Under the pieces are notes generated by a model that was not told the origin of the DNA, ran no database searches, and saw nothing but the letters and a program-made list of their open reading frames with translations. Positions 1 to 64,000 of a stretch of DNA of 64,000 nt are shown piece after piece. Each line of letters starts with the position of its first letter. Within the stretch, counting starts at the first letter, position 1. The stretch lies in the NCBI GenBank assembly GCA_001179505.1, contig CDMY01000319.1, positions 59,143-123,142 on the forward strand, in the 5' to 3' direction. The stretch is from Vitrella brassicaformis CCMP3155. Its lineage: Eukaryota > Protista > Chromerida. The translations under genes were made by a program, and so were the position numbers.

Positions 1-1250
1 AGCGTGCGGGTGCGGGAGGGGGAGGGAGAGCAGGTCGACAACTTCCCGGTCTTCATATAGGGTACACAATGCGGCGGTATTTCCTGTGTCTGTTCATGTG
101 TGGATGGATGGATGGATGCATACAGATGCCATAGCCACGTTCCTTGAGAATCCGCGTTTCAAGGGGCAGCCCCCTAGCAGATTCATCATCTACCGGTCCG
201 TTTGTCGATGCCCATCCGCCTATTCGCGTTGGTTTACATGTGTCATGAATGCAGTGGTGGTCTGGGAGAGCGTCAGAAGCGTGCTGTCATTGACTTTGAG
301 CTGCCCATGATTGAGGAGGGGTTCAGGCAGCTGACGACTGACGAGTGGAAGCCCGAATGGGTCTACATCCTCGTCGATAGGAACGCCAGGCAAAGGTACG
401 CACACACACCCCAACACACATCTGCGCATCTGAGCATACGCAGAATGTATGCGGTGTATGGTCAGGTTTGCCGTGCGCAAGCCGGGTGGCGGCCCGCTCG
501 AGAACCCGCCGCCACTAACTGTGTTCGACCAAGGTAAGGTACACACAAACATATTCACATAACAGATAGACATTAGACATATCGACTTATCTTGGCCCCC
601 ACTGCACTGAGCAAATGCATCCAGCTGATCTGCTCATCTCTCTGTGCTGTGCTGTGCTGTGCTGTGCTGTGTGTGTCCTGTCTGTGCAGGTGTGACGGAC
701 AGCCACAATTATGCCTTCTACGGCTGCCACCAATTCGTCACTCAAGGCATGGATGCATCCATGGCAGTGATGGCACGACACACATACCTCCTCACCTGTC
801 ATGCGTGGCTGACAGGCACCGTGACGCCGACCAAGTATGAGGTGTACGGTCAGTCCGCCAACTGGGACGCCACAAAGAAGGTCGGCGTCGATGGCCTCTG
901 CCGCATCACCATGCAACTCAGCATACTGTACCAAAACTGGAGCGGTACACACGCACAGCTCTCACACGCACAGCTATCATATGGGATGGGCATGCCCTCA
1001 CGCACAGAAAGGGAGACATCTTCTCAAGAGGGGAGACGTGGAATGGTGGCGTCTGTGTGTTCTGCCACAGGTCCCGTTCGTGTGCCAGCGCCGGTCAAGT
1101 ACGCCGAGACGTAAGGACAAATGGACTTCAAGTCCAGTGGGGCCGTCACGGATGCGTATGTGGACCCTCAGGTGTGCGCTCAAGGTCACAGAAGCGCTGG
1201 ACAACCAGGTGCCATCAGACCAGCTGTCCACCAAGCTGTGGTTCTTGTGA
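1..1250 (+). CDS. PIWI-clade Argonaute, C-terminal PIWI domain (5'-truncated by the window edge)
   Basis: Spliced exons (~1-61, 126-195, 255-395, 466-533, 690-746, 816-944, 1071-1110, 1172-1250) give ...PSRFIIYRGGLGERQ...YILVDRNARQRFAVRK...ENPPPLTVFDQGVTDSHNYAFYGCHQFVTQGTVTPTKYEV...LSILYQNWSGPVRVPAPVKYAETCAL...KLWFL*. This follows the PIWI-domain motif order, and the NWSG..RVPAP and L.FL* endings are Piwi-like. An in-frame TAG lies at 58-60 (see findings). Confidence 0.88.
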
Positions 1251-1529
1251 GCAGACCTGTCGCAATAGAGGAGGGAGGGAGGGAGGGAGTTCATTTCAGT
1301 TGTCGATAGATAGCTATGGATGACGATCAAGTGATGCGCGCGTGAATGGTGGAGGTGTGTTGCATGTCGGCCAATCTTTCCTCAATCGATTCATTTGTCG
1401 ACTCTTTTAAATCGTCTCATCCATCCATTTGTCCATCCACACTCACTCACCCACTCACACGAATGAATGCACAGACACGTCAGTCGGTAGTCAGCATCAG
1501 AGTCAGTGTCATCCGTCTCTCTACTGTGG

Positions 1530-3595
1530 CTACTCGCGTGTGTGGGTGCGGTTGATGCACGAAGCGCACACGTCCAGCAGCGAGGCCATGGCTGGTGGAC
1601 AAGGCTGGCTGTCGCTGGGGTGAGGTGTTGGTCTGATCCCGCATCGCCGCCGCGCCTCGTCTTGCCTCGCTCGCAGCGACAGCCTCACATGGTCGAAGAC
1701 ATTGATGTGCTGACAGATACACACACACGCCACACACCATTCTCTTTCCCTGTGTCGGTGTGGTGTGGTTGGGTCGACAGGCTTATACGTACCTCGTTCC
1801 TGGCGTGTTGGATCGTTTCGTGGACCCAGTTCTCTGCGGCCACCTGCAGATGCCAGAGGGCGTCCAGGCCGGGCTGCGCGTTGAGGTCAGGCAGCCTGGT
1901 GCCCATCACGGTGACCTTCAGGCTGACACACACACACACACACATGTACACGGCGATAATGCATGCGTCTTTGTGGTGTGTCTTATGTGGGCTGACTGTG
2001 CGATCACACACTGCTCATACACCTGCACACACACACAGAAAGCCACACACACATATACACACACATGAGCTGTCTGTCTATGTTTGTGTGTGACTGACTG
2101 ACAGACTCACGTGGTACGGAAACCGTTGAGGCGCTCCTCTGTAGCCGCCCTGCTCGCCCGCCTCGCCATTTCTGCCGCTGTTGGTGCCGCTGTTGGTGGT
2201 GGTGGTGTCATGTGCACAGGGGGCAGGTGTGTGTGTCTGGTGGTGTGTGTGGTTGGGCGGGCATGATGCGGCGGCGTGGCTGCTCGACTGGCTGAAGGCA
2301 CTGACGAAGGAATCCAAATGGTCCCGTTCGACAGGCAGCAGGACGTCGTTGTAGTGGAGCAGGAGGTGGGACGACAGCGCGAGCAGGTCATGGACGGCAC
2401 TGGCCGACACGGCGCCCATCTGACGCATGGCTGCCTCGCGCTGCCCGATCTCCACCATCAGCTGTTGGGACTGGATGTGGCTCGGGTCGTGCATGGCGTG
2501 TGGCTGTGGCTGTGGCTGCACCTCTCCCTCTCCCTCCCCTCCCTCCCCACAGCTGTTGATGTTGTCAGCGGTGCGGCGTCTCTGGTTGTAGTAGGTGCGT
2601 GCCGCATTGACGAGCCAGTCGGGTGTGTTGGACAAGTACATCTCACTCAGACGACAGGCGACCACCCAAAGCCCCCTGCACACACACAGAGACAACAGAC
2701 GGGGAGAGAGGGGCAGTGAATGGATGGCGTTGCACGTGTATGTCTCTGTGTGTGTGTTGTGTACGTGTGCATCGGTGCTTGCGTACAGATGTGCCGCACA
2801 CGATGCGATTTTTTCCTTCTTGAGTGGCCACGTCACCTTCGTACACTCTGCACACACACACACACACACAGATTCATTCAACCATCTGTGTGGTGTATAT
2901 GAAATACCAGGCGCCAGCAGCGATCTGTTTGCTATGAACTTGAGCACGCCGAGCTCCGCTCGCCCCAACTCCAACGTCGAGCCAGACTGGTACGCTGGCA
3001 CCTGATGACACACTCATCACACCATCACGATACACACGTACTCGTGTGAGCCGTTCCCCCGTCTCCACGATCGTGTGTGTGTCAGGTGACCTCGCCCTCG
3101 GTGTCTTGCTCGAAGAGTTTGGCGATGGCTGTCTGGACTTGAGCCTCGGGCAACGACGACAAGAACTCCTGCACCGTTGTCATCTTGTTGTGCTGCTGCT
3201 GCTGCTGGTTGCTGCGGCCGGCGACACTCTGGGGCGGGCGGCCGCGCTTCTTGGGCTGGGCGTGGCTCGTGTTGGTGCTGATGTGTGTGCCTATGTCGGT
3301 GTGCGATGGGTGTGCCGGTGGGTGGAGGTCATGGCTGCTGATGGTGGTGAGCACACCCTTGTCATCGTCGTCGCTGCTGCTGTCGGCCTCCATCCCACGA
3401 TTCATCCAGACCTCCTGCACACAGAAGAGACAGACACACCGAGACACGCAGAGACAATCAATCAATCAATCATCCATTCGTTGCCTGCCTGTGTGTCTGT
3501 GTGTCTGTCTGTCTGCATGTAGGTACCTTCTCCAAGTCATGCAGCATGCTGTCAAAATCCTTTACTACGGCCGTAGCCTTTCGCTCAGTGACCAT
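1530..3595 (-). CDS. Hypothetical multi-exon protein with an AT-hook-like motif (PKKRGRPP)
   Basis: ATG at 3595 (MVTERKATAVVKDFDSMLHDLEK) splices in frame to EVWMNRGMEADSSSDDDD...QPKKRGRPPQS. Further GT-AG exons lie in ORFs 2078-3013, 1685-2011 and 1530-1733. No family recognised, and the 3' end is approximate. Confidence 0.55.
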
Positions 3596-3943
3596 GTCAG
3601 TGACTCGCGGAAGCATCTCTATCACTGTCGTCACTCAAGATGAAGAGCTGTCTATCGGCGGCCGATGATCGACTGACTCGCGAAGCAAATAGTATATGCG
3701 TATAAGCAAACGATCGGCCGATCGAAATACAAATGATCATGAACAGAACCGTTAATTCACACGAAGAGCCAGTGTGCACAACGATAATCATGTCTGCCTC
3801 TTGCATTCACACAACGCGCAGCTTATTACTCAATCAGGCATCACTCACTGTCCCCTCAGACTATGCACACGCACGGGCAGTTGTGAATTGTGCCTGCGAG
3901 GAAAAGGCAGGGAAGGAAAGAGACAGGAAGAGTTTTCGGTGAC

Positions 3944-6110
3944 TCACAGAAAGCTCTCGCTCGGTTTGCCCATCAGGGTGGCGGGAGCTCCCTTAGCGAC
4001 ACTTGTCTCCTCCGCCTCATCCAGCGGGTTGGACTGTGCACGTAAAGCGATCAGATGCTGAGACTCTCTTCGCACGTCACTTGATTGCCCTCTCGAAGCG
4101 AGTGTCATCGCCTCGGTGGCTTTGCTCTTCGTCTCATGAACAGCTGGCAGGACAGCTCTGCCCTCCCCAACGTCAGTGGAAAGCTCAATGGGGAGCGAAA
4201 TAGGAAACGAATCTGAGGAAAAGTCACGTTTCCCCATCATGTTGCGTCTTGTGGGTGTTGTTATGCGTGATTACCTGACCTTCGTGCCTCCAGTGATGGG
4301 CAGCCACACCGGCATTCTGTGCCATGCCAAAGTCCTCCAGTCCTCCTCCACTACTCGTATCACACTTCGCGAGAGCGTCAGGGCCTGAAGCATGAAGACA
4401 GGAAGATTGGCCGAGCCGCAGGATGTGTTTTCTTCTGTTTACCGCCGCCATGGTTGACGATGGGGAAAATTTGATTGAAGCGCAGCATCAGAAGCAGGAA
4501 GAATATCACCCAAAAAGAGAAATGCCATATCCAATACATATCGGGACTGACATCAGACATACACATCCACAGATCCGTTCCAGGCAGGTCGTCTCCGTCT
4601 CCACCCCTGCTATTGCTTACGTCGGTATGCCGTAGACAGACAGGTAAAAAAGAAAGCCACATCCCCATATGATGGCCAAGCTTATCGTCGCCCTGATAAT
4701 GTACCGGCAAGAAAACCAGCACACTGTGGTCCATGACCGCTTGTGTTATTGCGACGTACCACAGCCAGTGATATTCGAGTGACGGCCCAACCCCTGGGAG
4801 GGCGTAGTCAACCTGAAGAGTCAGCCACGTTGCAGAAAGATCAGCCACGTCAGTAGAGGGACGATTCATACCTGCAGTACGTGAGTGAGTATGACAACCA
4901 CCCAAAGCGTCACACACGCCAACAAGAAGCCGAAGAGTAGCTGCATGGGGGTACCATATCCTGAAGACACGGTACGATATGTTCTGCCTTATCCTGTCTG
5001 AGGCGGGTCACCTCCCGTCCAGCACATCCCGATCTTCGTCCCAGCGGCTATGATAATCGAAAGTTGAAGCAGTACCTATGAAACAAAAAGAAAATGCTCA
5101 CGTCTGGATTCGTCAGGACGGACAGCAATTGCACCTGGCAGTACGCAATGGAAGAATACTGGCATGAACAGCACTCGCGAAGAACGCGAAGACCCACGTA
5201 GTTCGAAACACGCCATGGATCACTACGAGTACAAACGATGTGTGCACATCAGATGCGCAGAGACGGAATGCGTACCGGCACTTTCTGATCGCGACGAAGG
5301 CGGTGGCAAAGGCCCAGAAGCCCTCAATGTAGGAAAACTCAGATATACGAGATCGGCGCACCGCATCGTCTCTGCAACAGAGTGCAAATATCAACCGTCC
5401 TGATTCCCTTTAGTTCCTTCTCACTGTGACTGGCACGTCATCCAGGTAGTTTCAAGGCTATCGCTGTTCCCGTACACTCGCCAGCCGTACAGTGACGCGT
5501 GGAAACTGCATTCAACATACAACCGGATGGCAAATCCGATGTGGTGCCGGCATTGACACTGACCCAAGGAAGTAAAGTGCCATATAGAGTGACATCCAAA
5601 CCGCTGCAAACACAAATCCACATCAACACGGGTACGTCACGTGCAACGCTCTCCTTACAGTTCCAGTGAATTCCCAGCAAACAACTCGCCCTTCTCGTCC
5701 TCGGGGAAGGATCGGCATCGCCCACGTCATCCTCATCTCGTGAAGGCGACTGCCTGGGGCCACTGAGGGCCACCGCCCGGGCCTGTGGGTGGCCTCTCAG
5801 CTGAGATTGTTGCGTCACGATGGATGTGAGTCGCGGGTGGGAGGACGGCCGCCGGTCTCGCCAGTGGAAGCACACCAAGATCAGCTGCACGGCGAGTAGG
5901 ACGTAAAAGATGTCGTGATGCACCTTTGTGCTGCCGTGGCAACTGGTGTAGTAGCGCATAGCTGCACACAACGGAGGATGAATGAATCCAAGATGCACGT
6001 GCCGGATTCATGATCTTACCGTCTGCGCTGACGTTTGAGAAGGTGATAGATATGGCGATGCACGCGACGGTGAGAACGAAGAAGAACATGGAGAGGTTCC
6101 CGAAAGCCAT
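3944..6110 (-). CDS. Putative multi-pass membrane protein of unknown family
   Basis: A chain of short GT-AG introns joins hydrophobic segments: MAFGNLSMFFFVLTVACIAISITF, DIFYVLLAVQLILVCFHW, SVWMSLYMALYFLG, GFWAFATAFVAI, VLLQLSIIIAAG, QLLFGFLLACVTLWVVILTHVL, YWIWHFSFWVIFFLLLML. Downstream exon phases are uncertain. Confidence 0.45.
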
Positions 6111-6136
6111 TTCCGCTTGGATTTCGGCAAGTTACA

Positions 6137-6153
6137 GGGTTAGGGTTAGGGTT
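6137..6153 (+). repeat. Short interstitial telomere-like repeat GGGTTAGGGTTAGGGTT
   Basis: Read directly: nearly three TTAGGG-register units, about 27 bp upstream of the minus-strand ATG at 6110. Confidence 0.6.
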
Positions 6154-6840
6154 CAAAGACCAAACCCGAGCCCCTCTGCAGACGTCTTATCTCCTCTCCG
6201 CCGCACACAGAGAAGAACGCCAAACACCACCGAGTACACCGCAACACCATGATTCATTCACGTATGTGTATGTATGTCTGCAGCAGTCTGTTTGTAGTTC
6301 TCTCACAGATGACCGTGTGTGGTGTGGTGTGGTGTGGTGGTTGTCTGTCTGTCTGTGTGTTGTGGCCGGTTTCCCTCCCTCCGTCCGTCTGCCTACGAGG
6401 AACCCTCACTCACCCGAGCGCATGTAGACGTGCAGCCATGCAGCCACAGCCAGAGTCAGCTTGGGCGGGCGAGGGGGTCATCTGTCTTATCTATCTGATT
6501 GTAATGGGCAGGCAAAACCCCTCATCACGTGTTCGGCCGCTCAGACAGACAAGCGAAACACGACACGCCACGACACGCCGACAGACAGCCCGTCTCCCTC
6601 CCTCCGCATATCTATCTGTTGTGTGTTTGTTTGCCCTCTATCTCTCTATCAACAGGGCAGCCCGCCTTCCCCGCTCTCTTGCCCCTTCACACCCAACAGC
6701 AACACTATACAACACACATGGACACAAACACAGACAGCATTTCAGCCAGCCAGCCAGCCAGACAGCTAGAAAGATGCATATATATATGCAGAGGGACAGG
6801 CAACAAGTATGAGTGAGTGCGTGCCCGGCCCGCCCTCTTA

Positions 6841-9045
6841 TCACGTGAGGACGACGTGCTCCACCAGCAAATCAGCATTGGTGGCGTAGAGGGACCGCCA
6901 CACCGCACCAAACGCCGACGCCCACCAACTCTTCTTGCCTGAAACACAAAGCACACACACACACACACACGCACACATCCACACATCCATCCAAACAATG
7001 CTTCCACGTCATTAGCGGCAACCTGACCCATCCATCCCTTCAGCCCTCCTCTCCCCTCACCAGGTTTGATCTCCTCCTCGTTGGCAGCCGCCACCCGGCG
7101 AATTCCCATCCACATGCCGCCCTCGGCGTATCCGTCGACGAAGCGCAGGGGCGATGGCGGCGCGAGCAGGGGTGGCGGGCTGGGAGGCCGCCGCAGCTCC
7201 ACCGCCATCGCGTCCAGCTTCTTCTGGTAAGCGTCGACCTCCCTCTTGCGCTCCGTTTCGCGAAGCTCACGCGCGAATCGCTCAAGGGCACTGACCAGCA
7301 CAGCACATATCCAAACGTCACTCACGTTTGTGTGTGTGTGAGAGAGTGTCGGTGTGTCTCACCTGGGCGCCCACGTGGGCGACAAGCATATCTCGCCCTC
7401 ACGCACCCCCACGCCCCCCTCCCTGCCCCCCTCTCCCCCACCAGCACCATCACTGACGTCTTCGTCACACAGGCCGAGCGACTTGGCCGACAGGGCGGGA
7501 GGACGCCGCTTCTTGTGCTTCTTCTTGCGATCCGTCGAAGCCGCCGCGGTGGACGCCGACGAGCTCTCCCCATCGCCATTGCCATTGCCCTCCTTCACTC
7601 CGCCACTGCCCGCCAAGCCCTCTGTCTTGTCTGTCAGGATGCTGGGTGAGAAGTTGATGGGCTCGCGGACGCGGTCGTATCCTTCCAGTCGGTCAGCCTC
7701 CTCCTCCAGAGAGGCCTTCAGGCGTCCTTGCTTGGACTTGATGAACCCTCGCATGGTGTCAGACGCGGCGAGCCCCTGGGAAGGGCTGCAGGGGATGGGC
7801 AACTCGGTGAAGGGCAGCGGGGGGAACCTTGTGTCCTCATCGATCGGCGATGGACCAAACTGAGACGACGACATGACACACATCAATAAGGTAAGGTTGA
7901 ACATGATAGCTAGTGTCATGGATACATTCGTCCATCCATTCCCATCGCTTTCGTACCGTGGCGTGACCCTTGGATTTGCCCACCAGCAGGCCTCCCTTGG
8001 CTGTGGGGGGCTGCAGCATGGTGTGCGGCTCCTCGAGCGGGTCGGCTTCCTCCAGCATGGCCTTCAGACTGCCCGGCCTGAAGGCCATAAAGCCTCGCAT
8101 GGGGTCGTGTGCAGACACCTCGTGTGCGGGGCTGCGGGGGATGGGCGAATCGTTGAAAGGCGACAAGGGAAAGGCTGGGCTCCGCGCATCGCCCAGCTCC
8201 CGACCGAACGGCTCAATCTGAGAGCAAGAAGGCACAGACAGAAACACAAGAAGCACATTGATCAGGTTGTGGTGCAGTGTGGCTGTCTGCTGTATCATTT
8301 CCTCACCACAGGAATCCCATAGCAGTTAGGTTTCCCCCTCAGCAGTCCGCCAGTGGCTGTCGAGGCCGACGCACTCTCACCGCAGCCTCCCTCCTCCCTC
8401 CCACCAATATCCGTCAGCCCACGCTCCTCCCCGGCCTCCTGACCCGTCACGCCAACTGCAAATAATCCCTTGAGACTGCCCGGTGCGAAGGTGATGGGTT
8501 GGCGCATCGTGACGGCCTCCTCCGCTGGTCGCCCCTTCTGCTCTTTGAGGCTGCCCGGCCCGAGCGAGAGCGCCTCGCGGATGGGGTCGAGGGCAGTGGT
8601 GTCAAGCGACTGGCGGGGGCTGAACCGAAATGGCGACTGGGCGCAGGGCGAGGGGTCCTCGTCTGTGGTGCTGGTGGTGATGCGACGCGTCGCCCGCAGA
8701 GAACCGCCGTCCTCCAAATCTTTGGGCGGCGCCGCCATCTCGAGCATGGCCTTGAGGCTGCCCGGTTTGAAGCACATGGCCTGTCGCATCAGGTCTGGCT
8801 CGGCCGCGCCGCCGTAGCTACGCGGACTGCAGGGAAGAGGTGATACCACAAAGGGCGACGGCGCACCGTGACCGTCCTCATCGGCAGCTGGGCAGTCTAG
8901 CAGAGAGGCCTGAAAGAGAAGCAGCGTTCGTTAACTTCTCCATGCATGCGGGCACAGTGTCGTCCCATGAGGCTCCCTGTGCCCCGACAGCGGCGGCATG
9001 CATGCCATCCCCAGTACTTACCGTGGCGGAAGTGTTGGCTTTCAT
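6841..9045 (-). CDS. Hypothetical low-complexity protein with 5-6 copies of an 'MR..(M/I).F.PGSLK' motif and a C-terminal coiled-coil
   Basis: ATG at 9045 (MKANTSAT) splices to ASLLDCPAADEDGHGAPSPFVVSPLPCSPRSY, then exons in ORFs 8295-8849, 7837-8298, 7359-7919 and 6705-7325. The last exon is GKKSWWASAFGAVWRSLYATNADLLVEHVVLT*, with TGA at 6841-6843. Confidence 0.65.
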
Positions 9046-9467
9046 CCGTCGTATGGGATTGTCAATTTGTCAATTGTGTGGAAAAGAGCTTGATCCATCA
9101 ATCGTTCTGACTTTCTAAAAAGCTCTGGAAACCGGACGCTTTGGGCGGGGAAACCGCTCAAGCTCTGTGAAACTCATTTGCTCTAACACAAATCGACAGT
9201 AGGCCTATATACGGAGGACGCTTTCCGCCCCGCTTAGAACCGTTCTAAGCGTCCTCGAGGCTCATCTTTCACCTCCCGTGACAGGTGTTCGTCGCGACGG
9301 ACACTCCGTGGGCGGAAAGGATAAGTAAGGCCTCGCGGAGGGAGCTCTCCACCCCGTGTTATGCAGGTAGGACGCCTCACCACAACACCAGGGCATGCAG
9401 ACATGGCGGAAGGGCAGGAGTGTGGTCAGATCTTCCGGTTCGTTTGCCGCGATATTGTGTCCTGCAG

Positions 9468-10518
9468 ATGACGGGCAGTCTGATGCCTTCTAACGCGTCC
9501 CAGGCGGCTGGCAGAGGTGCCGGTAAGCCACAGGAAGGATGACAGACACTGCCGTGCGTGTGTGGACGCGATCCCTCTTTCCTCCCTCGGTGCGGTGTGT
9601 GTGTTCTGCGTTAACAGGTTTTGCGTTTGGTTGGTGTGCTCCTTCTCCGAGTAGCGTTGGCGTGAGCAGCAGCGGCGGCAGTATGATGGCGTTCCCCCCG
9701 GCCGCGTCCATGGCCCCTCCCACCAGCACCAGCACCGCACACATGGACGTCGACCACCCCCACACCTCGCCCTCCCCCTCCACATCCCTGCTCGCCATCA
9801 CTGACGCGCCACTCACATACGTCCCCAGCGCCACCTGGCCTGTGCGTGTGCCCACCGTGGCACACACCCACCAGCACCAGCAGCACCAGCATGAGAGTTC
9901 CATGGCCGCCGCGTCGCACTCGGGCAATGTGGACATGAAGGCATCGCACCACGATACGCCGCAGCATTCCACGGCTCAGCAGGTAGGCTTGTTTGGTTTG
10001 GTGGGGATGAGTGAGTGCGAGAGGAACTCGTCGAGTCTTGTGTGGCCTGCCTGCGGTGTTATGTTGTGCTGTGTTGTGTTGTGCTGTGTTGTGTTGTGTG
10101 CAGGGTGGCACGTCGTGGCACTGCCCGTACGAGGTGCTGCAGCCCGCGCGTGCGCCCAAGCGCCGTGCCGATATGATTGAGGTCGCTATGGACGCGGACA
10201 TGATGACCGATAACGTTAAGGTGAGTGAGTGGGGAGAAACCTACACACACACACACACACGCACACAGACACACACACGCACAGGCGGCGTGACTGGAGT
10301 GCGTGTGTTGGTGTGTTCAGGAGCTGATGGATCGCCCGTATAAGGCGCAGAGGACCGTCGAGATGGTCCGAGCACTGCATTGGTGGGCCGACCACACCAC
10401 GCACAAAGAACGAACGCTGACAGACAGACTGTTTGTTCACCACCTGCCTGTTCGCCGTGTGTGTGTGTGTGTGGATGATGTTGCAGCTAAGTTGTTGAGT
10501 GAGGCATTGGCTAAGTGA
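9468..10518 (+). CDS. Hypothetical protein (Ser/His/Pro-rich)
   Basis: MTGSLMPSNASQAAGRGA|GFAFGWCAPSPSS...STAQQ|GGTSWHCPYEVLQPARAPKRRADM...NVK|ELMDRPYKAQRTVEM, joined by GT-AG introns. The stop is at 10498 or 10518 depending on the last intron. Confidence 0.5.
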
Positions 10519-12588
10519 CGTACGTTCCGACATTGCCTACATACCATAGCTACATCCTTCCTCCTTGTGCAGAAGGGCGGGCGGGGGGGCGGGGGGAATG
10601 AGATGGCCGACACCCACCCACTGACTCCATCAATCCAATCAATGGCTGTCTCGCTCCGTGGCGTGACACTGACTGACTACCTCGTTCGTGTGCTCGTGTA
10701 CATCCATCTATCCATCCATCCATGTGTGTGTGTGAGGCGTGCAGTGCGTGTGGTGTGCGTGCGCTGTGTGTGTTGACTATAGTGCCTGCCTATCTAACCA
10801 ACGAATTGACTACCACCCACTCACTCACTCTCTCACTGAGGTCTCATTCATTGCGTTGCCAGTGGTAATGTGCAGCCAGCCAGCCATCCAGTGTGCATAT
10901 CACATCACATCCATCCCTGTCCATGTGCTGTGCAGTGGACGCATCGTAACCTTACCTGCCTAACTGCCTACCTGCCTGCCTGGCTGGCTTCATGTAAGTG
11001 TCTGTGTGTCTGTCTGTCTGTGTGTGTGTGTGTGTCGTGCTGTTCATCCATCGCACGGACGTTTTCCGCTGCTCGCGCGAAGAGGGCCCCTTCCCAAATT
11101 ACCGGGCAGCCCCGGGTTTGCGAGCGCGTCCGCCTTTTCGACTGTGTGCGTGCGTGTGCATGTGTGGCGGCAATATCAAGCATAGGCCTGTCTGTGTGTC
11201 TGTCTGTCTGTCTGTCTGTGTAGGTTGGTGGTACCCTAATGCGTGCGTGTCGGAGTGAGCGGAGTGGCTGACGGCTGCGTGTGGACGGGACGTACAGACA
11301 TACATACACACAGTTACCTCCCCTCCCTCCTATCTGTCTGTATTTGTCTGTCTCTGTATCTGACTGTCTGGGGGGGTGGGTGACGGCGCGGTGTGACGGC
11401 ACGGCTGGGTGTCGGTTTTCGCCACAATGATAGCCTATCGTCTCTTCTCCCCCTCACCACGTTCTCCTATTCCGTGTGTGAGTGCGCTGCGTGTCTTTCT
11501 GGCGGCTGACTTGCCACCTGGGTACGTCTCTGTTCTGTGGAGGCCCGTGTCCGGTGATTCCACAGAGACGTGCCAGGGAGGAGTACAGGCGGCCAGAGGG
11601 GCACACAGCGCACAGCACACCAACCAATGAATGCAATGCACAACCAGTCCATTCCCTGTCGGTCGAAAGTGGGGCGTCTGGCTGGGTTTCCTGGTTTGAT
11701 TCGATCGTGTGCTTGGTGTGAGGGTGTGCGACGGCTGTGAGACATGCTCGATGGATCAGCGAGCATATTCTATGGTCGTTCATACATACCCACACACAGG
11801 CGGTCGCGACTATACAAGCGAGAGGGCAGAACAGCAGCGCAGGAGTGCGTGAATGTGTCGGCCTGTCTGTCTGTCTGTCTGTGTGTCTGTGTGAGTGGCC
11901 TTCCCGTCGTCAGTTCCGCTTTGGTGGACGTGAGGGGCGGCTGGACAGCCCTCTCCCAGCGATACCCCACTTCGCTGGGAGCGTGTACTCCAGCAGGCCC
12001 TGACGGCCTCAGGGAGCAGAACTGAGACAGACGGAAGGAAGGCAAGCTGAGGAGGTAGTCAGAACACTTGTGAGCGATATGCATGAGGCCTACACACTGA
12101 CTGACATGGATGCATGGGATGCATGCGCATGTGGCGGACTTGAGCGTAGAGACGAATGAATGGACATACATACACATGCACACACGCTCGTATCAATCGT
12201 AACCATCAGGTCGGTCTGCTGTCGTGAGTGTCGGAAATGCCGTTGACTTGACTTGACGATGATGCGTGCTTCCACACGCACAGCACACTCATTCACGGAC
12301 GGGTCCACTCACTCTCTCACTCCTTCAATCGCGCACACCACACATGCATCCATTTCACTCGTTTCATCGTCCGTCCGTCCCTGTAGAGAGAGAGGCTCAG
12401 CACCGTTACTGTTACCTGTACACCACACCACACCACACCAAGCCAGCCCAACGCACGAGACGAGCCACCAGCCATACAGACAGCAGCCACGCCATGGCAC
12501 GCCAACTCAACTCCGACATGAAACGAGTGCTTAAAGAGCGCCATACGGACAGACGGACCCACAGACATGCACACACTGACTGGTTCAT

Positions 12589-13457
<869 letters not shown>

Positions 13458-13906
13458 TCAGGAAAGCGATGGGGGGCGCGAGACAATGACACACGAGAGG
13501 CCGGACTTCTGAGGGCAGGAAATGCACACAAACGCTGCCGCTGCGCTCAACGCTCGCGATGAACCTCTGCAGACACAAGGAAATGCTGCCTTTCCTTCCC
13601 TGCGTCGCGAGCCGGAGCTCGCAAATCTGAAACCGCTGCTGCTGGAGGCGGGCGCTGAGGATGGTGCTGGCATGTTTGTCGCGTGATTGAGTGTTTGTCG
13701 ATTGAAAACACAGCTCATTTCATGAGACCGGCGGACTCTGCCGTGTGCTATGACTCAATGTATTTCCACCAAGGTGCTGATTCATCTCAGGTAAGACAAA
13801 CGCACAAGGGACTGACGGAAGGCGAGATAGATGGGCGGTTCATGCTTCATGCCCTTCCTGTCTGTGTGTGGTTGTGGTGCAGACAGCGCCTTGACGCCCT
13901 GCCCTG

Positions 13907-15829
13907 ATGGCCGAGAGCTCGTCATCTTCAGCGGGCCCGGCTCTGCCGCGTCACTGGGAGAGCATTGAGGCTGTGAACGCCGTCTTCCGCCATGGCACCA
14001 TTGAGGCTACGAAGCGCCTGTGCGTTGGCATCTTTCTTCGTGCCTTCACTGACGCACGGCAGGTGGCCGACCTCATTCGAGTTGATGGGGCGGGTCCCAC
14101 TGTGATGCCAGCGCTGCGGCTGCGTGGGTACCCGGCCGGCTCTGAGGAATTCCCATGCCTGGCGCTTGCCATTGACAATCTGACCGACTACGGCATCCCA
14201 TCCATCTGGGCATCAGACAGCCGTGGTCCGCATCCAGTCGCGTTGCCCAAGTGGCGGACACCCGAGCTGCAGGATGACATCATCTGCGCGCTGCTCGAGG
14301 GAGGTGCAGACATCAACGGGGAAGCCGCTGATGATCTGAACGGGCGGCGGCCCATTCGAGTGGCCATCGCGTCGTGCAATGAGAGGGCCTTCCGCCTCTT
14401 GATTGAGCGGGGCGTGCAGCTGAGGGGCCGGATGGTCATGCGGCTGCCACGGCTGGATAGCAAAGACTCGCCGACGAAGGAGCACGAGGCCACACTGATG
14501 TCCTTCTACCGACAGCTCATCCAGAGAGACCCCACCCTCGCGACCGATCGGGTGGTGTCAGGCGACACCCCTTCCGTCTTCTCGCAGGAGTTCTTCGACA
14601 GCCACATGGACCTGATTGTGAGCAACGGTGCGGACGTCATGAGAGCGGGTGTCTCGTCGACGCCATTGCTCAATGCACCACTCTTGGGGTGCAACCGTGC
14701 AGCTGCCGCTCTGTGCCGCCATCTCACGGCTGCCCAAGTTAACAGAGGGGGGCCACACAGCCCGAACCGCACGCCTCTGATGGTTGCTGCTGAGCAGCTG
14801 GATCGCGGCGCTGTGCTGGTGGAGGGCGGTCTCGCGGATGAAGACGAGACGGCCCGGTGGAGGGTCGGAAGGATTCAGCATGACATTCTCACCATCAATG
14901 TGCTGCTGAGAGCGGGGGCAGACATCACCCGGCTGCCCACGGCAACCCAACAGGACCGCCGCCGTCACCAACGGGTGTTGGCGGAGTACAAGAAGGTGCT
15001 CAACGAGCTGGGCGATGTGGTCGTGGCGGCCATCAACGCCGCCCTCGCCCCCCAGCGCGACCACTCGATGACGCTCGCCCGTCTGCTACCCCTGGCGCCC
15101 CATCATGACGGCGCCCGTCCCCACCCAACCCCCTCCAACCTCTCATTCGGCCCACACGAGGCAGAAGGCATTGGCTGGAAGATTGGGGCGTTCCTGCACG
15201 AGCCCTCCGCTGCTGTGGCGACCATCGATGAATACCTGATGGGCGAGTCCCTGCTGAGGCGCCGCGTCCATGCGGCTGTGCTGCATTCCGTCAGCCAGGG
15301 CGCCACACGGACGAGCAGCAACCGGAAGGTGGTCGGGGGGACGCAGTATGTGCAGCAGGAGGGAGGGGCGAAGCGCACCAAGGTGACGGTGCCGCCCCTG
15401 CAGTGCTTCGCCGCCAATGGGGGGCAGCAGGGCGGCGGGCAGCATCGGCTGCTGGGTGTGCGTGAGGTGGTGCATCGGGCCCGGCTGGACGAGGCGACGC
15501 AGCACGGACTGCAGGGGGTGGAGAAGGGCTTCAACGCCGACCTCGGCAATAGCGACTGCCAGTTCCAGTGGCAGCAGCTGGGATATGTCGACAGCAATGG
15601 GGAGTTCATCTCTCTCGCTGCAGCATTCCAGACGCCACCCGCAGCAGCGCCAGCCGCCAGCGACCATGGTGATGGGGAGGATGGGGAGGGTGAGGCGTCG
15701 GACAGCAGTGGGGACGACTTAGACGATGACGAGGGCGATGAGTTTGACGATGGTGAGGGGTGGGAGGAGAGTAATTGGGATGACTTTGATGAGGAGTTCA
15801 GTGATGACTATGACGAAATGGACGATTAG
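13907..15829 (+). CDS. Intronless 640-aa ankyrin-repeat-like protein with an acidic C-terminal tail
   Basis: Single ORF with ankyrin-like segments (ALLEGGADING...RPIRVAIASCNERAFRLLIERGVQL; LIVSNGADV...STPLLNA; NRTPLMVAAE; INVLLRAGADI) and a D/E-rich tail. A probable 5'UTR intron lies at ~13791-13880. Confidence 0.75.
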   Translation: MAESSSSSAGPALPRHWESIEAVNAVFRHGTIEATKRLCVGIFLRAFTDARQVADLIRVDGAGPTVMPALRLRGYPAGSEEFPCLALAIDNLTDYGIPSIWASDSRGPHPVALPKWRTPELQDDIICALLEGGADINGEAADDLNGRRPIRVAIASCNERAFRLLIERGVQLRGRMVMRLPRLDSKDSPTKEHEATLMSFYRQLIQRDPTLATDRVVSGDTPSVFSQEFFDSHMDLIVSNGADVMRAGVSSTPLLNAPLLGCNRAAAALCRHLTAAQVNRGGPHSPNRTPLMVAAEQLDRGAVLVEGGLADEDETARWRVGRIQHDILTINVLLRAGADITRLPTATQQDRRRHQRVLAEYKKVLNELGDVVVAAINAALAPQRDHSMTLARLLPLAPHHDGARPHPTPSNLSFGPHEAEGIGWKIGAFLHEPSAAVATIDEYLMGESLLRRRVHAAVLHSVSQGATRTSSNRKVVGGTQYVQQEGGAKRTKVTVPPLQCFAANGGQQGGGQHRLLGVREVVHRARLDEATQHGLQGVEKGFNADLGNSDCQFQWQQLGYVDSNGEFISLAAAFQTPPAAAPAASDHGDGEDGEGEASDSSGDDLDDDEGDEFDDGEGWEESNWDDFDEEFSDDYDEMDD

Positions 15830-16052
15830 GGGCGGGTCAGTGAGCGGGCTGCCTGCTCGTGTTTCGTGCATGCTTCAGTGCATTTAATCGTGGCAATTTT
15901 ATTCCACGCGGACTTGTCGGCTGTGAATGGCTTGTTTGTTGCCTTTGTATCACATCCTGTGGGGCGGGAACGCCTCGGAGCCTTGATTACGCGAGTCTGA
16001 AATAATAATATATCACGCGTCCCATTATTCTCGCGACGAGCTCTCGTTCGAA

Positions 16053-19000
16053 ATGGAAACACGCGCATCGCCGGCAGCAAGGACATGTTCGCGCCAAGCG
16101 GCGGTCTCCCAGTCCGCCGCCGAGCCGCCTTCAGCCCCTCCGTGCCCGCCTTCTCCTGACGTCAGTCCACATCGCCGCGGCAGCTGTCCGCCTTACCCCT
16201 CTCCCTCTCCCTCTCCCTCTCCCCCTACAACGCCCCCCTCTCCCTCACGCAGACGGCAGCCGCCTGCGAGCGACGCTATTCTGCTGTGGCTGCTGGCCTT
16301 GATGGGCGTGTGCGGCGTGATAGGCAGGCCCAAGACGGCGTGGACGGACAGCAGGAGGGTGATATATCACGTGCTGACGGACCGGTTTGCGGCGGAGGAG
16401 GACGTGTGTGACATGGGCGACTGCCGGTACGGGAGCTACTGCGGCGGGAGCTGGCGGGCCATGGCGGACAAGCTGGACTACCTCGAGGGGCTCAATGTCA
16501 ACGCCATTTGGATCTCACCTGTCACAGAAAACACAGAGTGTGGCTACCATGGTACCTACCTACGCACGCACACACACGCCCCGCACACCGATGCACACAC
16601 ACGGGTCTGCCTGTGTGGTGTGTGTCTGTGGTTTTCAAGGGTATTGGACAAAGAATTGGTCAGCTTTGAACGGGCATTTCGGCGGTGAGGCCGACCTGAT
16701 GGCCCTCACAAGAGCGGCGCACAAGCGCGACATATGGGTGATGGTCGACGTCGTCACCAACCATGTCGGACCAGTCGGCACCCACTACGAGGGTCAGCGC
16801 TTTAACAGACGGCCTTCCTCCTCGCTGCAATATATTGTCGTGGTGGGCCATCCTCTCTCTTTGTGTGTGTGGCAGGTCTGTCGCCGTTCAACAGCAGCAG
16901 TCACTTCCACCCTCCGTGTCCGATAGACTACGACGAGCAGGAGAGCATCGAGCGGTGCTGGCTCATCGACCTGCCTGACCTCAACCACGAGAACCCATTC
17001 GTCAGGTGAGGCGCGGCGCGTGGCACTCCCCTCCCCTCCCCTCCCCTGGCCTCACTGATGGGTGTGTGCATCTTCTTCTCCCGCCTATACTACAGGGAGT
17101 ATCTGATCGACTGGGCTCACCGTCTGGTCGACAAATACTCGTTCGATGGGCTCCGCATCGACACCACCCCTTACGTCCCCAAGACCTTCTGGGTCGACTT
17201 CAGGTCCGCATCAATCAATGAGCCGCAAGCGCCTTGTGTGTGGGTGTGGGTGTGGGTGTGCACTTCAGGCAGTCGTTTGTCAACACCACCTTCACGTTGG
17301 CGGAGGTGCTGCTGTTCGGGCGGACGACAGAGTACTTCTCGTCCTACCAATACGACCACAGTTATGGCAGCCTGCTGGACGGGGTCCTCAACTACCCCCT
17401 CTTCTGGGCGCTGAGGGCGGCTTTCGCCTCGAGACAGTCGATGTGGAACATCGCCAACGCCATGACGGAGACCAAACGACACTACCGGTAGGTATAATCA
17501 CACACGCGCATTCGTATATATGGCGGCACACCCACCGCCACCGCATCTGGTCTGCTCATTTCATTTCGTGCCCCCAGTGATCTGACGTCTCTGGGTATAT
17601 TCCTGGACAACCACGATAAGACCCGTTTTGCCCACCTGCAGAGCGACATGGCCCTCTACAGGAACGCCCTAACATTCGTCCTCACCAGCGAGGCCATTCC
17701 CGTCATCTACTATGGCAGCGAACAGGCTTTTGCGACCGGTTGGTTCCCGCGCACCGCACGCACCACAATATATATTCCCAGACAGAGAGAGAGATGAGAT
17801 GTGTGTGTCGACATTTATCTGTGCAGGTGGGAGTGACAACGCCAATCGTGCGCCGCTGTGGCACAGCGGCTACAACACGACGCACCCCATCTACCAGTTC
17901 ATATCGCACCTCAACGGGCGGCGCATCCGGGGAGACTTCGACGGACCCCAGAGGGAGATCTGGGTGAGCACACAACACACGCATATATCTAATACACCAC
18001 ATCCATCGTGTGCGGTGGGCATCCCTGTGTGCGTGGCGTGTCGTGGTGTGGTGTGTGCGTCAGGTGAGTGACAGCACGTACGCCTTCACACGTGGGTCGC
18101 GGATACTGGTCATCACGACCAATGTGGGTGGGGGCAACAGCGCCTCAATCGACATACCTCTCTACAAACTGCCTCCAGACTTCCAGCCTGGCCTCAAGGT
18201 GACCTGACCCCAAACGCGCCGCACGCACACAATAAATACGCACGTGTGTGTGCAATGTGCGCGTCTGTGTGTCTGTCGCAGGTGTGCTCGATAATTGACA
18301 TCCCCAGGACGGGGGACAAGGCCACCGTGTCATCGGTCGTTACGGAGACGGCGGCTTTAGACAAGGCCAACACAGAGGGAGCCGACTACCAACAAGGAGG
18401 CACTTGGTGAGTGACCACCTACAGCACACCCCGCACACACTCTCAATGCACACAGGACTGACTCTCTCGAGGACCGTATGGCCGAGCATCAGCGTGAGGC
18501 TGCTGCGTCGAATGGGAGCAGCTGGTTCCTCGACAACACCCTCAGCCGCCTCCCCACCGCAGAGATGTGCGCCCTCACCGGAGACGACCGGCGCGACTGC
18601 GGCACCTTCGGCACCAACAGACGCGAATGCGAAGCCAACGGGTTCGTACACACAGAGCGTCATAGCGCATCCATCAACACACACACGTGTGGGTGTGGGT
18701 GTGTGTGGGGTGTGTGGATGGCAGGTGCTGCTGGATGCCCACGCACGAGGGCTCAGCCAGCCCCTGGTGCTTTTTCCCCAGCTCAGAGATGCCGAGCATA
18801 CAGAGGGGCAGGCAGCTGAACCAGCATGAAGGCGAGCCGGCGGCCGCCCAGGCCCAGACGAATCTGGTGCGGGGGCTGCCTGAGCCGGTCATCCCCTTCC
18901 CCCCGGCACGGTGCGGCAGTGAACACGTGACCGAGAAGGTGCCCTGTGGCAAGCCTGATGGGAGCACGGCCGATTGCAGGGTGGGTGGGTGACTGTCGGG

Positions 19001-19849
19001 TGTTGGGTGCTGGGTGGCTGCACAGACAGACAGACAGACAGACAGGGGAGCAGAGAGAGAGAGAGAGACGTCGCTCTCTGTGGTGTGTTCGTTCAGGATG
19101 CGGGTTGTTGCTACGTGCCGACAGCAGAGAGTGGCGATCCCTGGTGCTACTATGCGGTGGCTGTGCCGGGCGGCGACGCCAGCATGTGCGACGTCTCTGG
19201 CGAGAGCAGGAGGCCCTGTGGCGACATGCACCTGGCCACCGCTGCACAATGCGCCGTACGTCTGCCACACACAGGGAGAGGGAGGGAGAGAGAGTGCCTT
19301 GCGTCTGTGTGTGTGTGTGTTTGCAGGCCCAGGGCTGTTGCTTCCGGCCCACTGCGACGAAGGGCGTGCCGTGGTGCTTCCGCCCCACCTACATGGCGGG
19401 TGACGACTTCTGGCCGCGCACACAAAGCGAGTGTGCCGCCCCGGAGGACATCAGGCACCCCTGTGGCGCACCCGACGCGACCCGAGAAGAATGCATCGTA
19501 CGCACACACGAGAAAGAGAAATATATGCTGTGTGGGTGGATCTGTGGATACAATATTTACAATACAGGCGCACGGCTGCTGCTACAGCAAGACCAGCCGT
19601 TCATTCCTCAAGAGCTGCTTCCAGCCGTTCGGCCCGCCTCGGCACAGCGACACGGCCGTCGATGAGCTCGAGGACAGCCGGCCGCTGCCCGGGCGGCTGT
19701 ACCAGGCCCCGCTGGCTGATGCCGAGGGGCCGCAGTGCTTCGTGGTGGGCGACGAGGGGCTGGGTGTGGTGATACCTGATGGGGAGCCCATGGTGCTGCG
19801 GCTGCAGGTGGACATGGATCATGGTGGTGGACAGGCGTCTAGTACTTAG
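16053..19849 (+). CDS. GH13 (Taka-amylase-like) alpha-amylase fused to four C-terminal trefoil/P-type domains
   Basis: Continuous spliced frame with IYHVLTDRF, YCGGSWRAMADKLDYLEGLNVNAIWISP, GYHGYW, DVVTNH (region I), GLRIDT (nucleophile D), AEV (acid/base E), FLDNHD (region IV D) and IPVIYYGSEQ, followed by four C-x9/10-CG-x7/8-C-x3-GCC-x11/12-C units. A hydrophobic segment (AILLWLLALMGVCGVIG) follows a Pro-rich N-terminus. Confidence 0.92.
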
Positions 19850-20393
19850 TAGGGCATGTGTGTGTGTGTGTGTGTGTGTGTGGTGATCGCACGCTCTTAT
19901 GTTGATTGGTGTCAGTGAGTGGGTGGCGCGCAGGCAGGCAGGCAGGCCGTGTGTCGTGCTATATTAGTGTTGGTGAAGATGCTCTCTGACTGACACATGG
20001 ATGGATGTGGCAGGCGTGCGTGCGTGCGACTTTGTTTGTGTGGACGGAAGTGTACCCGTCCACCGTGAGAGCCTTGATTGTTTGCTGTGCACTGCAGCAT
20101 GGCGACATCCATCCATCCATCGACTCGTTCGATCATTTCAGGGTCGATAAGAGTCACACACACACACACACAAAACGAGCGGCATGGCAATGGCAAGGGT
20201 CAATAAGATAAAGGGTCGGTCACACACAGGCACTCACAAACACACGTACTTCTTGACAAACACGTTGCAACCCTTTACAACTCTGTCTGTCTCTCCAGCC
20301 GACCCTCCCTCAACTCAATGCACTCACTCATGCCTCCTTGCCATGCGAGGATGCCCCCACCCCCCACACACACATGTCGCGTCTGTCTATCTA

Positions 20394-23300
20394 TCACCTG
20401 CCCCTCCTGGTAACCCCACCACCCCCACTACTCCCACCAGCCCTTGGCACTGCCCCCCTCCCGCCCCTCCCAGCCCCACCCCTCAACACAACCGATGACG
20501 ACGATGCCGCCGACTGCTCACTCTCACGCCTTGTCCTCCTCTGTGTGTGTGGGGCAGCCGTGGCGGCTGCTGCTGCTGCTGCTCCTGCTGCTGCAGCAGC
20601 ATTGCCTCTGCCGGCCGCCCCGCCACCCCTCCGCCTCTCTCTCGGCGGCCGAGAGAGAGGGGGAGCCTTCCTGCTGGGCGATTGGGATGGCGAAGGTGGG
20701 TCTGCTAGTGAGATGACCTCTTGCTCCGCGTCCTCTCCCTCTCTCCCTCCCTCTCCCTCTTGCTGGTGGGGGACGGGGGGCGGCGATGGCGAGGGCATGT
20801 GGTCGTCCTCAGCCTGGAGCTGGAGAGAGGGGGAGGAAGAGGGAGCGGGCTGCCCACCACCACCACGGTCGACGGATGCGCGCCCACTGGGTGCACTGCC
20901 GGCTCTGCCACAGGCCGGGGTTTCTTTCTCTCGCCTGGTGAGTGAGGCAGACGTCCTCCTGGCCGATGATGCTGATGCTGTCGATGTCCTTCTGTCTGCT
21001 TCGCGCGACTCTCTCTCTGACGTGTGCTTGCGGTCTGGAGGAGAGGGGTGCTGTGGAGGTTTGCGTGGCGGGGGGGAGGGGATGGGGGCGTTGTGCGAGG
21101 GAACTACAGAGACACACACACAGGCAGGGAAGGAGGGAGACACACGGATGGATGGATGGATGGATGGCGTGTTTGTGCGTTGCGTGCATGCGTACCTTTT
21201 GCGGCTATGTGTTTGAGGTCGAGTCTGGGAGAGGGGAGGATGTCCCGTGCGTCGCGCTGCTCGTACTTGCGGACAGTCGCACACAACTCCTCGTGAGCTA
21301 AAGAGAGAGAAACATGACACACACTCAGAGGGACAGACACCGATATATGTGACCACGTGATGTGACGTGCTGGGCAGGCACATGACATGTACATACCCGC
21401 GATGACTTGTGGGGCGAATTGCCTCTTGCAGTAGGGGCACGTCTCGTAGGTGTCGTACAGACGGAGGGGGTCAATGGATCGGTCTTGCAAACCTGAATGA
21501 CACACAATGATTGACACACACAAATGAAATGTGCCTGCCTGCCTGCCTTTGTGCCATCACATCTTGCAACCAAACCACAGACGTGTGGTAGGTATGTGTC
21601 CATGGCATGGATGGCTACGTTACGATACGTACGTGGCGAGGGAAGTCGTGATGGCGGCCGTCTGAGTCTGTCCGGCGTGCCGGTGGGCAGGTTGTAGTGT
21701 GTTTTCTTGCTCTGCAGGTAGCGCTGCATCCTTGGGGGGCTGGGGCCGCGGTGGGGGTGGACACCGACACCCGACTCCTCCTTCTCCTGTGTGACGTGTC
21801 ACGTGACGTGCGTGACAGTGACAGTGACGCACACACACACACACACACACAAAGACAGACAGACAGACACACAGACATTCACATATATGTGTGTGGTGTG
21901 GTGTGGTGTGGTGTTTGTGTGGGTACGGTACGTGGTGTTTGCCGCAAATGGACTCATGCTTGGCAAGACGAGAAGACAGGAACCGACTGAGTTAACGAGC
22001 CCAGCCAACAGCAGGCAGGCATTCCACAAGGAGGCAGGCCGGCGTGTGTGTCATGTCTCTCTCTGATCTGTGTGAGGGTTTGCTTTAGTGCGGTCACCGT
22101 ACCGTCCGCAGTACATGCAGGGCACTCGCTGCTCGGCCTCCTGCGGCCCGCCTGACTCGTCGCGCCTGCAGCATAGCGTCCACGCCACGCACATCCGATG
22201 GATGTGCGCGTGTGTGTGCATTGATTGCTTTCTGCGTATTCATTGTGCGCGCCGCGCGTAGCGTAGCGTAGCGTACCACCACTCGTCCTGCGTGTGCGAC
22301 TTGACACCCACTGGCATGTTGTCTGCGCAGTGAATGCAATCGAAAATTGATAATTGCGGGCCGAGACACATGAATTGCACTCACTGCATCATTGTGCGAT
22401 GTGCGTGTACTTTACCGACCGAGGTCGATCAGCGGCCTGCTGGGGACAGACGGCACGGTGGACGGCCTGTCCTCCTCCTCACACACACCGCCCCCTACAG
22501 TCCACCCACACCCACACCCACACGCGCACCGCACACACACGCACATCAGAATGCGGAAGGACATTTGTTGTATCTATTTGCTCACTTGGCTCTTCCTCTG
22601 TCTGTGGAGGGGCCGCCTCCATTGCCGCCTGCTGCTGCTGCTGCTGCTGCTGCTGAGACAACAGAAGCGAAGAAGAGCCGCCACGAGCGGACTGCTGCAC
22701 GCAGCCCAGCCCGACGCACCGCATCCCATCCAGGCGTTGGTTCAGATATTCGACGCGTCCGTCTGTCATGTGTCCTCTCTCTGTGCTATGTGTGTTTGTC
22801 CACAGTGTGGCCTTTGGTGGTTTTGTGTGTGCTGTCTGTACTGACGTCTGAGTCGCGTTTGGACAGGGCTCTCTGTATCTGCTGCGACAGGACGATCGAC
22901 GGCCGGTGGGAGGCCAAAGGCGACTGACACATACAGGGAGAGATCATTCGTGTGTGTGTGCTGTGCATGGCTGTGTGCGGGGCGGTGCAGACCACACGCA
23001 CCTGACCACCATGGTTACTGACGGACAGCACACTCGACGAGAGCCCGCCACTCACGTAAGGATGCACTAACGGACGGGCTGCAATGATTGCATTGCAGTC
23101 AGTGCACCACACAATGAATGAATGCCACACAGTTTGCGTCTGCGGGTGTGCATCACGAATGTGACCACTCCCTCCCTCCCTCACCTGAGACAGCCGGTGG
23201 CGGTGCGATGATCTGCTGCAGAGACAAGGGCGGCACGGCCGAGGACAACGGCACCTAAACACACACACACACACACACACACAGACATACAAGTATCGAT

Positions 23301-26300
23301 GTCTCCAGACACAGACAGATCAGATGGGATGTGTCAGCAATTTCTGGCTGACGTGCGACACCGGCACCCCTGATGGTGGGGGCAGGTCCATCATGGTTAC
23401 CCCCCTCACCGAATGCGACTGCACCACACCACACCACACGACATATCAATGACAGAGGCGCGGCGCACACCACACAAAACAAGCACCCAACCAGAGTGAG
23501 TATCTGTCTGTTGTGTGTTCACTCACTGGGTACGCCACACGCCCGCCCACTGAGCCCAACTGACTGACTGACCGAGCTGGGCAGTTCCTGCTCATCCTCT
23601 TCCGCACCCTCCTCCTCAGCATGTGCATCTTCATGCTCCTCACGCTCCTCGTATATCGACGGCTCGGGCGGCGGATGGTAGATCTCCCTAGCTGCACACA
23701 ACAACAACACACGGTCAGCCCCCCAGACACACCTGCTACCCTGCCCTCCACTGCCGTGACGTTATCTAGGTGTCAGTTCAGTCACTTGGACGTACCAGGT
23801 GAGGAGAAGTCGCCCCTCGCCGTGGCAGGGCGCCGCCGATCCAACTCTGCGCACAAACAAAGAGACACAGAGAGATAGAGGCACAGACGGAGAGGTGAAC
23901 ACATGCACACACACGGACTCGTGTGCATGGACAGCCCACCGGTCCCTCCCTACCTCTGTCAGTGTCTTCAGCTGCCTCCGTGAGCTGCATGCTCCTCTGC
24001 CGCTCCACGCCACCATCACCGAGAGTCTCCCTCTCCACTTCGCCCTCGAGTGTGCCCATCTTGGTGTCCAGCACTATGGGCGGCGGCACTGGCAGCGGAA
24101 CCGGCTCGCGACGACGGGCTGCACTCAGCCATCCACCAGTTTATGCGTCAGAGCAGTTATTGACGAGTAGATGTCATGTCAGTGTGGATGGGGAGAGATG
24201 GGGAGAGCCAGAGGGGTGTGGGGGGGGGTGTACCTGTGAGCAGCGGTGTGTCGCGGATTCTCCTCTCCGTCAGCAGGGGGGACACCCTCTCCTCAGTCGT
24301 GATGCTCCGCACGTCACGCGCGCTCTACACGCACGCATCAAGCCATCCACTCAGCCATACCTACCAGGCTTCTGTGTCTCTGTGTGTGTGTCCGGCTGAC
24401 CTCGCGGCCCTCGCGCTGAGTGAGAAAGCCCCGAGTGCGCCGCTGCGGCAGGGGCGCATACGTGGGCAGCTGACACAAGTACACGGACACACTCGTCCAC
24501 AGAGACGTATCCATCCCAAAGGTACCTACCTGGTATGAAGGGCTTGCCGACAGGAGTCTTGGTGGCGGCGAGCGGAACCGGTCGGCATACATCGGAGGAG
24601 GGAAGGGGGACGGTGGGGGCCGCGTGTGCGACACCTGCTGCGCCACTGTGATGGGCGGCACTGCCTGCTCCTCACTCTCGTACTCGTCATACGCCGGCGG
24701 CTGGTACACTGGAGCTGCTCAAATGGATCAAGACGACACACACGTAAGTAAGTGAATGGGTATGTGTGTGCGTGTGTGTGCGTACGTGCGTCTCTCTGCG
24801 ACTGCACAGCACTGGCGGCAGCGATGCCGATGGAGGCATACGACGACAACAGGTCGCGCAGCGACGGCAAAGCTGGCACCTGTGCAGCAGCCGCAGCAGC
24901 CTGCTGACAACCACCACGAACACACACACACACACACACTCACATAGATGGTCTGGTCTGGTCTGGCACCCACAGTAAATACTCTCATACACACACACAC
25001 ACACACACACGCGCGCGCGAACCTGTGCGGCAACTGCGGGCTGTTGATGTTGCTGCTGCACGTTGGTAGAGGTGAGGCTGTGGACAATGTCGAGCGCACT
25101 CATGGGCGAGACGCCAGACGCCAACAGACGGTTGAACGCAACCAAACGCTGGTCACCTGCACAGAACACAAGTACGTACACAGACAGACAGGGACATATG
25201 TGGCCGTCTAGACCTCTCCCCTCCCTCTTTGCCCATCACTCACCGGCACCACTGCTGTCATCTGATTTGGCCATCTGCGCCGCGCTGATGGACGGCATGC
25301 TCGGCTCAGTCGCAATCATGGGCACAGCTACGGACACCAACGAGGGGGGCACAACGCCACCAGCATCACCAGCACCACCAGCAACACCAGCAGCGGGCTT
25401 GTGCTCCTGCGTCAACCCACGCACACACGTACAGGCTGCTGGTTCCGTCTGTCTGTATGTATGTGGCTGGAACAGACCTGTTTGCGAGCGGCCGATGGCT
25501 GTCTTTTGGGCGGTGCGATGGACTGCTTGGGGGGCTCCAGTGGGGGTGGCGGTGGGGCCGCCTGCTCCTGCAGACAAACAAACCATGCGTGTCTTCCTTC
25601 CTTGCTTCCTGTGCGCGTGTATAGGTGTGTATCTGGTGGTCTGGGGGTTGACCTAACACACCACAGGTACCTGTGGTGTGATCGGTTGTGTGTGGGGAGG
25701 TGGAGGCTCTTCTCCTAGCTGCCGGTGCGGCTCTTCTTCCTCTTGTGTCTGAGGGAACGCCTCGCCCTCCTGTTGTTGCTCTTGCTCTTCCTCTTCCTCC
25801 CTCTCCTCCTCGGTGTGGCCCACCGGCACAATCACTGCGTCCATGAGCCACGAGCATTTATCCGACATTATATATACACCCATCATGTATGTCTCTCTGT
25901 GGATGTGGATGTGTGTCTGTGTCTGTGTGTGACCTTCTTCCTCTTCTTCTTCTTCATATGGTTCCTCCTCCTGTTCCTCCAGCCCCTCCTCGCCGTATTC
26001 CTCCTCGCCATAGTCGCCGTACTCGTACTCGCCCTCTATGAACTCGCCCTCGCCCTCTCCCTCCGCAGCCTCCTCGCCCTCTTGCTCTGGAAGAATGGGC
26101 AGGCAGAACGGGGAAGGCAGAGAGACATGGCATAAGTCGACGTGCATATGGACAGTGTGGGCGTCTGCGGGTCTTGTTGCGTACCTTCCTGCTCCTCCTC
26201 TTCCTCTTCTTCTTCCCATTCCTCCTCGCCGTAGTCGTCCTCACCGCCACCATCCTCATCATCATCATCTCCACCGTCACCTGACCACACATACGCAGAT

Positions 26301-27165
26301 GGACGGACACATCTGGATGGATGGATGGACGGCTATGTGCGTACCGTCATCGTCCGCATTGCCATCGCCCTCATGGCCCCCCTCTTGGCCGCCGTTATCC
26401 TCACCCTCGTAATACTCATCTGACCAATGCATTCATTCAGGATGCGATGCACCCATATGTGTCGAATGCGTATCTCGATCGACGGTGTGTCTCCTCACCT
26501 TCTTCCCCCTCGTAATCGTCCTCGTCGGCCTCGCCCTCCGCCGCGCCTTCATCCCCCTCCCCATTGCCATCGCCCCCGTTGCCCCGACCGCTCTCATCCA
26601 CTCGGGCAGCCGCCAAAACAGCACTTCCACCACCAACAGCACCACCAGCGGTGGCATGCGATCGCACTGAAACATCATCGCCACCACTACCTCCTCTCTG
26701 GCTCTGACTTTGAATGTGCCGATGTTCCTCCTCCCACATGCCCCGCCAGCTGATCTTCCTCTCCTGTTCACGAGGCAGCTGACTCCGCCCGATCTCACCG
26801 GCACTCCGAGCGTGGTCGATCTCGCGGGCCCCGATGGGAGGCCGCTGCGAGGACAGGGGGAAGGGCACGGGGGTGGGCAGAGGCGGCGGCTTGGCCGTGA
26901 CAGCTGTGGTGATGTGTGTGTGGTAGAGAGGGAACGGGGGCAGCGGGCGGCAGACAACCTGGTGATGTTGGTTGTTGCCCATGATGGCGGCCGGCCTGGG
27001 CGAGAGGGGGCCGAGAGGGGAAAGGAACGCGCCGCTGTGCTGCTGCACTGACACTGGCTGTCCATGCGCCTGAGGGAAGGTCGACTGCTTGGCGTACACC
27101 GGCCGCTCAGTGGACCGCACTCTGTGTCGGGCGCTGCCGCTGCCGCTGTAGTCGGCGGTCCTCAT
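20394..27165 (-). CDS. Large low-complexity multi-exon protein with a C2HC zinc finger (may be more than one gene)
   Basis: A series of minus-strand GT-AG exons encodes Pro-, Glu-, Gln- and Ala-rich segments. The spliced motif CPYCKRQFAPQVIA|AHEELCA (C-x2-C-x12-H-x3-C) lies at ~21280-21445. Both termini are approximate. Confidence 0.5.
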
Positions 27166-27845
27166 GTGTAGGGGCGACCCTCGGCTGTGTATATGTGGCC
27201 GTGGAGGTGCCGGGTGATGCGATAGGTACGGCGCAGAGGGGAACACATGGGCAATGGGCAGCGGCGGGCGACTGAACGGACGCAACGCAACACATACAGA
27301 AAAGAGGACAAAACATGGACAGATTTTACCAAACGTAGGTGGAGGATCCTTCTTGTCACCTGTGTGTGGCCTCCTTCTCCCCCTGTTGAGCACTGCTGCC
27401 CCTCCTATGGACATTCAGCGCCAGGGCTCCTGCAGGCGGCAATGTGGGCGGCTGCCATACAGTTTTGGGCCGATGATCTCTGGCCTGATACATCGGGGCC
27501 TCAACCTAGGATGCTGATGGTGCACAAACTCGACTAACTGGCGTCGTTCCCTTCGCGAGCTTGGCAGCGATCGGCCTACGCAGCTTATGTGTTAGAGCGG
27601 CAATTGGCGACAATTCCCATGCATGTAACACAAGATATCTGTCAAAGGACCGTTCCGGCTCCTCTCCACGCCGTTCCTACTACGATGCGGCGCGCACTAC
27701 ACGACTACAAAACCCCCACACACGACACACACACACACACACACACAAGGCAGGCAGACAGGCACACTAGCCCGGCCCCCCTTGACACGCTGATGACCCG
27801 CCCACCACCCGCCCACCCTCATGCGCATCTATCTGTTCGTCGTGT

Positions 27846-30472
27846 CTATGATGATTTGTAGTCAGCTTGTATCAGCTTGGCAATGGTCTCCAGCTGAATG
27901 TTCGACGTGCCCTCGTAAATGGAACCGATCTTCGAATCTGCGCGTACGCATCCCATCCACACACACAACGAGTGAGCCAAGGAGGCGGCTGTTGGGCTGG
28001 CTGTGCTGTCCTGTGCCAGTGTCGTGTCAGTCACCTCTGAAGAACTTCTCCACTGCGTAGTCCTTGGTGAAGCCGTACCCACCTGCACACGCCGCACGCC
28101 CCGCCAATTTGCCCTTATGCGTGTGTCTTTTGCCCTCTGTGTGCATGACATGACATGACGTGCCTGCCTACCGAGCCATTCGATGCACTGCGATGCTATC
28201 CTCTCAGCCACCTACACAAACACACGCCGGCACACGAGAGGTGAGACCTCTTGTCTTGTCTGCTCCTGCTGTTTGTGTGGGGCCTGTATGTCTGGCTGAC
28301 CCTTCCAGCGTAAAGTTTGGCCATGGCCGCCTCGGCGGTGAAGGGCATGTTGGCCTCCTTCAGCGCCGCAGCGTTGTACACCAACAGACGGGCTGCCTCT
28401 AGCTCCATACGAGCCTAACACACACACACATTCACGGAACGAGAGAGCAGGGGTAAGTGTGTGTTGTCTGCCTGCTCCCCCTCCACTCACTTCAGCGTAT
28501 TGGAACTTCATGCCCTGGAAGTCTGCGATTCGCGATCCGAACTGCTTCCTGTCGTGAATGTACGGCAGCGCCACGTCGTAGGCGCCCTGCGCCAAACCAA
28601 CCATCTGAGCCGCTATACCTGATCGAGCAGATCAACATGCAGACGGGCAGACGATTGATTGACATAAGACAGATAGATAGATCGGCACATCCATCTCTGT
28701 GTTCGTGGATGTCGGTGTCGGTTTCTCCACCTACATACCAATCCTTCCTTCGTTGAGGCTCTCGATGGCCACTTTGTAGCCCTCGCCCACGTTGCCCAGC
28801 ACCTTCCCGCGAGGCACCTGCGCAGAGACACAGCCAAGTTATGTCTGTCACTTCCGTGTCTATCTGGTGGGGTGTGCGTGTGAGGGTCTTTGAGGGTCTT
28901 ACAAAGACGTCGTTGAGTATGACTTCGCAAGTTGACGACGCCCGAATGCCGAGCTTGTCATACTTCTGGCCTACACGCATCCACACACCACACCACGTTA
29001 AGTGGTCCGGCTTCCCGGGTGTCTGAGCCTGGGCTCACCGATCTCGAGGCCTGGTGTGCCCGCATCGACGAGGAAGGCAGTGATGCCGCGGTGCCTCTGA
29101 CACACATAAAATCAATATGTACCGAATGCGCGCGTGTGTGCGTGTGTGTGTGTGTGTGCTCACTTTGGCGGGGTCGACAGTGGCAAACACGATGAAGAGG
29201 CCGGCCTCCTTCGAGTTGGATATCCACTGCTTCACACCTGCAGACCCACACGGCACGGCATGAGTGTAATGCGATCCAGCCGCCCCCTCGGGTCAGCTCT
29301 TATGTGCCCGTCCATCCATCATGCTCACCCACCCGCACCCCACCTGTGATTCTGTATCCGTTGTCGACCTCCCTCGCCCTGGCCTGCAGCGCGAAGGCGT
29401 CTGACCCAGAGCCGGCCTCCGACAGGCAGAACGAACCAACAGTGTCTGCAGTGCTCATTCACAGAACAGTGAGTGATTATGCCGTTAGTTAGTGCATTCG
29501 TTGATTCATTCATTGCATTCTCAGTCACTGGTCGCGAGTTTTGGAAGGTACTCCTTCTTCTGCTCGTCAGTGCCGAAGACGTACAGACACCGATTGATCA
29601 AAGTGTTCTGCAGTCAGTGTGGTATACCAGACAGACACCAGACACACACACACACACACACACACACACGACGAATCACATCACACATCGATCACATCAC
29701 TTTCCTCTCGTCACTGATTGCGGCAGCCAGCCAGCCTCCGTACGCACGTGAATGTCGACCATGACGGCCACAGCAGGGTCGACCCTGGCGATTTCCTCGA
29801 CCACCAGGCACGCCTCGACGAACCCCATCGCACTCCCATCGTACTCGGCCGGGATCTCCACACCCATCAGACCTGTTCAAATCAAACAAACGACAGACAC
29901 GTGCCAATGCATTGATAGCTATGTGTGAAGGGGTGTGCTGTGCTGTTGCTGAGTGAGTGAATCACTGCTTAGTGGTTGCCTGCCTTGTTCAAAGAGGGCG
30001 GGCACGATGGATGGGTCGAAGGCACTCTGCTCGTCCATCTTGTGAACCAACGGACCGATTTGCTGCAGACAGAGGCAGGCAGAATCAGAGAGAGGGTCAG
30101 TCACAAGACGTTTGAACACAGTCCTTTCCTTGACCATCAATTGCAATGCATTTCTGTGATGCTGTCTGTGCATTCATCGTGTCTGTCGGATTGCACCCAC
30201 CTCCACTGCAAACTTCCTCACAGTCTCCTGAAGCATCCTCTGATCTGCAGACAAGCAGGCAGGCCCAAAACGTTTACCACACCAAAGTAGATCGATCTGC
30301 CGCAACTTCATCACAGAAAGCCGGCTGTGTGTGTGCGTATGTGTGGACCTTCTGAGAACACCGTCAGCGGCTGCCTTGACGAGAAACACCGAGCCGCCTG
30401 CCTCGCGCATGGCACAGCCATACTGCACAGAGGAGGAGATGCTGCCCATGGCAAGCGTCGCAATGCCATCAT
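27846..30472 (-). CDS. ACADSB: Mitochondrial short/branched-chain acyl-CoA dehydrogenase
   Basis: Arg/Ser-rich presequence [40 protein letters not shown] motifs [76 protein letters not shown] and [18 protein letters not shown]. Confidence 0.9.
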
Positions 30473-30626
30473 CGTTGCTATGAATCCATAACCGCAACAC
30501 CAAACGCCCCAAACGCCACTGTCTTGTCAGCTCGCACTGAGCTCGCAACAGAGAGAGAAAAAAGAGGAAGGAAGAGGAGAAGAGGAGAAGCAGGCGGCGC
30601 AAGGGACAGTAGCAGCGGTCGTCGTC

Positions 30627-31036
30627 ATGACGCGCGGCAATCAAGTAGCACCCAGAAGGCTCTGGCGAAAAAGTTGTATGACGTCCGTCAAATCGTGTGT
30701 CCCTCGTTCCTTCTGTGGCTTGGTGCAGCGTGACAAGGACCGTCAGCGAGCGGCGGCACGGGCCAAGCAAGCTCCCAAGGGTAGGTACACACACACGAAT
30801 GTCATATGCCGTCGTCGTGTGTTCACGGCTGTTGCAACCGGGATGCGATGCGATGCGGTTCAGGTGCGTGTTCTCAGCTTGACGCCAACAAGAAGGCGCT
30901 GACGATAGTGTGCAGCATCTGCAAGCAGCAGTTCATGGGGACGAGCAGTGCGTCCATCCTGAACCAGCACGCCGAGTCCAAGCACCCCAAGAGCTCCGTG
31001 ACCGACTGCTTCCCCCACCTCGGAGGCGGCAGCTGA
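30627..31036 (+). CDS. Small SERF/4F5-type N-terminus plus C2H2 zinc finger protein (ZNF706-like)
   Basis: Three exons give MTRGNQ|RDKDRQRAAARAKQAPK|GACSQLDANKKALTIVCSICKQQFMGTSSASILNQHAESKHPKSSVTDCFPHLGGGS*. The MTRGNQR start and C-x2-C...H-x4-H finger are typical of this family. Confidence 0.85.
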
Positions 31037-31959
31037 CACACACCAACCAGCGACTGACACCACACCAGCTAAGGGCAGAGGGCGGCACGCAGTCTGACGA
31101 GTGATGGGGGAGACAGACAACGATTGGTGCGGGCAGGTTTAATTCAGAAGGCGTGTGTGTCTTGTGACTCCCTGTCCGTGGTGCATGCCCGACTGACTGA
31201 CACAGTGCCTTAGCAAGCGATGGTATTTTTCTTGTGTGTTCGATGGCTGATATCCTTTTGGAGGGACCGGGTGATTCGATGCAGATGGGGTGGGGTGCTT
31301 CGATGCAGATGGGGTGAAGGCGTGTGCGTTCTTCATCCTCGCCATGCTACCTGATCAGAGACCCCCTGGTTCGGCGGTCTCTCATAGGGGAGCATGGCGG
31401 GGATGGAAGAGGGCACACTTCCCCTCTTGTGAAGTTTCCCGACAGACAGGCAGACGGGTGGGTTTATTCACTGCTGGTTTGTGCCTCCCTCGCTGCCTTA
31501 CCTGCCTGCCTGCCTGGTGGATTGATGCTATTTGCTCGTGTGTGTGAGTGTGTGTGTGTGTGTGTGTGTGTACAGTCAAGACCCCAGTGAGTGAACACCA
31601 TACCAACCAATATTGGTATCCCTCCATCCATCGTTCTTGTACTTGCATAATGCCGTGACTGTCATTCGATTCGTCCGTCCGTCCGTCGGTGCGTCATAGC
31701 CATGAGGCTCTCCATCAATCCAATCCGCCCAACACGCAGTCACCCAACCAGCCCACCACCCCCCCACCCACCCACCCACCACCCCAGAACCGCCCACACG
31801 CGCATCCACGGTGGCCTGACGCGCGCGTGACGCCCCTTGCGGCCTGTCTGTCTGCCTGCCGGCCTGCCTACACTGCTGAAAAAGTCACACGCACACGAAC
31901 GAACGCAGTTTTGATTGCCCCGTCCGTCCATTCCATGGGGGCGGGGCCTCTGAAAATCA

Positions 31960-34373
31960 TCATCTCATCGGTATGGGCAGGCGGGTGAGGATGTTGTCGA
32001 CGACCTTCTCGATGCGGCCCACGGAGCTAGACTCGGGCGCCATCTGACATGACACACCCATCCAACACACAAGCGCAAGGATGAGGATGGATACAGACTT
32101 ACTTGCCAGGGTGGTTGTCGGTGGCGTGTTTGTGTGGGTCAGCTGACTGTCTGTCTGTCAGTCTGCGTGTCAGCGGGTGTGTGTGTATGTTTGTATTGGT
32201 CTCACCTTTCTGAGTGACTTGCCGAGCTCGCCGGCGAGCATGACCTGCTGGTCCAGCGGGATGGAGCCGGCATACGGCACCGACATCTTCTCACACATGA
32301 TCTGTGTGATTGACGACAGACAGACACACCGACACCCATGGCGTGTGTGCAAGTGTGTGTGTTGTAGGTGTGTCTTGAGTGACCTTTGGTCCGCCGAGTG
32401 GTGATTGGAATATCGAGTCGGCCATGTTCTCGACCACCCCCAGGATGGGCACACCAACCTTCTTGCTGCACACAGCACACATCACAACACGACACACAAC
32501 CAGACACACATGACTAACATACGTGCGGAGCGGTGCGCCACACACACACGTGTGTGTGTCCACTGCACTGCACAGGTGGGCATCGATCGCATATGGCCAT
32601 GAGTACCAGAAGTTGATCTCCTTCCTCACGTCGGCCATGGCCACCTCCTGGGGCGTCGTGACGATCACAGCACCGTCAACCTGACACACGACACACATGC
32701 ACCGCACCCGCCATCATGGTGGTTCGTGCGTCAGGGAGGGAGGGAGGCAGGGAGGGAGACTGCCCACGTGTTGGATTACCTGTGCCTCCTTGAGGTAGGT
32801 GACGATGGACAGGTGCTCGTCGGAGGTGCCCGGTGGCGTGTCGACGATGAGGAAGTCCAGGTCGCCCCAGGCCACGTCCGTCAGGAACTGCTTGATCAGC
32901 CCGTTCTTGCGTGGACCTCGCCATATCACTGCGTCGTCCTGGTTGGGCAGTAAGAACCCTGCACACCACACGGTGTCACACATGGACCGAGAGAGAAACG
33001 TGATGATTGCAATCCAATCTGTCAGCTTGGGTGTGTGGGTGTGTTACCGATAGACATGACGGCGAGGTTCTCATCGACATAGACCGGCGACCAGCCAGCT
33101 GCGGACGAGTGCACCTCTTGCCCACTCAAACCTGCACACACCCATCAGCCACATCAGGCGGGCACACATCACATATCACATGGTCGGGTCGGTGAGTGTC
33201 ATGTCCATGCATGGACCCACCCAGCAGCCGTGGTATTGACGGCCCGCAGATGTCGATGTCGAGGAGGCCCACCTCGTGAGACCGACCCGCCAGAGCATAT
33301 GCTGCACACCACACCACACCACGCACGGCACACAGATGATTCATTCATTCACGAGCTGAGCTGAACAGGACTGCTCTGTTGCTCCGAGTGAGGGTACATG
33401 TGTACCTAGCTGTGCCGACACAGTCGACTTGCCTACACCCCCCTTGCCCGACAGTACCAAGATCTGTCGTGAGTGAATGACGGATACACAAGAATGATTG
33501 TCGCGTGCGTGCTGTAGGCCCGTCCGTTTGTCCGTTTGTGTGTCCGCACCTCACCCACCTTGTGTTTGACGCTTTTAAGTTTGTCATGCACCTCGCTGAT
33601 GGCTGGGTCGGGCTTGCGAGCCTGATACACACACGTGCACATACACCCATGCATATGGAAGGAAGCAGCAGTGACGATCCGATCACTCCCCGTTCATCGG
33701 GTAACTCGTTCGTTCGTTCGTTCGTTCTTGCCGTCTGTCTGTCTGTCTGTCTATTACCTACCTCTCCCGATGCGCAGACAGCCTGGTTCGGACACCCCGC
33801 ACACGCAGCCGACTTGCCTGAATGGAGCGGACCAACCAACCAACCGCCACACCAAGTCAGTCAGCCGGTTGGTTCTCTCCCTCTCTGGGACTTACGTACC
33901 GGCACTGTCACTGGCTGTGCCAGGACAGTTCTCGTTGGCGTTGTCGGGGACGTCGCCCTCCTGCCCGTTGGCGGCGTGGCCGCCGCTCTCATGGGTCGTG
34001 TCGGAACTCACCTCGGGCGGCTGCGTGTCCCCTGCCGCCGGAATGGGGGATGCAGCCGCCATCTCCTCCCCTTCGGCCGACGCTGAGGGAGGGACCGATC
34101 AAGCAACACACCCATGACACGACACGTGTATGTGCGTCGTTCCTGCCTGTGAGTTTGGTACCTACCTTTGTCTGTTGGCTCTTTGTCTGTCAGCTCTCCT
34201 GTGTCACTCAAGAGGACGCTCTCGCCCTCCTGCTGCTGCAGCTGTTGCTTCTGGGTGTGTTCCTCCCGCTGCGGCCTGGTCGGCAGCAGATGCCTCGTCG
34301 CAATGTACGTCGATGCAGCGCCCACCGCCGCACCGCACACGAATGCGGCCACGGCCGTCTTGGTGGCCTCCAT
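31960..34373 (-). CDS. NBP35: Cytosolic Fe-S cluster assembly scaffold NBP35/NUBP1 with an N-terminal hydrophobic extension
   Basis: Spliced C-x13-C-x2-C-x5-C motif ([25 protein letters not shown]), deviant Walker [61 protein letters not shown] and GVVENM. Confidence 0.93.
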
Positions 34374-34743
34374 CAGTCAGTCACAACGCGGCTCGCTCAA
34401 GCAAGAGCAGATGAACAAGGTGAACTCAGTCCTTCCACCTGGAAAAGCTTTCCTGCTAGTCACGCGCCCTTCTCGTCTCTCATCATTTCCCTCCAGCTTT
34501 TGCGAGCTTCGAGCTGTGGGAGGAGGGACGTCTTCTCCTGTTTTTCTGATTGTCTGACCTGGGCATAGGCTTCTTCCATCCCCTTTCACTGCAGCTGTTT
34601 TGGGTGGCGAGAAGCGTGCGTCGTCAGACGCAGTCGGCGCGTACCTTGCGAGCGCTCCCGTCGCTACAGCGTCCCACGGCCGGGAGAGACACTCTGTGGC
34701 GGACTACCAGCACAGCTTCGCCGTCGCCGAGGCCAGGGCGAGC

Positions 34744-36701
34744 ATGTCGCAGCCGCCTGGCAACAGAGGGAGAGGCGGACCTGCCGCTGGGAACGGACCA
34801 GGTGAGTCAGGGGGATGGGACAACAGCACGGTCTGCATCACAGAGCAGCTGGTGCATGTCAGTCAGCCGTGCATGTCTGGATATATGGATGATGATATGA
34901 TGCAAGGAAGGCTGTCTCGTCAGTCACAGACTGTCTGTGCCTCATTCCTCTGCCTCTCTCTGTGTGGCTTGGTGTGAGTCGATGCCTGCAGGAAGGGGAG
35001 GTACGTGGAATGGGCCGCCGAGAGGGCCGCTGTCCCGCCTGCAGACTCCTGCGGCACCGGTGCCGGTCAACCTTCCCAGCATGGCCGCACAGGGAGGCGC
35101 CGTGACCACCACACCCTTCAACGCGGCACTGGGCACCGCCAACGCCGCTAACACCCTCGAGAAGCCCGGATGGGGCAAGCTCTCCCCTCCCACCCGCAAC
35201 TCCTCGCCCACTCCGGAGCTGCCCGGCCGGCTCACGGACCTGCTGCTGCCCAAAGGAGAGGGCAAGGAGGGCGAGCAGCGGCGCAGCGAGCCATCCGAGA
35301 GCAGGGAGGGCGGTAGCGGCTCATCCGTGTGGGCCGTCGGCGGGTTGGACCGGCCATCCAGCTCATTGTCACCACGTGAGCGCGACAAGGACCGGGGCGA
35401 CGCTGCCAAGAAGATGCAGCTGCGGCCAGGGGGCAACGCGTTCAGAGCGTGGGGCTCATCAGCATCGGCGGCCGCAGCAGACTCCAGCGGCAGGTCTGAC
35501 GCGGCGCAGGCGGTCAACCTCCGCCCGGTGGATTTCCCCTCCCTCTCTAACTCGTCGCAGGCGGGCAGCTCCAACGGCACGCCGCAGAAGTCAGCCGACA
35601 AACACCGGGGAGACTCCGATCCCGAGACGGAAAGAGTGGTCACGCCAGTCAAGAACGGCCGAGATGAGGAGGACAACGCGGGTGGACCGGGGCGGGGGAG
35701 TGATGATCGGAGCAAGAGGCATCATGTGGACGGTGATGGTGCCGATGGTGGGGAGGGCGACTCGCCCCAGCCACCACCACCACCACCACCACCCCCCGAC
35801 GCGAGTGCGGCTGAGGTCGAGAGGAAGGAGAAGCCGCGTGTGGCGTGGGCTGACGTTGAGGATGACGAGGAGAGCGCCGCCATTTTTGAGCCGCCGCCCA
35901 GGCCATCCACCAAGGCACCCGAGAAGATCACTGAAGAACTCGTCGCTGACGCATGGTGAGCACAGTGAGTGAGATTGTAAATCCTTCACCACACGCCATG
36001 ACCATTTCTGTGCTTGTGTGTGCCCGCCCTGTCAGGTCTGTGGTTCGGGAGAGCAAGCCACCGCCCACCTGCAGCAGCCATCCATCCCGTCCTCTGCCCT
36101 CCACCTCTCTCGGCCTGTCCTTGCTGCCACCCTCTTCATCGATTGGCCAGAAGTGGGGCCGACACGCACAGCAGAACGCGGCCAACAGCAGCAGCAGCAG
36201 CGGTGCCGGACGCCCCGCTGACAGAGAGAGGGACCGGGGAGAGAGGGACAGCTACTGGGGCTCGGGAGACCGTGACAGAGAACGCGATCGTGACCGTGAG
36301 GCGTCAGCGCCGCACCACGACCCCTCTCCCCATTCATTCCCGCCCCTCGACCAGGCCATGGCCGGTGGCAACCACCCCCACCGCACCTTCTCCTCCCAGC
36401 AGCAGCAGCAGCAGCAATACCAGCAACAACACCCACACGCACACCAACACAACAACATGCAGGCGCCGCTGCTGCACCGGCCCCCTCTGATGGAGAACCC
36501 CCCCTTCCACCAGTACGGCCATCACCCGCAGCCTTTCTCGGGCGGCAAGGGGCTGATGCCCTCGCCGCCCCCTCACAGCCACCATCCCATGGGTCAGATG
36601 TACGGACCTGACGACGCGGCCGACGGCCCGTTCGCGGGCTTCCGCAGCTCACATCGGGGCTGGCGGGGGCTCATGCCGTCTCCACCAGCACATCCTCACC
36701 C

Positions 36702-36733
<32 letters not shown>

Positions 36734-39700
36734 CACCGCCGCTGGTGGCCGGCCGTGCTGATCGTGATCGTGATGTGGCGACGCCGGCAGGTGGTGTGGG
36801 GAGGGTTGAGGGCGAGAAGGATCAGGACCGGCCGCCAGCGGCGCTCAACGAGCTTCGATATCAGAAGAAGAGCATGGACGAGATCGCCAGGGAGAGGCGG
36901 GAGGCCAGGCGGAAGGAGGAGGAAGAGCTGCAGGTGGGGTGGGGTGGCCACTGGCCGACATGACAGACACTTTGTTGATGGATGGATGGATGGATGTGTG
37001 CGTCTGATCTCTCTCTCCCTTTGTCTGTGTCGCATGCAGCGTCACCAGCGCGAGCGTGCCCAGGCCAAGCTGATGGAGCTGGAGCGGCGCATGAGCCATA
37101 GAAGCCACACGACAGACCTGCAGCAACAACCACCACCGACAGACACCTCCCCCAAGGCCTCTGCGTCGGCGTCAGCCTCACCCCCCATCTCCTCCTCACC
37201 CTCGCCCCCACCACCAGCAGACCACGAAGTGACAGCACCAGCACCAGCTCCAGTCCCAGTCCCAGCAACAGCAGCAGCTGCTGCTGCTGCTGCTCAGGAG
37301 TCCTCTCCGCGCTCGTCTGTGGTCGATCGGTCGTCACCTCTCGAGTGGCGGAGGGCCGCCGACTTCGGTGGGGCGGCCGACGACCGTGCATTGATCCGGA
37401 GGGGCAGCAGCGGCAGTAGTAACGACCGGCTCGGCAGCGGGAGGGACAGGGGGGAACCGTTGAGCATGCCTCCCCGGCGCGGCAGCACCAGCTTCCAGTC
37501 GCATCACGCTGAAGACGACTGGTCCAAGCTGAGGCGCGTCGACGAGGACGAGAGGTCTCCGACTGCTCGGACCGCTGGCAATCGCATCAGGGCGGTGGTT
37601 GTGGAGGCGGATGGATCGCCAAGGGCCGCAGATCAGAAGGCAGCGCCCATGCCGACGCCGAAGGCGATTGTGCGGAGAGAGGAGAGCAGGAAGCCTGAAG
37701 AACCGAAGGAGCCCATCGCACCGCCGCCCAAGGCGCCCGAGAGCGCGCCTTCCGCCGCACCGGCTCCAGCTCCGGCTGCTGCTGCTGCTGCGGCGGCGGC
37801 GCCTGTGGTCATCGCCAAGAAGGAGGCGGCTGTGCCCAAGGCCCCCAAGGCCCCGCCGACCATTTTGCAAAAGTCTCCGCCGCCCCAGCCATCGGTGTGG
37901 AAAGTGCCGGAGCGGCCTGCAGACGATCAGCGGAACCCGTCGGCTGTTTTCCCCATCACACCATTCCCCCCTCTTCGCGAGGCCTCTTCGCCCTCCCCGC
38001 CCCCTCCACCCCCCAAGCAACAGGCGCCCCCGCCCAGCTCAGAGGCGCGCCAAGATAGCCCGAGCAATAAGAACGATGTCACCGGTCCTCAGCCGTCCAC
38101 TCGTCCATCGGAGAAGCCGGCCCTCTTGCCCACGCCGATCTCGGTTGACGCTCAGAGGGGCGCGGCAGCGGCAGCCGGCCCCGGGCCACGGGGGCGGCCC
38201 AACAACAATCAGCACAGCCAGCAGGAGGCCAACCACCAGCAGGGCAGTACCACCCAGCAGCAGCAGGCCAACAACAGCCACAACAGGAGGGGCGTTGTGT
38301 CGTGGGTGGCGGTCCCGGCAGCGTCAAGGCCGAACACCGAGGGCCAGGGTCAGGGGCGTGCTGACGAGAGGGAGGGCGGGAAACACGATGAGGATGCGTC
38401 ACCCGCCAGGTGAGTGAGAGAGACGGGCTGACATCAGAGAGGGAGGCACACATAGCTATCTATCCTGACATATATGGCATTCCTGTTGATGAGTGCTGTG
38501 CCTCAGGCGTGGTTCGCGCGGCGGTCGGTCTCGTGGCGGTCGAGGCAGAGGGGCGCAATCGCTCAGCAAGCGGGAGGACAACAATGACACCAACACACAA
38601 CACAGGCCGAAGCAGCCGCCACCCGCCGCAAACCCACCTCTCTCTGTTCACAACGAAGCCACAGGTCAGTCAGCAAGGCAAAGACACACATGCCAGCGTG
38701 ATGTGATGCACGCCGTCCCATCTGCTGAGCTGTCTGCTCCTGCCTGTGTTTCTGTTTGTCTATTCTTCAGACAACGAGCCCAAGGCGGGTGCTCAGGCCC
38801 GCTCATCTCCAGATGTCGTTATGGCAGCGGCAGCGGTGGCGGCTCCTGCGGCGAGTTCCCCCAGCCAGCAGCAACAGCAGCCAGGCGGGCGGCAGAACCG
38901 CAGACAGAGGCGCGACAGCACCAAGACTCACCAACAGCACCCCAACAAGCCCGGCCACGCCCATCCCCATCACGGGCACACCCCGCCAGGCCAGATTGTC
39001 ACCCCAAGCGCGCCCATCACAGTCGACATCGAGCGCACCGGCGCCGCGCCGCCCCCATCGCAGCCACCGCCCCCTCCCGCTGTGGCCATTGCGCACCAGC
39101 CGGCCCTCCCCATCACTCCGCATATGCCAGTGACGGTCCCGACGGCCTCTGCGCCGGCTGCGGCTGCTGCTGTCGCTGCTTCGCCTGTGGTCGTTGTCAA
39201 GGAGAGGCCGAAAGAGGATAATGCGCAGGCGGCAGGGGTGGCGTCCGCGACCCCCACCAAGCAGCGGTGGCAGAAGAAGGCCAGCGGGACAGACAACCAG
39301 CCGCCACCAAAGGCACCTGCCGTCATGGAGCCCCCCAAGACACCTACGCCCACCGCACCGCAGCCATCGCCATCCCCAGCAGCAGCAGCGGCAGCGGGTG
39401 GAGCCAATGCCAGCGCCAACCACCGCGAGCGTGGCAGAGGGCGAGACCGCGGCAAGAGAGCCGGTGGGGCTTCTGGCCACCAGCAAGCTCCACCCCAGCA
39501 GGAGGCAGCAGCCAATGACAATGACAATCCCTCCTCTCCACCACCGCCCCCACCCGCCCCACCCGCTGGTCCCGAGGAGGGCACGAAGGAGGACGAGTCG
39601 GTCCCTGCACCCGCAGCGCTTGAAGCTACAGCCGCTGGGGCAGAAGCTGCAGCTGTAGGGGCGTCCAATGAGCAGCCCGCTCAGCGCGAGGACAAGGGGA

Positions 39701-40364
39701 GGCGTCGGGGAGGCCGTGGCGGGCACAGAGACAGGGAGAGAGGCGGTGAAGGTCACAAGGAGGGCAGGCGGGAGAGAGACCGACGCGGCAGGGACAGGGA
39801 CAGGGACAGGGACAGGGCGGCCAAAGGGAATGGCAAGGCGTCGTGGCTGCAAGTCAACAACAACACCAACGTGTCGCCAGAGCAGCCCGCCGCACAGCAG
39901 CAGCCGGCGGAGCAGCCGACGGAGCCGTCCCCTGCTCCCCCACCACCAGCCGCAGCCGCAGCTGCACCACCAGCTGCGGCTGGTTCCTCCTCAGATCATC
40001 ATCCCCCAGCGAAGCCGCAGCCCCACTCCCCCGCCCCTCTCCACGTCACTGTTCACGTTCCCGCCCGGCCCGTGCAGCAGCATCAGCAGCAGCAGCAGCC
40101 GAAGCAACCGGTGCCTTTCCATGAGACCAACCCGCGGCCGCCTCCCTCGGTGCACGTGAGGCCCCAACATCAGCACCGCCCGCCACACAGGCCGGTACAC
40201 GCGGCTGCCCCAGCTGCGGTGAGTGCCTTCCCGCCCCCGAAGATCCTGCCGGTGCCCGGCGCCAGGGTGCCCGTCCCTCCGAAGGTGCGTGTGGTGTGCG
40301 GGGGGATGTGTTGTGTCTGCACAGTACAGTGGTCGTCCGGTGTCTCTCACTCACTTTGATGTGG

Positions 40365-40398
<34 letters not shown>

Positions 40399-42373
40399 GG
40401 TGGTGATGACAGAGACGCCTTCCCCAAGGCAAAGGCGGCAGGTACGGGACGGACGGGAGAGCGATAATCAATGCTCTCACATATGTGTGCACAGAACAGC
40501 TCTCATGTTGACGTCTGTGTGTGTGATCGATGGATGCGTCGCTTGTCCATCCATCCAGCAGGTGTCCGCCCTCCTCATGAAGGCCCTCCTGCAGGCGGCC
40601 CGAAGGCGCAGAGTCCCACAGCAGCCGCAGCAGCAGCTGCTGCTGCTGCGGCACCATCGCCAGCCACGGAGGCCGCTGTGCGGTCCACCATGCCAAAGGG
40701 ACCGCCCCCTGCCGTGCGGTACGCCCGCACCCTCACACACACAGCACGCCCAGCACCCAATCAATGCACACGCGCTCGTGTGTGGTGTGTCAATGCGTCA
40801 ATCGTGTGTGTCAGGTCTGGTCCGGCTCCATCGCATCAGCCACATCCCCCGAAGGTGGAGTTCGGTGTGCGTCGGTCGGCCTCGCCCCCCACAGAGGCCG
40901 TCACGTTCGACCTGGGCCGGCGGCCACCGCTGCCCAAACAGGCCCCTGCGAAAGCACCACCAGAGGTGAGAGAGTGACGTGGCATCAAGGCACGACATCC
41001 AGTGGACTGGTTGTTGTCTCTTTCCTTATCAGATACGCCCTCCCCCGCGGGCAGCCCCGCCCACCCCTGCACCTGCCGCAGCTGCTGAGCAGGCAGCCAC
41101 CTCCCCACAGCAGCAGCAGAAGCCGCCGCCGCAGCAGCAGCAGCAGGCGGCCGCCACTCACGTGCCACCGGTGCGGGCTGAGGGGCCTAACCAGCTGGCC
41201 ATCAACACGGCGAGAGGCCCGCACACCCATTCGCATGGCCATGGGCAAGGAGCAGGCAATGCGATGAGTCTGGGGTCGCCCCCGCCGTTCATCAAGCAGA
41301 TCTGGAGCAAACCTGAGGAGACCGAGGGCGGTGGTGCGCACGGCCAGCATGGTGGTGGTCACGAGAGGATGCAGATCGGCCCCTTTGCCAACTCCAGTGG
41401 CGTGTTTGTGCCCTCGACGTCCGCGGCGGGCAGCCCGCCGGCCGTCAGACCTTTCGTCGGTGCCCGCATGCCCAATGGTCCGAGTGCGCCACCACCTGCG
41501 CGGCCCCCACCCCCCCACTCGATGAACGGTACGCCTGCCCCCTACCCGCCGCCGCCACAGGACGCTCCACCGGCGATCTTGAACGGAGCTGGCCCGGCAC
41601 CGGCCTCTCTGACGCCCAACGAGTTTGTTTCGCGTCCCCCCCCTCCCCCACCGAAGCGACCGGTCTATCGCCCCCGGTTGCCTGATGCACCCGATGTGCG
41701 GTCCGAGCGGTCCGGGGCGTCGCAGCAACAGCAGGGAGCTCAGGCGTCTAGAGGGGTGGATCATGCGCACGTGGGTGCGGACCAGCCGTCGGGGCTCAAG
41801 CACATCGGCAAAGCCAGAGGCGGGGCGCGGTCACCTGTGCCGCGCAACGCTGCTGCACATGGTGCTGCTGGTGTTGGTGGCCCGTACGGCCACCCCCACG
41901 GCCAGGCGTCGCCGTCTTACTACATGTACCAGCAGGGGCCGTCCGGCGGTCAGTACAACCACTTTGCCGAGCAGCCATCGCATCAACAACAGCAGCAGCA
42001 GCATCACCCCCACCCCGCGCAGCAGCAGCGGCAGCAGCACGGTGACAAGACCAGTCCTCCCCAGCAGCACCAGCACCAGCCGGCCCCACCGCCCGTGTAC
42101 ACTAACCACCACAGAGGGGGGGGCCCTGGGGCATCATACTATGGGCCGTCTCCCCATCCACCACATCAGGCAGGCAGGGGCGGCGTCAACCACAACCACA
42201 GTCACATGCGAGGAGGTGGCCAACACGGCGGGTCTGGGCCGGGGAGGGGGTACCGAGGGGGCAGCAGGGGAGGCGGCAACCATCACTACCACAATCACCA
42301 TCACCAGCACCACAACAACGCCTATCTCCCGCATCAGCAGAACACCGCTGCCGTGTGGGCCAAGAAGGCGTAG
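34744..42373 (+). CDS. Intrinsically disordered protein of about 2200 aa, PRRC2/BAT2 (MOS1)-like
   Basis: Ten exons splice in one frame from MSQPPGNRGRGG to ...AAVWAKKA*. Short conserved-looking islands are VDFPSLS, PRVAWADVEDDEE and a coil SMDEIARERREARRKEEEELQRHQRERAQAKLMELERRM. It also has RGG, polyQ, polyP and His-rich tracts. The CDS is secure, the family call is inference. Confidence 0.7.
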
Positions 42374-43890
42374 AGATGGGGATGGGCCAAGAAGGAGGGC
42401 GGGCGTTTCTTCTTCGTTTTAAACCAGGATAACGTGCCATGAATGCCATGAATGCCGTCCGTGTCAGCCGTCAGTCAATTGAATGTGAGTGTCTTCCAAC
42501 GTGTGTGAGTCTGTGTGTCGGGTGTCTGCGGCTTAATTCGGACGGAGAGACGAAGGGATGGAGGGAGGGAGGGAGGGAGGGAGGAGGTGTTCTTGCCACC
42601 ACCTACCTGCTTGCTCCAAAGGTTTTGACGACCGACTGCCCGACTGCATGATCCACACGTACATACACACACACTGTCTGTCTGTCTAGACTGACTGACT
42701 GACCTGGGTGTTCTGATCCGCCTTGATTATTCAATTCCACACACACATCTCTGTATGTGTGCGTGTCTGTATTTCTATCTTGTTACCTACCTACCTATAG
42801 ATGCGCAAGACAAGCCCGAATTTCCTGCCCAGCGGAACAAACAAGAGTGCTTTGAGTGAGTGTACACCGACTTCTTCGTTTCCTGATGGAGAGGAAGGCC
42901 GTGGACAGATGGACAGATGGATGGACAGATGGAGCGATGGATGGATGGGGAGCGAGGTAACGGGGAGACAGAGAGACCGACAGAGATAGGCGGAGCAGAC
43001 GAGCCGAAATGGGATGGGGGCAGACAGAGATGGACATGACATGGCCGGCCGGCCGACACACAGACTGCGTGGCCCGGCCCACATGCGATCGATCGAACCA
43101 CCCATCCCCATCCGATCCACCCACAGGGAATGTCGGTGTGTGTGAGTTCGTATTTTTTTGGGTGCTTGCAGCGTGAATGAATGAATGGACGAATGGATGG
43201 ATGGATGGACGACTGTGTGCCTTCTGCCTGTCTGTGTGGGTGCCGTGGGTAATTTGCAGCGCCTGATACCGGTGCATGTGATGGCCTGCCTGACTTTGAC
43301 GTACTTGATTGGGTGGTTGGATGGCGCTGCATGTGACTGAATTCCATGTGTGTCACGGAGTGTGTGTGGTGTGGTGTGGTGTGGTGTGAGAGACCTCCGC
43401 ATGATATTGCCTACAATGCGACTGCCTGATTCAAGCTCCAAGCAAGCTTCAGCGTCTTTGCCGATCCGCCCAAGTCCACCCCTTTAGAAGTCCCGTCACA
43501 GAGTGCTTTGTTTGTGACCATTCAATCCAGCACAGTACTTAGAATTCTCAGCCCGAAATGCGACCGCAGGCAGGCAGGCAGCTTGGCAGAGACTCACACA
43601 AGCCCTTTGTCAGACCGAACCCATCACACACAAACCTCCTCGAGTGCAGTGCAGTTGCCCTAATGCTGTACTCCACTCCCGACACCAACACAGGGCCCCC
43701 AGCGCAGTAGGCACGACAGTCCCCCCTGTCTCTCTCAAGATTCCCAACGCAGCCACGGTGGCTGTACGTATGGTGTAGTGTGTACGCAGGCAAGCCCAAA
43801 GCAGAAAACACGCCAGGCCACATCACTCACGCAGTCAGCCAAAAGACCCCCCAGCCGCCTGCCTGCCTGTCAGTCTGTCTGTCTGTCTGT

Positions 43891-46383
43891 CTAGCCCGCA
43901 TGGCCCGGCCGTGGGCGGATGACGTGGTAGACCTCAATTTCCGCCAGCTTACACTCGATGTTGCTGGCGAGTGAGCCCACCTGTGCGTCGGCCGTGTCGG
44001 AGAAGACCCCCAGCCCCTTGTAGCCGTCCGGCAGGTGCTCCAGCCTCACCCAGCACTGGCAACTCGACATGTCGATGGCCGGACCGGGGGTCGCCCACCC
44101 CAGCCACCTAGAGACAGGAGACAGGAGACAAAGTCAGTAAATGAGTGAGTTGCAGCTGAGCTGGGCGTGTTGAATATATAAGAGCGTCTGTCTGTCGCAC
44201 AGGTTGCCCCTGGCGATGCTGAGGTTGCCGCTGTAGTCCATGTCAATGGCCTTGACCGAGGGCGAGCCCGACCGCGGCAGCTCGCTCCCCGGGGCAGAGA
44301 CGCTGATGTCCTGGATCTCCTGGGGGATGTCGACCTTGGTGGGCTCGTCGTATGCGCCGCTGAGGGAGAACAAGAAGAGGGGCACCGGGTATCGGTAGGG
44401 CATCAGGTCATCCTCCTTCTGCAATTCCCGTGCTGCCAATGCTGGCATTTCTGTGTTGTTGTTGTTGTTGGTGTCGGCTTGTGGCTGCTCTTCTGTGTCG
44501 TCTTCTTGGTTGGCTTCTTCTTGCTTGGCTTCTTCTTGGTTGGCTTCTTCCTGGTTGGCTTCTCCCTGGTTGGCTTCTCCCTGGTTGGCTTCTTCTTGTG
44601 GTTGTGGTTGTGGTTGTGGTTGTGGAGGCACCAGGGGTCCGTCGATGAAGCAACCGAACCGGTGTGTGCCGCCCTCCTCCATCAGCACCAGCACCAGCCC
44701 GTATCGCTCCGGCCCCACACACCCCAGCATCGTGCCGTAACCGAAACCGTCCCTTGTCGCTCTGCAGACCACACAGACATAGAGAGGGAGACACCATCCA
44801 TCCATCCATTCATGTGTCTCTAAACCCTTCCTCACTTGAAGACGAGTGTAGCTTTGACCGTATTGTCTTTGCCGGCCATCTCGATGATGTCCTGCAGTTC
44901 GTCCTCCCACATCAGCGGGCCGTAGGCGCTGCCGAGCGTCAACCCTTGTATCTTGGCGTGGTTCGGGAGCTGCCCCGCCGTTTTGGGCGGCTTGACGGCC
45001 GTGCCGGGGGCTGCCAGACGCTGCCGACGGCAGAAGTCCACCAACTTGAGCAGATCGGCGGATGACATCTTGCCAATCTTCGACTCGTTGCTGCAGTAAC
45101 ACAGCAACGATCTCTGTATCTCTCCTCTCTCCCTCTGTGAGTGAGTGTGCGTAGAGAGGAAGACTACTTGTGGAAGGCAGTGTAGAGGTGTTTGTCCCGT
45201 CCGATGAGCCTCAGGGTGGCCTCGGTGGTCGACACGGTCTTGGTCAGGATGCGCACCGACTTGACTGAGTTCTCGTCCGCACTCCAGGTCTTAAGGAAGG
45301 GGGAGATAGTCCTGTTCAGTGTCAGTCAGAGTTCGAACGAACAAGACCCACCATTCTACAGCACGTTCGGTGTGAGGTGGGTGCCTCTTGGAGTGAGTGA
45401 CCTGTAGAATTTCTTGAGGCCGTGCTCCACCTCCAGCAGGGCCTCCAACCTGAACCAATGAGCCAACAAAGGCGTTGAGTGGATATACCGGTTGCTTAGT
45501 GAGTCAGAGAGTCAAGAGTCTTACGCGTCCATGGCGCGCGCTTGGTGGGTCTTCATCTCGATCACCGGGCTGCTCTTGCCCCCGCCAGGTCCACCCTTTG
45601 TGTCAACATGTCGCTCTTTGGCCGCCGTCGCTGCGTTGTGTAGCTCTTCCTCTGCCTCCTCGTATTCCCGGAGGAGCTTGGCAATGTTGGTCTTGTTGGT
45701 GAACAGCAGCTCGTGGTAGAACAGGGATGACGTGTCCCTGTCGTGGGGGGCCACCAGCTCGATCTTGTGCTTCTCGCCACGGAGCTCGGCGGCCCCCGCC
45801 GTCGCCAACTCGTCAAACAGCCTGCAAATACAGACAGAGTCATCAACACACATACCGTACAGTGTCTGAGGGGCAGGCAGTCAGTCAGTCGCCCTTCCTT
45901 TCCTTACACACCAGTCCATATACACGGGGTCTGCGTCGAGGAAGGGCCGTCCCTTACTGTCTTTGGGCAGGCTGTCGAGGTAGTACAGCAGGATGTGGGC
46001 GATGAACGAGTCCCTCACGGGCGGCGACTGCAGGAGGAGGGGCCTCTTGGGCGCGGCCAGCACTCGGCCCCCCACGTTGAGTTCAATCTCCTCCTCCGAC
46101 TCCCGGCCGGTCTCGCCCCTGCGCACCTTCAACAAGTCATCCACGATTTGCTGAAGGAATGAAACAAGCGCACATACAGAGTCCGACCCACCCACCCACA
46201 CTGGGAGGGAGGGGAGGCGTGGCTGCCATGCCTGCGAACGTGCCTTGCCTGGTGTTTCTCGAGGAGTTCTGCCATGTGTTTGGTGGCCTGGACGCCCCGC
46301 TTGAGGGATGTGGTGAGGTGGGGGGGCAGCGACGTCGCCGACGCACCACCCGACTTGGGACTGTGGGGATCCGCCTTGTACAT
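43891..46383 (-). CDS. BTB/POZ-like plus TLDc-domain protein
   Basis: N-terminal IELNVGGRVLAAPKRPLLL...FIAHILL...GRPFLDADPVYMDWL (KCTD-type BTB-like), a degenerate second BTB-like segment (SVRILTKTVSTTEATL), and TLDc-like LVFKATRDGFGY...LVL...HRFGCFIDGPL...FLFSLSG...EIEVYHV. TAG stop at 43891-43893. Confidence 0.75.
44506..44595 (-). repeat. Coding 15-bp tandem repeat x6 encoding (E/G)EA(N/K)Q
   Basis: Plus-strand units of the form (t/c)tg(g/c)ttggcttct(t/c)c are read directly six times. They are flanked on one side by a (GTTGTG)n Pro-Gln tract and, a little further on the other, by a poly-Asn tract. Confidence 0.9.
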
Positions 46384-49086
46384 CTTCTGCGGTCAATGGG
46401 GAGCGTGGTGGACCAGCGATGGCCGAGGGAAAGGTGGACGCCCGTGTGAGGCGGGGGGGAAGGGAAGCCCCAAATGAAGAGTTTCAAGCGCGACTTAGGG
46501 TATGGGGCGGTGGTGTGGTGATTGAGCAAGAAATGCAATCATGATCGGACCAATTGGATCGGACACACGTCACGCAGGCACCAACAGATTGGTGCATGTC
46601 TTTTCGTGCATGTGTCGGATCATCACGCACATACCGGTCAGTCAGAGCCAGTCAGTTGAGCACAGTCCTGCATCCACGGTACGCATCCATCCAAACCATC
46701 CGGCCGCCCGCCCGTCTGTCTCACGAACGTTGACAGCCGCCTGCCTGCCTGCCTGTCCGCTACCGCCGTGCGTCTGCTGTGGTGTAAGGTGGATATATAC
46801 TACAGACAGTGAGTGCAAGTGAGTGAAGGAGAGGGAGGGAATCGGAGAGAGAAGTACACGTAAGCTTGCAATCAATCAAATGTGTCTGTGTAGTCAGTCC
46901 ATGGTGTACTGTACACACTGCACGGTCCGGACGGAGGCAGGGGAGGTAGGACAGGCGGTGAGGGAGGTGAGGGATGGGCGAGCGAGCTCTCTACGCACAT
47001 AACAAAGTCGTCAGAGAAATAACCACAGCCACCGAGAAGCGACGTCGAAGAGTGAGTGAGCTATTACTGATGGCTATTCACTCATTCGGTCGTCGGCCTG
47101 TCTCATCAGATGATCTCTCTCTTGGATCTGATCTGCCCTCTCACACACACACACACACACGAGACACACACACACGAGACACACACACGCACTTTGTTGT
47201 ACGTACGAACGCAGCCCGGCCGGCCAACGAGCCTGACCTGTTCTGTTGGGAAAGCGAGTCGCTCGCTGTCTATGCCAGCCAGCTAGCCACTCATTTAACC
47301 CAACCAGACATCGATCATCACATATCAAGAAAGAGAGAGGGCATCTCACCGACGACACACATACAAAACACTCCAGCACCATACCACACGCCATACACAT
47401 CAATCACATCACACAACAAACAGGCGCTACATCACACTGCGTTGTATGTAGGGTTTTATGTACTGCGGATTGCAAAAGACCAGACCAGTCAGCTCCATCC
47501 ATCCATCCATCCGCCCATGCAGGCCTAGTCTACGTCAGCCACATACACACACACATGTACATCTGTACACAATCAAACACACACACACATACGGGAGCCG
47601 CGCCAGGCACACCACGCCATGCCATGAGGGAGACAAGACCTCACCTCACGGCGGGAGAGCCCGCCGCCTGACATACGCACATATACATGTATGTGATGCG
47701 CTGTGTGTGGTGAAAGACGAAGGAAGGACGGTTCTATCTAAGCCAAGGCACGTATGGAAGGGGAGGGAGGAGAGGAGGAAAGGTGGGGCACTACTACACG
47801 GCCCGAACGCTCACCCATTCGTGCAGCATTGCAATCATTGCTTATATGAAATTACATACGTACGTATGAATGTATGTGTGCACTAATTGACAACAGACCA
47901 GCATAGCCTTTGCATGCCGAGATGTAGATGCATGTACCTGTACCTTACGTGCCTCTACGCCCACACCCAAGCCAAGCCAAGCCAAGCCACAGTAAGTAGC
48001 AGCCACACCACCACACCGAGCCAGCAGTGGGAGGGAAGACATCACGCTACCTGCCAGCCAGCCCACAGATCGCTCCCAAAACGCAACCCGCAAACCACAA
48101 GAGGGAAAACAACCGAGAAATGAGAGAGAGAGAGAGAGAGAGAGGGAGGGGGGGGGAGGGATGGACCCGTCTTACCAAAGGTGCATTTATCAAGAAACGA
48201 GCACAAAACGACCAAAATCCAAAAGAAGAAACGGCCAAAAGTAGATAGAGACGACCAAACACGCTGTGCGCCGTCCTGGACACACACAGGACCGGACCGA
48301 CACACACACACATACACACTAAAGGCCTCTGACGCACACACCAGCCAGCAACACATCCACTCTTTAGAGAGACACGCCGCGATTGGCGAAGCACGGACGA
48401 AGGGACTCAAACAAGCCACACACGCCGGCCGACACATTCCAATCCAATCCAAACACTTCTCAGGCAAAATGTCTTGCTTCGCCACACACGCGCAACATAA
48501 CATACATCCAGACCGACAGATGAACAGCCAAGCCGAGGTAGCAAAAAGCGGAAACAGACAGACAGACAGAGACAGACAGACAGACGGAGAGGACGCAGAG
48601 GGGGAGATGGGGAGAGGCGGACAGAGAGCCCCGTGGCCTGTGGTCCATCAGCTATGGCAGCTGAGTGAGGACGGCCAGACAAACAGACAGCAGATTCGAT
48701 GACTCAGCCGTCCGTCCGTCCGTCCATGCATCCATCCACAGCTTCGTGTATGACTGCGTGCAGCGAGAAATATGGACCCGCGCCGCCGGAAAGGGCGAAA
48801 AAAACGTAAAACAAACACTCCCACGGGTCACACACACACACACACACATGCAGCCAAGACACATCGACCGACCGACAGAGAGAGAGAGAGAGAGTGATGG
48901 TGCCACCCACCTGCCGACAGACAGACAGACACACTCATTCATTCATCGACGCTGCTGGTGCCGCGCCCAAATTGACACGGAGGAAGAGGGAGGCACACAA
49001 AGAATGACAGACGCACGCAAGGATAGCATAAACCAGATGGACTATTCTTTCTGTACACCATACCTCACCCAAACGCTTTTTGTGCT

Positions 49087-49386
49087 NNNNNNNNNNNNNN
49101 NNNNNNNNNNNNNNNNNNNNNNNNNNNNNNNNNNNNNNNNNNNNNNNNNNNNNNNNNNNNNNNNNNNNNNNNNNNNNNNNNNNNNNNNNNNNNNNNNNNN
49201 NNNNNNNNNNNNNNNNNNNNNNNNNNNNNNNNNNNNNNNNNNNNNNNNNNNNNNNNNNNNNNNNNNNNNNNNNNNNNNNNNNNNNNNNNNNNNNNNNNNN
49301 NNNNNNNNNNNNNNNNNNNNNNNNNNNNNNNNNNNNNNNNNNNNNNNNNNNNNNNNNNNNNNNNNNNNNNNNNNNNNNNNNNNNNN
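49087..49386. other. Assembly gap (300 N)
   Basis: Run of n characters, followed by a poly-C tract. ORFs spanning it are artefacts. Confidence 0.99.
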
Positions 49387-49592
49387 GGCCCCCCCCCCCC
49401 CCCCCTCCCACCCCACATAATGAACCGCACCCTTGTGTTTAGGCATTCAGGGGAATAAGAGTGTGCGTGGTCGGTGATTGGCTGATTGGCCGCTGCTCAT
49501 CTTCCTCTGTTGGTTGGTGATGCTGAGTGATGCTGTGGGCGTTTGTCTGTCTGTCTGTCTGTCTGTCGGTCCATCGAATCGATCGCCTTTCC

Positions 49593-49948
49593 TCATGACG
49601 CAGATTGCGTCGGGCACTTGCCCTGACTGAGGCACCGATAGAGGATGGGCAGCGACTCCAGCGAACAGCAACGCACGCGCCAAGAACCGCCATAACGAGT
49701 CGATATCATCTGCATGTACCATGACCCCATACATACAAGCAAACAGGCATGATCCAAGAGCCGCTCGTGGATGGGATGAATCGGTGGCATGGCATGCGTC
49801 TGTGGCGTATGTGGCGTACAATTTCGAGTTTCTTGTGTTCCCTGATTCTGCACGCGACAATGTCGTCTCTGTTGAAGGCCTCGCGGGGTCCGCGCTCGTC
49901 GCTCTTGGGAGACGGGAACGACACAAGCCGACCGGTCGCCTGTGCCAC

Positions 49949-49980
<32 letters not shown>

Positions 49981-50848
49981 CACGACACAGTGAGCATGAC
50001 ATGACCCCCGTGACAGTACAGCACAGTACCCACCCCTTGTCCTTCTGTGCGTATGTGTGTATGTACCTGTCTCTGCAGACATTTGGTGAGTCCCCTTTGC
50101 AGTATCGTCACCGGGTGCGGGCTGAACATCATGACCTCCGAACTAGACACCACCAGCGTCCGCTTCACCCACCTGAGGTGCCACTTCTGGAGCCACACCT
50201 CCGCACGGTACTCGCACAGCATCTGCTCCGACCCCTCACTGCTCCCCCAACACATGGGGCTGCCCGGGATGTGGATGGACGGGGACGCGGGCGACTCGTC
50301 GGCAAGGGTGGACACGCTCCCGATGGACCCCCGTGGGCGTGTGGGGTCTTCCAGTAGACCTGGTAGCTTGGGCGTCCCCGGGCACTGGCCGATGCTGCCG
50401 AGGGATGCGCTGACCTCACGGGGCAGCGGGTTGACGTCGAGCATACTGGCGAGGGAGGCGTTGACAGTCGGGGAGGGCTCGCTGCTGAGGTCGTCACTGT
50501 CATTGAGGATGGCCGGCAGCGATATAAGTGGGCAGTGAGTGTCGGCCATGTCGCTGCAGGGCTGGCGGAACCGGGTTGGAGTTGTTGGGACACACTCACC
50601 AGGAGGGTGGATTGGTATTCAATGAACGACCTGGTGGAGGGAGACTTGGTGGTGGTCTGGCGCAGGCTGCTGCTGGATCTGGGATTGAGGGAGGGACGGA
50701 CGAACCTGAACCAACACTGCTCGTTGGCGTGTTGACTGAGGAGCCGACTCACAGGAGACGAAGACCCGCTTAAAACTGTCTCGTCTTCGAACCGAGAGGA
50801 GGAGAGATAGCTATCTTTTACGGTCAATGTCTGCTCTACCGCCATCAT
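49593..50848 (-). CDS. Ser/Pro-rich protein with a C-terminal PH-like domain
   Basis: Exons encode ...RAEVWLQKWHLRWVKRTLVVSSSEVMMFSP...|...DIVACRIREHKKLEI|MISTRYGGSWRVRCCSLESLPILYRCL. The W..R..V strand pattern and terminal helix resemble a PH fold. The start at 50848 is inferred. Confidence 0.5.
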
Positions 50849-50925
50849 GAGTATGACCGACCTGTATGACAAATTGCTTTGTACGAGTCCATAAACATGA
50901 CTCAGAGGCATTGCTATATCCCCGA

Positions 50926-52522
50926 ATGACCTCTGAAGGCGCCAAAACAATAGAGCAGAGGAGCGCCACGAGTGATGCTCACGCAGATGTGACATTCTTC
51001 TCAAGCTGGGTGGGTGGGTGAGAATGGAATGGAGAGAGAAAGAGGTGCAGGCAGGATGCCAGCAGGGAGCCACGCAGGCTGGGAGTAGGATAGATAGTCT
51101 TCACGGAGGCGTTGAGTGAATGAGTTGTGTGCACGCTGCTCTCTCTTCTCTCTCTCCTCACTGAGCGTTCCGCTGTGTGTGTGTTGGTGTGTGCAGTTCT
51201 GCCCTTACGCCCAGCGGGCCTGGATAGCACTCGAAGAGAAAGGCGTCGCTTATAAGTGTACCTAAGGGGATGACTGAGAGAGGCTATGATGAGCGACGCC
51301 TCTCTCTCTCCCCCCGTTTGTCTGACGTGTGTGTGCAGATGTGGAGATCAATCCCTATGAGATTGGTGCTGATGGCGACACCAAGAGGGCCCTCTCCCTC
51401 GAGGTGTGCAAAAGACAGATGCATGGATGCATGGATGAATGATGAATGGGAAAGCTGGTCATCGCACAGCAAAAGCGGGAACGCTACCCCGAGTTTGTGC
51501 GGTGCTCTCCGCGCGGCCTGGTGCCGGCTCTCAACCACGGCAAGCCCGTATGGGAATCATTGGTCGGTCGGTCGATCAAAGGGAGCGGACGGACACCTAT
51601 CTACCACACGTGCACTCGGCCCTTTTCTGTGTGTGTACTGTGTTGTGTTGTGTTGTGTGTATGCAGGTGGCGGCCGAGTACATTGACGAGGCGTTCGATG
51701 GTCCACCTTTGATGCCTAGTCATCCGCACGAGAGGGCACTGGTGCGGATATGGATGGCCCACTGCAACGATCGGGTCATCCCACACTACTACAAGGCCCT
51801 GATGGCCGAGACGGAGGAGGGGCGCCAGGCGGCCAGAGACAACTTCATCAACGGTGCGTGCGGTGCGAGGGAGGGAGGGAGCCAAGACAGGCGAGTCCAT
51901 CGCCGATGCGCATGATGCATGTAGATCGCGTTGATTGCTGTCGGCATGGTCAGGTCTCTATGAGCTGGGCTCTTTCATGCACTCCCTCTCCCCCTCTGGC
52001 GGGTGTTTCCTGGGCGGCGACCGCTTCTCACTTATGGACATCGCTCTCGCGCCCTGGTGGCAGCGGGCAGCTGTGGTGCTCAGGCACTACCGAGGATTCA
52101 AGGTGAGAAGATGGAGTGGGCTCATGTAGGCGGCCCTTTTGTGATGGCTGCATTTGTGCGCATCAATCAGTTCCCGGAGGATGGTCCGGTGTGGCAGCGG
52201 CTGCACAGCTGGTTCGATGCCGTGGCCGGACGACCGTCATACCAACGGTATGTATGTCGAAGAGCAGAGCCGCTTGGGTGCAGGACGGAGGAGCCAGCTG
52301 GATTGTCTGTTTGGTTGCGTTGCCGTGTTGTGTTGTGTTGTGTTGTGTTGTCAGGACGGTGGTGAGTCCAGAGGAGCTGATCAGGAACTATGCCGGGTGA
52401 GTGAGTGCATGGCATGTTGGTTGCTCCCTGCCTACCCTCGTGTGCTTAACCGTGTGATGCAACGCAGGTATGCTGACAACTCAGCTACATCCGATGCAGC
52501 CAAGAAGTTCCGCGACAGCTGA
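50926..52522 (+). CDS. Cys-type (omega-like) glutathione S-transferase
   Basis: MTSEGAK...VTFFSSW|FCPYAQRAWIALEEKG, SPRGLVPAL, VWESL|VAAEYIDE, LMPSHPHERALVRIW, FLGGDRFSLMDIALAPW, ending ...AAKKFRDS*. Confidence 0.9.
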
Positions 52523-53005
52523 CTTAGCCGATGCAACGACCCGTAGTTGTCTATCCAGTGTCGTGTTCGAGTGGTTTGTCGTGCCTCTCTCTTCTTGTAG
52601 GTAGAGATGTGCAGTTGGTTAGTGTGTCAGTGTAGGTCAGAGAGCATGGTTGTGTTGCACACTCACCTCACGCACAGCACCCGTGCGCTACGCAAGACCG
52701 TGCTTCATGTCATGTGACATGTACAGTCTCAAGAAGATGAGTATGATGTCTGTCGAGACAGACCATCAATCACCCAACCAACACATACCGCGTGCAGTGA
52801 TCGATGAGTCAGTCAGTCCACCCACACACCACACCCAGCAAGCGTCGCTCGCATCGCACTAGCCAACAGAGAATAGAATGACGTTCCTCCGGACACAACA
52901 CACTCGAGCACACCACTTCTGCTCCTCTGCTCGAAACTCGAAAAAGCTCGACAGCTAGGCTACGTCTGTGTGATCGCGCGAGCCGTCCGTCTGAGTGTGT
53001 TGTGT

Positions 53006-53988
53006 CTATGCGGGTGCAGGTGATGACCCCGTGTCGGCGGCGGCCTGCCGCTGCTTCCAGATGAGCCAGAAGGGCCGCTTGATGCGGTCCCAGATGTTGC
53101 TGAGGCTGTCGGGGGCGGGCCGGGTGTCTATCGTCACCTGACAGACAGATCCACACACACAACACAACCACAACAAGGCAGGAGGGGAGGGAGGAGTGAG
53201 CGTGGGTGTTGTGCTGTGTTGTGTTGGTTGGCTGACGGGCGTGTGTTGTGTGCTCACATACACACACCTATAGGTACCTGTATGTCGTCATCGAGCGTTT
53301 GGTCATCGTAGTAGTCGATGATGTACCGCACTTGCTCACCGCAGCTGTGCAGTGCACACACGCACATCACATCCGCGCACACAGGCACATACATTCCTAC
53401 ACACACGACTTTTCAAGCTCTCTGCCTGCCTGTCTGTCCTGGTTGTGTGTGTGTTACCTACCGATCGACAAACCAGTCGTGCCGGTCAAATGGCCGACCG
53501 AGGCTGCATTATAACACGTATCAAATGCAAACACACAGAGGATTCTCTCCCCAGTGGCCCCCTCCCCTCCTCCCTCCCTCCCTCCCTCCCTCAGGTACTT
53601 ACTGTGTGAAGAGGGAGTTGTATCTTGCCCGCAGACTGAGGTCGTCCGACTTGCCCACGAAACGTGTCAACGTAGGATTGGGGCACTCCCTGCACACAGC
53701 CACACAGACAGACAGACAGGCAGACAGACGGACACACAGGTATTTGTAATCAATCTACTTGACCCACTCACTTATTTCTCCTGCCTGGTCTGTCCTGTGG
53801 TGGTCTGTCTCACTTGTTGTGCATTTCCTCCCACTTCATGATGCCCTTCCACGTCTGCTCGTTGACCCAGTTGTGCACGTAGACGGTGGCGTCCATGTGG
53901 TCCGCCTCGGGGTCCTTGTCCTTCCGCAGCAACGCGTTGTAGAACTGCTGGGGGGACGGATACACCCACACTGAAGCAAGGAGAGGCC

Positions 53989-54021
<33 letters not shown>

Positions 54022-54602
54022 AGACACACACGCACATACACACAAGCAGTTGATGGCCTGCGTGTGTCCTTGAGATGGATTCCCTGCCTCGTGGTCTCTC
54101 ACTCACCCTCGTCTGATCCCGTCTTGGGAATGGTCGAGTGCTCCCTGGAGGTGCTGAGCAGCACATCACTGTCAGCCGATGTCGGCTTGTTGGGGATCAC
54201 AGGCATCATGTTGCGGGGGTCGATCTGCTCGAAACCCTGCTGCTGTTTCTCCCTGGCCCCCTGCCGCTGTATCTGCTGCGCCTGGTGCTCCAGCCGAGCC
54301 ATCAGACCCTCCCAGCCCCTCAGGGGCGCTGATTCGGGGCTGACAGAGGGAGAGGGAGAGGGACTGCTTTGTGACATCTGGGTGTGGTCGATAGGACAGC
54401 CCGCGGCCTTGGCTTGTGCGAGTTTGGTGTGGTCGATGGGGCAGCCTGATGGCTGCTGTGCCGGTGGCGCAGGGGAGGCCTGTGAGGCCTGCATCTTGGA
54501 GTGATCAATCGGGCAGCCAGATGGGGGAGAGCTCGATGCCGGAGGCATCTTGGAATGGTCGATGGGGCAGCCACGCAGCTGATTCGAATCGTCTGATACC
54601 AT
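53006..54602 (-). CDS. HCCS: Holocytochrome c synthase (cytochrome c/c1 heme lyase)
   Basis: Four N-terminal GCPIDH motifs, then REHSTIPK, WVYPSPQQFYNALLRK, VHNWVNEQTW, RFVGK, PFDRHDWFVDR|CGEQVRYIIDYY and IDTRPAPDS. Confidence 0.93.
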
Positions 54603-54770
54603 CTTCGCCGCTTCGTCTTCTTTTGCGAGCTTGAGCTTGAGCTTGTAATGGCTCGGCGATCGTGAGCCGAAACCGTGTGATTTCGCCGTAGCTGCATCCC
54701 AGTGGAGAGAGAGTGAAGCGTGCTATCGATATCTGTTGTGTGAAGAAGAAAGAAGAGTCTGTCCGAGGAG

Positions 54771-57700
54771 ATGAGTTCCCCGCAGCACCGCAACGAGCCG
54801 CCGACAGGTGAGATGAGAAGTTGACAGATGAGGCCAACACCAGCCAGCAGTGCACCCATGACGCACCAGCCACTGATCAGCCGAGGCTGAGCTTCGTAGA
54901 TCAGATCATGAGCTTAGTTCGGCGAGGCACACAAGCAGGCAGGCAGACAGACAGTTGCTCCATGGCTGGATGGCTGAGTGCGTGTTGGCGTGCTGAACTG
55001 CTGCATCGGGATGTCTCGCAAATCGCTTGTCGTTTTGCCGTGTTTGTGTTTGTGTTGTGTTGTGTGTGTCCTGTCTGTCAGAGGTGCAAGAGCTCCTCAA
55101 CTTCATCAGGTGAGGAAGGAAGGACACCGACCGCAGTGAGGTCACTGCCTTCACACGGCTGTCTATGTGTATGTGGGTGTGTGCTTCATTCAGTCAAACA
55201 GCAGGTGTGTCGGCTCAGAATGGCCCTGGCGCTGCTGTCCCTCCTCCTGCTGAACCACCACCGCCTCCTACAGGCCAAGGTGAGGGACATGGATATGGCC
55301 ACTGTGCAAGCAGCAAATCGGCACCAACGGCACTCGCGTGTGTGTGTGATGCGATCGATGTCTGCACGTGTCTGTCTGTCCCTCAGTGAATGGCATGGAT
55401 GGGTCTGGGAGTGCAGCCGCTGCCGCATCCGCTGCTGCTGACGCTGGTGGAGGCACTGCTGAGGAGGAAGAGGGTAGGCATCGCATCCCACGCAACGCAG
55501 CACGGGGCAGCACAGCAGCACCTGGTCCACCCACGATCTCTGTCCGTCCCTCTGTCTGTCGTATGTCTGTCGTCTTCAGCGGCACCTGCGCCCAGACACC
55601 AGAAGCTCATCGAAATCGGGTGAGCGAGCATCGCATCCACACACGCGCACACACGACACGAACATGGCATGTGTGTGTATGTGTGTGTGTGTGTGGTGTG
55701 TGTGTGTGTTCCTTCAGGGCTACCGTTGAGGTGCAGCAGGTGGACCCCAACGACCCCCTCAACGCCGCACAGAGCTGGGAAGACCTCAACCTGTACGCAC
55801 GCAATAACTCACTCACAGGCACACAACCATATGCCATAGCTGGACTGGACAGACAGACAGACTGCCGGAGATTATATTTGCGTGTGCGTGCGTGTGCGGG
55901 TGCCGACCCGACTCTGTGTGTGTCTGCTTAGTCCTGATCCCATTATGAAGGGCATCTACGCCAAGGGCTTCGCGCACCCCAGCAGAATTCAGGTACGTAC
56001 CTACACACCCACCGATTCGCCTCGTTCCGCGCGCCACAGTCACAGATAGATGTCCTCTTGTCGGTCGGTGCTCATCGTTCGTTGTCTGTGTGCAGGGGAG
56101 CGCCCTCCCTCTGCTCATTCAGCGCAGGTGAGACAGACGACCAGCACAACAGCAAGCACCCACCCACATAAGACAGACACTGTCGACCCGACCCATCGCG
56201 TGTGTCTGTGTGGTCTGTGTGCAGGCAGAACTGCATCGCGCAGGCGCAGAACGGTTCGGGCAAGACGGCCACGTTTGCGCTGGCGATGCTGAGCCTGGTC
56301 AACCCCACACAGAGGGTGCCCCAGGCGCTCTGCCTCGGACCCACACGAGAACTCGCCAAACAAAATGCCGCTGTCGTCGAGGAACTCGGTGAGTGACCAC
56401 AGGCCCCCGTGGGTATGTCGGCATACTGCATGTCTGTGTCTGCGGATGTCAGGCAAGTTCACGGGCGTGAGGGTGAACCTGATCGTGCCGCAGGCCAATC
56501 GTGAGCAAATGAGAGAGAGGAGAGGGGATGGATGCATGGATGGATGGAGGGTATCTATCGGGAATGCGCTGTTATGCCTCTCTCTGTGTGTGATGTTCTG
56601 ATGTTATTGTTATGCCTTGTTTGTTGTGTCAGTGTCGGTGCTCGATGGCCAGATCATCGTGGGCACGCCGGGCAAGGTCAGCACATATAAAGAAGGGAGG
56701 GAGCCACACACACCGACGACACATAGACATCATTCACGTCCCTCGTCCCCCGCCTCTGTCCATCAGGTTCAGGAGCAGCTGCGCAAGAGGCGACTCAGAC
56801 ACGATGTGTGTGACCATGGCTGAGGGAGGATACTGCGCCCGTCCACACATCCAAATGTCGTGTGTGTGTGTGTGCGTGTGTTACAGAACATCCGCATCTT
56901 CGTTTTGGACGAGGCCGACGTCATGATTGACAAGAACAACAATATGGGGCCACAAGTGCACGACATCAGACGGTACGCACGGACACACCACACACCACGC
57001 CGTGCCTCGCCATTTTTCTCACTCCATCGCCCTCCGTCCCGTCTGTGTTGTGTGAGCAGGTTTCTGAAGAACCCCAACTTCCCTCTGCAGACGCTGCTGT
57101 TCTCCGCGACGTTTGACGATGACGTCAAGAACTTCGCCATGCAGCTGGTCCCTAACGCCAATATCATCACAGTCAGGAAGGAGGACCTCACTCTCAAGAA
57201 CGTCAACCAGGTGTGTGTGTTGTGTGTTGTGTGTTGGAGGTGGGTGGAGAGAGAGGTCAACCAACACGTGACGGACGGTGTGTGGTGTGTGTGGTCACTC
57301 AGTTTTACATGGACTGCACGGACGACAATGACAAGAAGTTGATGCTGCTGGAGCTCTACTCGGTCCTCAACATCGGACAGTCCATCATATTCGTCAACAG
57401 CAAGTAACTACAGGCAGCACACCCAGAATGCCATGCCATGGATTGATGGGCCCTGTAAATCGTGGGTCTATGTGTGTAATCCCGCAGGCAGAAGGCCTTC
57501 GAGCTGGCGTCTCACATGAAGGAATATGGGTCAGCCTGCACTGCACTGCACACACAATCGGCATGCACTCACACATCAATCACATCACATCACACACACC
57601 CCTCCCTCCCTGTGTCTGTCTGTTGTGGCTATGTATGGTTGATGCAGTCACGCTGTGTCTCTGATCACGGGCACCCAGAAGCAGTCTGGCGACTTCCAGA

Positions 57701-58466
57701 TGGACGTGCAGGAGAGAGACCGCGTCATGGAGGAGTTCAGATCAGCAAAGACCAAAGTGCTCGTCTCCACTGACGTCCTCGCCAGAGGCATCGACGTCCC
57801 ACAGGTGCCTACCTGCCTACCTGCCTGCCTGCCTGCCTGCCTGCCTGCCGCCCTCCTGTTGTCCGCGCATTCGTCGATCAACGAATGCGATGTATGTGCA
57901 CCCACTGTGCGTCATCCATCTGTCAGGTGACCATGGTTGTGAATTTCGACATTCCGCTGGACCGTCGCCAGTCGGCGGGGTGGTCGGGGCAGTACCAGGG
58001 CGGCGAGGGGCTGGTGGAATTCGTAAGCACACATCGACAGACAAACGATAATGAATGAGAGTTGCCAGGGGAGGGAGCCTGCCTGTTCATCTCCCTGTGT
58101 GTGTGTGTGTGTGTGGTGCGGGTGGGTGGTTTGTTGCGTATTTATTGTGTGCAGGCGACGTATCTGCATCGCATTGGCCGGACGGGTCGTTTTGGTCTCA
58201 AGGGGATCGCCATCAACCTCATCACGCCCGAGACCATGCCGCTCATGGAACAGATTCGCACCTACTACGCGTAAGACGGACACACCGCACCGCTGATGGA
58301 TGGATGGATGGAACACACACGCACGCGGGCGGCGCGTCGTGGTGATCGGTGCGTGTGTGTGTGTGTGTGTGTGTGTGTCAGGTGTGAGGTGCACAAGCTG
58401 GAGCGTGACATCGAGTTGATCGAGCAGAAGGTCAGAAGCCTCAGAGACGACCTCAGAAAGACCTAA
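54771..58466 (+). CDS. DDX19: DEAD-box RNA helicase DDX19/Dbp5 (mRNA export)
   Basis: SWEDLNL|[70 protein letters not shown] and [12 protein letters not shown]. Stop TAA at 58464-58466. N-terminal exons upstream of ~55600 are uncertain. Confidence 0.9.
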
Positions 58467-59211
58467 CCGACAGCGGGGAGTGGCGTACGTGGTGGGGCAG
58501 TGGGTGGGCGCCATGTCTGAAGCTGGGACGAGATGGCTGGAGAGAGAAGAGATCTGAGGGGGGTAGTGCGGTGCGCGGCGTGCGTGTGGAGTTGTAAAGG
58601 TCCGGTATGTCCATTGCAATGCATACACACCTGCATGACAGACACGACACACATGGGTGGGTGGGATGCGTGACTGACTGACTGACTGACGTACTTACTG
58701 CTACAGATCTTGATTGGATGGGTACATGGTCTCTGCTTTACTCTATGAATTGCGAGAGAGAGGACAAATGGGGATGGGGGCGGCAGAAAAGCTCGCACTC
58801 AGCCTGGGAATTTCGAGGATTAACATGAACAGACAGAACGGTGTCAAAGCTCCTCCTCGGGACAGCGCCATGATCCCTCTTCGAACTTCGCTCCCTCACC
58901 GCAGGACGCTCACCGGCGGCGCGCCCGGTCTGTTTGATCCCCCCGGCGTCCTTGCCACCTCGGCCACTCTGCGGTCGTTCGAGAAGCATGTGTCTATGTC
59001 ACGGCTGCCGACTGCGAGGCAAACTGCTGCCTTCGTCCCCCATCTGCATCTCAACAGGGGCGTGCCCGTCAAATCTTCGTCGGTACTTACGGGAAGGCGA
59101 GGCGCAGCGGGAGGGAGGAGACGGCGCGCACTCTCCCCGCTGTGTGTGTGTGCATGTTGACTGCAGAACTTGTTGCGGGATATCTCTCCCCGAAACCACG
59201 TATCGCAAATC

Positions 59212-60082
59212 ATGAGGGAGAAAGGGGGAAACCTGTTCGCCTCGGGGCTTCGCATCTATGAGCGGCTCGGCCCTGCCAACCCCGAGGATGACGAGGTCGA
59301 CACGAATCGGGGCAATGACCACCACATGGCTACAGGTCCGACACACATATGGAACCACGATAAGGCGGCCAAAGAACGCAAGAGGAAGGCAACACACCAG
59401 GTAGGTCAGAAAGGGCCTTGTATGCGCATACCTGTCTGTCTCCGTGTGAGTCGTGTCGTCTCGTGCTTCCTCTACCTACGGCTGCGCCGGAAACATGCAG
59501 GACATCTTCCCCAACGAGCGCAGCCGATTGACCCAGAGGCAAACGGACGATTTGGTCAACCGCCTTTATTACCTGCGCATCTCCAAAAAGCAGAAGACGC
59601 AACACCAGGTAAGAAATCACCTGCGTCGGCTTCGGGCGGTCTGAGTGTCCTGTGTCTGTGTCTCTGTGTCTCTGTGTCTCTGTGTCTCTGTGTCTCTGTG
59701 TCTGTGTCTGTGTGTGAAGATTGCTGCTGCTGCGCCGGATGCTCATCGGCGTGTGGCTGAGAAGGCCCGTGTTCGTGAGCCTCGTGAGCCGGATGTGTGT
59801 GAAGTTGATATGGGGCCGACGGGAGCTGTTGTCGAGGATGTGGATGGGGAGGGCGTCGAGCCCGCCGAGGAGGGTGAGGTGCTGCAGGCGCGCAAGAACA
59901 TCGCACGGACGTATGTCAACCACTGCATCAAACGTAAGCGTGCATCGAACAACAGGTGGTTACGGTACACCTCTTTGATCAAATGGATGGCATGCATGGC
60001 ATTGATCGGGAACGTGCCTGTAGACCACGGAGGGCTGACGTTGAAGCCGAAGGAGGGCAGCCTGATGCCCAACCGCTTCTAA
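59212..60082 (+). CDS. Hypothetical basic protein
   Basis: Three exons with good splice sites: MREKGGNLFASGLRIYERL...KATHQ|DIFPNERSRLTQRQTDDLVNRLYYLRISKKQKTQHQ|IAAAAP...LMPNRF*. No family recognised. Confidence 0.55.
59650..59715 (+). repeat. Intronic (CTGTGTCT)n octamer microsatellite
   Basis: Read directly in the second intron of the 59212-60082 gene. Confidence 0.85.
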
Positions 60083-60809
60083 ACCGCCAAAGACAAACCG
60101 AGAGTATCCTGTGCATGTGACGGGTGGGTCTTCATCCGTACGCACGGCAAGGGAATGATCAATGACTCCGTGATCGAGGATCGCACTCGATGTGCTCCTG
60201 AGACATGAATGAATGATGTTGTGGCACGACACGACATTAGTTGGTGAACCTCTCTTTGTAAGTACCGCAGTGTGTGTCGAGGCAGGGGCCGAAGAGCCGA
60301 ACCGAGGCCGGCTGTACACGCATGCATTCCATCGACCATGGTGTGCGGAACCATCCGTCCATCCATCCCTCCATCCATCCTAGGCCTCTCACATATGTAT
60401 ACAGACACATAGATACATGTCTCATATGAACGCCTCTCCCCTCCCCTCCCCTCCCGTATGACAATTATACAACAACGCGTAGCCGATCTCGCGATAGATA
60501 GACAGAGCGACCTACGAAAGGCAAGCTAGGGCGGCCTGCAGAGAGAGATGAAGAGGGATATTTGCTCCGTTGATGTGGCACGACAGACGCACGTGAATAT
60601 GTGTGTGTCGACACAAAAACCGTGATGTGTCAAGGCGACTTGGGACGCTTTACACAAGATAGATCGAGGAGGCGGGGAGACATGCATTCATTCATCTCAT
60701 GTCCACACGCACATACACTGGGTCCATTGAGTCAGTACTTTGTACATACATACGTGCACTGCACCCTCATGTGGACTCTCTGCCTGATGCAGTGGTTCGT
60801 CTGCTCATG

Positions 60810-63573
60810 TCAGTGGTCCCCTCGTCCACACTCGTGCGCGCACTGATCTCCTTGCGCGTGGCCTGCTCGAGGGCGGCCAGGAAGTCAGCCACACCCACCA
60901 CCTCACCCTACACGTATGTGCCACACACACCACAGAACACATCCATGGCCACGGATGGGTGTGGTGTGATGGGTGGGTGGGTGCAAGCAGACAATAAGAC
61001 AGCACAGCACAACACAACACAACCCGCCAGAGTCTATATGTCTCCTGATTGATTTACCTGAATGATGAATGCCTGGAATGGCAGTTTGCGGAGTGCACGG
61101 CCGCTGAAGTCCTCACACAGAGATGCGATGTAGGCCAACCACCGCCCCCACCTACATGCGGTCGGTACACATGCACATATTCATCGACTTTGAGCACCAT
61201 GTATGCAGGTAGGTGCCAAGTATTCAGTGTGGTCACGTGCGGTGCGTACGTCTCCGGCGAGTTGAAGTCGCGCCATTCGTTGGCTGAGCGGAAGGACTGC
61301 TGATACTGCTGCTGCTGCTGAGTGCCGTGCACATCCATCGGGGCGGCCTGCATTCATGACGGGACAGCAGGGAGGGAGGGAGGGGAAGGGGCGACGCACA
61401 CACCACACACACACACACGCACAGACATTACGCACAAATGTAGGCATCATGGTGCACCCACCCACCTCGCTCTCGAGGAAGGAATGCGAGAAGCGTGGCA
61501 CGCTCCTGCTGCCAACCAACACACCTTTACTCACCTAACAAAGAAACGGACTCAGCCAATACTGAGACACACGGTGTCTTGGGGGTTGGCTATGGCTGTC
61601 TGCCATCCATTATGTACCAACCAGTTCGTGCACGGCGGATCTGATGATTTCGTATCTGCAGTTGAGCGAAGGGTTGGGTACGTAGGCCTTGAAGTCAGCA
61701 CGGTCGACAAACGCCAAATCTATCGCACCTGCAGGCATCAAACAAACAACCGACCAACCAGCAAACAAACAAACAGACGAACAAACATCCACCTGTATGT
61801 ATGCCTGTCTGAATGTGTGTGTGTACGGCCTGGCCTGTAGGCTCCGCCCTACCGGTGATGTTGGATGTGGTGAGCACCAGGGTGTTGGTGTAGTGCTTGA
61901 GGCTGTCTATCTGAGTCAGCAACGCTGCGTCGGGTTGAGTCGGGACATGAGAAAACACATAGACAGACAGACAGACAGACAGGCGTCAAAGCGATGCTGT
62001 GTATATATGCTGTATGTATACATGGCTCTCTGTCTCTCTCCGCGGTGTGTCAGTCCGCCCTTCGTACCGTTGACCACCCGAATGGCGTCAGAGGGCTCGT
62101 TGCCGCCCGACCGACGCGCCGCCGTCAGAGACTCCACCTCGTCTATCAGCCTGGGACACAGACACAGCCACGCAGCCACACATTCATAGAAACACAGAGA
62201 GAGACCTGTGTACGGGTGGGGTATGTTGTGCTGAGCTTCTTTCTTGGCTGCTTGGCTTACACGCACACAAACGAGTCAGGGTCGGAGACGAGGCTGCGGA
62301 TGCGGGTGAACAGCTTCGTCACCAGCTTGCCGCTCTCCGAGAACCATCGTGAGAAGAGGGAGTGCGAGTTGATCTCGATGAGCTGCGAGTCGCTGTACCG
62401 GTGCTGCAGACGGACAGACAGCTTCTGCACCACACACCACAAGAGACATACGGCGAAAGTGATCGAGTAGGCAATCCACACAGGAAAAATGAAGAAAGAA
62501 TAGGAATCGCGCAAACCTGAGCCAGCGCCTTGCCTGAAGACCATGCACACATGCACCGCACAATGGGCAGCTCCTGATGCAACTAGCGTTTCAGGTGGCT
62601 ATCTGTCTGAGTCTGCATGGCCATACATGACTTACACAGCGACGTTTTGCCGGTGCCAGGAGGCTGAACAGCATGACACAACACCAACGTGGGTAAGGCA
62701 TGGCATGGCATGACGTGGGGGAGTGAAGGAGTGAGTGCTGTGCGTGTGTACCCCGTGCAGCAGCAGGACGCGGTTGAATGAGACCACCTGTGGGTCGACG
62801 CCCTTGTCGGAGAAGAGCAGGGCGGCGTTCGCGTAGCTGAGCAGATCCTGCTTCAAAATCCCCTCATACATCTACAGCACACACACACCACAGCCAATCG
62901 AAGGAACGTATCATGTCTGGCGTGTGTCATTCATGTCTTATGTACATACTCACCAGCGCCTCCCACAGCCCGAGATAGTCGCGGTGGGGCATCGTCCACT
63001 GCTGGCAGGCGGGCATGTTCGACTCGCCGGCCTCTGCACCGTCGACGGCGACCATCTCCTGGCCCACATCCGCATCGCTCAACACATACACAATCAGCTC
63101 CCAGTGACACTGCCAGCCAGAGGACACACACAAAGACGATATGCATGCCATGCCATCAGCCGCGCACGGAATGCACTCATTGCAATGAGTCCTCTCTCTT
63201 TTTGCACCCACCCACCCACCTCGAAGAGGTAGAGTTTCTGCCCCGCCTGTGGTGGGTCGGGCTGCCCGGGTGCGTCCTCGATGACAATGTGTTTGACCTT
63301 GCAACTCCTGGCCGTGGCATCCGAGATGCGCTCCACAGGCACCGTGCCGTAGCGCAGGGCCGTCATGGCACCATCCAATTGGCGGAACGCGTCGAGGAGC
63401 TGCTGAAACCAACGCATCACAGGCAACGGGCATTCGAGTACTGCGTCGGCAGGCCTGGCCATGGGTGGAACGCTCACCCTATCTTGGATCTTGGGAAGGA
63501 TGTGCCCCACCTCCGAGGACACACCCACCTCAATGAGCGCACGGCGCTTCGAACCACTGCTGAGGCCTTCCAT
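60810..63573 (-). CDS. PCH2: Pachytene checkpoint AAA+ ATPase PCH2/TRIP13
   Basis: [23 protein letters not shown]|PPGTGKTSL|CKALAQ|[65 protein letters not shown]|[11 protein letters not shown]. Stop TGA at 60810-60812. Confidence 0.93.
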
Positions 63574-63599
63574 CGTGGCCAGCCGAGGGTTCCTGACGG

Positions 63600-63621
63600 A
63601 ACCCTAAACCCTAAACCCTAA
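63600..63621 (+). repeat. Telomere-like (AACCCTA)x3 tract (TTTAGGG-type, telo-box-like) just upstream of PCH2
   Basis: AACCCTAAACCCTAAACCCTAA is read directly about 27 bp upstream of the PCH2 ATG, next to a GAA-rich tract. Confidence 0.7.
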
Positions 63622-64000
63622 GAAGAGAAGAAGAAAAACACGAAGGAGAGGCATCCATCTCCATCGCAGTTTGTCTGTCAAGGTCACGGCGTGGTGTTGG
63701 GGCGATGGACGGGGCTGGGGTGTTCTCATCGGATGAGTGAGCGTGCCCTTTGTGCATAGGCATATGTGGATAGATTCATGGAGGCGATCTGAACAAGCGA
63801 GTGCATGGATGCCATCTGTCAATTATCTCTTCCCTCGTCTGTCAAGGTCACCCACATCAAAAGAAATCATTGCACGCCGATTTCACGCTAATTGCCATCA
63901 GCTCTTTCTTGACAAACAACAACAGCTGACGAAATGGCTGCATCTCTCAAGCAACGCGGTCACGGCACGGCGGCCGACACGTGTTAGTAAGCAGTGAGAG

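What the first reader, a model, noticed from the sequence alone, without database searches (positions are those of the whole stretch)
16053..19849. Alpha-amylase (GH13) fused to four tandem trefoil/P-type domains: an unfamiliar carbohydrate-enzyme architecture
Seen: one spliced frame joins a Taka-type alpha-amylase with all catalytic residues (RIDT, AEV, DNHD), through the linker ...QQGGTW|TDSLEDRMAEH..., to four six-cysteine modules: CALTGDDRRDCGTFGTNRRECEANGCCWMPTHEGSASPWCF; CGSEHVTEKVPCGKPDGSTADCRDAGCCYVPTAESGDPWCY; CDVSGESRRPCGDMHLATAAQCAAQGCCFRPTATKGVPWCF; CAAPEDIRHPCGAPDATREECIAHGCCYSKTSRSFLKSCF. Known: the C..CG..C...GCC...PWCF pattern is the trefoil domain of animal TFF peptides and of GH31 enzymes (sucrase-isomaltase, maltase-glucoamylase, lysosomal acid alpha-glucosidase), and GH13 amylases usually carry CBM20/CBM48-type appendages instead. 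Inference: the array may be a new glycan-binding or anchoring module on a protist amylase, converging on the trefoil-plus-glucan-hydrolase design of animal gut enzymes.
Basis: partly seen in the sequence, partly recalled or inferred. Interest (0 to 1): 0.82.

Follow-up and report, generated by a model that had tools for sequence, protein, structure and literature searches.

The report
Amylase with nested trefoil lectin array
The coral-associated alga Vitrella brassicaformis expresses a secretory-pathway, fungal-type starch-cutting enzyme with four 'trefoil' modules (the sugar-binding fold of animal mucus peptides) looped into its last domain; I found no paper describing this, but one-trefoil versions exist in choanoflagellates, so it is an elaborated variant, not a new kind.

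Summary
A 14-exon GT-AG gene at 16053-19849 (+) encodes about 906 aa. It has a hydrophobic leader, a complete GH13 subfamily-1 (Taka/"Dictyo"-type) alpha-amylase with all catalytic motifs, and four Pfam Trefoil domains. Spliced contigs cross eight introns, including the amylase-to-trefoil join (18407-18455). An MMETSP ORF and the public Vitrella protein CEM02157.1 / A0A0G4EUZ7 carry the same fusion.

1. The array is not a tail. It sits inside amylase domain C, between two conserved cysteines that are usually about 8 residues apart and here are 354 apart. The last domain-C hairpin follows trefoil 4.
2. The design is not unique. Acanthoecid choanoflagellates (Savillea, Bicosta) and an environmental protein carry one trefoil at the same site. 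An ichthyosporean and another environmental protein carry an N-terminal one. Trefoil 1 groups with the choanoflagellate amylase trefoils, and the amylase trees put the two groups next to each other.
3. Only trefoil 1 keeps both TFF ligand-contacting side chains.

Vitrella paralogues carry PAN/apple modules instead. The likely role is a secreted amylase tethered by a lectin-like array; this is untested. I rate it a new variant of a known kind, of moderate interest. Other notes of this scan report trefoil fusions on other Vitrella enzymes; I did not check those.

The parts
16053..19849 (+). Whole gene: 14 exons. They are 16053-16551, 16640-16792, 16876-17005, 17096-17203, 17269-17487, 17578-17738, 17827-17963, 18064-18198, 18282-18406, 18456-18641, 18725-18980, 19097-19255, 19327-19497 and 19568-19849. 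The product is 906 aa.
   Evidence: The frame is open through all GT-AG junctions. Eight of the 13 introns are confirmed by spliced contigs. Residues 121-906 are identical to public protein P0032, and residues 394-906 to the MMETSP ORF P0001.
16275..16325 (+). Hydrophobic segment (model residues 75-91) immediately before the mature amylase start. It is either a signal peptide or a type II signal anchor. The 74 residues before it are Pro/Ser-rich and their status is uncertain.
   Evidence: Kyte-Doolittle mean is about 2.1 over 19 residues. Vitrella paralogues have an ordinary signal peptide at the equivalent place, followed by the same EW..RRV.Y..DRF start. No RNA contig covers exons 1-4.
16359..18299 (+). 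GH13_1 alpha-amylase: domains A and B and the first part of domain C. Motifs: DVVTNH at 16747-16764; the nucleophile in GLRIDT at 17148-17165; the acid/base in AEV within 17294-17314; DNHD within 17600-17617. This part ends at the first conserved domain-C cysteine, in KVCSIID.
   Evidence: Pfam PF00128 scores 148.8 bits. The best solved relatives are Mucorales and Aspergillus GH13_1 amylases, with E 4e-92. The AF2 model has pLDDT >90 over P0032 residues 10-400, and aligns with Z 44, rmsd 1.8 A to 6sav.
18300..18567 (+). Unstructured linker at the start of the insertion.
   Evidence: pLDDT is <50. There is no Pfam match. A spliced contig crosses the join with 53 letters on its shorter side.
18568..18773 (+). 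Trefoil 1 (split by intron 10, phase 2). It keeps Asp before Cys2 and Trp in PWCF, the two TFF3 ligand-contacting side chains.
   Evidence: Pfam half-hits. 55% identity over 42 aligned residues to the trefoil of the Savillea parva amylase, E 8e-16. It groups with the choanoflagellate amylase trefoils on the only starred branch of the trefoil tree.
18849..18899 (+). Degenerate copy of the domain-C terminal hairpin (hp1, ...NLVRGLPEPVIPF). It lacks the conserved cysteine.
   Evidence: MAFFT aligns the C-termini of most homologues here. AF2 uses it as the last strands of domain C, with pLDDT about 84. It has no BLASTP similarity to a paralogue's hairpin and ranks only 4th in the PSSM scan.
18912..19150 (+). 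Trefoil 2 (split by intron 11, phase 0). It has Pro before Cys2 and keeps the Trp.
19187..19380 (+). Trefoil 3 (split by intron 12, phase 0, at the same position as in trefoil 2). It has Pro before Cys2 and keeps the Trp.
   Evidence: Best Pfam stretch. The AF2 model from an 83-sequence alignment has pLDDT 85.9. All 27 Foldseek matches are trefoil domains; TFF1, TFF3 and GAA match at TM 0.71-0.79, rmsd about 1.9 A.
19432..19621 (+). Trefoil 4 (split by intron 13, phase 0, at the same position). It has six cysteines but Pro before Cys2 and Ser in place of the Trp, so it is probably not ligand-competent in the TFF manner.
19736..19810 (+). The domain-C terminal hairpin proper (hp2, C.VV..EGLGVVIPDGEP.VL..). 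It starts with the second conserved domain-C cysteine.
   Evidence: It is the best PSSM match in the whole protein (score 12.2, z 5.5), equal to the true hairpins of relatives. HMM positions 55-78 align here. BLASTP to the hairpin of paralogue P0042 gives E 3e-4. The MSA-free ESM Atlas model aligns to plain amylases over residues 1-778.

Best explanation
The gene encodes a secretory-pathway GH13 subfamily-1 endo-alpha-amylase of Vitrella brassicaformis.

Shown:
- The gene is spliced and transcribed as one unit.
- The catalytic machinery is intact.
- A hydrophobic leader directly precedes the mature amylase start.
- About 350 residues holding four trefoil (P-type) domains are inserted in a loop of domain C. 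The insertion lies between two conserved cysteines that are normally about 8 residues apart, so the last domain-C hairpin is encoded after the array.
- One-trefoil versions of the same nested design exist in acanthoecid choanoflagellates, and trefoil 1 is their counterpart.
- Trefoils 2-4 share an intron position and group with one another, pointing to a Vitrella-specific addition.

Inferred:
- The array works as a disulfide-stabilised, lectin-like tether hung on domain C, the place where other amylases carry surface binding sites or are followed by CBM20. It would hold the enzyme on a polymeric glycan and raise its local concentration.
- The ligand is most likely an alpha-glucan. A mucin-type O-glycan of the alga's own coat or of coral mucus is the alternative.
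- Trefoil 1 is the best candidate for the active binding site. Trefoils 2-4 may serve as spacers or have changed specificity.
For: Gene model and splicing.

Public proteins with the same fusion. P0001 is an MMETSP ORF. P0032 is CEM02157.1 / A0A0G4EUZ7.

Domains.

GH13_1 identity and catalytic motifs.

Trefoil fold.

Nested topology:
- The alignment with choanoflagellate enzymes shows the trefoil between LCN.. and C.V..G...V.
- Split HMM match of domain C.
- PSSM scan.
- Spacing of the two cysteines is 6-9 residues in 84 of 85 matched plain enzymes, against 74-76 in the one-trefoil enzymes and 354 here.
- BLASTP of the tail to a paralogue's hairpin.
- The ESM Atlas model aligns to plain amylases out to residue 778.

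Shared origin of trefoil 1:
- Amylase trees give Vitrella 4 + acanthoecid 3 against the rest at 98/93.
- 51-55% identity of trefoil 1 to the Savillea trefoil.
- Trefoil tree, 96*.

Secretory routing:
- The leader directly abuts the mature start, with no room for a plastid transit peptide. Paralogues have plain signal peptides.
- Six-cysteine domains need an oxidising compartment (established knowledge).

Lectin role of trefoils: TFF1-3 bind GlcNAc-alpha-1,4-Gal through Asp/Asn20 and Trp47, and the GAA trefoil binds isomaltose (PMC7221086).
Against: - No binding or activity data exist.
- Trefoils 2-4 have Pro at the Asp/Asn ligand position, and trefoil 4 also lacks the Trp, so most of the array may not bind sugar in the TFF manner.
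- The full-length AF2 model completes domain C with the degenerate hairpin after trefoil 1. On that reading only trefoil 1 is nested and trefoils 2-4 form a tail. That model depends on a MAFFT alignment that placed homologue ends there.
- The 5' end is not covered by RNA contigs. The first 74 residues are low-complexity and may be partly intronic or untranslated, so secreted versus membrane-anchored is open.
- Run X1 and the MMETSP ORF may derive from the same RNA data set, so they may not be independent.
Confidence: 0.6

Rival explanations
1. The array is a coat or mucus anchor rather than a substrate-binding module. The trefoils would bind mucin-type O-glycans, on the alga's own mucin-like surface proteins or in coral mucus. 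This would keep a set of secreted enzymes, the amylase among them, at the cell surface, much as TFF peptides bind mucins.
For: TFFs are mucin O-glycan lectins (PMC7221086). Chromerids have mucin-like proteins and O-glycosylation pathways, and many secreted sugar-binding proteins (PMC4501334). Notes of this scan report trefoils on unrelated Vitrella enzymes: an AA12 dehydrogenase, a GH16, an arylsulfotransferase and an expansin-like protein (not tested here). A module shared by enzymes with different substrates suggests a generic anchor. The paralogous amylases carry PAN/apple adhesion modules instead.
Against: The ligand residues are kept only in trefoil 1. The trefoils of glucan-processing GH31 enzymes are proposed to bind (iso)maltose. 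The counterpart of trefoil 1 is specifically associated with amylases in choanoflagellates, which fits a substrate-related role.
Confidence: 0.2
2. The array is mainly structural: a protease-resistant, disulfide-rich stalk or stabiliser, or a protein-protein interaction module, with no lectin activity.
For: Three of the four domains lack the Asp/Asn ligand position and one also lacks the Trp. Trefoils 2 and 4 are on very long branches. The inter-domain linkers are disordered.
Against: All 24 cysteines and the GCC[FWY] cores are kept. The fold is predicted with confidence. Trefoil 1 keeps both ligand residues.
Confidence: 0.12
3. The enzyme remodels the alga's own wall alpha-glucan, as a hydrolase or transglycosylase working with an Ags-like alpha-glucan synthase, rather than digesting external starch or glycogen. 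The modules would position it in the wall.
For: A note of this scan reports a fungal-type alpha-1,3-glucan synthase-like gene in this genome (not tested here). In fungi some GH13_1 members are wall-associated glucanotransferases (own knowledge). The enzyme is routed to the secretory pathway.
Against: The histidines of DVVTNH and DNHD, which I recall are replaced in the fungal Agt-type transferases, are retained. The nearest solved relatives are ordinary secreted amylases.
Confidence: 0.06
4. It is an annotation or assembly artefact: two neighbouring genes, an amylase and a trefoil protein, wrongly joined.
For: The public model is N-terminally truncated. The MMETSP ORF starts at an internal Met. 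If intron 9 is retained, a stop follows at once (the ORF ending at 18410).
Against: A spliced contig crosses 18406|18456. Three DNA-holding runs are colinear with the window. There is no start codon plus leader before trefoil 1. The amylase domain C is completed only by the hairpin encoded after trefoil 4. The same nested design occurs in three other proteins.
Confidence: 0.02

Closest known systems
GH13 subfamily 1 alpha-amylases (Taka-amylase A 2GUY/7TAA; Mucorales amylases 6SAV/6SAO; the 'Dictyo-type' amylases of amoebozoans, choanoflagellates and basal animals, PMC7003070)
   Same: The catalytic domain, domain B and domain C are shared, with about 40-45% identity. All conserved sequence regions and the Asp/Glu/Asp triad are present. 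Both have a secretory leader.
   Different: Domain C is interrupted by about 350 residues carrying four trefoils. CBM20 is absent. The gene sits in an alveolate alga.
Acanthoecid choanoflagellate amylases with one nested trefoil (Savillea parva EP00038_P010416 = P0040, Bicosta minor EP00729_P011305 = P0087, environmental P0091)
   Same: The insertion site in domain C is the same, between the two conserved cysteines. Trefoil 1 is 51-55% identical to the Savillea trefoil. The amylase clades are adjacent in the tree (98/93).
   Different: They have one trefoil and a 74-76-residue loop, against four trefoils and 354 residues here. There is no degenerate second hairpin. They are database predictions, and I found no paper on them.
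GH31 enzymes with trefoil domains (lysosomal acid alpha-glucosidase GAA, sucrase-isomaltase, maltase-glucoamylase)
   Same: An alpha-glucan-processing hydrolase is combined with P-type trefoil domain(s). The model of trefoil 3 superposes on the GAA trefoil at TM 0.79 and 43% identity. The GAA trefoil is reported to bind isomaltose.
   Different: The catalytic family and fold history differ (GH31 versus GH13). In GH31 the trefoil is single and N-terminal to each catalytic unit, not a nested array. The fusions are independent.
Trefoil factor peptides TFF1-3
   Same: Six-cysteine P-type fold. Trefoil 1 keeps the Asp and Trp that contact GlcNAc-alpha-1,4-Gal in TFF3.
   Different: TFFs are free one- or two-domain peptides of vertebrate mucosa. 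Here each trefoil is split by an intron, and three of the four lack the Asp/Asn.
Vitrella paralogues: CEM02347.1 (amylase + four PAN/apple, P0039), CEM11535.1 (amylase + PAN, P0042), CEM38500.1 (amylase with a 28-residue loop, P0038)
   Same: They form one GH13_1 clade with the window protein (99/96). All are secretory. All carry cysteine-rich or extended C-terminal regions.
   Different: Their modules are PAN/apple domains appended after an intact domain C, not trefoils nested in it.

Membership tests
GH13 subfamily 1 alpha-amylase | (beta/alpha)8 catalytic domain recognised by the family profile | tested here: met
   PF00128 scores 148.8 bits against a cut-off of 22. The AF2 model aligns to 6sav with Z 44.2, rmsd 1.8 A over 410 residues.
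GH13 subfamily 1 alpha-amylase | Catalytic Asp (region II), Glu (region III) and Asp (region IV), plus the histidines of regions I and IV | tested here: met
   DVVTNH, GLRIDT, AEV and DNHD align to the corresponding motifs of 6sav and 6sao.
GH13 subfamily 1 alpha-amylase | Closest relatives are GH13_1 members rather than other subfamilies | tested here: met
   The top solved hits are 6sav, 6sao, 6sau, 3vm7 and 2guy (E 4e-92 to 4e-74), well ahead of CGTases. The top database hits are fungal, amoebozoan and holozoan 'Dictyo-type' amylases.
GH13 subfamily 1 alpha-amylase | Contiguous C-terminal beta-sandwich domain C | tested here: not met
   Domain C is split. The profile matches P0032 residues 347-411 and 750-773, with the trefoil array between them. 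All the parts are present, but they are not contiguous.
GH13 subfamily 1 alpha-amylase | Endo-hydrolysis of alpha-1,4-glucan | not testable with these tools
   Needs an enzyme assay.
Trefoil / P-type domain (PF00088) | Profile match above the curated threshold | tested here: met
   125.8-128.5 bits in four stretches, against a cut-off of 21. Exons 12 and 13 alone score 29 and 36.5 bits.
Trefoil / P-type domain (PF00088) | Six cysteines in the spacing C..CG..C..GCC..C | tested here: met
   All four modules match the pattern. The six cysteines are invariant in an 83-domain alignment.
Trefoil / P-type domain (PF00088) | Three-loop trefoil fold | tested here: met
   The trefoil 3 model has pLDDT 85.9. 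All 27 Foldseek matches are trefoil domains, with TM 0.71-0.79 and rmsd about 1.9 A for TFF1, TFF3 and GAA. Trefoils 1, 2 and 4 were not folded separately.
Trefoil / P-type domain (PF00088) | 1-5, 2-4, 3-6 disulfide pairing | not testable with these tools
It needs mass spectrometry or a solved structure.
TFF-type lectin site | Asp/Asn before Cys2 and Trp before Cys6 (TFF3 Asp20 and Trp47) | tested here: inconclusive
   Trefoil 1 has Asp and Trp. Trefoils 2 and 3 have Pro and Trp. Trefoil 4 has Pro and Ser. Binding was not measured.
GH31 + trefoil glucosidases (GAA/SI/MGAM) | GH31 catalytic domain | tested here: not met
   There is no GH31 match; the catalytic domain is GH13. The protein resembles the design but is not a member.

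The most novel reading that the evidence does not exclude
The trefoil nested in amylase domain C is a single invention shared by a chromerid alga and acanthoecid choanoflagellates. It would have been passed between marine protist lineages by gene transfer, or be far older than animal TFFs. In Vitrella the trefoil then became a general plug-in lectin that anchors many secreted enzymes to mucin-like glycans of the cell coat or of the coral host's mucus. That would place the origin and first function of the 'animal' trefoil lectin among protist glycan-processing enzymes.
Probability: 0.2. Interest if true: 0.65.

Novelty: new variant of a known kind. Interest (0 to 1): 0.45.

Why it matters
Trefoil domains are mostly discussed as vertebrate mucus peptides and as N-terminal parts of GH31 glucosidases. 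This gene shows them used as an expandable module inserted into a loop of a GH13 amylase, with homologous one-trefoil forms in choanoflagellates. That gives a natural series of zero, one and four trefoils, plus PAN-bearing paralogues, for testing three things. First, whether trefoils act as carbohydrate-binding modules for alpha-glucans, which no CBM family currently covers as far as I know. Second, how domain C tolerates large insertions. Third, where trefoil lectins came from. It also corrects the public Vitrella gene model, which lacks the leader and the first beta-strand.

Tried and rejected
- Word-index searches with the MMETSP ORF and with the trefoil array alone returned essentially only the protein itself. 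No close copy of the four-trefoil array exists at that sensitivity.
- The look-up of encoding contigs found no gene with the P0001 product.
- Pfam finds nothing in the pre-trefoil linker or in the C-terminal tail as isolated pieces. The tail was identified only with a home-made profile and PSSM of domain-C ends.
- The full-length AF2 model gave low confidence for the array and tail. Its choice of the degenerate hairpin was traced to the MAFFT alignment, so I did not take it as deciding the topology.
- A candidate extra intron in exon 1 (16112-16252, GT..AG, in frame) would shorten the leader to a normal signal peptide.
- Literature searches for trefoil + GH13/amylase, trefoil + Vitrella, and trefoil + protist, plus the GH13_1 survey and the chromerid genome paper, gave no description of this architecture.
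- The idea that all trefoil-bearing amylases stem from one fusion was rejected. The N-terminal-trefoil enzymes (Abeoforma, environmental) sit in a different, well-supported clade and have a different topology.
- Its first 120 residues were searched only as exon 1.
Full report
**Observation**

Reading 16000-20000 and joining fourteen exons at GT-AG sites gives one open frame of 906 codons, ending at the stop at 19847-19849.

- Pfam finds Alpha-amylase in exons 1, 2, 4 and 6.
- In exons 10-14 it finds alternating halves of the 43-position Trefoil profile. Each trefoil is split by an intron just before its GCC motif. Exons 12 and 13 pass the curated threshold even as half-plus-half pieces.
- No further trefoil motif occurs elsewhere in the window.

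**Transcript evidence**

One run (X1, listed as "RNA?") yields contigs that skip exactly my introns 5, 7, 8, 9, 10, 11, 12 and 13 with GT..AG ends. Runs X2 and X3 hold the colinear unspliced DNA. It is bridged with 53 letters on the shorter side.

A search of the 1.84-billion representative library with exon 13 returned P0001. P0001 is a 513-aa MMETSP transcriptome ORF identical to model residues 394-906. Its 90% cluster also holds P0032, which is CEM02157.1 / UniProt A0A0G4EUZ7 of Vitrella brassicaformis CCMP3155. P0032 is 786 aa, is named "P-type domain-containing protein", and is identical to model residues 121-906.

So the fusion is already present in public predictions. The organism is a coral-associated chromerid alga. 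X1 and the MMETSP ORF may be the same RNA data, so I count them as one line of RNA evidence. No RNA contig covers exons 1-4.

**The amylase**

- P0032 scores 148.8 bits on PF00128.
- Its best solved relatives are GH13 subfamily-1 enzymes: Mucorales 6sav and 6sao at E about 1e-92, then Aspergillus Taka-amylase.
- The motifs DVVTNH, GLRIDT, AEV and DNHD align to the catalytic regions.
- An AF2 model built on 103 sequences has pLDDT above 90 over the first 400 residues of P0032. It aligns to 6sav at Z 44.2, rmsd 1.8 A.

The public model starts at an internal Met. It lacks the first beta-strand (VIYHVLTDRF) and the hydrophobic segment (model residues 75-91) that directly precedes the mature start. 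Three Vitrella paralogues have ordinary signal peptides followed by the same start.

There is no room for a plastid transit peptide, and six-cysteine domains need an oxidising compartment. I therefore infer a secretory or surface location. The 74 residues before the hydrophobic segment are Pro/Ser-rich. They are encoded partly by a CT-rich repeat of the kind seen in this gene's introns. Signal peptide versus type II anchor is therefore unresolved.

**The trefoils**

- On the contiguous public proteins, Pfam gives 125.8-128.5 bits in four stretches.
- Exon 13 alone finds TFF3, TFF1 and pancreatic spasmolytic polypeptide among solved structures.
- I aligned 83 trefoil domains taken by reference from the hits. 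The six cysteines are invariant.
- I folded trefoil 3 on that alignment: pLDDT 85.9.
- All 27 Foldseek matches are trefoil domains: TFF1, TFF3, GAA, MGAM, SI, PSP and ZP1. TFF1, TFF3 and GAA match at TM 0.71-0.79, rmsd about 1.9 A and 42-46% identity.

In TFF3 only Asp20 (just before Cys2) and Trp47 touch the sugar. The GAA trefoil is reported to bind isomaltose (PMC7221086). The four trefoils here compare as follows.

| Trefoil | Residue before Cys2 | Residue at the Trp position |
|---|---|---|
| 1 | Asp | Trp |
| 2 | Pro | Trp |
| 3 | Pro | Trp |
| 4 | Pro | Ser |

**Topology: the main correction**

I aligned the C-terminal parts of the window protein, three trefoil-bearing relatives and two paralogues. 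In the relatives the single trefoil lies inside domain C. It sits between the strand ending ...LCN.L and the final hairpin C.V..G...V....G.P.V.V.

The tail of the window protein, after trefoil 4, contains that hairpin (C.VV..EGLGVVIPDGEP.VL). The evidence:
- A profile built from the last 75 residues of 100 plain GH13_1 amylases matches P0032 in two pieces, 347-411 and 750-773.
- In an ungapped PSSM of the hairpin, residues 750-774 are by far the best site in the protein (score 12.2, z 5.5). That equals the true hairpins of relatives.
- BLASTP of the tail against the hairpin of paralogue P0042 gives E 3e-4.
- The MSA-free ESM Atlas model of this protein aligns to plain 450-aa amylases over residues 1-778.

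The loop lies between two conserved cysteines. Their spacing is:

| Protein | Residues between the two cysteines |
|---|---|
| 84 of 85 matched plain enzymes | 6-9 (mostly 8) |
| Vitrella paralogue P0042 | 7 |
| Vitrella paralogue P0039 | 15 |
| Vitrella paralogue P0038 | 28 |
| One-trefoil enzymes P0040, P0091 | 74-76 |
| Window protein | 354 |

A degenerate second hairpin-like stretch follows trefoil 1 (...NLVRGLPEPVIPF). MAFFT aligned most homologue ends there, and the AF2 model used it to close domain C. It lacks the cysteine and has no detectable similarity to a paralogue's hairpin. Either way, at least trefoil 1 is nested. The sequence evidence favours nesting of the whole array.

**Distribution and history**

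Among the 120 best relatives of P0032, five others combine PF00128 with PF00088.

| Protein | Source | Trefoil position |
|---|---|---|
| P0040 | Savillea parva (acanthoecid choanoflagellate) | Nested in domain C |
| P0087 | Bicosta minor (acanthoecid choanoflagellate) | Nested in domain C |
| P0091 | Environmental | Nested in domain C |
| P0054 | Abeoforma whisleri (ichthyosporean) | N-terminal |
| P0050 | Environmental | N-terminal |

Three Vitrella paralogues carry four PAN/apple domains, one PAN domain, or no recognised module.

The careful maximum-likelihood tree (36 rows, 458 columns) shows (the quick tree agrees):
- The four Vitrella enzymes form one clade (99/96), with the window protein sister to the rest.
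- That clade and the acanthoecid nested-trefoil clade lie together on one side of a 98/93 branch.
- The N-terminal-trefoil enzymes sit within the holozoan clade (96/88).

Trefoil 1 is 55% identical over 42 aligned residues to the Savillea trefoil, E 8e-16. It joins the choanoflagellate amylase trefoils on the only starred branch of the trefoil tree. Trefoils 2-4 lie near each other there (few columns and long branches).

Intron positions agree with this. Trefoils 2-4 share a phase-0 intron two codons before GCC. The intron of trefoil 1 is phase 2 and three codons downstream.

The simplest history:
- There were two or more independent GH13_1-trefoil fusions.
- The nested type is shared by Vitrella and acanthoecids, through transfer or old common descent. 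The tree is unrooted, so no direction can be given.
- Three more trefoils were added in Vitrella.

**Function (inferred)**

The protein is a secreted or surface endo-amylase. Its domain C carries a multivalent, disulfide-stabilised, lectin-like array that tethers it to a polymeric glycan. The best candidate ligands are alpha-glucans, by analogy with the GAA trefoil and given the amylase-specific association of trefoil 1.

The rivals are:
- a mucin or coat anchor;
- a mainly structural stalk;
- a role in remodelling the alga's own wall alpha-glucan.

Notes of this scan, which I did not test, report trefoils on several unrelated Vitrella enzymes and an Ags-like glucan synthase in this genome. 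The first favours a generic anchoring module.

**Literature**

Searches for trefoil with GH13 or amylase, with Vitrella and with protists found no description of this architecture. Neither did the GH13_1 survey (PMC7003070) or the chromerid genome paper (PMC4501334). The genome paper notes only that chromerids have many secreted sugar-binding proteins.

**Verdict**

- The thing is a new variant, nested and expanded, of a known kind: a glycoside hydrolase plus lectin-like modules.
- It is visible in public databases but, as far as I could find, undescribed.

- The joined 906-aa model was not used as a query in any search tool. Public proteins identical to residues 121-906 and 394-906 stood in for it, and the first 120 residues were searched only as exon 1.

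Noticed in passing
window 16053-16412: The public Vitrella model CEM02157.1 starts at an internal Met (model residue 121). It omits the hydrophobic leader and the first conserved beta-strand of the amylase. The upstream ORF supplies both.
   Followed up: partly
window 16187-16234 (also 17000-17057, 17230-17267): A CT-rich low-complexity repeat that the reads tool skipped as repeated. In exon 1 it encodes a PSPSPS run, and the same kind of repeat fills this gene's introns. A GT..AG interval at 16112-16252 would be in frame and would shorten the leader to a normal signal peptide. This is untested.
   Followed up: partly
window 18405-18410: If intron 9 is retained, a TGA follows the Trp codon immediately. 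That would give an amylase lacking the trefoils and also the last domain-C hairpin. No evidence for or against such transcripts was obtained.
   Followed up: no
window 13907-15829 (+): The neighbouring 640-aa single ORF has weak ankyrin-repeat matches, all below Pfam thresholds, and a long acidic Asp/Glu tail.
   Followed up: partly
P0002, P0006, P0009, P0019 (environmental) and P0003 (Alexandrium minutum, MMETSP): These marine protist proteins carry four to six tandem trefoils, followed in P0002 and P0006 by a hydrophobic (probable transmembrane) stretch and then a conserved C-terminal domain. In P0009 that region has a weak PARP-catalytic match. They are the closest relatives of the window's trefoil exon outside Vitrella, and the architecture is unusual.
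   Followed up: partly
P0029 (environmental, 452 aa): A protein-kinase-like domain followed by two C-terminal trefoils. One of them may be the fifth member of the starred branch that joins trefoil 1 to the choanoflagellate amylase trefoils; membership was not printed.
   Followed up: no
P0038 (Vitrella CEM38500.1), residues 462-490: This paralogue has a 28-residue Pro-rich loop at the same domain-C site where the trefoils are nested. It may be a remnant of a lost insertion. It also has a hydrophobic C-terminal end.
   Followed up: no
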